Assembly (NCBI RefSeq): GCF_000150275.1 | Contig: NW_002060943.1 | Span: forward strand, 2,508,462 to 2,572,461 | From: Trichoplax adhaerens | Lineage: Eukaryota; Animalia; Placozoa | DNA length: 64,000 nt | Reading direction: 5' to 3' | Shown: positions 1-64,000 of the stretch, in pieces | Layout of the letters: each line of letters starts with the position of its first letter | Numbering within the stretch: position 1 is the stretch's first letter | Translations under genes and position numbers: made by a program | Notes under the pieces: generated by a model | The model's input: the letters and a program-made list of their open reading frames with translations, nothing else | Told to the model about the DNA's origin: nothing | The model's database searches: none

Positions 1-1542
1 ATTGTACCCAAAATCAGAGTAAAATTGCACATCTTTAACTAATATAAAAAATTACTTATGTGATAACATTGCACTTATTTTGAATTTATAACAAGATAAA
101 GACTCTGACAGCTTTTAAAATTAGTATTTTGGTTATAAATATCTGTTTCGTAGCTTACTATGATCATAAAAAACAAAATCTCCCCGCTGTAATCTACAGC
201 TTTGGCAAAGCGATGATTTTGGCTTTTCATTCAACTACCGGTCATCGCATTTATAGGTTCCTACGATATGGCTTTGCAAATTTGATCTAACTGGAATTGT
301 TCATGGCTTAAAATTATCAAATCATTGCATTATACCACAAAATGACTACAAAGGTCAGTCTTTAAGCTAAAATTTCTTTACAGAATTACATTTACTATAA
401 GTTAGATACCTTAATTTTATTTTTAACGCTTTAATCTTCGTGGATTTTATTGCAATCTTACCTTAATACAATGAATCATAATTTATATTTTATAAGGCTA
501 AAAAGGAGAATATTAGCATTATTATCACTTACAATTTATTATCACGAAGATGTTTTAAGTCATCTCTTAAAGTAGTCTCGTAACAATTTTTAGATCAGAT
601 AACCAATAAAAGAAATAACAATATGTCGAAATGTATTTCAAATTTTCGAAACTATCACTAGGTTCGATGTAAATGGTAAATTCGAGCAATATATTTACTG
701 AATTGGAATATCTATGATACAAACAAAAATATATATTTCAGACTTTATTAAGTGAGTACTACGGTACTACAAATTTTAATGTCAATATGACGGCTCTAGA
801 TAGAGACAAAGAATAATTTTCCATATCGGTGTCATAGTATAATTGATTGAATTAATACCCGTCCGAAAACAATTGCAAATAATATCGCTTTGGTAAACTT
901 TATATAATGTTTTCCAATGCATCCGGAGGTTATGGCTTCCAATGTTTTGTTATCATCAGACAAATATAATCTTATTAATCGTTCAATAGGTCTCCTATTA
1001 TTTATAGGATCAATTCTTTAGTTTACTGATGTTGTGTGACTATTAAGAGATAACAAACCAGGGATTATTTTCGAGATGACTATTAACGGGAAATTTAATA
1101 ATATCACCAAGTAAAAGAAATTTAATACATCATTTTAAGGCTAGTATAAAAGCGAAAATGATATAGCAACCATGAGTATTTTAACGATCAATATCAACAT
1201 AGATGAATTTTTACTACGCCTTTTTTCTCTAATATTTCATCAATGTTCACAAGGATTATTAAAGTTTAATCTTAATTAATTTTAATCCCTTCTTGGTTGA
1301 GTTGATTTCAACTGATTTAACGTTCGAAGATTCAATTAAATTCATAGTTTAGTGATTATCATTCATATAAATTTGCGCCTATTGTTTTCTTCGTTGGCTC
1401 AATGTTCTTTATTGGATTGTTGGTTAAGAATTCTCGTCAAGGAAAATTTTAAAATTTGACATTGATAGTATAAGTTACATATTATAATTGTAAAGCTTTA
1501 ACTACTTTATAGCCTTGCTATAAGTGCATTAACATCGACAAA

Positions 1543-4500
1543 ATGGCTCAGATATCGTGGTTATCGAATTATTTAAATAACAGTAGACTATCAAACTGGA
1601 GTTCTGTAAAGGACCAGAATCCGCCAACGATTTATCAAGTTGTCATTTTAATAACTTTAGAGATTGCTGGCATAGCAGGAAATACATTGGCTATCGTTAT
1701 GACTGTCAAAATGTTAAGATATAAAGGGAATTTACCACAAGTTCTTATTTTATACTTAAGCCTTGCCGATTTATTGACGGTTTTATGCAGCTATACACCG
1801 TCAATTATTGCTCAATTCATTCTAATACCTCACTCATTCTTTTATCCAAGCCATTGGCTATGCCAATTTCAAGCATTTACAATGATGACGTTGCTGTACT
1901 ATTCTAGCGGAATGATCGTCATTATGAGCATAGAGCGTCTATTAGCTATCAAAATGCCAGTATGGTATAAAGTCAATTTCAAGCGTAAGACTGTCTACAT
2001 ATTCATGGCGATTACATTGATTTGTTGTGTGATGTTTAACCTTTTACCTTTATTTGGTGTATGCCAGTTATCGATTCATTTCAATTCCACTTGCTTTTGG
2101 GACTGGGATTTAACGAACCCTGGAACAAAGCTTTACTCTTATACCGTAGTATTTCTGTCCATAATTTTAGTAGTTGCAATATTTATTATCAATATTATAA
2201 CAATTACAATTGTTAAACGTAAGAACAAGATAGCAGATAGTCAAGGGAGGCGGCCAATTACGGAAAGCCGAGCCACTGGGGTTCTAGTTAGCACTGGTTT
2301 TCTTTTTATAATTTCTTGGCTGCCATTCTCGGTAAGTCTATATAGATTGTACTCTATATTTCGCTTTGTCTTCATAATGTTAAATAGCTTTATCAAAACT
2401 AGCCCATAGAAAGGCAATACACCAACCGAATAATCATAAACGACAAAAATTAATATATGCAAGTATCATAGACTTTAGTGGTTATGCTCCTTTATGTACG
2501 TTTTATAGTAAGTTAATAAAAGTCCGTTTAATGCGTATTGATCAGTATTAAAAGCCTATGATGAAATGATGGAGGTATAGCTATGTGTAATCTAATACAA
2601 TTTTAACACATCATATTATTAAAGTGGTCGACTCAGTAGTTATTTATAATTATCAGGACATTTTCATAGCTCTGATTTTCTGATCCAAGTATAGCCTTCC
2701 AATCACAGTTTCTGAGAAGAAATCTATAGCTTTCGGATTTAGAAAAAATAAATATATGTTATACCCGATTAAAATATTCTTCTCGTAAAAAAATCATAAT
2801 TGCGTTAAATTTATGGTAATCAAATGCAATATTCGCTTCATTTCTAATTATACATAGTATATACTATCAGCTAGAACATCAATGGCATTAATTCGTACAA
2901 CTAACAATTCATATTATCCGTTATAAAGTAATCTATCCTTTATATTTGACTTTGTCCTTTTTGTTAAAAATCTTAAAATGCAAGTTAACGAAACGCAGTC
3001 TAAACAGGGCTGGAAGGGTCCTTTATTATACTGTAATCTTGAGTAGCTTACCAAATTTTTCAGAAACTGTGGTCTATCAACATGCTAATGACTAAAAATT
3101 AAAGCTAACACGCAATAAAACAAATTAGAAGTTAAGATAATATCCATAAATTTACTCAAGATACCTTTTATGACTTTTAAAGCCGTAATTACTTGATGCT
3201 CACCGTATCAAATGTCCACAGCATTATAAGGAAATTGTTTCCAAAATAATTTAAGATTGAAGCGGAAAATGCACATTCTAAAAATCAATCATTCATACTT
3301 TACGTGTACGAGAAAAAATACAACCAATGCAGACAGGTATATTTAATCTAGTAATTTCCTCGAAGTGAATAACGAAATAAGTACTGCAGGCAAATTTATG
3401 CAATCTTATAAATTGCTTTAGATATTTCACTTCATTCTTTAACATTTTGCACCAAAGCAAGAGGAATGACTGATCTTCAAAAATTATTTTGTAACTTTAT
3501 TTCGTATATACCAATTACAAGATTTTAAAATTGATCACTACTGCAAATTATTCGTGATTATTAATAAGTTATAAATTTAAATGAATTATGGCATCTAAAT
3601 AAATATTTTAAAATACGTAGTATAACCTATAATTTTCCTGAATTTTTTTACGTAAAATATTTCATAAATTAAACGGCAATTTTACTTAGATAATTTTTTT
3701 TCTTTCCATTCATTTTATTCAATTTGAATACAAATGCTTTATGTAAGCTTATACGCATAATTGAAGGTATCAAACAAATATGCTTCATAAGAGTTCATTT
3801 TACCCGAACTAAGTCACCTTTGAATCCTATGAAATGTTGCCATTCAAAGTTTTCATCGGAGCTCAAGATTATTGTTAATGTTTTATATTAATATTGACAT
3901 AAATCCCATAAATTTTGCTCGTGTCTAGACCGTCTAACATCCTATGATTCAGTTATTTATCAAAGGATGGTCATAAATGTTTTGTAATTACCTGGCAACA
4001 GCTAGCTAACATCATGATTTGCTATTCCAATTGTTTTGTTACAGTACCGTATTTTAATAGTAAAAATTTCGAAAATTAAGACATTACGCATATTATTCAC
4101 AGATAAATAACTTTATCGATGGGTATACGTAGAAGTGACACTCGCATATAGAACCAGTAATAGCAGAAATCAGTCATGTTCGCTTACAGCATGCTTGTAT
4201 ATTTGTCTATAATACATTGCATCAATAATATGAGACGATGACTGATATTGAATAGCTTTTAACTAGTTAAACGTTGTTCTCCTATGAATATTATCCAAGA
4301 TTTTAATTTAAAATTTTGACCCTAAATTAAATTTGCATTGGTTCAACACTAGAATAATTTGCTACCACTAGATAGAAAGTAATCATGGTTATTGCATAAT
4401 AATAAGATAGTTTACATATATAATGAGTCTGATCGCAGATAATTATAATTGCAGGAAATTAGCACAGACCTCTAACTCACGAATTAACTACCGGTTCTTT

Positions 4501-5014
4501 TCTTTACAAATATAGCGGAAGGTTTAATTTTTTTTGGATACTTGGTGAAAGTATTAAGATTTTTTAAAATAAATCAATCAGTGATATCCAAACAAGATTT
4601 ACATGTATTTTATTGCTCAAAATATATTACAAATTATTTATACTTCACTATCAGAACATCACTGTACCAAAAATAATATTGATTTCTCATTGATGATTAC
4701 CTAACTGTAACTAAGGATTCTCTCTTACTGTTATCATTTAGAGCTTTAAAGATATCTGTAATTTAGTTTCTTGCCTATTTTAAATTTAGGTAGTAATTCT
4801 TCTTCATCAAACTGGAAATACTAAAAGCATGGATCCACAACAAGTAGAATTAATGGACTACGTTACTTTTCGCCTGACATGTTTAAATTGTTGCATAAAC
4901 TGCTTTGTCTATGGCTTAATTAATAACGAGCATCGTCATCGATATTTAATGCTCATTAAAAGGCCATTTCGTACCTGTAACAATATCACTACTGAGGAAT
5001 ACGGTGAGTTTTAG
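1543..5014 (+). CDS. Rhodopsin-like (class A) GPCR, prostanoid-receptor-like; exons 1543-2331 and 4790-5014, about 337 aa
   Basis: Seven hydrophobic segments with GN (TM1), LSLADL (TM2), MSIERLLAI (TM3), an ECL2 CF motif and SWLPF (TM6). Donor TCG|gtaagt at 2331/2332 and acceptor ttag|GTA at 4789/4790 join in phase 0 to the 4829-5014 ORF, which supplies TM7 (FRLTCLNCCINCFVY). Confidence 0.88.
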
Positions 5015-6798
5015 TCGCAGTATTCTGAATTATTATAATAGGTTACTAATCTGATGTTGTAGCGCCAATATTCATACAATTACTACCGAAAATTTGTAAC
5101 AAGATCTATAGAAAGTAAACTTTCTTTCACAATTTCACTTTTTATGTCAAGTTTATTGTTGAACTGCAACATTACATTTTACCGTGAATTGATATCCATG
5201 TAATAATTCTAATAGTTATTCTGTTAGTACTGCTATGGTACAGACATAAGTGAGAGCTAACTTTAAAAAATTTTATGAAATGCATTATGAAACGTGCCAT
5301 TAAATAGCCGTGACAATTATTTATCACCATTATTAATTTAAAAGCATTCGCCTAATAGAACATTTCGACATAAAATTATTTCCATTGAATTCATTATCGC
5401 CTTATAATAAGTTTATAAGATTTTTTTGTACTATTTTGTAACTAATTATATACTCTATATTTTCTGATTTTATAAAATAGAAAGTGCTTTTAAACCCAAC
5501 GCCTATAAACAATCTGGTCAGTTGTCTACAAGAGTACAGATGTTTCAAGCTACAGCAATTGTGTTGGCTACCAGTCATACTTGTATCGATAAAGCAGCAA
5601 ATAAATATCGCCATAATAAGATATATAGCACTTCTGAATGATACATACTTAAAAATGAAATTAATTACAGAAAATAAGCATGATGAAATTAAGACTTCTA
5701 GGAGTAGCAGTATATGTATTATATTTATTAGTAAGCAGTGATCTTTGGCAAATTCTAAAAACTACCAGTACTTTATTCTTATAAATGAGCTCGATTTAGT
5801 AATTTATGCTGTATTAACATTTCCTGAAACAGAATATGAGCTAATCATGAACTTTATATAAGATGAAGTGTGTTTGTATATGTTCTATATTAAAGTAGTT
5901 TTGGATATATTGTAGAATTTTCAACACTTGAAATTGTACTATCAAAGATATCCATAATTATTATACTCGTATAACTAGGCGTCATTAATTGTATTTTCAT
6001 CGCTATGAATAACTAATGTAAATGGTATGCATATATGAATCTGGAATTTAACCGGCGTCTTTCTACCTATAAAGTAGGAAATTTCGTGGTATGTAGCAAA
6101 ACTGGTGTGAAAAAGCGATTTCATAAATTACTCGAAGTAAAGCCTCTATTTAAATTTGTTGTTGGATTTAGTAAAATAGAACTATTTTTCGAAACTTATG
6201 CGATTTTATTGATCTTAAAATTCTGTATATGTATTACTCAAGAATGATATAACATTTTGCGGCTTTCTTACATCATGTAGCTGATTTGAATCCTCATAAT
6301 TTAAATTTAAATTTTCATTTTTTATTCCAAGAACTATAAAAATCAGTACCGATAGATCTAGCCGGTAATTGTTAAAATCTAAGATCTAAAATAGGCTAAA
6401 AACATGAATTAACAGACTATCATGCACTTTTTGGAACATTTACTGCTAAAAATAATGGCAATCTTCTTGAGGGGAAACTGTAGATTTAAACATCCCTGAA
6501 TACTGGTACGAAGTAATATAATTTATTTATTACTACTTAACAGCATTGAGAAATAGTGAATGATTTCAGTATCCATAAATATCATGAACCGACTTCATCT
6601 CAGGAAAAATGACATTATGACACTGAATAATGTCATTACGTACGAGTAATATTCTTACATTCGATTAATGAATAAAGTAACCGGGCCCAATATTGAACTA
6701 CTCTGTACACAATTGCTTTAGGAAATAGGCGATATCAAAAGTGCATCGTATAATTATTCGCTTTGTTGATAGTCTTGCTCATTTTATTAATCTATATT

Positions 6799-7396
6799 TG
6801 TTACAAATCTCCTTTGTAACAAGAAACCGGGTCTTAAACACTAACTTCACTAGTACTCGTGTTCCCAACTAACTTAGGGACCTATCGTAGTTAAACTAAC
6901 TCTCAGCTACACAAATAAGCTACTAATGAGTAATAGGTTTAAATATTTCACTTTATTAACCTTAGTCGTAAAATGTACTAAAGAAAAACGTAAGAATATC
7001 CTTAGCAACTATAGTCAAAAGATCCTGTAAATGACTAACTGGAACTGAGAAGCTAAGCTAGTGCTCCGCTTTTTATAGTCTCGCCGATGGTACACTTGTG
7101 AATATTCTTGAAATAGCGGCTTACACTGTACAGTATACATATCCTAGTATAGCAACTAGAGTCTCAAGGCTCTGCAAAGTAATTGATCTTACACTTAAGG
7201 TGTTATTAATTAACGTTTACAGACTAAGCGTGTTAGCTCCAACACGTCAACAATATTTAACTTTCTGATACCTTGGCAATAATAAATGCTTATTAATAAA
7301 CATTAATATCTAATAAGCTACTGGAGCAAACAATAATTTAAATGAGATATTTTAATTAACGTAACAATTAATATTTTGGAGCATGGCTCCGTAACA
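6799..7396 (-). mobile_element. Solo LTR (about 598 bp) of an LTR retrotransposon
   Basis: Termini TGTTAC...GTAACA are inverted repeats, flanked by a 5-bp direct repeat ATATT (6794-6798 and 7397-7401). The minus strand has TATAAAAA near 7070-7077 followed by AATAAA near 6952-6957, the U3-R-U5 order. No coding capacity. Confidence 0.72.
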
Positions 7397-8199
7397 ATAT
7401 TATATAAGTTCATTATCCAATGTTTCTGATATAACTATAGCCCAACGTGAATATGTGGTAGTTTTATTTGTGTAGTAGCATGCAAGTATACGTATTTTAA
7501 TTTTTAGATCTAAGCAGTCGATCCTTGTACTGGCCTAAGTTTATAACAAAGGTGCTTCAAACTGTACCATTTATCTTAAATTTAACCGTAAGCAATAGCT
7601 TCTTGATCTTTATTATAATTCTAGCCTCGAACTACGTGCATACTATATTATGATGCTAAGAATTTAGATTTCGGATTTATAGATTTACTTGTGATTCTAG
7701 TGGGAATACGATGAACTATAAAAATCTTTTTTGGCAATATACTGCCACTGCAACTTCAAAGCAAGCGATCGCTAAAATAAAAACTACAGAAAATATTCAT
7801 TTTTGCCTCAATGTGATACAGTAATGATTATCATAGAATTCGATCATTACTCAAGGTAAACCAAAATCTTGTCTCTATCGACATGTATCTATAATTACCA
7901 GTGTGCTTGTAGGGATAAAGTAATCTTTGTAATGCAGTAAATAATTTTTTATTTCTTTGTAATAGCATAATTATCTTACAGAATTGTATTACGTGTTCAA
8001 ACTTCAAAGTATTTAATTTTCCAATCTGAGCCTGCAGTAGAGAAAGGAAATATCACTGTTTCCATCTATCGGTATTAGTCAGCTACGATGCAATTACAAT
8101 GCGAAGACCAGTTTGAAACTATCATTGTCTTTCACAGCTATAGCTATAAATTATTAAAACATAGGCGTAAACCATTAACATTATCCCGCAGAAACTGGT

Positions 8200-10900
8200 A
8201 ATCAAATACAGACTGCATTCCTAATCAACAATCAAGACAATTGCAGGAGCTATTGATTTAATTTATTGTCGTTCCACAATGGATGATGAATCATGGCCGT
8301 TAGACTACATGACTTTTTGACCGCATCTTATTGGTAACTCTGTTTAAATTATCAATAAATTTTAGGCTAGGAAGCATAAAAAAATTGCAGATGAAAACGC
8401 AAAATTTCAGTATAGTCAGAAAAATAGGAAATAAATCAATAATAATATTATATATCATGTAATAGAACTTTGTTCAAGCTTAGTTTAGGATTAAAAAAGT
8501 TTCTCTTAGGATACGACTAACATTCGCGAATATTATGATGCTATTTAAGAGCGGAGTAATACCAGTATAGGCAGTAATTAATTGAAATTAGTTGCTACCG
8601 ATGTATGTGTAGTACTTCTAATTCATAAAGACATTTTTTACCTTAAATTTTACGAACAGAATACTATTCATGCACTACTATTAGCATTGACATTAGCAGT
8701 AATATCCATTCTTGCAAATCGTAGTACTTTATCAAGGAGATAAGAGTAAATAGATTCGATCAATGAATATAATACAGTAGAATATTTACATACAGCTGAA
8801 TCATTAATTATCAACGAAGTATGATAAAAATTAAATCAAAATGATTACGTAAGCCATATTCATGCAAAATTACGTTAAGTAAACGCACATAATGACGGTT
8901 GCCTAATATGTGATTGCAGGATTAGTAGAGTTATTGCTTAATTTATCTAACATTACTATTACATATATAGATCTTATGAAGCGTAAAATATACACATAAG
9001 GTGATAGCTTTACCATACAAGTATTTGATGAGAGAACTCTGTGGAAGTAGTTAGGGAAGATATATTAGCAATATGTAAGCACGATTAAGCGTAATCACTG
9101 ACTTAATCAGTCAACATCCATGATATAGAGGCCTACAGTAAGGTTTTTGAAAATTATTTGTCGACATATCTTTCGCTAACATAGCTTAATACTTAACACT
9201 TTATGGGCATACGTATCGATCTAAGAATAGAAATGACAGAAATAGGAAGAACAACTTGATCTACTTAGCTATTATGCTGCTTTGCTCGTTTTCTTGAAAA
9301 TACGAGAACAATTTTATCATGCCTGCATCTGATACAATAAAACTTACTGATATCATTCCTAATTAATGGAACACTTTAGATACCCTTGTATAATTTGATA
9401 TTAGTTATAGAGCTTTAGAGCTAGATTAATAATATTCCTGTACATCGATTAAGCTATCAAGTAGAATGCTGTAAGTTATTTTAGCTTTGAGGTTTATTGT
9501 CATAACAGTAGCAATAACAGCTGTTTCTTTGATGACGAAAGTGCAATTCATACCTTTAGAGAAGATTATAACTATTGTTTTCAGTTAGCACTCAAATCAG
9601 CCTAATGATCTTATCTTAAGGCAATTAGAATTCGATTCGTTACTTTAAATAATGGAGGCAGAATAAAGAGGAAAGCAGTATTCTTACAACAGTCAATATT
9701 AGCCGACATTTGACGTTACTGTTTAAACGACCTGGCTTGCTAGTATTATCAATTTATCTATGATCATGATTACCGTAATCTATTTTGTCTATTAATTATT
9801 AATCAATTGATTTGAAGTTTTCTATATCTTCTTAGTTAGTGTTTAAAGCAGTAATAAATTTCATGACAGCATCAACTACTGTACTACATTAACGAACCAA
9901 ATTTTAGGACTCTAGTTAAATGTGTTGAAGCGCCTAACATTCTAAAAGATTATCCTGTACAGATATTGACCTTAGTCCTATCTTGAATGATAGCTGTCTG
10001 CTTGTAGTATGCGAGTATACAAATTATAGCGATATTTACAGCCTAATTAAAATGCTACTGATGAAATTCTTTTTCGGCTGTCTCCATAGATTAAAAACTG
10101 AATAATAGGTGATTTAGTATAATAGAAGATGATGTACGTGCCATAATTGCCTCTGTTTGCAATAATTCGTATGATAAAGTTGCTCTACCATGCTTTTTGG
10201 AGTATCTTGGACCGCTGAGGCATTTTCATTGCAAATTCGTCTTTAAAAAGAACGAAGATTTCCCATACATAGACCTATATTGGTCTATTTAAATAGATAA
10301 AGCGGTTTATCTTTTTGAATAGTCAATTATTAGACAGATTAAAAAATTATCTAGCAATAAGCAGTTTCATCTATGAACCCTATATAATTGATGTTAGCAA
10401 GGATAATTGAAAAGGGCGGAGAAAATATGATACATAAGCTCTATGTAGCTAAAATATAATTGAACAAAACTAGGAATAGGATTAAAAATAAGTATCTGAG
10501 CTTACGTATTGATGTCTACTTCGATGGTTACATTTTCAACTTCTTTTATGTCAATTTAGCCTGTTGTGCGCGTAATTACCGAATAGCTTGCAGCGCATCA
10601 AAAATGCTATGAGTCTGCCCTAAAACTGGAATTATTATATAATTGCTGTTGATAACTTGAAGAAAGGATTACGATTCAATTTTAACTACGGTAATTAATA
10701 TAGCTGTTAAGCTGATCCAGATGCTTGATGGAAGACAGAAAATAATAGTTTGATAATCTCTTTGATTGCTGTGAATACATTCACGTACTATGTACAAAGT
10801 ATTAAACTTACCTTTATAGCAGCCGAATTGCATTATAATCCTTGCATACTACTACGTCTAAAAACGTCATCAAGCCAATTATTGAAATCAGCAGTTATGA
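8200..10900 (+). mobile_element. Highly degenerate non-LTR (LINE, CR1/L2/Jockey-like) retrotransposon fossil; boundaries approximate
   Basis: Eroded RT motifs in correct order and spacing despite stops and frameshifts: YLAIMLL (about 9262; cf. YRPISLL), CFFDDESAIHTF (about 9522; cf. FLDLSKAFDTV), LLVLSIYL..LP (about 9737; cf. GPLLFxIYINDLP), KFHD (9856; cf. FADD), RPILVY (10271; cf. RPILxY). Confidence 0.55.
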
Positions 10901-12299
10901 AATCAATCATAGTCATTTGCAACGATGAAGATAAGGAAACAGATCGTTGTAGTTTAGTTTACGAAGTGAAATTACTTTAATATCATAAATGATATTAAAG
11001 TATTATCTGTGAAGGAATTATCTAATTGACCTTACTAGCAGGTTATTCATATTAGCCAATTTAAACGATTATTTTAATTGTTTAACTTCAAACAGGAAGA
11101 TATTTAATCAGTGGGAAATGATTATTACAATTGCGTTATAATTGTTCAAACTAAAAGTAATAGCAAAATAATCAAGTTTAATTAAAGTGGACATTTACCA
11201 TTAATACGTGATCGTCAATCGAAATCGATCATGGACACCTATTTCTGATAAGATGGTTAGAATCGATAAAACTTTTTAGCTATGCTCTTATTTTGTTAAT
11301 CTTATTCTCAAATGCTTATCAATTTCGCATCCCAGCTAATTAGTCGAAAAACTGTTATTATGCAATATGTTATCTCATGTCTTTTGTTATGCTAAAATAA
11401 TAACGGTATCTATTGATTGTTATTGATCTTGATTGTCTCGTGAATAAAACGACAGCAGCATCTATTCAGTTTCAAATTATTTTGGAACGTCCATTATTAG
11501 GACATTATCATTATTTTCCTGCCCAGATGGTGGATCTGTCAACAATTTATATTAAAAATGTTACAATTTTGGTGAAAAAGTTGGCTAGAGATAAAGTGAT
11601 GGTATTTAAATAATCAATTCTATACTTTTTGACTTGACGATATTTCTATCTGATTTTCAATTTGTTGACTACGATATTCCTCAAGTTTGATATTTTAAAT
11701 CGGTTGGAATAGCTAGAAAGTAGTTTTGTCAATGCTGAAGCATAGTATGACCGTCAGATTCAAATTAAATAGGTGTTATTGTAATTAGGCATAAGATACA
11801 ATTTTGTAATGTTAGTGGGAAAATTATTGTTTATCTCTCTTCTGTATTCAATATACACTTCTACTGAGTAGATCATATAGCGCTATTGATCCAGTTTTCA
11901 TTCTAATCATCTTTGTTTAACAAAAACAATACATGTCTTCACTGCAATGCAATCATACCAACCTGTGAAATGCTCGACTGACTAGACAAGAACAATATGT
12001 CGACCTTTGGCAACATCTTCACGCTAGGGCTTTATGTTGCCATAAATGTGGGTACGTATTTAGAAAGGAATCGATAGCGGTACCTAAAGCTAGTGTGCTG
12101 AATTCATAGGCTACCAAGATTTAAGCCATATTTCATGAACTATATTTAACAACAGTAAATAGAAACAGCTGAGGATTCTACGTCACTAAGTTAACTGGTA
12201 TACTGCGGATAAATGATATTAGCAGTCCGGTTAAAGTAGTTTTATTCGACGAGCGCTACTACTAATTCATTTCCGGCTACACCTAAATAGGAACTTAAA

Positions 12300-15200
12300 A
12301 AATATCAAGCGTTTCCTTTTATTGTATCTACATAGGTAACAAGTTAGCTTAACAACGACCTTCATTATTGCAATGACATTAATTCAAGATTATTATTGCC
12401 ATTATCACACGATAGTAGGCTAGAGTGATAAGCAGTACAATCTGCTGGATGGTAAAATATTATTGACATGATCATAGTTAGATATGTCCTTTCACGTACT
12501 ACATTCTATAATTAGTCAAGATGATGACTGGTCATGATTAAAGATTTGATTTGAATAGCTGTCACCGTTGCAATATAGCGTGAATAATTAAATAATTATT
12601 TGAGTCAATGACAGTCTCCTTATTGAAGATGCAATATCCAAATATTATCCAGTGGCAAGATGATACAATGCTGATTATATTATTAAGCAACTGTTGACCA
12701 GGCAGCAGACTCCGAAAAGAGTTCCAGGTGGGTCGACTCTCGTGATAATGTCAATCGGATACTAAATACTTTAACATTCTAGGTAGCATCATCATCATGG
12801 TAAACAGAACTGCCTATGTAAGTTTTAAGAACCGATCATGGTACATCATGTCGAAGTCAACTATTGCCTGCACAAATCCATAATTACCATGAAAAAAATT
12901 TTAACGTATTCAGAACATGACATTGTTTGAATCAGCTTAATAAGAAAGATCAAAAAATTAACTAATGACGATGATGGCAGTTACAATTTAAGTTGACTGT
13001 TAAAATTTCTTCATTACTATAATTGCCACTAAGTGATCAAATCATTCGCAAACTACTCACTTCTACTGTAGCAATGAGCAGTACCAGTATGGTTTGAAAA
13101 TTTTTCAGACACTAAACAATAGTGCTTACGATATTGATTTAGTAATGATGGTGTGCTTAGAAAAAGACATTAATTGATTAATGTTATTGAAAAGGATGAT
13201 TTATTCATCGTGTTGCGAAGTCATAATGTATTACACTACAATTTATGAATAGCGTTTCATATTTCTCCTTTTTAGTAGCTTCTCAAGAAGAGAAAAAAAT
13301 TGCCAGTACTTGAGTTGAAATATTATCATATCTCTGCTAAGAAAGGTGGACGAATGCAGAAGTGAATTTATTTGCAAAATCTGTAATTTAATGCTTATAA
13401 TGGATATTTATACTCACTATCATGTTTTACTCAATGTAATCACTACGATAATGATAATTCTATAAAGTAGCCAGTTAAAATTAGAAAATTAGTAATACGC
13501 GTATTAAATAATTATGCAATATAATCGTTTTACCATTATGAAATTAGTCTTTCAGTAAACTTAACCTAAGACTTATATAGGAAAATCATAACGTTTGACT
13601 ATGAATAATATGACTTAAACTATTCCGAATTTATTCCAATAAATTTTAGATGCAATTGGAGGATAATTTCAAAATATTGCTAAAATGTCACATTTTATCA
13701 TGAAACTTTATCAATTACGGTACATTTTTAGTTATTAAACTCCTAATCATAGTATTAAAATAATGATAATTATCATTGTAAGGTAACTGATTTAAATCAG
13801 ACTCTATCCTGGAAGTAAATTCAAGACGTTCTTGTTCTGTAGCGTGAGCAATTTGTAGTAGAAACGTCTAAAAAGGAGAGGTTGACTTAATTGCTGTACT
13901 TTTACGATACTATTAGATCTTATACATTTTACTAAATACATTTATAACGCATTTCGCCGTGTAAAAAGTAATAGCATCTGCATGAATGTACAGCTTTATA
14001 ATCAACTTGCATACAGTTAGTAAAAAAATAAAAGTGATGCAATAGGCTTTCTGTAGGTTTTTTAGTTTTTAGTCGTAAGTAATCAGTGAAATAATAATGC
14101 CAAGATTAATAGCTGAAACAGAATTAGATTAATTAAGTTTAAAGTTAGAGTCTGTTTATAATCCTTTCAGTAATGCTATAATACTATTAATCCACTAAAG
14201 CGGTTACCGATTTTACTTATTTACTTAAGGCTTATTCTCTATTTTAAGTAAATAAACATTCTTTAAATTTTATCCCTTTTCATATGCGGGATAAAAGATA
14301 GCAGTTCATAATCACTCTATTCGATTCGATAAGTGTAGGATATCAAGCTTACTAATAATTACATGAGCTGATTTATTAGAATAGCGGTGTGATGAATATT
14401 TCTGAAGTAAATCGAATCAATTTCGCCTCAACACTATCCTAGGGTAGTTTTAGCACGATGTTGAGATGGTGTGAATACGATTTGTCGAGAAGATGACAAT
14501 CTAGTATAATAACGACGATGATGAATAATTGTTGGAATGTTTATATGTCAGTTACTGAGCGTGTCTAGAACAGTTTGATTGATGATAACGAGAAACAGCT
14601 AAAATTTTCGAGTTAATTACCCACAAATTTCACTAATTAAGAATTAGTTCTGTAGAGAAATTCAAGCAGTCAGATTAATGTTCTAGCTTATCATAATTGT
14701 CTGTATCTTTGTTTAATGATCAAATATAGCTATTACGTCAGTTGCCCTCCAGGGTTTGTTTTAAATCAAAACCATTTTTTCTCATCTATTGTTACACTCG
14801 ACAACTACTGTTGCCAGCTTGTTTTCTATAGTTAGTCAAATAAAAGAATTATATTATTGAATCACCAAGCAAATTTGTATCAACGATTATTATAAGTTTG
14901 ATACTAGTTGATTCATTAAATTTTTCATTTTAACTTACAGAGTACCGTATCTGTTATATTACTATACCAAATTTGCTAGGCGACAAATTTATCAAGAAAA
15001 ACGGCTAAAATTCATAATCAATCCTAGTAATCATCATATTATATCGTAATTTTGGAATTTATAGCCATTTCAAAATTGAAGCTCTATTTGATAGCATAGT
15101 GTAGTATAACTTTAAGAGCAAATTAAATGATATTAACGAGTGGTGATGGATAATTAGTCTAATTATATAATTATGACAAAGGTAAAATCATATCGTATTA
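12300..15200 (+). mobile_element. Second degenerate LINE fossil (endonuclease and RT remnants); boundaries approximate
   Basis: TDH-like endonuclease motif near 12831, SWK at 13807, IGF at 14042 (cf. QxGF), FI..FSNA near 14155 (cf. FIDFSxAFD), cct-agggtagt at 14438 (PQGS-like with a 1-nt deletion), YNNDD near 14505. Confidence 0.42.
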
Positions 15201-18200
15201 GAGAAAGTAATCTGTTTATGTCTTACTATTGGAATCACACAAGGCTATCTTAGCAACAGTTTCCTAGAAAAATAACGAAAAATTTGAACTTTATTGCACC
15301 TTATAGATAGTATTATTTGTAACATATGCCTTTGCATTGTTAGCAATTACCGTAATTTTGACATTGCTCAACAGATGGGGGTGGAGAAATCATTAATAAA
15401 AGGATAGAAAGAGGGGATCAAGTACGCTGTATTATCTTAAAAATAGTCTAACTGACCTATGTCGTGTGTTACTATAGCAAACAATTTGCAGATAATCTAA
15501 CTTCACTAGGTCTTGTGCATTGAAATAGCACAAAAAAACATGGCTTACCATTTTAACTTCTGCTAGAAAGACTATTAGATTAGCTAATCATAGCGCTTTA
15601 ATCAATTATAATTATTGAAATAACGTTATATATTTCAAATTGGAACAATAGCATTAACCAATGATCGATCTAACTTAATCGATGCACTACTTTCTTATTG
15701 ATTGACTTGATTGATAGATTAATAAATTGCTAGTTGCTATTGTTAATTGACAATATAAGGGTTTAGATTAATTGGATAATTGATTAATGTTTACACCATT
15801 TCATCAAGTTACTGCAATTATAAATATTCAGTAAGGGCTTACCAATACTTTGAGACTATGCAGTAATTAGTTATTATGTAATTAAATCCATTGAAATGTA
15901 CTCTAGGGTTTGATCTCACTAATGACTATTAGCATAAGTGTGTGACAATGATAACTACATTTCAAATTTTTTCTTTTCAGTGAGGTAATGAGGTTATCGT
16001 TTTACTGTTTTTGTTACAGTTTTGTTTAAAAGTAGCAAAATGGAGAAACAACTTGGAATAGAAGCACAGCATCTGATGTTAGCGTATTGTTAATGTTTTT
16101 CCGATCTCTATAGTCATTAATTTTAATTCAAATCATGACAACACGGCTGTCATAATATTGCCATCATCATCATTTGATGTGTTATTTTTCTCTATTCTTT
16201 TTCGCCTATCTGTTGGTAAAATTATTTTTCTCCATGAGTCTATTGTCTCGTTATTACAATAGCTTAAACAATCAACAAGCATTTCCTTTCGATTAAAAAT
16301 TCGTACTCCATATAAAGGCACTGAGGATAACAGTTACAGGAAAAGTATCGAATTAAAGAAATGAATTAAAATATAAACGAACCCAGACACGATAGAACAT
16401 AAAGCGTATAATAACCTGGAAATGGCCGCATGGTTTCATTCCATGACGCTAAAAAAATTATTAAATAGACTGATTGAATGAAAGAGATTTATAAGAAGAA
16501 AGGACGTAGTCGGTAATCCGATTGATATTTTATGGTACATAAGAAAGAATGAAGAAAGTTGCGGTGATCCTTTTCATCTTTATTATCGATAATTTGATTA
16601 TTAAGAAAATATAATTTTGCAATTGTCTTAAGCATTGCTTGTTGATAAAAGACAATTTCTCCAATATAAAATTAATCAACGTTTGGCTTTCTACTGATTA
16701 GAATATCTTAATTCTCTCTTATACCTAAAGTAATAAATTGGTTGTTATGACAACAATAAACTATTTCTTTAAATTTTATTACAAATCATGATAAATGTAG
16801 TGATGTTAAATGGTTTATTTTACTGTAAACAGAAGTATATTTAAGATATCAAACTTTCAGTTGCAAAGTGGCTTGCAATCATTGCTTTGTGATAATAATA
16901 AATTTTTACTGTGATAATTGCTATCTGGAATATGCAAAGGTTTGCACTTAATTTTAAAGACTTAGAATGGGTTACTTCAACGTTTCGAAATATATTAATC
17001 ATTTTAACGTTAGATCCAAAAATTAACTTTCCCCCTTTAGGATTAGACAATAACTGTAAAAATTCAATTAAAATCAAATTTGAATAATAGTGGTATCTAT
17101 GTACAAAAGAAATGATACTGTGCATAACAGATACAATTAAATTGACTATGAGAGGATAAAGTCTTCCTCTCTATCGTTTCGAAATAAACACAACATTGGC
17201 TATCGCGCCATTTGCCTTTCAAAAATTGACCATTAATGTGTCTATACATCCGGTCAAAGATTAGCGGCACTTCTATCTGCCAAAATATTGCTGTACAAAT
17301 TTATCAATTGTATAGTGTATTCACGCATGTATTGATTAAATAACGTTATAATGGACAATTGATTATTCAGTAATTTCATCAACATGCGTATGTGATTAAA
17401 CCGATGGCAGACGTTGTATTATCTATCGAAGATAATTACAAAAGGTAGATTATAAATTGTCTTGTCTATTCTAAACTAATAGTCCTACGCATTTTTTAGC
17501 CTATTGATAACGTTAGAAACTTAATCAAGATCATAAGGTAAGATTTATTTGCGATTAAGTTGTTGATGATTAGGCCAACAAATAACAAGTTTATTTAAAA
17601 AAGTATCCCACTGATGACGTAAACTATATAGTGATTCAATTTTATTATCATCATTTTTTTCTTCAGCATCTGGCTACGATGTTAATCAATTCCTTTGACT
17701 AAAAAGATAAACCCTAAAACTGGCTATATGCAAGGAAGTATAGGCTATGAGTTATCTAAAACATTAAAATAACATTAAAATTAGCTTTAATACAAACATT
17801 AAGGAATGCTATGACATGAATATTCCACATATCAAATAAGTGTACGCTCTATGTGAAAAGATACCAGCTTTTGCAAGAAAATACTAATTTGATATAACAT
17901 TGTATATTTTTACTTCTTAGTGAGAGTTGAGATATGCTGTCGTATTGGCAACTAGCTATATCATGGGTATCTAATATCTCAGAATGTTTCATTCAAAAGT
18001 AATGGTGTATTAACATAGTGCTATAGGATAACTAAATCATGTCAGATCTTCTTCAGATTTAGAGTTTCTAGATTAATTATTACATTTGGAACGCCGAACC
18101 AATGTTTGTAACGAGAGCTAATCAGTGAGTGGCTGCGTTAAGTTAGATTAGAGGCTATTATTGCTATTTGCTACAGCTACTAAATTGATCGGAAAATTTT

Positions 18201-20113
18201 AATTACAAAGTTATAAATAATTTTATAGATGACAAAAATTAGACTTGATCCTATATTGCTTTGCAATACTACTGAAGCTAAAATATGCCATTCTTGTAAA
18301 ATTTGGATGTAATTTTTTAGTTTCTAATGTATCATCTCATTTTTTAATATAATTGAGTGTCTCATAATTAATATAAACGTAGTTATTATACTGTACATGA
18401 TCGAAGCACGTAAAGGATGTCATTTAATGTGTATATTTTGGTATTTATATGACTATTCTTCTCTCGCTGATCTAACACATTTATTATAGCCATCATTGAT
18501 CTAAATCTTTATCGATTTAAAGAATATAGCGTGCTATCAGCTTTATAACTTGAATATAATTCTAAGTGCATAATTCTAAGTGCGCAATTTTATCAGCTTT
18601 TATAATCCATATAGACTTCTAGTCAAGTATATGAAGCATTATACTGATATTACTCGATCTGATGACATCTTAAATAGTAGAATTTCGCAGCAGGAACAAC
18701 GATAGCTATACGACAGTTGTTGTAGCAGTAACTGAAATTGATAGTTTATCGATCTCCCATTGAAAAAGGAAAGTAAATAAAATATTATTCAAGCCTAGCT
18801 AATCTTATAACATATGCTCAGGCATCATGTTAAGATTGCTCGATGTAGTAATGAGATATAATTATGGCTCTTTGATGCTTAAAATACCTTAAGAACATTG
18901 AATATGAATATATTTGCTCTCTTGTTCCACAGATCTTGTTAGTTTCCTTTATAATCAAAAATAAATTTATGCTGACGTATTATACTAAAATACATTGTTA
19001 TTAACTTTGTAACTTAGTAAATTATCATTTTCAAGGATTTATAATCTACCACTATTCAATTTCGTAAGCATCTTTAGAATGATAACATTGAAACTGTTAA
19101 ATCATTTTGAAGCCTAACTGTTTTAACCGTCTTACTAAGCTGTACAGTAGATTGGCGCAATGATACGCGAGATTGCATTAGTCATTCTGTTTGCTTATAA
19201 CCAGCAATGATTCTAGTAATTATCATGGTCATGAAAACTATATTATTTGAACGCTTGGCCACGGAGCTTTATCACTTAATTAATATTTTTCTCATAACAA
19301 ACATAGTGATGTAATAAGGTACGGCATATCAGTATTATATAAAAGTTTACTCAATAAAGATTAAATAAATGTTTAATATGACAATTATTTGATGCAAGAA
19401 AAACTTTTATGTGGCATGGATTCCAATGGTATTCGACAATTTTAAAAGCTGATTAATCAAGCAAACTAAATATTGGAGCCTGTACAATAAAAGAAATCTT
19501 GCCCAATACAGTCGATAAATTGGATGAAAAAGTTATTTCAGAAGTCATTTTCTATTATTAAAGAAGGTAATTTGAGCATTTCCATTCGCTATTGCCAAAT
19601 CAGAATCATGAAAGAATTTCATTCCGTATGTTGCATCTCCTTTAATTAGATTATGGTAATCGACAGCGAATTAGATGTCATCTACTGGAATCGATTGCTA
19701 GTAAGTACAGTAAGCAGATAGGTTGAGTTTAAACAAAGTTATTATAAGATTGTGTAGATTAATTGTAATTATTGTCTGATCATTTATTGTTATAAAGGTG
19801 ATTATCATGATTGGAAGGCTTTGAAAGATTAGATTTTTTTAATCAATTCAAAATCAATGCTATAAACATCTGGCTTCACCTCCCCTCCCTGTCTATAATA
19901 AAGTAATTATTGTTGTTGTTGATGTTATTAATGGTTGTCCGTTTGATGTTGACAAATGTAATTAAAAAATAGAAGCTTTTTTTATCTTGACACATCTTTT
20001 TTGATTTAGATTCAATGCTCCGAGGGAAGTTTGTATATTGCATCAGCTGTGCGGTTATAACAAAAGATTTGTTGCTAACTTCATTATAATATTTTTTTCA
20101 TGCATAGGCGTTG

Positions 20114-20225
20114 ATTGGAAACACGTGTCAAGGATATTAATGGTTATTGTGTACAATACAACATACGCCATGATTCAAAACTAGCATATATAAAGCTTGA
20201 CCTGGGCTCATTTGCACTCATCATT
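20114..20225 (+). promoter_or_regulatory. Putative core promoter of the Dbx gene
   Basis: Reverse CCAAT (ATTGG 20114-20118), E-box CACGTG (20122-20127), TATATAAA (20187-20194) and an Inr-like TCA(T/Y) about 25-30 nt downstream. A likely 5'UTR intron acceptor (T-rich...ctacag) ends at 20581. Confidence 0.35.
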
Positions 20226-20654
20226 CTCTTGATGCGATCATTTAATCAACTGATAGTGAATAACATAAACTATTACGTCTAAGTTTTGGCCTTGCAGTGA
20301 TTCTGAAAACTCTGGTCATTTTTCTCCTTCTTCGAATTGAGTTATTCCAACTCATTAGTTGATCATTGATTAATCTTTCAAACGTATACGGTTAAACACC
20401 ATTGGAAAGGAAATTAGCAATTATTAATTAAGAATTTATCCACTTCTCAATTTACTCTACCAAAGTTATCACTTGGTAATCGCTATACGGTATGATAAGT
20501 ATTCATATTTGATAAATTCTTTAACAAGATGAAGAAAAAGGCGTTTAATCAATCGTTTTTTCAATTTTTTTATATCTACAGATCTTGTCAAGTTCAAGCA
20601 TTATAACTTAAAATTATCGAATCATTTTTACAACGTAAAATCTAGCTATCGAAA

Positions 20655-23575
20655 ATGTTCCACAATCTAGCTGTCCCGACTCCATTTTATCATCATCCAG
20701 CCATATTTCATCCTCATTTGGCTCCATATCTACCACCACAACCGCAAGCCAACAATGTTCAAGGACTAATTTATAAATCGCAAGGACAAATGGATGGAAG
20801 CAATCACTGCATAGCAACAGCTGCCAACCACAATTCGAATAATATTGCTACTGCTGTCGCTGCTGCCGCTGCTGCTAATGTAGGTAATCAAATTGGTAGT
20901 AATGCAAGTGAGAATAACGCTTTAAAATTTGGCGTTAATGCTATTCTCTCCAGTCGTCTCAATCCAACTGGATTAGTGTGTAAGTAATCAAAGTCAAATT
21001 ATTTAGTTCTTTAAATTAATAAAAATTTAAGTGCACGATATAAGATGAAATGCAAGCGATCACGTATTAACTATAATAAATAACCTTATCATCCTATCAT
21101 TAAACTCGAACTACTTTCTGATCAACACGTAGTATTGTAGCAATAACCCAGCTACCTAGAGCGTAATTTCGTTCTTGATTGGCATCAATTTGATAACTAT
21201 TATTTAGATATAAAATAATTGTAGTTAGAGTACGATATCCCCTTAATCAACTAACAATAACACACTATATCACGATAAATCTTTCAATTCAAATTGAATT
21301 TCCTACCGTTGACCTTAATTTTAACTTTTTTTGTTTTGGACTTATAACAACTATACCTCAAAAAGATCCTCCATTGAATTCCAATGACAAATCATTCTAT
21401 CCACCCAACAGAACACTCTTAGCTGGCGTTACATCGCAATATCCTTATAATATTAAAGGACTAACAGGTAAGATCTTCATAGATCTTAGTAACTGTTCCT
21501 CTTATATATCACCATTATTATCAATAAGAAGAATAACAACAATAATAAACATTTTATTGTCTACTGACGGCATGGTGCCAACCAATTGGCACAAAGACTT
21601 TAACACACAAATAACATTTGATTAAATGTAACCGTATAATTGAAATGATTATATAATTATAGTATCGGTTTTTGCATTTTCATTATTATTTTGCATTATT
21701 CTTCCTTTAGAGGATTAACTACTTTTCCTATTTTTAATGATTTTAAAGCCAAGCTTAGAAGCTTTTTTTCTTTTATTACTGTATCATGTGTTGATGCCAC
21801 TAATGTTGCCAGATGCAGTACATAGTTGAAGGGGATGATGACATTATCGATAAAATCCTCCTCTTCCTTTAAATGCCATCAGTGACTAGCATGATTCAGT
21901 TTGATGACGCGAGCACATTGTGCCATAAACGAAAAAGAACGCTTCTCGCTTTATGATAAAAGAACTTTAAACTTAAAGTTTCTTTGTTCCTGTATAAAGT
22001 TGATGTATTTATCATTAAGTAATTAAAATGAGTGGTATCAACTATCTATCAACGTATAAAGCGACTTCTTAAGTGAATGAACGAAATAACAAATTTATTT
22101 TATTGTGGAAGATATGTAGAGATTATTTATTATTGATAAATTATTTCATAATTATATTATTATTTTACTGTTGACGATGTTGTTTGCCTTCTACTTTAAA
22201 GCGATAAAGATTAATTTCTTGTACTTAATTATGATGACTGTTTACAATGGAAAGATAGAATAATACCTTAAACTGTAATCGGTGGTAAATTGATAATGAA
22301 ATAGTAGTTTAATCTTTCATATTAAATAAGTATAATTTTAATTGTTGTCAAAATAACAAGACAGGAATAGAGATCTCGCATACAGTGTTCTAGAAATTTA
22401 GAACAATTGATCCATTATTACAATAGTATGTTAACGACGCTCGTTACAAATCACGTTACAGAAGAAAAATTTACTAATTAGTAACTGACAGTTAATGCTA
22501 TTACAATCTTACTAATGCGAACAGATTTATTAACAATCATTAAACAGAGAACAATTAATTGTTATTGCATATAGGATCAGCTCCATATTCTTCATACTCT
22601 TGGCCGATTACTCCACATGATGGCAGTAAGCAAAAAAGAACCATGCTAAGAAGAGCAGTTTTTACCGAGCAACAACGCAAAGGACTCGAGAAGCGATTTC
22701 AAGTTCAAAAATATATTTCGAAATCAGAGAGAAGGAAGCTCGCTACCAAGTTAAATCTGAAAGATTCTCAAGTTAAAATTTGGTTTCAGGTAATTAAAAT
22801 ACATATTATAGCCGCAGTATAACGCGCTAACGGTTGAATTCTATATTAATGTTTTCAGTAATAAGTTTGATAAGCTTAATAACTCCTATGCTTGAATGGT
22901 GCCCATGTCGTGATCGATACAATGTACACCGATCATAGTCTACGAAATATAATATTTAATGACATACTGTATGATCTTTCATCATGATATAATTAGTGCT
23001 GGGCCAACACTTTATAGCAACTATGAATGAAACGATAATTAATATTATGCGACTAATTGATAGTTCATCAGATTTGATATCTTGAAGAAAGTTTGTCTCC
23101 GTAAAGTGTTATCTTTTCTATTAACATTAATGATCAAGTTATTGATTAAGTAGCATTAATAAACGATGCTACTAAATAAATGGATAAAGCTGTTATTGTC
23201 AGTAGTTTCCGGACATTCTTAACTATTAGAGAAAGTCCATTGAAAATTTTAGAATTCTGTTGTAAAGTACTAATTAAAATTAGAGTAATAAATATTGAAT
23301 ATGGCTATAGTTTAGCTTGATTATATTCATTAGCTAATCTATTCTATTTTTGGATCATACAGAATCGCAGGATGAAATGGCGAAACTGCAAAGAAAGAGA
23401 AAAATCAATAATTTTAACAGATGATGGTAAAGCGGAACAATATACAAGCGACGATGACGATGATGATAGTTGCTACGAAATGAAGCCTACAAGTGAAGAT
23501 GAAACTTTTAACACAACTGGCAATAAGTCGGATCAGAGCGAAAGATCCAGCATAGGGGATGTTGACGACGTATAA
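20655..23575 (+). CDS. Dbx: Dbx (Dbx/Hlx, NK-like ANTP) homeobox transcription factor; exons 20655-20979, 21366-21467, 22575-22789, 23363-23575; 284 aa
   Basis: eh1 motif LKFGVNAILSS as in vertebrate Dbx; homeodomain MLRRAVFTEQQRKGLEKRFQVQKYISKSERRKLATKLNLKDSQVKIWFQ|NRRMKWRNCKERE. All three GT-AG introns join in consistent phases (1,1,0), 855 nt in total. Poly-Ala tract and acidic tail. Confidence 0.93.
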
Positions 23576-24804
23576 TTAATCAATGCCCTCGTTGTCGTAA
23601 GATTTTCACGCGATCTGACAATAGTGACAACAGCAGGGATGATGTTACCAATAATTTATAATGATAATCGTGCATTTAGGTTATGTATTGTACAGTGATG
23701 AGGAACAAGAGATCGTTGTTCAAACGACTTTCAAAATTGTTCCTATTAAATAATTATGACGCTATACTTATTGGTACAGCTGTAGTATTGTCATTACTCT
23801 TTCGTTTGAGTGTTCAACATAGTGTTGTAAGAATAGTATAATAATATCAAGGTAACAACTTAATTCCATGATAAGAGTCTAAAGTTTTATTAATTAATTA
23901 ATTCAATTAATAAGGCTTTTGGTAACATTTAGATTGCAGCATTATCTCATTTAGCTGATTTTTCTGGTAACATGATGACAGTTGATTTACTCACATTTCG
24001 ACGATGCACAAAATTGTTAGATCATAATACTAAGTGATCGAGGTTTTAAGAAGCAACAATGTTAAAAATTGAAAGTTTTCATGGACCAACTTTGCGCTAT
24101 CAATTACTGGGTAAGCCTTTCATGTTGATATACTGATAATTAAGCAGCAGATGGGCCTACTGATTTTTAAATGAGCATCACTGGAAGCTACTGAAAAATA
24201 CATATAAATGAGCTCCTTATTTCAACGTAACTACTGTATTCTTGTCTCCTATGGGTGATATGTACGTAACACTTACGTCAGAAATAGCTGTATTTATAGC
24301 TCTATTAATCAAAGCTGTAATTAATGTATTGCAATTTTAGTAATTGTTGTTATAAGTTCTATTAATAGTAACTCTTCATATTGTTTTCCGGCTACTGTTG
24401 CATCGCCCTGTTGGAATTAATGTATTAGCGGAAGAGATAGCAAGTAGGAAACATCTTTAACGTCAATAGTCCAAAGTACTATTATCAATATTTTTGGCGT
24501 CATCGTTTAATAAGCCAATTATGACAATCTAATTATCATTATTTATTTAGAATTACTAATGTCTTATATCGTTTGTGTCAAATTTGTATAACTAATAACG
24601 TTTTGTTAGCAATATCTAAAGTATAATTTTAAGTAGATTATCTGCAAATTTACTACGCACACCTACGTGCTGATTCTTAACGCAGCTAAAAATCGAGCAT
24701 TCATTCATTGATTAATTAATAATCCTATCATCATCGTTTATCATATAATTACACTATATGGACGTGGTATATTATTAACAATTTTAGTATATCATGTAAT
24801 TGCA

Positions 24805-24920
24805 AAACTATATATTCTAATATATTTATATAAATATGTGTCTGTATATATGATGTATACGTATATCTATATGCACGTATATGTAATGTGTAGTGTATGT
24901 GTATATGCGTGTATGTATGC
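24805..24920. repeat. Degenerate (TA)/(TG) dinucleotide low-complexity tract
   Basis: Runs such as tatatatgatgtatacgtatatctatatgcacgtatatgtaatgtgtagtgtatgtgtatatgcgtgtatgtatg. Confidence 0.6.
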
Positions 24921-27900
24921 AGAAGGAATTGCAATCAAAATCTCTGTAACATGGCGTAAAATGGTAATAATAATTTAATCAGTGTTCATATTATTGCTGA
25001 AAACAATCATAGGTATGGAGACTTGAATCAATAAAGCAAAATTATGATTGCCGTAAAAGACCGTTGTAAATATAATTGAAAATGGACCTTTAGTAAAGAC
25101 GAATTACTGTCTTTGTAAGTTTCAGGAGTACCATTTTAGTGGCGATATAGTTTTACATTTTACATTAAGTAATACTGCCCATTGCACAATACCATACATT
25201 TAAACAAGCAGCACTCTAAAAAATTGAGCAGCCGTGACTGAATTTTGAACAATCTCTACCTTTCATTATTACTGATTGCGACATTGTTCAACTGTCAAGT
25301 CTCGGTCTACGCTTTACCCATTGACCTTTTTTTTATTTCAAGCCACAACATTATAAGCAGTATCAAATGGTGATTGAAAAGATTGATAAGTCTGATAACT
25401 ATCTTTTTGTGAAGAGGAATATACACTATTAATAATTTAGCTCATATTGTTGAGTATGACCTTTCATTTTGATCAGGGTAGGATTGATGTAACGTAATTC
25501 AATATTTGAAATTGTAGACTATTGGGCCGTGTTTAACATGATGTGCAGTATATTTATCTTAAGATATATTTAGTAGCTCTTAACCATAGGCTGTGGTGGA
25601 AGATTCTATGCTGCAGTACAGAGGATGATATACCGTAGGGTATCGAGATACTGCGAAGGTTAGAGGTAAAAAATAGAACTGTAAACTTATACAGTATAAG
25701 ATACGGTTAGTTCATGGTACTCTGACTGGTATAAATAATGTCTACGTGAATACTGTGGTAGTTTCTATATTGGATTAATGATGGTCTCTGTAAAATGTTG
25801 TTACTAATAATAATCTAAATATACTGTATGTAAAACATGGTAGAATGCTACTATACTGATGGTAGCTGCGAATGCCATGAAAAGTAGATTATAGGCTGGC
25901 AACTTAGGTTATCCTAGTCGTTCTTTCCAGAAGTGTTTCGTAGTTATATTCGGCTGGAGTAGAGTGTGCATAGAGCATTATCTTTGTTTTTAATTTTCTA
26001 TCAATTTTGGATTTTCGTCATCGGTTATATCACACATGGCGTAGGTGGCCTCAAGAGGTCACATTGGCCCGCAGAATTTCAGGATAGATAGTAAAGACTT
26101 TGAAATAAATGGGTAAAATTAAAATTTCAAGGAAGGCATTCCTATTTGCTATAACTGATTGACGTCAGTAAGCTCAACCACGGCTGTGGCTGGGTTCTGT
26201 GCTCATAGCGTTCAGAAAAAAGAGTTTTTTCTTTAACTGTCTGACTGTACTGTAAGTACACTGTCCAGCAGATCTCTGCGGTAGGAAGTAGCTATTATGT
26301 TGTATGAGGGAATTGCTGCAAGTTCTATTTTTGTATTTTCACCGTGATTTTACCATCGAAAATGATAAAAGTATACATGGCACAGTGGGTGCCAACCTTG
26401 TCAAAATATCGTTTAGCAAAGTTGGTGAACATCAAGAATTTGATATGAATTTGCTGTTTTTGTGTTTGCACAACTTGTGAAGTAGCCACCATTTTAAGAA
26501 TTAACCGTGTGAGTGTACGTCCAAATGTTCATGAAACATTGTTAGAATGATTTATGCTTGTACTGAAATTTAAGCCTCCATGCAAAATTCAATTTTAATT
26601 ACCATGGCCTTGACTGAATTTAGCTCCGAGTACAGAAGGGGTAAGAAAAAAAAGAAATTTTCAATCCTGTACCTCTATGGCGACTGATCTCAGTAATGCC
26701 TTCGATTTCCTTTTAACTACTTGTACTGTACTGTATACTATAGAGTGTAAATCGGCCACGGTAAAGCGTAGTCAACGACTACTATTTCTACTGGTCCACG
26801 ATACAGAACAGTCATGGTAGGCGACTCTTCACTCTAACCCTCAATTCAACTCTTCTCTTTTTCAAAATAATTTGTTTCACAGTCTGTTTTAAGGAACTTC
26901 TAGAAAAGCAAAGCGAAAACAAAATTTTCCAGTACCCAAGTCCATGACCTATAGTAATGTAGCCTTAAAGTCCACATTCAATCAATTTTCGGTATTGCCG
27001 TAATATTGGCTTCTACAAGTCATGCGTACTGCCCTATACTGGACGGTGGTGAACAGCAATCACTAAAATTGAAAGCGAGTACTTAACATTGACATGATTT
27101 AACAGCAGGTCTTTACTAGTGCTCAATTGATTACTTTTACCCTTTCAACAACAGCAACTGTGGCAGGAGAAAAACATAATGTGAGTTATTTTATTACGTT
27201 AGAAGTTATGATAAAGAATGGAATGGTTAATGATGATATTTTATCTTTCTACTGTCATCTTGTATCGTATTTATTTAATATGATGGATGCCATACCAGTG
27301 GAGTTGAGCGTATTGCAATTATTGTGTTGACTTGTTAATTCAAAACGTTGCTGCCTGTAAGCATAATCCAATCTTTTCGTACTTTTAGTTGCCAATCGTA
27401 GTGACGACAACCGATATAATATCGAATTCAATAAAACACTTTGCAATTTCAAGCCTTAATAGGCCAGGCCTACTTGCTAATGTACGGCATGTGAGTTGGA
27501 GTAGTTGATCGAGAATTGCCACCGGCTCCAATAGCGAGCCACATGCAGTAATTGCACCATACTTTGCCCATACGGCTTAGTAGAACAACGGCAACACCTG
27601 ATAGGACCACGATGACATGAAATTAATTGCTAGTTATTCTTGACTAGACTTGCTGAAAATGATTTAGTGCTACAGAGTTGTCGTATTAACCTATGCGTAA
27701 AATACTTTGAGATGTGTACTTACTTATTGGCTATTTGATGCTTTGCTACCAAAATCGGTGTTCTAAAAGTAAGAAGGTACCATACACTCGCATAGCGATT
27801 ACTGCACTTAGACTCTACTTTGCCTAACCTTATTGATTGGATTGGTCACGTTTTGCAGGATGATATACACAACTTATTTTGCCTGATAAAATCAGAATAT

Positions 27901-29216
27901 TTTTCAACTATATCGTTTTATGATGTATTCTACCCTTTATTCTTTAGTATTAGATTAAAAAAACAGTACGTTGTATATCCGTTTGTTTCGGAATAAATAA
28001 TTGAATAAATTAATGCTCTGTTCTATACTGTAGTTTTCTGAACATCTATCATTATCGACATACTTCAAAAGTCGATATTATTATTTTACAGTTAGTATTC
28101 TCATTGCGTTATTATCATTAGCAGGTGCTGGTAGGTAAAAAGTGAAACAAGGTAGAGATAGTGCTTTAAACTGCTAGAGAAATCACTTGCTGATCTTGAT
28201 TGCTAAATACTTTAGGCGAAAAAATAAAATGCTACGCGATTAGATTGTTTTCAATGAAACTTTCAACGTGACAGATTCATTTTCCTATAGAAAGTAAATA
28301 AAATCTCCATCATGGCTACGTATTATCGTGCTCAATATGCTCCACAACAATACAGTACGATGACTACCATATTAGCTGCATTGCTGTTTGTACCTCTAAA
28401 ATTTCCCTTTCTGCGATTTTGCGGAATTGGAATATTGACGTAATCTAACATGCTGTATATCCTCAGTCGTTTACACGCGCTAGCCTGAAAGCGGCTACAT
28501 GCAACGGCAAGGGTAGAGTTGATAAGTTGATCATTCTTTGTGTATGTCTTTTCAAATATTTCGTCTGTATTCTTTAGTTGATCCTTTATTAAGTGCACAA
28601 TATGTATTGTGATAGCGACCCATATTCACTGTTCCATCTGCGATAATTTATACAGTTAAAGCAATGAAATGCCAATTTAGAGTTTGATATTTTATTTACT
28701 GTCTTTCTACTGGCGATGAAAATGCTTGAAAAGAGCAACTGTAAAGTCAGTGGGTATACGTAGCTTATGAAGGTACTGCTGAACGATGCTATAACCAAAA
28801 ATGATGAAATAGCGATGCTATGAACTTTTATTGTAACAAAGTCGATTAACGAGAGATTAGCAAAGATACGGGATTATATAATAATTATCGTTTATTACCG
28901 TTCGCGTGTTCGCATAAATAGTAACAGATACTTACCTCCATGATTTTATTCTTCGATAAAAAATTTATATGCTCTGTCGGTTAAAAATACACGTATTTCA
29001 AAACCATTAGATACGTAACGACACAAATTTTCACGTTCGAGCTGAAAAAATCATTATAACGTACATAATCTGATCTTTACTAAATGTTTAAGGTTACTCT
29101 CCGTCATGTTACGTTTGTTAGATTAGACTTCTGTTCAGTTCTCTTTCATTCATTGCGCGTTATCATGTTTACTCATACGAAAGCGCTTACTGTATACTTT
29201 TTTTTTGCATATTCAG

Positions 29217-31315
29217 GTCACAAGGCGGATATAGTTCTGATAATATCCAGAAACTCCATGAAGATGTTCATGAGGTAGGGTAGCAAACGTCTGTATACAT
29301 TTGCAAAGTCTTTCATGAAAAAATTTAGTAACAGCGCTTTATGTGTGTAAGTACTATAAAAAAAACGGCTTCATTGTCCAAGTTAGACTATAAAGCTTGA
29401 ACATTTTTGTAATCGATGCATTACATGCAACTACATGCTACGATTACAACTGTTTAGAATAATTTCCAGATTTACATTCGATATAAAGCACAAAGTTATG
29501 CAAATTAAAGTATTTAAAGTGAGTTTGCATTACTAACGATATCATTCAAACTTATAAGTATGTACGTCAGGTACATGTACGGTACAGCATAACAGTAGAT
29601 TTTTAATTGGGATCATATCTTGATTTGGATAATCTTTTAGAAATAATTTATACAGAGTATTATCTCTTGTTAAAACTTACCTTGTGCACTGCATGGCGTA
29701 TATACGTTTGCATTTGTGTCCTGACCGTAATGTCATAACCGAAAGAATTTCTAAAGATTTACGACATTGAATTTTTAATTTTATGATTGTGGCTATCTAC
29801 ATTTTCTACTTTATGGCATTGCAGAAGGTTTAACTGAAAAATAAGCAGTTATGCATTTTACTATATTTACGATCATGTTCCTATAATTATAGGTAACTGG
29901 TTTGTTAAAAAAAAATGTCGACAGTGCCATTCAACGAGGACAGCAACTGGATGATATCGAAGATAGGGCTGGTAAGGTTACTGCCAAAGTTTAGAAAATT
30001 TTTATAAAACTAATTCTAAAGATTTCAGAGCGTAATCGTCCGCCCACAATTTCGTACTTACAACAGAGTTATGTGTTCAATTTGTAAAAATTTCCTAACT
30101 TAATCAGATATACGATTACATAAACATTTGTAAGGATACTCATGAAGTTTATGATAGAGAAACCGCGCTACATTTAATAATTTTTAGAGTTGTATCATTT
30201 TTATCATACCTAAGGATTCATGTTTTTCCAAACCGAGCGTGTTTAAAATATAACATAATTGTTTGCAGTTTTGATGTCGATTTAGTATTCGATTATATTC
30301 GTTTGAGTATCAATTTCGAACGTCTGCTGTCACAGTGTAGCTTGTAAACTCTTAAAGGAAGGTATAGTATTTAAGAAATTGCTTTTATCAATTTTTTTCT
30401 ACTGTAATGTACAGTACAACACTTACGATGTACAGATATATTGCACAAAGTTTGTATTTGAAAGCAGAGCAAATGAAAATTGGGCACGACCATACCTAAC
30501 AGTGTAGCTAATTTATAGAGCAAGAGTGCAAAGTTTTAGATATTGCAAACTACGCTAATAACTTTGATGGAGCATTTTATTATTCCTTTGGGAATAGTCA
30601 AGTAGAATTATACAGTTACGGTTTTCTATTTGAGATACAGTTTTTGTATGTAGAGTATTTTTAAATCTAACCAAATCACATCGCTTTAGAAATTTTTCGA
30701 AATGATTGATTCTTATCAATAACAATAAATCTTATATAGAGCAATTAAATCAGTCTTCGAGGGAGTTTAGCGATAAAGCTGTACGATTGAAGCGTAAATT
30801 GTGGTGGCAAAACACTAAGGTATTAGATTTCTCATGGTAACATGAAATGCAACTTTGTGTCCTTATTTTATCCACTAGGGTGATATTACCAATACTGTAT
30901 GCAATAAGTCACGAATTCGACAATAGTAGTCCACAAATCAATAGCTTTAATAGTGATATTCAGTGATACCAGTACATCATATATTAAAATCATACTCGTA
31001 GAAAGATATTGTTAATCGATAATATTTAAATCGCATTTGCAATTATTCGTTCACTTCGAAGTGTACTTTGTGTGCTAATTCGGTTTCATTATATGTGACT
31101 CTATTACTAACCTTTCGCAAGATGATGATTATCATTGGCATAATCGTTGTTGTCATTTTAACTATAATTATTGGTAAGTTAATACAAAACAAGTACTTAT
31201 CTGTATGTCTGACTTTGTACTTCTGTACTAATTCGGACAGTGTGTAGACTTGAAGTTATGTGAAAGTTCTTATATATTTTTCGTAGTTTTGGCGACTCAA
31301 CCATGGAAGAAGTAA
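29217..31315 (+). CDS. VAMP: Synaptobrevin/VAMP-family R-SNARE (brevin type, about 99 aa); exons 29217-29274, 29893-29971, 30740-30819, 31122-31173, 31287-31315 plus an upstream start exon
   Basis: Spliced product SQGGYSSDNIQKLHEDVHEVTGLLKKNVDSAIQRGQQLDDIEDRAEQLNQSSREFSDKAVRLKRKLWWQNTKMMIIIGIIVVVILTIIIVLATQPWKK*, with 0-layer Arg, juxtamembrane KRKLWW and C-terminal TM. All junctions are GT-AG and in phase. The first listed exon begins in phase 2. Confidence 0.9.
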
Positions 31316-32597
31316 TGCTACTGGTTTATGTATCTGCGGTTTTCATGATGATAGATAGAATCTCGTAAGCCAGACCTCTGTTTTGTACTGTATAACAATT
31401 TATGTACTGAATATTCAATGTAGCCAGGTAGTTAGAGGAAAATGATGCAAGCTAAAGCTTTAAATAGCGTCGTCGTCAGGAACTTTTGCTGACTTAAAGT
31501 TGTATATCCGCTTAAAGCTTTATGTCAACGTTGTTATATTACTACAAATAGGCTGTGATGCGGTCATTTATAAATTAAACAATTGCAATATTCAATATAT
31601 ATTAAAATGTATGATTAAGTGCTATTGCAATTGAATTGATGAGACCTGCGAAATTTGCAGATTGAATTGATAATGCCAATTCAACAATTAGGAGGTAGAT
31701 CACCGAACGTTGAGAACAATGTAGCTACAAAAAATTTCAATATCTATCACGGTGTTTATGAGTTGATATTTATTACCGGTAAAGTTGTGAATGTTTGCTT
31801 GAATATTTATATTGCTAATTATTGTGTAATTATTGAAGTTTGAAGAATTCGCCTTCTTGTACTGTTTGAATTTTAAAAATGAAGAATAAATTTTTATGCA
31901 GTACCATAAGAGTCCAAGGTTATAGCGGCATGGTATGCGTTGATAGTTATGCAACAGCGTATACTGAGTTGACGTCCTATTGGAAGTCATGTAGACTTTC
32001 AGATTGTGCAGATCATGGAGGAGTCTGCGTTTAATTTTATCATGCTATCAGCATTTAACTAAGCATACACTCATGCATACGAGTTAAATAAGTGGATGGT
32101 TGCTGCCAATCACGATATGGATACTGCATTATACCCCAACTATCGTCATAACGGCTTGGTTGTCCTGGATAATAAATGAGATCTACCGTAGTATTGCACG
32201 GAAGAACGAGTATGCTGATACTGGCTACAACAGTATTACACAGGTGATAGACAAAATTAAAACTGCAATGAGAAGTGCAATCAAGAGATCGATTAAATCA
32301 GAAAATAGATACTTGACTATCGTGAAAAGATGTAGTATTTTAAATTTATTAATATAGTGAGGCATGTGCTGAATATTCACAACATCCAAAGTCTGTGTGA
32401 TAGACTGATTTACAATACTCTCTAACAGTATACTATAGTATACCGTTGAGCATGGGATAAATTGAAAATCGTTTGCAATACTAAGATACACGTATATCCA
32501 TATATATACAAAATAAAACTCGTAATTTAAAATAGAATCCACGAACGGACCACTTGCAAGTTTTTAATTAGATTTAAAAAATCTATTAGCTGTAGCC

Positions 32598-33807
32598 TTA
32601 ATCTGATTCATCACTCCAAATTTCTTTTTCATCCGAACTATCATTTCCATCAAACTGATTCATTTTCGTCATGCTATACATTAAGTCATCGTCCAAAACA
32701 GTCCACCTATTTTTTGAGCTTGGTATGTCACTTTTAGTAGCATTAGCAGAAGGATCTTCTGCAGAACCACTTTCATGTTTATTTGCTGGTTCCTTAAGCA
32801 TATCAAGAAATTCGCCTTTGGATAACGAAGATCGAACTGAAAAAGAAATTAAAAAGGATCTACAATGTAGTTGGACATTGCTACGGATACAGAAATCAAT
32901 TGTATTAATATCACTTTCTCCATAACTTACCTTTATCCTTCTTCGATTCCAAAGAGCCTGTGCTTGCCAGATTTTTCTCTATTATCTTTTGCTGTTTCCG
33001 TACTGCATTAAACAATTGCACGACTGCACATGCCATGGACATCGGCATAATTAAATTTAAATTATTAGTTCAGCATAGCGGTTGCCCGTATAAATAAAAT
33101 GCACAAACAGTATGAAAAAAAAGTACTAGCAATACGTATACGAATATACAGCATATACAGTACAATAACATCAAACAATTGATTGCAGTAAATTCTTAGC
33201 CAACCTCCTTTAGTTGCAATTTTCATAAGAGATCTTTCATGTACGGGAGATGCATCTGCTGGAAGCTCATGCCCTAATAATTCAGCATTCTTCTTCTGAA
33301 TTTTTCTCTGCAACATTAGACAAATTCAATAATATCATTAAATGTCGAGAAATTCAATAATGAGTTGCAAATTTATTGGATACAGCAATACATATTCAAT
33401 TATACTTATAGGTTCAAAATTGCAAGTGAATTTACACTATAGGAGAGGTAAAGTATGATTTCCTACCATCTTGGAAGCAGTGATTTCGTTTCTTTCAAGT
33501 TCTTTCATTTTCCTCTTCTTAACGGAAGAATATTTTGCCAAGATTGGAGTCTAGTAAATAATACACCATACCGAAAATTATCTCCTAGTTCCTTCACTGA
33601 ACATATTTAGAATTGAGTTAATAGTATAAAATTGGTTATTCAACTACAGTATATAAGATTAGACAGCCGAACCTTTCTCAGGTCTAAAATATAACTGTCA
33701 TTCGATAATACAATCTATGAATCGACAAGCATAATTGGTGTGTACAGTACAGACCTTTCCAGCAGGAATTTTTTGAAGTAAAATTTTCGCCATAGCGTCA
33801 GCCAACC
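32598..33807 (-). CDS. RRP15: RRP15-like ribosome biogenesis protein; exons 33807-33755, 33550-33467, 33307-33205, 33023-32931, 32836-32598; 5' exon(s) unresolved
   Basis: Spliced motifs GLADAMAKIL, TPILAK, ERSLMKIATKGVVQLFNAVRKQQ, SKGEFLDML and WTVLDDDLM..KMNQFD match Rrp15 family motifs. Intron phases are consistent. Confidence 0.9.
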
Positions 33808-33904
33808 CTAAAGTTTAATAATTAACGCTTAGTTCTAGTTTAGTACAAATCACGAGATAGTGATCAGCAATAAAGTTAAAACACCGTACTATTAATTCAC
33901 TACA

Positions 33905-34161
33905 CAGTCTATATACAATTGATAATGAAATGCACTATGATTTGTACATAGGATTATCAATCAACAAAACAGCGGTCTGGATGAAACTTTCAACCTATCC
34001 TTGGATAATTATGAATTTAACAGTCTATAATTTTAGACCTGACTCTAGTCTCTATACCATTGATAATGGATGCACTATGATTTGTACAGAGAATTATCAA
34101 TCAACAAAATAGGGGTCTGGATGAAACTTTCAACCTATCCATGATAATTATGAATTTAACA
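33905..34161. repeat. Tandem duplication, period about 142 bp, 2 copies
   Basis: ttgataatg.atgcactatgatttgtaca...ggtctggatgaaactttcaacctatcc...ataattatgaatttaaca occurs at about 33918 and about 34060. Confidence 0.85.
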
Positions 34162-35342
34162 TTATGCCGATCTTTCGTAAAGTACCGTTGTACAATACTC
34201 GTCAATAGTAAATCAATCATGTTTGAAAACATTATAGCGAAGTCAGCCAAGCAACGTAAACTTTATGTACACAATTCTAACATTGGTTGTATTATACAGC
34301 ATTGTACAGCTTACAGGCTCGTATAGCCAGCAATGTGGCATAGTACTAATTCATGCCCAGCCATTGATGCAATGAATCGAGCACTAAGATTTCAAAACTG
34401 CAGGATTCTACAACATCTATTGGTTTGAGTATATAGTAACGCTGATGTATTGAAGTAAAGTCCTAGCTGGCATCCAATTGAAAGACGTTCATAACGATAC
34501 CTGGGTGCATTATTTCCAATTCAAATTATTACCATTATTGTCATCATGCTAGATCGAGTGAGTAGAGCTGACTACATGAACTTGATTGAGCGGTCTCTCG
34601 TGCAGTTAATGCCAACAATAACGTCGTCTGCATGTGATAGTAGTGTAACTAGTAAAGTGGAATGTACCTTAACATGCATGCATGCTTTCTTTCATTTCCA
34701 GCAGTTCTAATTTACTTGTATTGGTGAACATTATCAATTGGTTAAAATAGTATGAAAGATGAGAACTTCCAACATGGAGCTTGGAAGATGTCTATTTCAT
34801 GGCACACCCTCGTGCAGTAGGAATACAATATTGAAGGCTGCGTTTGAATGAACACTGCTGTACTCTATGCAACATATTATAAACTGTCTACTGTCGTGAT
34901 CGATCAGGACATCATTCCTGTCATGAAGTTGATTCAAAATGCTTTGCTTGAAGGCACATGAGACCTACCTGCGCTGCCTAAGTTCTCCATCGTTGCACAT
35001 CAACAATGAATCGCTGTACTCCAACTATATCCACGTCTATCTATCTGCTTCTGGATCTTTCAATTTGCAGTCGATCAATTTTTCACAGCTTGTGCAGTTC
35101 TACAACGATGAAAAAGTCCGACTTTTTGCTGATTTTGAATGATAGAATAGTGTATAATGTCGCGTTTGGAATAGAACAGTACAGCGTACAGTACTACCGA
35201 GTGCAGTCGATGTCTTATAGTGTACCAAGGGTTTTGTTGGTACTTTATATACAGTACATTCATTTACTTACTCGTACATGAAACACAGCATAGTGTACAG
35301 ACTACAGACATAGACTAGCACATGTCTGTTGTTGTCGATGAT

Positions 35343-35753
35343 TGGTCCCCATTTACACCAATACTAACACTGTATTAAGACTGTCCGATCTCGTCTACAG
35401 CTTCTTCTAGTACACTGTAATCCATGAGGACGCGTTATTATCACACATCGACATCAGTATCACAGCTAATCATAGCCATGGACTACTACATCTACTTGCC
35501 ATCGCCCAAGATTTTTGAATTCTTCTATCGCCATTTTGCATTTATGATGGTTCCCATTTACACCAATACTACACTGTATTGAGACTGTCCGATCTCGTCT
35601 ATCGCTTCTTCTAGTACACTGTAATCCATGAGGACGCGTTATTATCACACATCGACATCAGTATCACAGCTAATCATAGCCATGGACTACTATATCTACT
35701 TGCCATCGCTCATGATTTTTGAATTCTTCTATCGCCATTTTGCATTCATGATG
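35343..35753. repeat. Near-identical tandem duplication, period 204 bp, 2 copies
   Basis: ccatgaggacgcgttattatcacacatcgacatcagtatcacagctaatcatagccatggactac occurs at 35422 and 35626, with matching flanks. Confidence 0.9.
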
Positions 35754-35969
35754 ACCTTATCCGGTCATAGTAGTATGACTAGTGTCCCGACTTGTAGTCA
35801 TAGCAACCAATCGGATTTCTGATGAGCAAGTTGAGCACCATGCCGGCTGATCATGTCCACTATTATTCGTACATGCTATTTTTACCGTCTCCGTCGGAGC
35901 CTTCTGGGCCACCGTCCACTATTGTACAGTGTACAGCACAGTAAAGTAGAGTAGAGACCCTTGGAGAAT

Positions 35970-36170
35970 CGCTACACTACCTAGGGCAATTAGTGTGGAC
36001 AAAATGACGACAAACGAATAGTGTGGGTTCCTAATTTAGTGTTACCCACATTCAATATGGTATTACCCAAAATGTGCTAACGACCCACACTAAATAGGAT
36101 AATACCAAAAATGTGCTAACTACCCACCCACACTAATTAGTGTGGCCCATTTGCCGTGGCCAGTGTAGTG
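35970..36170. mobile_element. Putative MITE-like element with imperfect CACTAC-type termini and internal repeats
   Basis: Left end cgctacact...ggcaa; right end reverse-complements to cactacact...ggcaa. Internal repeat aaaatgtgctaac.accca occurs twice, and a perfect 18-bp palindrome ccacactaattagtgtgg lies at 36128-36145. No clear TSD. Confidence 0.35.
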
Positions 36171-36199
36171 AGCACACCTGTAAAGTGTAGTACAATGGG

Positions 36200-36780
36200 A
36201 TTCTTAACGCATGTGCATTGTGTATTGTGCTACAGTATACAGTGCTGTATTACAGTACTGTATACTGTGCAGTGTGCACTGTACAGTACAGTACTGTACA
36301 CCATTACAAACCCAATTGTCACCCCCTGAGAGTACAGTATGTAATGTACTGTACACTGTACAGTACTGTACTGTCTGTACGTACTTACCGTCTGTACGTA
36401 CTGTACCACAAAAGAGAAAAAAAGAAAAAATAATGACCGCTCTGTTTTGTGCCGTATCATACAATATCTCATACTACGGTTCAGGTTTGATTGATATCAA
36501 AGCGGTTCAGGTTCTTCTATAGATCGCAACGGTCTGAACCGAACCCAACCGTTCTCAGGTCTACGGCATTATCTTTGTGCCGTATCATACTGCACAGTGT
36601 ACAGTGTACAGTACAAAGCGGTCCAAGAAAGAAGCCAAAAGGCCTTTCACAACTGTCCGGCCTACAGTACTCTCTACAGTACAGTACTGTACTATACACA
36701 TGGTCGAGAAAGGGGCACAGTACTCGTACTGTACCAGGTGTGCTGATGAAAGGACTACAGCAATGTACTGTACGTCAATG
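36200..36780. repeat. (TACAG/CTGTA)n-rich low-complexity region
   Basis: Dense mixed-orientation tacag/ctgta pentamers. These explain the overlapping spurious VQYCT/YSTV ORFs on both strands. Confidence 0.8.
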
Positions 36781-38352
36781 CGCTTTTTTTCGATTTCATT
36801 TTTCATTTAACTTGCTCTTGCAAGTTGCTCCAATTTTTTCTTCTAGGCGGTCAGTTTCGAAATCTACCGCTATTCTTTCAATTTCAAGGTGGTCAGTGAT
36901 AGTCAGCCACTGCGATATTCGTATTGGATACCAGCCTAATCGATTGATCACTCTAGGTAAGAAATGCTTGATATCACACTACAGTTTATAAATTGGATAG
37001 TTCTTGTTTGATTCACAACTTGATTCGTTTGCACTATCCATTCTTACTGACTGTCAGCAATAAAATGCTCCATTATGGATGCTGCGGTGCGGTTTCTTTT
37101 CGCTCTACTCTACCTATAGTGTGTAATACAGCATACTGCAGTAGAGCATCCATACATTATTTCACGACGTGCTTCGACAAATCATAATTTCATTGGATTG
37201 CCAAGTCACAATATCATCAACGTTCAATAGTGACAACTGATTGAATAGAGTTAGCTTGCCCTATTAACTCGATCACAGCCGTCTATGCGACATCATGTAC
37301 TACCATCATTTCAAAAGACACATCAAGTCGGCGCTCAGAAAATCATACCAAATACTGATCCAAATTGTACGATAGAAGACGCACATTTGTATAGTACAGT
37401 ACAGTACTGTACTTTTTGCAGGCATACTGACTCTCTCTTTGATTTCATGGGTCGATTTCTACCACAAATTATATTCTCATTGCTCTAATTTCTTTCTTTG
37501 TGGCATTACTGTACGGATAGGGTAACAGTTGACCCTTGATAAGCATGCAGTACAGTGTCCTTTGACTGTATAGGACATGATTGCTTGGTAGAGACTACTT
37601 GAACATCATTGAACTAGACTTTTTAATAGCGGAATTGGTTAAAAAATGAAATTGAATGATGGAACATCCTTGATTGATACCTTGCTAGAAAAAGATTTTT
37701 TTGACAATGGGATTGTATAGCGCTGATCGACTGTATTGTACACTGTACAGTACTACGGATGTCTCAATGAGTCCATTTTTTTAACAGTGTCGGATAGTAT
37801 ACGATACGGTACGGTACAGTACTGGACTGACTCAAGAAAACTATGGGGAAAAAAAAAATGGATGCTACTTTGGATACTGCGTAACTGCACTAACAGTGAT
37901 GGAGTTTTCCTGCATTCATTTCAGTGTAGCGCATCATGCTCATCCCTTTTAATTTCTTACCATTTGAAACATTTCTATGGTGTCAAGTAAATGCATAACT
38001 AGTGAAATACTCGTAGAAACTGGTAAAACGTAATTACAGATTAAAAGTCCGCCAGTTTTTTTCGTTGGTATGTACTGTACAGTATTATCCTTTGTATGGG
38101 CCATTTTTTTGAGGGGGGGGGGATTGGGAAGGTGATACTTTCAACTGATCATCGCCACTAATTGTAATGAATAAGAATGATTCTGATTTGCTTGTGTGTT
38201 GATATCCAGTCATTGGGCTGCTACAACATTGGTTGCTGATATACTATTTCATTAATATGCTATTATGTTTTCATTGCTTTCAATCGTAGCCATCACAATC
38301 GACCAGAATTGCCTCATCAAGGTAGTTCTTGACTTAATTTTTGCTAGCGAAA

Positions 38353-41300
38353 GTGGAACGTCGTAGAAACCCTAATCTCCATCTCAGTGCAAGAAAGGAG
38401 GGCTCACCCGAGCTGCAGCCGCAAGGCGCAGCTCAAGGTAATACATCACGCGTTGCTCCGTTTCCTATTAGCAACCATGGATGGGTACCTCCAAGCACTA
38501 GAGGTCGTCGAGTGGAACAACCCGTGCTCGATGTAAATTTGATACGCAGACGCATTCAGGGGTATAGCCTTATTTCAATTTGCTTTTAAAGATTAATTAG
38601 TTATTTACTATGTTAAACGCAAAATAATAATATTCACCTTCCAACTTATGATTCCGATAGTATTCTGAATAAGCTTACCCCCGACAATTTCGATCGACTG
38701 GCCAACCAATTAGTTCATGTCGGGATTAAGAATAAAGAGATTTTAAGTATCGTCATCAAGCTTGTAAGTCGCATCGTCGCAATCTGACTTGTGTTACTGT
38801 TTCTCTCGATATGTTATATTGATTTGAAATAGATCTTTGATTTAATTATGATAATAATATTGTATTTTAGATCTATGATAAAGCAACATCAGAAACTAAA
38901 TATTGCTCCCTGTATGCAAGGCTATGTGGCAGATTATCAGAAGATGCACCGAAATTCGACGAGAAGTCCGATTCCAATGTAAAACTGTTGCGTTTCTTAT
39001 TTAACCTTTGATCGTGACGTACTGTAGATCTAATTTATAAACGTTATTCCATAGTCATTCCGCAAGCTTCTTCTACATATCTGCGAGAATGAATTCCATA
39101 GCAGAACGAAAGCCAGTTCTGGTCAGTATAACTATCTAACCAGTCGTTGTTATATTGATTGCAATTGAAACCATTCACTTACAACAATATCTTTCATTGG
39201 TATAGCCTTTGACAGTATGGCAGGCGACTTGACAGCGGAAGAAGAAGAGGCCAGAACGCTTGCTAAGAGGCGTGTACTGGGTAACATCAAATTTATCGGT
39301 AATTGTATAGATTGCATCAATTAAAGCGTAAAATATTTAAAAGATGCTGCTGTTGATATCACTATTTACAATATTTACTTACATCAACAGGTGAACTTGG
39401 GAAGTTAAAGATTTTAGATAATAAGATTCTCTATGATTGTATTAAAATGGTAAAATCAGCAATTTGGATAAAAACGTCTTTATATTATTTTGCAAAGCTA
39501 ACACTTGTGTTTAACGTTGTAGTTGGTTGTGAAGGGAAAGCCAGACCTAGTTGAATTAAGTGAACAGTTGGAATGTTTATGCGAATTAATGAAAACTTGT
39601 GGGCGACAAATTGACACAGATAAAGCTTCGGTGTGTGTCATTCATTACAAGTCTTTAGGCTTTCTAGTAACACCAAGATACTAAATTCATTTTTTATTCA
39701 CAGGATTGGATGGATGACTGCTTCAAATACATGGAGAAAAAAATGAAAAATAAAAAGTTACCACCCAGAACAAGATTTATGCTGCAAAATATTATTGAAG
39801 TTAGACAGAACAAGGTACTTAAGAGTGCATAATGTTTATGGGATTATTGGCCATTAATTCCTAATTCTAATAATTGCATTCAATTGTAGTGGGTTCCCCG
39901 TAAATGTATGACAGAAAATGGCCCCAAAAGTATCAGTGAAATTAGACAAGAAGCAGGAATGAGAGTATGACTATTGTTTATACGAGTAGATGTATTTTGT
40001 GTTTGATAGCGTGATAGATGTATTTTGTGTTTGATAGCGACAAGTAGTCTTTTATTCCATGATCGTGTAGTTAACGTAATCGACAAGAACAGATCACGTA
40101 GTAATAGAAGCAAAGTATTTGTAGCGCTATTAATAATCCTATTTTAAAAGATTTCAATTTAGCTTCACGATAACGTATTACTATATTCGTATACAAAATT
40201 TAACAGCCATCTAGGATACTCCAAAAGGGCCTACACGATGGTCGAGAAAGTAGGCCACAGCCTGACATTTTTAGTCAGAGAAGGACGGATTTTGATCCAT
40301 ATTTCCATATGCATGAGATATATTTCCGTCGTGATCCCGGTCATGGAAATCATGATATTAGTAACATGATGCAAAATCCAAGATTTCATCCATCTGTTGG
40401 TACGGTGTTGATATTGATGTAATGAAACCGTGCTTTAATTACTCATTCAAGTCTTCAAATTTTATGCTTTTAGTCGCAGAAAATTTTTATATGGACCCAT
40501 CCTATCCTGGAGGATTCCCACCGTTTAACAATCCTATGGCTAATCACAATCACAATGCTTTCATGAATGCTCAAAAGCAGAATCAACTACACCGTCCACC
40601 ACAACCTCAAAGTATGTTAATTACAATTAGTTTAAAACTATTACCCTTACTTATTCTTACATGATTTGACGACTTTTTGCGGTATTGTATCTGAAAATTT
40701 TTTTATTATATTACAAAACCAATCTTGACAGTTACTCTTGTTTCCGCAGATGATATTCGCCCTTCGAAACCTCTCCAGAAAGAATTCCGTCTTGAGAATG
40801 ACGCTAACGTATGTACAGGCAGTATTTCGGTGTATATACATAAAACAACGTTCGATATATTGGTTGCATTCTTACGAATAAATATTTATGTTTATAGATT
40901 AGCCTACGTCCTTCAGATAATTCTATGTTGGTGTCACTGGCATCATCGCAGAAAAATCAACGCAAAACCGCTACACAACCAAATAAAGTGGTAACATATA
41001 AGGAAAATTATATGATTACTCACTTCTAGTTCACGAACTATTTATTTAGTCTTTCCTCGATAATTTTGAAATTGATTTCTACTCGTTTCTATGCATAACT
41101 GATAGGGGCCGCTGATTAGTTTAAGTAAATTGAATTTGACCCCAGAGAAGCCTCGATCCAAAAAAAGTGGCAAATCAGCAGTATTAAGCAGAGAGGACTA
41201 TCGCAACAAAGTGGTAATTAACAAAGATTCTGTCGCTTTATGGCCTATTTCCTTGTGTAGCTACAATTTTTTTATGTATTTGTGGTATAGGAATCATGTC

Positions 41301-43578
41301 TAAATGATGAAGCGCTCAACACAGAAGCAAATCTTACCGAGGCGCTAAAAGATTTTCACATAGCGCAGTGAGTTATCTATTGATTGATAATTGAATATTT
41401 TAGATGCAATTGATACAACTAAGAAAATTTTACACTGCATGTGACATTAGATACATCGATTTGTTAATATCCTGTATTCTCGAGTATGGTCGAGATAAAG
41501 ACGGTAAATATACTTCATTGTTATACTGGTTACCTATGTTTATGATATTTGTTGGATACTATAACAATTATCTCAAATTTTTTGCATAGTGGCTGAGCGT
41601 AAGCGACTTATGCAATTAGTCGTTCATTTATCTAATGAAGGCTTAATTTCCAAAGAAGATTTCTTCAAAGTAATAGTTTAGCATAAGAATTACGCTGTGT
41701 ACTTTAAGTACTCCAATTTGCTAACATGTAATTTATGAATGATAGGCAATTAAACAATATTTACAAAATATTCAAAAGAATGATGACGAAGCAAATACAG
41801 TCAAGGATAGCGCAGCTGACTATATTGGAGAACTTATGTTTTTAGTAAGTTTTCTAACTTGATATTTTATGCGATTTAACGAAGAATTGTTGTTGTATCT
41901 ATATTAATGTTATTTTTCCCGGCTTGTAGAAGTGGCTTGGAACATCTGAGAGCTTAAAACAAATCGCTGAAATCACTCATGTTTCGTTTGTTATCGCCAT
42001 TTTCAAATGGTTGGAGCGCCGAGTGAACAAGGTACATGTATATTTGATCATTTTGATCTTGCATGGTTAATTACTTACAATGATTTTACTATTTGCAGGA
42101 TTACGTGGTGGAAATCTATGAAGACTCTAAAATTGACCTCCTATTGCTGATACCCGGTTTGTAATTATCATATTTAGAGGGGGATTAAAATAATATCTTA
42201 GATATTTAATGTTATACTAATATATGCAGATCCAGATAATCGAACTATGGATCATCTAATGGAGCTGTTACAAGAAAAGGTAATACAGGCAAAAATTTTT
42301 TTGTTAGATTGTATCAATATTGATCATCCTGACTTATATTAATTTTGGTTGTACTTGCATTGTAGGATCTCGGATATTTGTATCCTTTGCAAAAAGTAGA
42401 GATGGAACTTCTCCAAAAGATCCGAGAAGATCCGAATTCAACTGTTGTCTTTAGGTGGATCAAGGTACGATCACATTACTAAACTGCATCATGTAGCTTT
42501 AAAGTTTAATTCAGGAGGGAAAACTTGTTCCCAAATGCGGGTTCTACGTGATTGTAAACAGAATTATAATATTTAGAAAGTTCGAAATGGTATTGTCTTT
42601 ACTTTGTAAAATTAAAATATCTTTAATTTAAATTTTACCTCAAGACGCTATTTTATTTTTAACTGAATGCGTTTTTTACTACAGCAAACCGTTGACCCTA
42701 GTCTCTACACAAGTGATGATTTCGTGCTCGGTTTATCAACGTGGTAAAACATCATATCAATCTTTATTCAGTAACCTTCAATTAGCGATTAACTAAATTG
42801 GGCCATGCTTGCTTACATTGTTTTTTAGCATATTGAAATACGTAACTGAAAACAGCACCTTGCCGAAAAATTATGATAAATCTGTTCAACCAGAGAAACC
42901 TTTGGTAGAGAAGGAGAAGGAACTTATGCAAGGACTTAAGGTAGTATGATTGTAATGGAACATTTTATGACTTGAATACGGAAAGTATTCAAGTGTATTA
43001 TGTTTTACGAAAACTTGATGCTTAAATTGTTTCATCTGTCTCAATATATTTTAGGGCTTATTGCATCAATTTGTACATGACAAGATCAATTTGCAGGTTG
43101 GATAAATAAATTGTAATATACGGAAGGAGCGAGCATAGTAATGATATACATAAAATGTTATCTTATTTTAGATGATTGTCATCTATGCTCTGCAAGTATT
43201 TTGTTACTCGCGTACATTCCCAAAAGGTAAGCTAAAGTCTAAATTGACTGATGGATGTATTTAATGTAATACTTACACAATAGCTGTTGATCACAGTTAT
43301 GTAATATACGTACTTCTATTAGATCTTATGCAGAGGATGTTCAACATTCTATATGAGGAAGAATTATGCGAGGAAGAAGCCTTTCTGAAATGGAAAGAAG
43401 ACCTTAACGATAAGTACCCTGGCAAAGGAGAGGCTCTATTTAAAGTAAGTACTGGATGAAAATTATGTACAGAATGAAAATATTTTTGTAAGCAAAATTC
43501 TCTTTACGATAGGTAAATCAATGGTTGACATGGCTAGAGACTGCCGAGTCAGAAGATAGCGCATCGGATTCCGATTGA
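38353..43578 (+). CDS. EIF4G2: Eukaryotic translation initiation factor 4 gamma 2 (NAT1/DAP5/p97); about 28 coding exons; probable GTG start at 38353
   Basis: Exons 38353-38561, 38661-38763, 38871-38978, 39055-39121, 39206-39298, 39391-39449, 39523-39630, 39704-39814 and 39890-39964 give the MIF4G domain: WVPPST...RIQGILNKLTPDNFDRL, LYARLCGRLSEDAPKFD, LGNIKFIGELGKL, RFMLQ..WVPRK..NGPKSI. ISLRP at 40898, MA3 exons at 41.3-42.3 kb, and a W2 end EEEAFLKWKED..PGKGEALFKVNQWLTWLETAESE to TGA at 43576-43578. No N-terminal eIF4E-binding extension. Confidence 0.95.
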
Positions 43579-46500
43579 CGAAACATCGCACCTTAACTGA
43601 AAGCTATTCGTTACGTAGTTTGATTTAGATTTTAATACAATTATTACGGTTTGAATGCGATAATAGGATAAAGTCTCTGTTGCTATTCTGTTTCAACTCC
43701 TTACCTTACCTTTGGAATTTCCCTTCTTCATAATTGTTATTCGTGTTGTGATAGCAATTTAACTAATGTCTTGATGCGTATATTTTATTATACTTACATA
43801 CCGGAAGCTATATTATCCGAAGGCAATAGCGTGCCAATATAGTGATATTGAATAGCCAATGCGCAATTCGACATCAAAAAATTGTCGAATCCATTTAGCT
43901 AAATTTGATAAATGCGTTATTTACATGGCAACTCATAATAATGTCAGTTGATGTTCTGTTCATGAATCTTCTATTCTGTATACTTAGTTTAATTCTGTAA
44001 TTGTTCTATTTCATGATACATGTTTGGTCTTACATTTCCTGCAAAAATGTCTGTAAAAATTTTCCTTAACTCATCTCGTTGACTATTTATACCTTAGTAG
44101 TATCGTGTATACACCACATATAAACAGCGACATTAGTCTATCTTTAAGGCAACATTAACCAGTGATAATTTGTTTCGTCCTCAGACTACTAATCCTAATC
44201 TGATTACCATGAATAAATGGAATTATACGACTTTCTCGACTTGACCAGGGGTGATTACAACATTTATCGTGAAATAAATTATCTTGCTAGTAGCTAATTC
44301 TAATTATCTATTTTATGAGTGATGGATTAGTTAGTAGATCGAACTTACGAGCCCGTGGAGCATATCAGTATTACCGAACTATTTCAATATTATATTCAGC
44401 TCTAAAAGTTCAGACTAAATTTAAAATCGGACGTGAAATACGTCTGACTAACCCAATTCACCTCCATAAATACACAGGTGATTAAAAATAGAAATATACG
44501 AAATAGATAATACTAGATTGCAGCTAACAATGACTCACAAACGGACTGTTTACGGCTTACATCGAATTCTTTATAAGTAGAGGTGCATAGTCACATATTG
44601 CATGGACTGATAAGCTATACTATAATCATATACGCGTAGTGCATTACGAATTATGCAACTTTTGAAGAGAAACAGCGATAGCATGGATCTAGGATCCATA
44701 AACTAATTATTCAAGTGTGGTCTTGTAATGATAGAAAATGTATCAGACTTTGCCCATCCTGAGATAATGCAAATTATAAACACGCATATGTGATGCTTAA
44801 ACTAACGAAAGATGCGACAATATTTACTGCACGTACACTAGTTTGGTACTGTTTTATGTTCCATAAAATAGAAATAAAAAATTAAGACTGAAAATATCAT
44901 TTATTTTTTCAGAAAAATACGGTGTAATACAGGCGTCCGATAGCATTAATGGTTTAATTGAGAGAAGAGTCGCTTGCATGTTGTTTTCCATTTTTATTTC
45001 GTTCACCTTTTCAATCCACACTGGTTCTTCAAGTGAATTTTTAGCAATTGAAAGGAACAACTTCATTATAATGATGATGTTGTTAAAAGATTATCATTCA
45101 GAATTAAAATCTTTCATAATAACTTGCCTACTATAATAACTTCATCTATATATGCCCATTTAAAAGATGCTAGCGAAGATAATTCCCATCTATTATTTAA
45201 TTATGTCGTCATACCTAGACTAAAAAATTCTAGCAAAAGATAAACCATCAAGTACTTGAACATCAAAGAATTAACATTTGCAAAGAAATTTAATTTTTGA
45301 ATAGTTGGCTATGCCAACTACGTACATCTAAGACTTGAATTTACTAAATAAGTAATAGATGCTTTCTTTTATCTAAATTTCGGTATACTGGTTAAACTAA
45401 GAATTTTTCACATTAAAAGACAAATAGTAATGGATCAGCTGAAATACGCTTACATTAACTTCTTTGCATACTGATATGGCTCACTCATTAGACATAGTAT
45501 GTATAAACAGGAATATTTTTGATTAAACGAAATTGTTATAATTTAAATAGATTGTAGTCTAAATTTGAAATTTCTTTTGGTCTATAATTATTTTCTCTCC
45601 CACAGATTTATTACGGTCGTAATTTCTGTTAATGAAGTAAGGGGTTATAGAGTTCATTCACTACAATTACTTCTTCTTTATAATGATCATTTTATGAAAA
45701 CGAAATTTATTTACTAATCATGGGCTATTGTAAACTGGAACTATTCTAGTAATGATGGAAAGATAAACCAATTAGTGCACAAAGGCAATAAGAAATGGAG
45801 GCTATTCTGTATTCATATTATCGGCAAAAAATAATAATAAATAAATTGAGATGGCTACAAATTTTAGCAATTAAGATAAAAACCATAGTATATTATTTAT
45901 CTATCCCATGCAATCTTGAAGATTTTTTTCAAGATTCTAATTGATATACAGTCGATCACATTTAGCTAAAAGCCATTATCGCATTTTCGGATGTTTAGTT
46001 GTTTGTTACAGATGACTACCGGTCTATTAAAAGTAGATCTTATTTACAATTGATCCTAGTGTAGGTGTGTATTTTCGACAACTGAACTAGTAGTATGACT
46101 AATTATTCCCATAATTCATTTATGATAAATTTTTTGCTATTACAGCTTATCGGATTCATTGCTTATACTACCTACAACTATTGGTCTCAGTATTACTAAC
46201 TGACATATATTAAGGCTTTAATCAAATTGCTATCATTTTAAATCTTACCCTTTGGCGGTAATACGGCGTCGCAATTCAAACATTTTTACATATAATATAC
46301 TTGCTGTGCAAAAGCAGCAACCCCAGCGAAATTGAGTATTTATTCAGCAGATTTGCATAATAGCGATAGTAAAAATAAGTCCATACAAAAATTATGATAA
46401 GATTATGCGAAAGTAAGGCAGGTAGAAATAGAAATAAGAATGTGACTGATTATAATGCAGAAATATCTAAGAAAGGGTCATAAATTATCAGTATCCGGAT

Positions 46501-46879
46501 TTGCAAGTTATAAGAATAAGTCATAGAAACCATGGTACAAAAGCAAGCTAATATAATAGGAATATTAGAAAATGGGAAGGAGAATTCTGTGAGATAAATG
46601 TCACATTAAATTCGAGTACGGTATGTGAGGGAACTTAAGCTTTAAAATATCGACGAAGTCACGGGAAAAGTCTCCCACCTTCATGAAAATATCTTTATCT
46701 TTTCACTGTAATTTTCGATTCTAATATTTCTGTATGTCTTTATCAAATTAATTAAGTAAATAATTCCTTTTATAGCTTGTTGCCTGATATATTTATAATA
46801 AACTTACCGATTTCTGCCCTCGCGATATTATAGCATTCACAATATAACTAAATAATATCGAGATAAAATGATTCTCATG

Positions 46880-47920
46880 TGTAATGAAATGAAAAGTGTA
46901 GAGATCAAGCTACGAAACTTTAACAAACTTTGATTCTACTTTCGTTGCACTCCGGTCGACTTAACGCTAATACTTTGACACCAAATAAAATTTGGGGAAA
47001 TAACCGAATAACAATTTATTTCAAAACAAAAATGGAGAGAAGTATAAACCGAACAACCTTACAAATACTTAGCTTTAAGTATTATTAAAATAAATGACAG
47101 ACTTAAAAACTGTCAACGACCAAACAACCTTTCAAAAAGAAGAACGTTTTAACTTACGACAATTCGACCCCGAAGGCCTTTTAAATTCAACAAGTTCTTC
47201 AAATAAAATCTTCTTCTACTCTCTCTCTAAATTTTCTAATTGCACTATCATTTATAAGTAATCGCGGCTTCGTAGAGCCGTCAGAGGTATTTAAAACTAA
47301 ACATTTGCTAACCAATCGCTCTTAAGATCCGTTTTAGAAAACTACTTTGCACCATTTAAGAAAACAAAAATCATTCAAAGTTCAGACACAATTTACCCTA
47401 CGATTCCCTTACAAAACACTATAAAAGTAACAAGCTAACTATAAAAATACATCAAACTTCATTTCTAACATAATTTCTATCATTAATACACTATAAAAGT
47501 TTAAAAATCAACCTTTAAACATCAAGATTTAGTCATGAAAACAACATTCTAACTACCTAACAATCAACACAACCTCTGCCAATTTCCATCTTATTTTCTA
47601 TTTTCCTCACTAAATCTCCTAATGTGACTTNCNNNNNNNNNNNNNNNNNNNNNNNNNNNNNNNNNNNNNNNNNNNNNNNNNNATTTGAATAGACGATCAA
47701 ACGCCCTTTCTTTAGATTAGGCATTTGCTCTATAGGGCTACTTCTATAGTAATCTATATAATACCTTGTAAAATAATGAAGAAGAAAAGATGGCGACATG
47801 ATGATTTGGCAGGGTAAAACTTAAAGACACTATCACTTTCTAGGTATTTTCTATAGTAAAATAATACTAATTACATACTAAAAAACTACAAAGGACCCTA
47901 CTTTTAGTCCTTTTACTACA
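46880..47920 (-). mobile_element. Solo-LTR-like element (Gypsy-type, about 1 kb, spans an N gap)
   Basis: Begins TGTAAT and ends ACTACA, flanked by a 4-bp direct repeat CATG (46876-46879 and 47921-47924). Strong A/C strand skew unlike the flanks, minus-strand TATAAAT near 47250-47256, assembly gap at about 47631-47682. Confidence 0.6.
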
Positions 47921-50499
47921 CATGAATTGTATGGGTTATACAGTATATTAAATAGCTGCGCTTGCAGATTCAACCTGTCTTGTATGATACAGATTAAGGA
48001 AGTTAAAGCTATAGATAACAAAATCTAAGTAAGGCATTCTCAAGAAATTAGTTATATTATACATTACAATCCTTGTAGGAGGATATTTATGTTATTACGG
48101 AAAAACTAAACAAAATCTATGGAATTATGTAATTTTCGCCAACTATGAATCATCGTTTATAAATAGGATGTTCACGATGCACGTACTGTATTTGTTAGAA
48201 AATATTAAAATTTATCATTAAACATATAACATCTACTATCGCTTGAATTTATAAACGGAATGTCGATGTTATTCTATCGTACTTATTTGAACTCCGAAAA
48301 GTCTACTGAAAGGTGTATCAAAACGTTTTGATTCTAGTTATAACAAAATACCCATAAATACTAAACGGTAAAAATGGATAACTATAAATAAAATGATAAT
48401 GAATGATATTGTTGAGCCATATGATCACTTATGGTATTGCTGTTATGTACTAATAGGGTTGTGAAATAAGGCTGCCTAAGTGTTTACTGTTTATGATTGT
48501 ATTCATATAGGAACATACAAGAATTTTACTATAAGTTAGAATATTAAATTATTATAAATTCTAATTAGAGCAACATATTGGTCAATAAATTAGATATGAC
48601 AATATTGAATAGGTAAGTGACGGTATGTAACGACCATAATTAAGTCTAAGAAAAGAACATTTAAGACAAATGATTAGAGTTTAGATTTTAAAATGATTAA
48701 AGTACGCTTTGATTGTACTGTTGTACCATAATCAAAATATGTTATGTAGTTATCCTCCAGAGAGGATATTTACGTTGAAATCATCCAAATAAGAAGTAAA
48801 TACCTCGTTTACAAAACAAAAGTAATGACCATTAAGTTTACTCAAATCGCTCCATTTACCACCATCATTTGCGCAAAAGTCCACCTTTACAAGATTGGTC
48901 TTCGATAAATATATATTTTGATCTCTATTTTATTACATATAACATTACAATATACTTAATATACTTGATAATCAATTAAATATGTATTAAAATTAAATGT
49001 TAGTGGATAATTTCATAACTACTATATGTAACAGAGCTTAAGTTTCAAATAAAAAGATATTTATAATATTGATATTACCATGATTTATATTGCGATATGG
49101 AAAAGTACCGAAATTTTCATATTAAATCACATTATAAGTTTACTGGCGCTACGTCATTTTCATAATACTGTGTTGGACAATAATGGTATTCAGACTGAAT
49201 GTGTTCTAAAACTAGTTAGTACTGTACGGTTTACACGGCAATATTCAATGACAATTAGTATATAAATTAAAATATATTATGAAATTTAGTAGATAGTATT
49301 ACATAATTCCACAATTCTATCTTGGATAATATCTGGTATTTAGATTAAGATTATTATAAATCTAGATACTGCAGCCAAAATTCTTAAAGCGATATCAAAC
49401 GATTCCTGACGTGCAATTAAATATATTATTATACACATTTATATACCCGTATATTCCTACGGTTTAAACAATCATTATTATCGTCATATGAGAAGCAAAA
49501 TAACTATGTCTTTGTGTTAATAGTATAATATAAAAAGACCTGGATAGCGCTATATAATTTCAAATTAAAGTAGACAATAAGGTTATATATACATCTTCAT
49601 CACACCATAATGCACTATTGATTAAGCCTGATATTCAATTAATTTCCTACCTATTAAATTAGACCGTGATGTATAATATTATATAATACATCGCTATATC
49701 AAATTAATTGCATCATAAATGAAATGGTGTAGTATAATTCATTAGAGGTTAAATAACACCTGGTATTCAAGTAATATATGTTTGTAAAATTAGGTAGTAC
49801 TACGTAATTTAAAGCAAAAATATTGGATGATGTCTGATATTCGTATTAAATATTTTAACATATTAAATTAGTCGGTATTGGACAGAAAAGATATATAGCT
49901 GCAATAATGGCTTTATAAATTTTAGCTATTCACTTATGCATGAGCGTGGATAATAAATATCGATATTTCAGATTGTTGTTTATCACCAGTGAAAGATTTC
50001 TAGTCATGTATGCAATCGTTGATTATTCTACATGCTTTTCTTGTAACCGCCTTCGCTGCACGCTAAAATCGTTAAAGATAAATGGACCCATTGACAATTT
50101 ATTTTTACTGCATACACAGTACCTTTAGTTACGGCTCGGTTTAGAGCCGTTCGAATCGAAATGGGTTACTGCAGGGGGGACTTCGTTTTATCAGTCAGTA
50201 TTTGCCTTATAAGTATTTTCGAGCGAAGACTCTCCTAAGTTATAGCATCTATAAGACCTATATAACTTGTAGCCATGGTTACGATTATCAATTTAAAAGC
50301 ACCAACATTTTATGTTAATACTGCATAAAGGCAAAAATATGTAGAGTAGTTACTGCATATTTGACAGCCATTTCTACTTATCTCTGTTTGAATAATTCTT
50401 CATTATTTATTTGCGTAATATTTGCAATGCCGCAAGACTAATATGACTTTCTAACAGCTTCGTTAGAGAGGATGTGTGAAATGTAAAGTAGAATGCATA

Positions 50500-53200
50500 C
50501 AATATTGGTATAGACTGATCTAAGATTACTGATATGCTAGTAGCAAATAAAATTATGCATTCGGATATGATTCCTGATAGATTTCACCCGCATCAATTAA
50601 ATATTTATTATGCTTCACGAGCTCGCGTAAGTTCCATAAGAATGCTGCCATATAATAGTTATTTCAGTAGTAGATTAAATTGCTAGAGAGCATTTTGTAA
50701 TGAAGGTTGATTTTTAAAATTCCCAATCAAGTTTTTATAATGTAATTATTCTAGCTTAGTTTTTGTATCGTGATAAGTATTCTAGCTTTAAAAATAAGAC
50801 TTACTTGATTGATACTAACAGTAGATTTTACTTACTATCTTAGTATAATGTAAACCCGACTGCATTATTTGGATTAGAATTTAAGATAATCAGTAGCCTA
50901 ATTATTTTAAGGATTAGATATTATGAGTTTGTAATTCAAGCGATGTATTTAGTTAATAGAACATGTATGTGCTAACTTTGATCATTAATTATAGTGGAAG
51001 TTAATATTACTTTGTAATTTCATATAGTATGAACCCAAGCGTTTGATCTGCATTCTATTTTAAGATTGTTATTTCGTCTTAGGGTATACTGTAGAAATAT
51101 ACAGCTTCTAGCTAAACTATACTTATATTAATTTAGTAGTTTCCGGGAATCTAGGGTATAATTTATCTTATCATGTGTGTTTGATTGCTAGATTAATTTG
51201 GAATACTTAAAAATGATATTTGGATAGTCTAATATCGCTAACTGCTCTGCAAAGCTTATAAAAGGTGACGTAGTTTGATAGTTTATTGCGGTTGAAGATA
51301 GAGAAGACGAGAAAAGTCTAGAATAATCGTGAGTCATCTCATTAGTTGATAATTTTGTTGGTTGAGGCAGTAGTTCAGCCCGTATTTTGCTACTCCTTTA
51401 AGAATTTTGCTAAGATTGTTATTAAGGCCATAATAAACTGGTATTTTCCCCTAATTTATTTTGTTTGGACTTCAATTGTTGGTAGTTTAACTTAGTTTTT
51501 TACATCTGATATTACCATTTCATTCTACCATTTCTTACAGACACCTTTAGCACAGGTTTATAAAGGAGTATACAGTATTGCTATTACTACTTACTACTAA
51601 CAATTCTACGACTTGACTAATTTATAGCAACTTGCATGAGTTAGCAGTTTTATTCTGGTGAACTGATTGGAAAGATAGAATAGCTACAATAGCTTAAAAT
51701 TTAAGATTTGATAATGCCGCATATTTTTACCGGTATAATTCGTATATACGAATGTTATTGCAATTCTTAGGCAACAAATAACAGCTGATGTTGGTAGCAA
51801 TTATTATCAGTAACTTAAATATTATGATGCTTTAAAGGTCATTGAATTATTATTTAGAGGAATAGGCTATATAGCTGCTGCTATTGGTAAGAGAGTGAAA
51901 TATAAAATTTACAAAAGCTAACTGATAAAATCGTTATTAAAAATGTAGAATTTTAAGCAACCATTTCTAGACCTCTGTTTATTAACAGATCATTGAGACA
52001 GTTGCCTATACTTTTATTGTTGCATACGTAAGAAAGAGAAGAGAAATAATTATGATGGCAGTAACTCAAAAATTTACTGGTATGCGTTCTCTTCGATTAG
52101 ATCTAATCAATAAAATATCATACACGCATGAAATTATCCGGTATGCAAAAGTCGTTGCAAAATGAGAGAGTCACGATACGAACTACCGTGAAGAAATAGC
52201 TATCTAAATTTGGTTAATATATTATAGTGATAATATATTACAACTAGTTACTCACAATAGGAATTACTCTAATTATAAATGTGTTACAGTAAATTTAATG
52301 CTGTGTTGTAATGTGCACTGAAATGATTCTGTGAATGGACATATTGTAATCCGACTGTGAAAAATTAGTTAGTAGATGTTCTCACCTAAGTCTTTTTATA
52401 AGATGGCTCGTGAATGTTAGCTGCTGTAGAAGGGTATATAAGCTCATCAGATAGTTGAATAAAGTAGTTCTCAATTGTCTAGTTGAGTTTAACGTAGAAT
52501 CAAAGGCGTCTAAATTCTTATGAGTAGGGATACTGAACCCGGAGACTATAGTAATTTAGAGATTTGTTTTACGTTATCCTTGTCACGAAGCTGGTTTGTG
52601 ACAGAGAGATGATTAATTAGATTACCTGGATGCCGAAAGTGATTGTATTACGCCGATAAAATATACACTTACTAAAAATGAGTTATTATCCAAAATATCA
52701 ATTGTCATAGGATTCTTCGAAATCATGACTAGACGCTACTTGGTTACTTATTTAAAAGTATTTTTTTTCTATGTAACCAAGCGTAGATAGGCTGATATAT
52801 CTTGAATTATACAAGCTGATATATCCACTAATATTTTATCTTATTTCAATTTCTACTTCAGCTATATCCCTATACTAGTAGTGACTGACTAATTATAATT
52901 ATGCACAAATTATTTAAAATTCATTAATAGAATATTATTATTGGATCATCAATTGCTGTACTAAAATTCTAACCGTAATAGTAGCTTAATTATTATGGTG
53001 ATCGATTGAATTATTGCTGCATTTAAAAACAGGGAAGATTCAATAGATTTAATAGAGCATGAAGTAAAGTATTCACCAGCTGAAATCATCCAATTTAATA
53101 GAGTCTAAACCGAAAGCGATCTCGAATAAACAAATTTAATCATTCTTCATGCTATGGTTGATAGTGAAACTAGATAGACAATTAACACATACTGGAAAGC
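50500..53200 (+). mobile_element. Degenerate RTE-like LINE fossil; boundaries approximate
   Basis: NNR..ISLV (51322-51347; cf. NYRGISLL), FYDLT (51604; cf. FIDLTKAFD), DLCLLTDH (51970; cf. DLLFADD) and a VL..LL..G-like segment near 52378. Spacing fits an RTE RT. Confidence 0.48.
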
Positions 53201-53499
53201 TAGAAACAATCTGCAACAGAGGTCTTAAATTTTGCGTATCTTAATAAAGAAGTTAGCCTATTACATAAGCAGCTGCCTGAAATCAATGCTCAGATTAAAC
53301 AGAGAAAGATTAAATCAAATTATTGATTAAAATGCAAAGGCGACAAGCAATCATCACTATTTTCTTACCTTGGTTACCGAAAATACTAAGATTGTGTATT
53401 GGAAATTGAATTACTTGCTTGCTTTTCAATCGGATATTTTATTGCCATTTTTTAGTTTATGGTATTTCTAATTTTTTAAATTCTAGTTACCATTGTCTT

Positions 53500-56400
53500 C
53501 TAGGTAGATCAATAGCTTTGTTTTAATGAGAAATATTCCTACAGATCTAGAAAAAGTCTTGGATAAAGTATTTAGTGAGATGATTATTATTCTATTTCTT
53601 TAATGGTCGTTATTATTGCAATAAAGTAGTTGCGATAGCTTATCAAAGTAAACCTGTCGCGATAATATTTTGTGTCAAGCGAAGCGTTGAAATATTCTCC
53701 AAGAAGATAGTGACAAATCACCAAGATGTAAAATAAAGTAAATAGATTTGGATATGCTGTAATTTTATTGTCAAAATGATAGAATGTAGATATCGCTAAT
53801 TATAAAGATTAAAATTTGTATTCCGTGGGAAAATCGATTATTTAATGTGGAGACAATCGTTTCAATTCTTCCACGGTATCCATTGGTTTAAATGCCAGTT
53901 GTTGTTATTATTCTGATGTCAGTAGAATTTCGTTAATAGTTTCCTCTAGGTAATTTGGACATTTTCGATCCCAATGTATTGTAATGTTACAGTTTTACCA
54001 CATAACTTTTCAAAACTGATGAATAATATATGACTGAATGATTTACTTATGGATTATTTATTTATTGATTCATGAGCAAAGTGTGGTTAAATAATGCCTT
54101 ATATAGGTTTTATTGACGGGGGAAGAAACTAATGGCGAAACGGTGAATTTATAAAATCATCCAATCAGATGAACTCTAACTTTTGCCATTCTATCGATTT
54201 TACGGTAACTAGCTAGAAAATCGTGCTATCACGCATATTAGTCGCGATATCTGCCATCTATGATGACAGTTTGGCTTGATTTTATATTTTATTAATGATC
54301 ATTATTGACATTGTTAAATATACTTATTTACTATTGCTTATGGAAAGAAGAGCTTGCTCTCCGTGAGGACGATGTATAAAATTGTTATAAATACAATATT
54401 TACTTTCTAGCTATTATTTCCATAATGGTTATTATTACTACTATTCAAAAGTTGGATAGAGACACGAACTTAATGTAAGATCTCCTTATACTTATACTAT
54501 TCCATTTATCTTCATTGCCCTGTCCTATTAGAGTCCAATTGACTGCATAGACAAAAAATAAATTAATAGTACTCGTCTTCATAGCAATAGATGACTTTAT
54601 AATGATGACGACAATATTACAAGCAGTTTTGAGGATATTTCGATTGAAATATCCTTCTAATATCCTTTTCATCTTTCTTTGAGTGATCGAACTAATTTTA
54701 CCATATTAAAATAGCAAATATCCATCTTAGTCTCATGAAAGAGTCTAATATTATTCTTTCATAATCGTGATCAATTATACCGTAGACATAAGGCAAAAAT
54801 AGAACTTATTGCTTTAACTCTGGAATACGTTATTAATAATTCATTAAAGATGTTACCTTTAATACTATCTGCATACTTGCTATTAGAAATAGTTAAGAAC
54901 TGAATATTAATTAGATATGGAAAGATGTTAACCAATAGTCCGTAATTGCATCTATTGTCGTTATTGCACATAGGGCAAAGTATTAGTAGATCTCCATTGG
55001 ATCATTCTAATCGATAAGTTTTATTCTATTCATTCCATTTGTTTATGAAACGGATAGAAATTAGATTGAAAAGACAACGGCGTGACGAAGGGGTTATTCT
55101 TATCCATCATTGATGAATAAATAGATTGCATTTCAGCTTGCAAAATCTAGTTGTATTCTTTCAAGGAATCAAATGTATTGTCTACATTAAATTAAAATGT
55201 TTTGTTATTGATCTTGGCTATTAATTAGAGATTGATCTATATATTATCAAAAATAGATGAGTAATAATAATAACAAGTCAAGGTCTTGCAAACGTTTTTA
55301 ACAGCTATAAACATCATTAATTTCAGTCTAAATGATTTCAACTACGTAGCAAGCCTTGCTTAGTTCACATACAGATTTTATCTAATCAATATGATGATGA
55401 TGATGTCAAATCCGTTTTCGTTAGTCTTTCAATGAACTTATATCAAAAATTAATCATCTAGTAAGTAATAAAGCTATAATTTGATCGACAAATCAAGCAA
55501 AGATAGAGGACAATTCCATCCCTTACTATTATAATATTTTCTCATTGGTATTATCTTGAAATTAATCCGATATCATCTGGATATTGTGGAAATTATCCCT
55601 GATCTTTTCCTTACTTTGGCTTTTTAACTTTATAAGGTAATAAAGATTTTAAAAATTATCGACCTTTCGATCACTAGAATAGCTAAGAATGAAATGAATG
55701 TTCATATCGGGTAATTTTAAATATAATTTAAACTCTTATCAAACTATGTAGGAAATAAGTATCAACTATGTCTATTAGTTTGATTATTTATGATCCTTGC
55801 AAATGTTTGCGCTTTAAACTAGCAAGAGTGCAACATTCTTTTTAGTAATCATCCAATTGACAAATAGTGTTAGCTCTGCATGACTTTAAATTTTTATTTT
55901 TCCGTCTAATAACTCATTCATGCCTATTTCCTCATCCGTCTATTGATATAACATCAAATTTTAAAATTAAAATCTTAAAATATTTATTCTCTCAGTAAGA
56001 AAGAAATACTTTCCTTTCATTTCTTTATGCCTGTGAAATAAAACTTTACTTTACCGATTTATTTCTATATTTTATTGAAGTCTCCATCTAACTACTGCAA
56101 GTAACGACTAAAATCTTCATAATTATGACCTTTACATTATTTGCACATATTTTCAATCTATACTATTATAGGCATTAATAGAAGGGTTCCAATTAATCTA
56201 TTTCATGTGCCAGCTATCACTCACCAATATCTTCTATTATTAATCTTATTATTTATGAAGTCTTACTGTATCCGTAAAATTTCCGTATACTGTCTGAGTA
56301 TTAATGTTTTCTAACTAAATAAAGCCTTCCTGCATTACATTTACTCTTCTATTTGATATCATAGTATTCATTATTCCAATCGATGCTTATATTTCAAATT

Positions 56401-56800
56401 AAAACAGAAGTATAAGTAATTCCCGAGGTTTCGTGTATTGATTTAAATATTAAGCAACGAATAGACCAGCAGATTTGCTATGATGTTATAATTGGTTACT
56501 GCTTACTAGCTCGTCTAGTCACTATTCTTTCCCAATTAGCATTCCTATCAATTAAAAATTTACATTTCACCAAGTTTGATCCTATTCTATTTATTATCTT
56601 AGGATATATACTACCAGCAGTAATCGCATTGATAACATCTATATTGCGTGAAATAATTAGTTAAATGAAAATTTGGGGATCCATTTTGACTAAATTATGA
56701 GTTTAACCATAGCAAACTATTAGAATTGCAGTAGTTTTCCATTTATATACTTGATTTACCTACTTTCATTCATCCTAATACTGTTAGCTCGCGTTGAGTA
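53500..56800 (-). mobile_element. Degenerate LINE fossil (endonuclease and RT remnants, RTE/CR1-like); boundaries approximate
   Basis: Minus strand reads IIPMRK (55555-55538), NCPLSLLDLSIKL (55515-55477), ENGF then DKI..KQ (from 55419), FIAVKN (about 55311), CLFNL (about 55077), LTISNSK (about 54895) and FVYAVNWTL in ORF 54445-54672 (cf. LLYGxETWTL). Confidence 0.55.
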
Positions 56801-56859
56801 TATTGAAACTGCCTGCCTTTTAGCTGGTCATTTCTCAATGATGATTAAAAGAGAGGAAC

Positions 56860-58450
56860 ATTTATCAATCCTTTCTACTTATATAATCGTCTGTATTTTA
56901 AGATTTTATTCGAGTTACGGTACAATTTGAGTTTAAAATAGACTACTCTAATCTCATTGGCTTTGCAAATACTCATGGTTTGTCTACTTTCATTTGAACT
57001 CTTTTAATAAATTATAATATTTAGCTATCTCTTTCTGCTTCTTATACGCACATAAAAATTCGGAATTCGTTGTGGCTTAAACATATTTTTACATAAAAAA
57101 TTTACCCTAACTTCATTATCTTTTCAATCACAACTACATATATAGCTTGAGATCAGGATATAGTTTGTCCCCTTTTATTAGCTTATTTTAAATTCTAGAG
57201 GAGTATTCAGTAATTTTTTGTCAACCCTTTTTACTTATGTACTCCTGTACATTAACGTTTTAAGATTTCTTCGAGTTGGGCTATAAATTTAGTTTAAATA
57301 GCCTACAGTACTATAATATTATTAGCTTTGCAGATAATCATGATTTGTCTATTTCATTTGAACTTACTTAAGAGAGTGAAATATTTAATAATTTCTGCTT
57401 CTTACACGTACACTGAAAATTCGAGGTTTATTGTAGTTGCATCATAATTTGACTTAAGTAATATGCTCTAATTTATTACCTTCTCACCTACAACCACATC
57501 TATAGTTGGAGATCAAAATATAATTTGTCTCCTCTTATTTGCCTATTTTAAATTCTAGAGGAGTATTTAGTAATTTTCTGTCAACTCTTTCTACTAACGC
57601 GCTATGTCATATGCATTAATGTTTTAAAATTTCTTGTTTAGTATAAATAGCCTACTCTAATCTCTTGGCTTTGCTGATACTCCTGATTTATCTACTTTTA
57701 TTTGAGTTTTCTTAAGTAGAATGTTTCTAGTAATTTTCTGTCAACTCTTTTTACTAACGCGCTGTCATATGCATTAATGTTTTAAAATTTCTTCGAGTTG
57801 GGCTATAAGTTTAGTTTAAATAGCCTACTCTAATCTCTTGGCTTTGCTGATACTCCTGATTTATCTACTTTTATTTGAGTTTTCTTAAGTAGAATGTTTC
57901 TTTCGACTTCTTGCATGCACATTAAAATTTTTAGATTTGTTGTAGTTGAGTTATAATTTCTGACTTAAACAATATGCTCTAATTTTATCACCTTTTCAAC
58001 CACAACCACATATATAGTTGAAGACCTAAAACACAGTTTGTCTCCTTTTATTTGCCTATTTTAAATTCTAGAGGAGTATTTAGCAATTTTCTGTCGATCC
58101 TTTTTACTTTCGTGTTCGTATACATTAGTGTTTTAAGATTTCTTTGAGTTGGGCTTAAATTTAGTTTAAATAGCCTATTTTAATCTCTTGGCTTTGCCGA
58201 TACTAGTGGTTTATCTACTGTACTTTCATTTAAGCTTTCTTAAAATAGAATGTTTAGCAATTTGTTTCTGCTTCTTCTATGCACATTAATATTCCGAGAT
58301 TTGTCGTAGTTGAATGAAGAATTTAACTTGAACTAAATGCTTTAATTTCATTATCAGCGCCTTCTTAACTTCACATATATTTAGATATCAAGATGTACAT
58401 TATCTCCTTTTATTTGCCTATTTTAAATTTTAGACGAGCACTCAGTAATT
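56860..58450. repeat. Tandem satellite-like repeat, unit about 355-360 bp, about 4.5 diverged copies with an internal duplication of about 160 bp
   Basis: ttttaaattctagaggagtatt recurs at about 57186, 57546 and 58060 (variant about 58421); gagttgggct..ttagtttaaatagccta recurs at about 57272, 57795 and 58147 (variant about 56912). Confidence 0.85.
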
Positions 58451-58499
58451 TTTCATTGATATGCTTCACAATATTCAGGTTAATCCGAATTGATCTATG

Positions 58500-60500
58500 A
58501 TCTTAAATTGATCGGCGCATCCTTATTTCGTTCTCTTTCTATCGAAATACAGTTTTACTGCTTTTATTACCAATTTCTGATGATGGTGGAGTATTAATAA
58601 TTCTTTTCTGCTTTCATTCGTTCACTTCAAACTATAGAGTACATTAGTACTTAGTTTATTAACCTCTTTCATTTATATAAGTTAATATTCTCAGATTCAA
58701 TTGGCTTGATGTACAATCTTAGCTTGAGTAGACTACTCCTGCATCATTAGCTTCCTATAAAGTATAGCTTGATTGTATTTGCTTGATCAATTTTTTAAAT
58801 ACGGCGATATTTTTAACACTTTCTCTCTGCTATTACTGATCCATTTTGAACCTTGCAGTAGTAAGTAGCAATTCAGCCCTGTTATACAGTATACGTTGAA
58901 ACATCAAAATTTTCAGATTCCTTTAAGTTAAATTATAATCTTAAGTTGAGAAGCCAATTCTTATTTTATTCACTTCTTTTTCATGCATACTGTCGCGATT
59001 TTCATTTGATCATTTTTTAATTACGGTGAAGTTTTTAGCAATTCCATTCCATTTTTATCAATCTATTGCAAGACTGCTACATAGTAAACGCTATTCGTAT
59101 TGGGCCAACAATTCTGTCAATGGATAATATAACCTTTGCAAATTCCTATCCTAACTGTAAACACAATACGATTTTGCCGGTTTGCAATCTCAAAGCTAGC
59201 CTAGTTTATTCTGTAAAACATAGATATTACATTATTATGATTTCAAATAATTTAGCAACATTTAAAATACCCAATTTGGGCAAAGGTATTGCTAGCTTCT
59301 GTATTTATCCCATCTATTGGTAGTAATTAATCAGAATACTCGAATTCTCGTTCAATCTTATCTGTAAAAGCGTGTTCAAATTTTTTCGGTCTTTCAGCTA
59401 CCTCCATTAATCTATCTTTTTCCCTAATCGCATTTAGCTTTTCATACCTATAATCTATAGATCTAGGGTAAACTCCATTATCTGCTGTCTCTTTTCTAAG
59501 CTAGACTATGAATATCTCTGCTATAAGCCCAAGCAATTCATTTATAAAGTAGTAGTGGTAGTTTTAATAGTAGTAGTTGCGGCTTTTAGAATAGTGGCTA
59601 ATGTCTCGTCACTTGCAATTTCTTTCAGTTGTATAGACGCTAAATTTATCGGCTTGTTCCCGATAATACTCCAGTTTATGTTCAATTTTTATTCTTTTGA
59701 TCTAGGCCCTATTTCTATTGGAGCATGAAAGTATATATAGTATTCCGGCATTAAGATCCTTGCAACTTCTTTGTACGTAGTCAATTTTTTAAAGGGTTTG
59801 CTTGTACTGTCAAGGCTAGAAATCTAGTAGAGTAGACCAATTAAATTTTCTATCTACTATTCAATCGATAGATATAGTTTGCTTTTACTCGATATCTTAT
59901 TTCACTTTATATTTGTAATAGTACTTGAAAAATGTAATTTTAATGAGATACTTTTAACGTAGATAAAGCTGTCTTTTAACTTCCTGTTTAAACTCGAGTT
60001 ATTTTAGCCGAAGAATGCCGTTAGATATGAACCATTCCTCATCTTTTTCTATCATACGCGCAGTTGATAATGTAAAATAATTCATTACTTTCGCCTCCAT
60101 GCATTATTCATATCTGATGAAAAAGGTTATACCGTTATTCTTTTATGATTATACTTTCCTCTTTTTACTCGAGCACCCATCAACATTATACGTAGACGAT
60201 AAATTTTTGATTTGATTTGAATTATTATATTGTTTCTGTAAGCGATTCTTTATGATTTGATATTTACTTCCTTATGTAGATAGACTATCACCATTTGCAA
60301 ATAATAATTTAAAATTAGCCTTGAAGGCGATCTTTAAAGTAGAATTTTACAGATACTGTTGAATTAGAGTTTTTTTCGTAATTTTGTTTTAATTTCTACA
60401 CGTTTTTATCGCTTTCATTGCCTATTCTATCACCACGGTCTAGCCATTTCTATTCTGTTGTGATTGGACTGATTTTCGAATGAATTAGATTAGAGTTGTA
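58500..60500 (-). mobile_element. Possible further degenerate LINE RT fossil
   Basis: Minus strand IVGPI (59112-59098), QYA* (58992-58984; YADD position) and TGLN near 58880. The motifs are weak. Confidence 0.33.
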
Positions 60501-61229
60501 TCCTAAATAGAAGTTAAATTCCTTGTATATTATTACATTTTCATTTGTCTCTTTTTAAATTATCAAACTATCATCTATTTTATTGTCCAGATGGTTCTGA
60601 CGGTAATTGATATTCTACAGTGCGATGTACTATCCTATTTATTTATTACTTAATAGTCGGATTTAGGTAATGTTATTGGACAATTGATTTGGATAATAGG
60701 AATCAATTTTTTTGTATTTGTTTAACCTGTCTGCATCTCTTCTCCCTCCCTGTCTCTAGTTGAATATTGATTTTATTCTTGCAACTATTAACTATATATT
60801 ATGAAGTACAATCAATTTAGAGGATTGTCTAAACTATTAAATAGGCTACGATTTATTATTCTGATGTTCATTATTTAAAAGATTTGAATTGAAAATTTAT
60901 CGGAAAAGTAATCCGTAGAATGTTAATATTATTGACAACAACGACGAGCATTTATCCAACAAACAGTTATTCGGACTGTTATTTTACGGAGTTATTTTGA
61001 TCAGTAAACGAAAAGATTTAAGCGAGAAAAGGAAAGAATTAATCGTGTTTGATAAATAGTTATCGGCCCTGTAGATTACAGAAGTATGAAATAATCCTAT
61101 GTTACAATAGACAATATTCAATTTCACGAATCAGTTCCACCTCTAAAGAGATAATTCCTATGGACAAATACGGTAGATTTTATATTAAATCAACGCAAAA
61201 TTTATTATCATCAGCTACTTTATTCCATC

Positions 61230-62460
61230 TTAGGGAGCATAACATCATGATATTTCAGGTAGTTCTGCATCTCTAATTTTATACTTTTCATACATATATA
61301 GACTGAATGAAAATTAGATCAACCCTTATTTTAGAAATAGCATAAGCCTTAATCCTTTATGGGAAGGAAAATTCTTTAATATTTTAGGTAGTTGTACCTG
61401 ATTAATTTTATATTTTCTAAACATAAATATCGGCTAATTTACTGCTCTTAGCGAGGAAGACGATATGATATTTTCAAGTATATCTCTAAACTTGCACTTG
61501 TCATGTATAAATAGGGATATAAAATATTAACTCATATTTTATTGGTATCATCTACTTTTACTCGTTCTTAGTAATTAAAATAGCCTAATATTTTGAAGTA
61601 GTTCTACATCTCAAATTTTCATACCTTCCAAGGGTAGATTTATAATTATATATATTATTAGCTAGTTTATGCCTTCTTAGCTAGTACGATAGCGCTCTAT
61701 TTGAAGCATTATATAACTAATTTTATGCTCTTCATAGATATAGCCATAAATATCAATTACTGCAGACTAATTTGCTAGCAGGATGACGCCCTATTTTTAA
61801 GCTATTCTACATCACTAATTTTATGCTCTAATAAAAGATTTAATATGAAAATATCATCGACTTTACTTTATTACATGAGCAGTTAAATTTTTAAAAATAC
61901 TAATTAAAGCTTTATCACTATCAGCTCCTTTACTTCTTCTTTGTCAACAAGATGGAGCGATATTTTCAAGTAGTTTTTACATCATACCTCTAACTTCTAC
62001 TTCCCATTAACAACTCCATTTTAAATATAATCTATCTACCCATTACAACCATTATATATATATATATAAAGTAATCTTTTCAAGTAGTTCTATAGTATAT
62101 TTTCAATTTTTACTTCCCATTAACAATTCTATTTGTATCAAATCTGTCCATTAAAAACTTTACATATGTCTATCATCTACACCTTCATAGGCAGCGGATG
62201 ATTTGATCTTTTCAAGTAGTTAGACAATATACCCGTAATTTATACGAGAGAAATAGATTTTGTTTGCAAATATCTATTAAATGGTTATAAATGACAATTA
62301 ATTTATTCCCTTTTTTGCCGGTAAGATGATCCTTTTAAATTTCAATACGTAGTAAACTACAGTTAGCAATCTATTTTTTATCAATGACAATTACTTTACT
62401 CTCTTCTTTATCGGCAAGATGATCCCTTTAAAGTTTAAATACATAGTAAACTAGAGTAAC
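61230..62460. repeat. Highly diverged tandem repeat (units of about 100-130 bp), ending in a duplication of about 100 bp
   Basis: Core atattttcaagtagttctacatc.ctaatttt recurs about 9 times from about 61250 to 62210; atgacaatta...gg(t/c)aagatgatcc...tagtaaacta occurs twice at about 62292 and 62384. Confidence 0.65.
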
Positions 62461-62599
62461 TTATCTATTCAACACTGATTTCTAGATGATGAAGTAGTAG
62501 CGATCAAATTCAAGGCAGAAATTCTTTTTCATTTTATTTTTATTATTGCTGTTGTTGTTGTTATTATTGCATCTGCTATCCACTCAATCATTCAATCCG

Positions 62600-64000
62600 A
62601 TAAAGTGTTCCTAAACTATAAGAAATAGTAATCTATTGTTGCTTTGCTATTAAACTCTTTTCGCCAATCTCAGTCTAACAAAATTTACCAATATAATTGT
62701 ATTAAATCAAGCGAGAAGAGTAATTGTCTTCTCTACCTTACATCAATAACATTCCACTTGCTACTACCGCTCATTATCACCTCTGCCGTCAAAATTGTAG
62801 ACAAAATATTTACCTTGATTAGTAAACTCGATTACTAGAGATGAATTAGTCCGCCTAGGTGTAAAACACGATCCAACTAACTCGATATAGGAATACTCTC
62901 TGACATTTTTCTTTCCTCCATTTATTATTAATAATATATTCGTGATGATTTCGCCATTGAACGTTATGAAAGTAAAGTTGGCTCTTCTAGTTAATAATCT
63001 GTAATTTTCTCAATATTTTTTCAAGGTATCGCATAGCAAATCGATTAAAGATTGGATACCCATCTTCAACCTTTTTGAATATTAAATTAAATCGTTTCTA
63101 TTTTAGTTCTTCTTATTTAAAGGCGAAGTGGTCAAGCAGCTACGAGCTAGATTCGAGTCTATTGAAATTAAAAGGCGTTTAGTGCTATTTTAGAAGATAA
63201 AAGTTAATGGAGTCTTGAATCTTCAAACAGTATTGCACGAAGCCATTATTGAATGAGTCAAGAACTTTTTTTCATACTCTTCTTCATTCCCTTGACGAAT
63301 ACTCTAGCCGGTAGTGGATCCATTAATCCTCTTTTTGATCTATATTCAAAAGACGCTACGTCAACGAAAAGTCGATTAAACTGCAAGGCATTTTTCATTA
63401 TTATTCTATCGCGGTGCATCAAGGATTAATTCTCCATTAGAACAGAGCCAAGTCATCGATATTGGTAAATTATTACATGGAAAGCAAATTGGTTGTATTG
63501 TTTTATGTCTGCCATTAACAATTTTCAATGGAACCTTTTCAGGATACCCTGATATTCATTCTTTTGTGATCTTTTCAAGGCCTATATAACAGTTTAGGTG
63601 GTAGTTAATGAGACTCAGCTTGAAATCTTAGTTCATTTTATTATTTCCATCATTGATTCTATATAGTTATTATTCAAATCAATAAAATATTGATTACTAA
63701 AAATATTGGCGAGGAAAAGATCACAGGTCAAATGGAGAATAATTTATATTAGCTCTATTTCTGATTCAAGGTTGAAAGTTTGATCGTATTGGCAAGCTAT
63801 TTAAAAACACTTCTTTGTAAGTAAAATATAATTTGAATGGAATAAGCTTACAGTCTTACTATTCTCTTTATGAATAATTTAGCCTTGATCTCACCATCAC
63901 AAATCGAAATCGATTAAACTATCAATTGCTTCAGTAACGTTGAAGAGCCTTTATTTCTTTCTGACTAGGCAAGATTTTAATCGAGGAGCTAGCGGGTTCA
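62600..64000 (-). mobile_element. Degenerate CR1/L2-like LINE RT fossil, continuing beyond the window end
   Basis: Minus strand reads SIKILPS (63984-63964; cf. RPISILP), NYSPFDL (63744-63724; cf. DFSKAFD), KGSI (63538-63527; cf. PQGSI), IDDLAL (63460-63443; cf. YADDLAL), ALQFN (about 63390), NVQWR (about 62967; cf. VQRR) and SYIE (about 62893; cf. SYxERL). Confidence 0.58.

Follow-up and report, generated by a model that had tools for sequence, protein, structure and literature searches.

The locus raises the question of which codon starts translation of a gene whose reading frame, carrying a conserved WVPPST motif (the W motif), has no ATG until position 39217. A sequence-only reading of the window (the whole stretch of Trichoplax adhaerens DNA that was analysed, 64 kb) had proposed that the gene is eIF4G2/NAT1 and that it starts at a GUG in a vertebrate-like context. 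In bilaterians, eIF4G2 is already known to start at non-AUG codons. The GUG of vertebrate EIF4G2 is its sole start codon (PMC3105428), and a 2019 paper states that no eIF4G2 mRNA was known to use AUG. NAT1 of Drosophila and Halocynthia is likewise described as lacking an AUG start (PMC9977666, PMC9945437 and PMC6573783, reviews that cite Takahashi 2005), and the same three papers treat the start site of invertebrate NAT1 as unassignable. The literature searched, from which subscription journals were mostly missing and supplements were outside the scope, held no report of a non-AUG eIF4G2 start for placozoans or cnidarians, and in its available text one paper that mentions Trichoplax does so solely for PRRC2.

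The gene at the locus is T. adhaerens eIF4G2 (NAT1/DAP5/p97), TRIADDRAFT_63472; exon 2 is 99% identical to this record, whose cluster also includes a Trichoplax sp. H2 record. The closest PDB matches are human eIF4G2 MIF4G (E 9e-67) and MA3-W2 (aligned to 3l6a, E 2e-63), with eIF4G1 behind. Pfam places MIF4G (PF02854) at 103-323 and W2 at 818-893 of P0001, while MA3 (572-641) scores 21.9 bits, slightly below the 23.2 cut-off; the domain order is thus MIF4G, MA3, W2. A careful MIF4G tree (102 rows, four of them fish outgroup rows) puts Trichoplax in the eIF4G2 clade with 100/100 support, and a quick MIF4G+W2 tree based on a simpler model (62 rows, 13 of them eIF4G1-like) again gives the eIF4G2 grouping, with an SH-aLRT of 99. 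Trichoplax W2 carries Glu at the column of human E862, a numbering inferred from the chain length of 3l6a, opposite Lys in the eIF4G1 chain 6zmw_g; Glu in eIF4G2 versus Lys in eIF4G1 is a W2 difference named in PMC9945437. The identification as eIF4G2 in an early-branching animal is hence upheld by the PDB matches, the two trees and the W2 Glu and, judged by homology, the gene is eIF4G2 and not eIF4G1/3. In the 102-row tree Trichoplax forms a long branch (1.95).

Started at the GUG, the protein would have approximately 865 residues, with MIF4G at codons 66-286. Its N-terminus would extend for 70 residues up to the ILNKL motif, contain no Tyr and lack an eIF4E/PABP-binding region.

To define the mRNA we examined eight of the 21 listed RNA runs, and six yielded spliced contigs (the features are collected in Table 1). 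The remaining two, X4 and X11, show no splice joints of eIF4G2 and cover its introns, so we took them to be DNA-like and drew no RNA support from them. Exon 1 is joined to 38290 in five of the six spliced runs (X5, X10, X13, X16 and X18), which come from five studies; the joint 36953>38287 (cut +3, GT..AG) is direct in X13, X16 and X18, and in X5 and X10 the join was read from contig coordinates. The sixth, X7, is unspliced across intron 1, runs from 37144 and retains the stop. The contigs begin at 36799 in X5, in X10 (by calculation) and in X13 (which has loose letters resembling adapter), and otherwise at 36823 and 36826, which is only a weak hint of where transcription starts since contigs cannot show a start. 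The sequence-only reading had guessed an acceptor at 38347, wrongly, as the contigs use donor 36956 and acceptor 38289, and its candidate donor at 38067/38068 is in none of the joints listed. Since acceptor 38289 is the one used, the in-frame TAA at 38335, correctly placed just upstream of the GTG by that reading, is part of the spliced mRNA. The resulting leader is 221 nt long and has no ATG in any frame, and it is true of the spliced mRNA both that an in-frame stop lies upstream and that no in-frame AUG comes before the conserved core. Relative to the window's haplotype, six of the eight runs carry a 2-base insertion behind 36900.

Table 1. Features of the Trichoplax eIF4G2 locus, in positions of the window
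Feature	Positions	Strand	Basis
ATG exon of Trichoplax sp. H2 model RDD42864; none of the listed RNA joints uses it	36433..36516	+	
ATG exon of model TRIADDRAFT_63472; 5' of the RNA ends, no RNA joint seen among those listed	36700..36738	+	
Exon 1, non-coding, no ATG	36799..36956	+	RNA contigs X5, X13, X16, X18; X10 by coordinates
Intron 1, 1333 nt, GT..AG	36957..38289	+	RNA joints; donor at 36956, acceptor at 38289
Exon 2: final 63 nt of the leader and first 70 codons	38290..38561	+	RNA contigs
In-frame TAA within the spliced leader; bars any upstream AUG	38335..38337	+	sequence; exon 2 contigs list no variant letter
Acceptor-like site, used by both public models, unseen in the RNA joints listed	38338..38347	+	models versus RNA
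Start context GCGAAA-GTG-GA (G-6, C-5, A-3, G+4, A+5); proposed start GTG 38353-38355	38347..38357	+	sequence and cross-species comparison
GC-rich local hairpin 57 nt 3' of the GUG, not conserved in hydrozoans	38410..38434	+	-21 kcal/mol, 36-nt folding window chosen post hoc
First AUG of the mRNA, out of frame, accATGg, 19-codon ORF	38477..38536	+	spliced sequence
WVPPST motif, conserved, codons 44-49, 5' of every in-frame ATG	38482..38499	+	spliced frame
MIF4G domain, over exons 2-9	38548..39814 (ends approximate)	+	Pfam PF02854 and RNA joints
First in-frame ATG, codon 167, approximately 100 residues into MIF4G	39217..39219	+	spliced frame
Last coding exon and stop codon (W2 end)	43513..43578	+	tblastn and translation

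Both public Trichoplax models splice into 38348, from differing ATG exons that lie 5' of the RNA 5' ends, and their frames differ because of the 2-base insertion. They raise the alternative of an ordinary AUG, on an isoform that starts 5' of 36746 and splices exon 1 to acceptor 38347 roughly as the models have it. From 36491 on, that frame has no stop in the window's haplotype, and it includes an ATG at 36746. The only YxxxxL-I match, YQPNRLI, which is similar to an eIF4E-binding motif, lies in this exon-1 extension. Against this, no joint into 38348, and so no ATG-bearing exon entering there (one of the cases that the sequence-only reading named as overturning it), is among the listed joints of the six spliced runs, from whose contigs rare isoforms drop out; moreover, the contig 5' ends (36799-36826) lie downstream of the ATG at 36746. 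The insertion seen in six of the eight runs shifts the frame so that no Met follows the last stop, and X16 lacks the insertion yet splices to 38290. The ATG exons of the two models also differ. The isoform would call for a start and an acceptor, neither of which was seen, and for one particular haplotype, and we regard it as very improbable. Cnidarian records err in the opposite direction: the first residue lies within MIF4G in four RefSeq proteins of Acropora and in that of Hydractinia, and 3' of the W motif in the Clytia record.

Downstream, the observation that the WVPPST-bearing frame has no ATG until 39217 holds, and on the RNA-defined exons this ATG is codon 167. With MIF4G at codons 66-286, Met 167 consequently lies approximately 100 residues inside the domain. 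A protein starting here, without the first half of MIF4G, would use the first in-frame AUG, which has A-3 and G+4, but it would lose the W motif and approximately 100 of the 221 MIF4G residues, which align well to human eIF4G2. In the spliced mRNA this AUG is also preceded by nine out-of-frame AUGs, the first one in a strong context, and a start at 39217 is the least credible of the alternatives we considered. That first AUG, at 38477, is likely a trap for ribosomes that bypass the GUG, by analogy with what is described in PMC3105428 and PMC5714202. With the AUG alternatives weighed in this way, we are highly confident that translation of eIF4G2 in Trichoplax starts at a non-AUG codon, as read from the spliced sequence.

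The spliced mRNA being without a usable AUG, a GUG start is the most likely one. GTG 38353 and TTG 38341 are both in frame, as had been stated, and the GTG sits in gcgaaaGTGgaa. Its 11-base context, GCNAAASTGGA, matches a single place within the 64 kb window, 38347-38357, where 0.19 is expected by shuffling. For a pattern that was chosen post hoc, GCNAAAGTGGA has a chance of 2e-5 to 6e-5 of occurring among the approximately 50 sites in frame. The main non-AUG start might instead be TTG 38341, AAG 38395, CTG 38413 or ATT 38467, or initiation might occur at several codons. All of these are in frame and 5' of the W motif, position -3 of CTG 38413 is a purine, and the length of the poorly conserved N-terminal stretch would not be fixed by protein constraint; the 44 codons from the GUG to the W motif are not conserved with other phyla (Trichoplax being the one placozoan genus compared). 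Among the GTG, CTG, TTG and ATT candidates, however, only GTG 38353 combines a purine at -3 with G+4 and only it fits the vertebrate and hydrozoan context, TTG 38341 has T-3 and C+4, and the GC content climbs at GTG 38353 (in exon 2, 0.40 on its 5' side and 0.53 on its 3' side). We therefore consider these codons unlikely as the main start, and GUG 38353 to be with good probability the main start codon of Trichoplax eIF4G2. The GUG start in a vertebrate-like context first proposed is in this way supported by the spliced RNA contigs, by orthology and by matching contexts elsewhere.

A hairpin downstream of the GUG was also considered as a helper of initiation shared between species. It was rejected: across the first 100 coding nt of seven transcripts the folding z ranges from -1.6 to +1.4, with -1.4 for Trichoplax.

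For a comparison with other animals we used an alignment-based metagenome scan, which gave 79 loci, mostly transcripts (with P0001 alone as query it gave no loci). Ten loci without a MIF4G start were left out, as were 13 that lacked an upstream stop or the W motif or had a short or genomic frame; the usable set is hence 56 loci with an upstream in-frame stop, the W motif and a long frame. Between stop and W motif an in-frame Met is absent in 46 of the 56 (42 distinct), where approximately 16 would be expected to be Met-free for ordinary coding sequence at 2.2% Met per codon, although the loci are related and not independent. The ten with a Met before the W motif include a hydrozoan (L014), in which it lies 20 codons past the CUG and has C-3, and two of the chelicerate clade (L062 and L078), in which it lies ten codons ahead of the W motif; L078 has no purine-context near-cognate codon 5' of that Met.

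The Clytia/Hydractinia group holds nine loci (eight distinct; support 100/99), of which L007 is identical to Clytia over MIF4G. All eight distinct hydrozoan transcripts have CTG at the candidate start, in the contexts GCTAAA-CTG-GA (6/8), GCTAAG-CTG-GA (one) and GCAGCA-CTG-GA (one), with G-6 in 8/8 and C-7 in 7/8. The vertebrate-clade locus L011 reads GCCAAA-GTG-GA, and at the matching place fish and echinoderm protein models have AAKVE and D/NKVE. GCNAAASTGGA is present in eight of the 79 loci (seven of the Clytia/Hydractinia clade and one of the vertebrate clade), once in each, on the coding strand and near the 5' end, where 1.4 are expected at random anywhere; the six distinct loci checked all have it in frame and 3' of an in-frame stop. 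When 11 5' ends are aligned, the invariant columns are TGGA, i.e. the TG of the codon and the +4/+5 bases. The sequence-only reading had suggested a search of orthologous loci for a conserved AAAGTGG: its flanking bases are present in most of the hydrozoan transcripts, with CTG and not GTG as the codon. Its view that the non-AUG start of NAT1 is older than bilaterians is supported by this hydrozoan CUG in the same context.

Near the frame start, arthropod-clade transcripts have ACG with A-3 and G+4 (13/13 and 16/16 examined) and lophotrochozoan-clade transcripts have CTG (3/3), the patterns for each group having been chosen after looking. From these data the suggested start codon is ACG for the arthropod clades and, for lophotrochozoans as well as hydrozoans, CUG. 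The best 120 matches to the deep-branching protein P0190 included no orthologue from a named sponge or ctenophore.

Compared with vertebrate EIF4G2, the Trichoplax gene encodes the orthologous protein and has the GUG with G-6, C-5, AAA, G+4 and A+5, as in L011; another likeness is that the first in-frame AUG is shielded by out-of-frame AUGs (PMC3105428). The differences are that Trichoplax is not a bilaterian, that its start is predicted from sequence, and that its positions -9 to -1 (ctagcgaaa) lack C-7, C-4 and the GCC repeat (GCCGCC); the Trichoplax leader is also without an AUG uORF, whereas the human NAT1 leader has one (PMC5714202). The NAT1 mRNAs of Drosophila and Halocynthia share the lack of an AUG start, but for Trichoplax the shared context points to one particular codon. 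Of the mammalian NAT1 motif GCCGCC(A/G)NNXXXG (PMC13754004) Trichoplax has G-6, the purine at -3, G+4 and a non-G at +5, and most hydrozoans have C-7 and G-6; the full GCCGCC at -9 to -4 is absent from Trichoplax, which keeps only the 3' half.

These features suggest how the start might work. Ribosomes would scan the 221-nt leader and a fraction would initiate at GUG 38353, assisted by G-6, A-3, G+4 and the non-G at +5; for human NAT1, G-6 and C-7 are reported as most critical for GUG initiation and G+5 as inhibitory (PMC13754004). Those missing the GUG would be captured by the strong out-of-frame AUG 38477 and the eight further AUGs, so that no truncated protein would arise from 39217. Out-of-frame AUGs are given as the reason why EIF4G2 can rely on a non-AUG codon as its only start (PMC3105428), and such capture of leaky ribosomes has been proposed for other genes (PMC5714202). 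By analogy with human NAT1, where eIF5 increases output and eIF1 or 5MP decreases it (PMC5714202), the eIF4G2 output of Trichoplax would follow the strictness of start-codon selection set by eIF1, eIF5 and 5MP; BZW/5MP homologues are widespread among eukaryotes (PMC5823381).

Because the context is retained around a CUG in the hydrozoan transcripts, the arrangement may be traced back to the ancestor shared by placozoans, cnidarians and bilaterians. Outside animals, eIF4G2 orthologues are present in Capsaspora, Pigoraptor, Chromosphaera and two choanoflagellates, and all five of these unicellular holozoan records begin with a Met 5' of MIF4G, in three of them 5' of a W motif. As annotations, compared at the level of protein and not of DNA, they only suggest an AUG start in unicellular holozoans and hint at a switch specific to animals. 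A broader scenario, which we offer tentatively as possible rather than probable, is that loss of the AUG was a founding animal innovation, a switch from AUG-starting unicellular holozoans. A weak start, GC-N-AAA-(G/C)UG-GA, would have been fixed in the placozoan-cnidarian-bilaterian ancestor, perhaps in that of all animals, making the amount of eIF4G2 depend on how stringently start codons are chosen. The 'mammalian' NAT1 motif would then have this ancient element as its core, and lineages would later have exchanged GUG, CUG and ACG, always for a non-AUG codon.

If the GUG start is true, an obligate non-AUG start that is among the best known is extended from bilaterians to Placozoa and Cnidaria, and candidate start codons are named for invertebrate groups where the literature assigns none. 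Two Trichoplax protein records with unsupported N-termini would be corrected, and the truncated coral and hydrozoan records explained. The 3' half of the enhancer context that has been called mammalian is suggested to be older, its enhancer effect outside mammals being hypothetical. Finally, the flanking bases would have stayed largely the same, which suggests that a weak start, open to tuning, has been selected for on this translation factor since very early times.

In Trichoplax, a 2-base insertion after position 36900 of the window, within leader exon 1 of the eIF4G2 gene, is present in six of the eight sequencing runs compared; run X16 lacks it, and run X7 has no coverage at this site. The insertion reflects either variation between strains or an error in the assembly. 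When the same exon is translated in the frame of the unused acceptor at 38347 it gives YQPNRLI (about 36929-36949), which resembles an eIF4E-binding motif, and it is plausible that this likeness is due to chance; no RNA support was detected for the exon 1 frame that encodes it. Run X16 also carries a second, different eIF4G2-like transcript (a contig of 4230 nt with loose ends at 38480 and 38694), which probably originates from another organism within the run. Dispersed repeats of the tacag/tgtac type attract many unrelated contigs, and the ATG exons of the public gene models, for which RNA support is lacking, are located at the edges of the tract at 36180-36700. Neighbouring genes were predicted by a Pfam scan of 28 ORFs (see the table).

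Features in the window and in-frame ATG codons in chelicerate-clade eIF4G2 transcripts
Feature	Position	Basis or remark
Low-complexity repeats, tacag/tgtac type	window 36180-36700; 37390-37820	dispersed
Acceptor	window 40750	RNA-supported; TRIADDRAFT_63472 deviates
Exon joined to 41451	window 41291-41367	RNA-supported; TRIADDRAFT_63472 deviates
Rhodopsin-family GPCR	window 1513-2409	Pfam
Homeodomain exon	window 22559-22822	Pfam
TMEM170	window 56416-56664	Pfam, weak match
In-frame ATG, C at -3	L062:489-491; L078:476-478	chelicerate-clade eIF4G2 transcripts

Among eIF4G2 orthologues of unicellular holozoans, the Chromosphaera and Pigoraptor proteins (P0195 and P0196) have the N-termini MVE and MVQ, respectively, at the protein level only; that Val directly follows Met, resembling the V-E start of animal eIF4G2, is noted only as a curiosity.

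An in-frame ACG with A at -3 and G at +4 is kept in all 29 arthropod-clade eIF4G2 transcripts examined (among loci L006-L077), and the three lophotrochozoan-clade transcripts examined (L001, L002 and L028) share a conserved in-frame CTG. These codons are candidate eIF4G2 start codons for the two clades, for which none has been assigned in the literature. In the chelicerate-clade transcripts L062 and L078 the WVPPS motif lies ten codons downstream of an in-frame ATG, and in L078 no purine-context near-cognate codon is present upstream of this ATG. These two transcripts possibly represent a reversion to a weak AUG start, and as such an exception to the rule that no eIF4G2 uses AUG.
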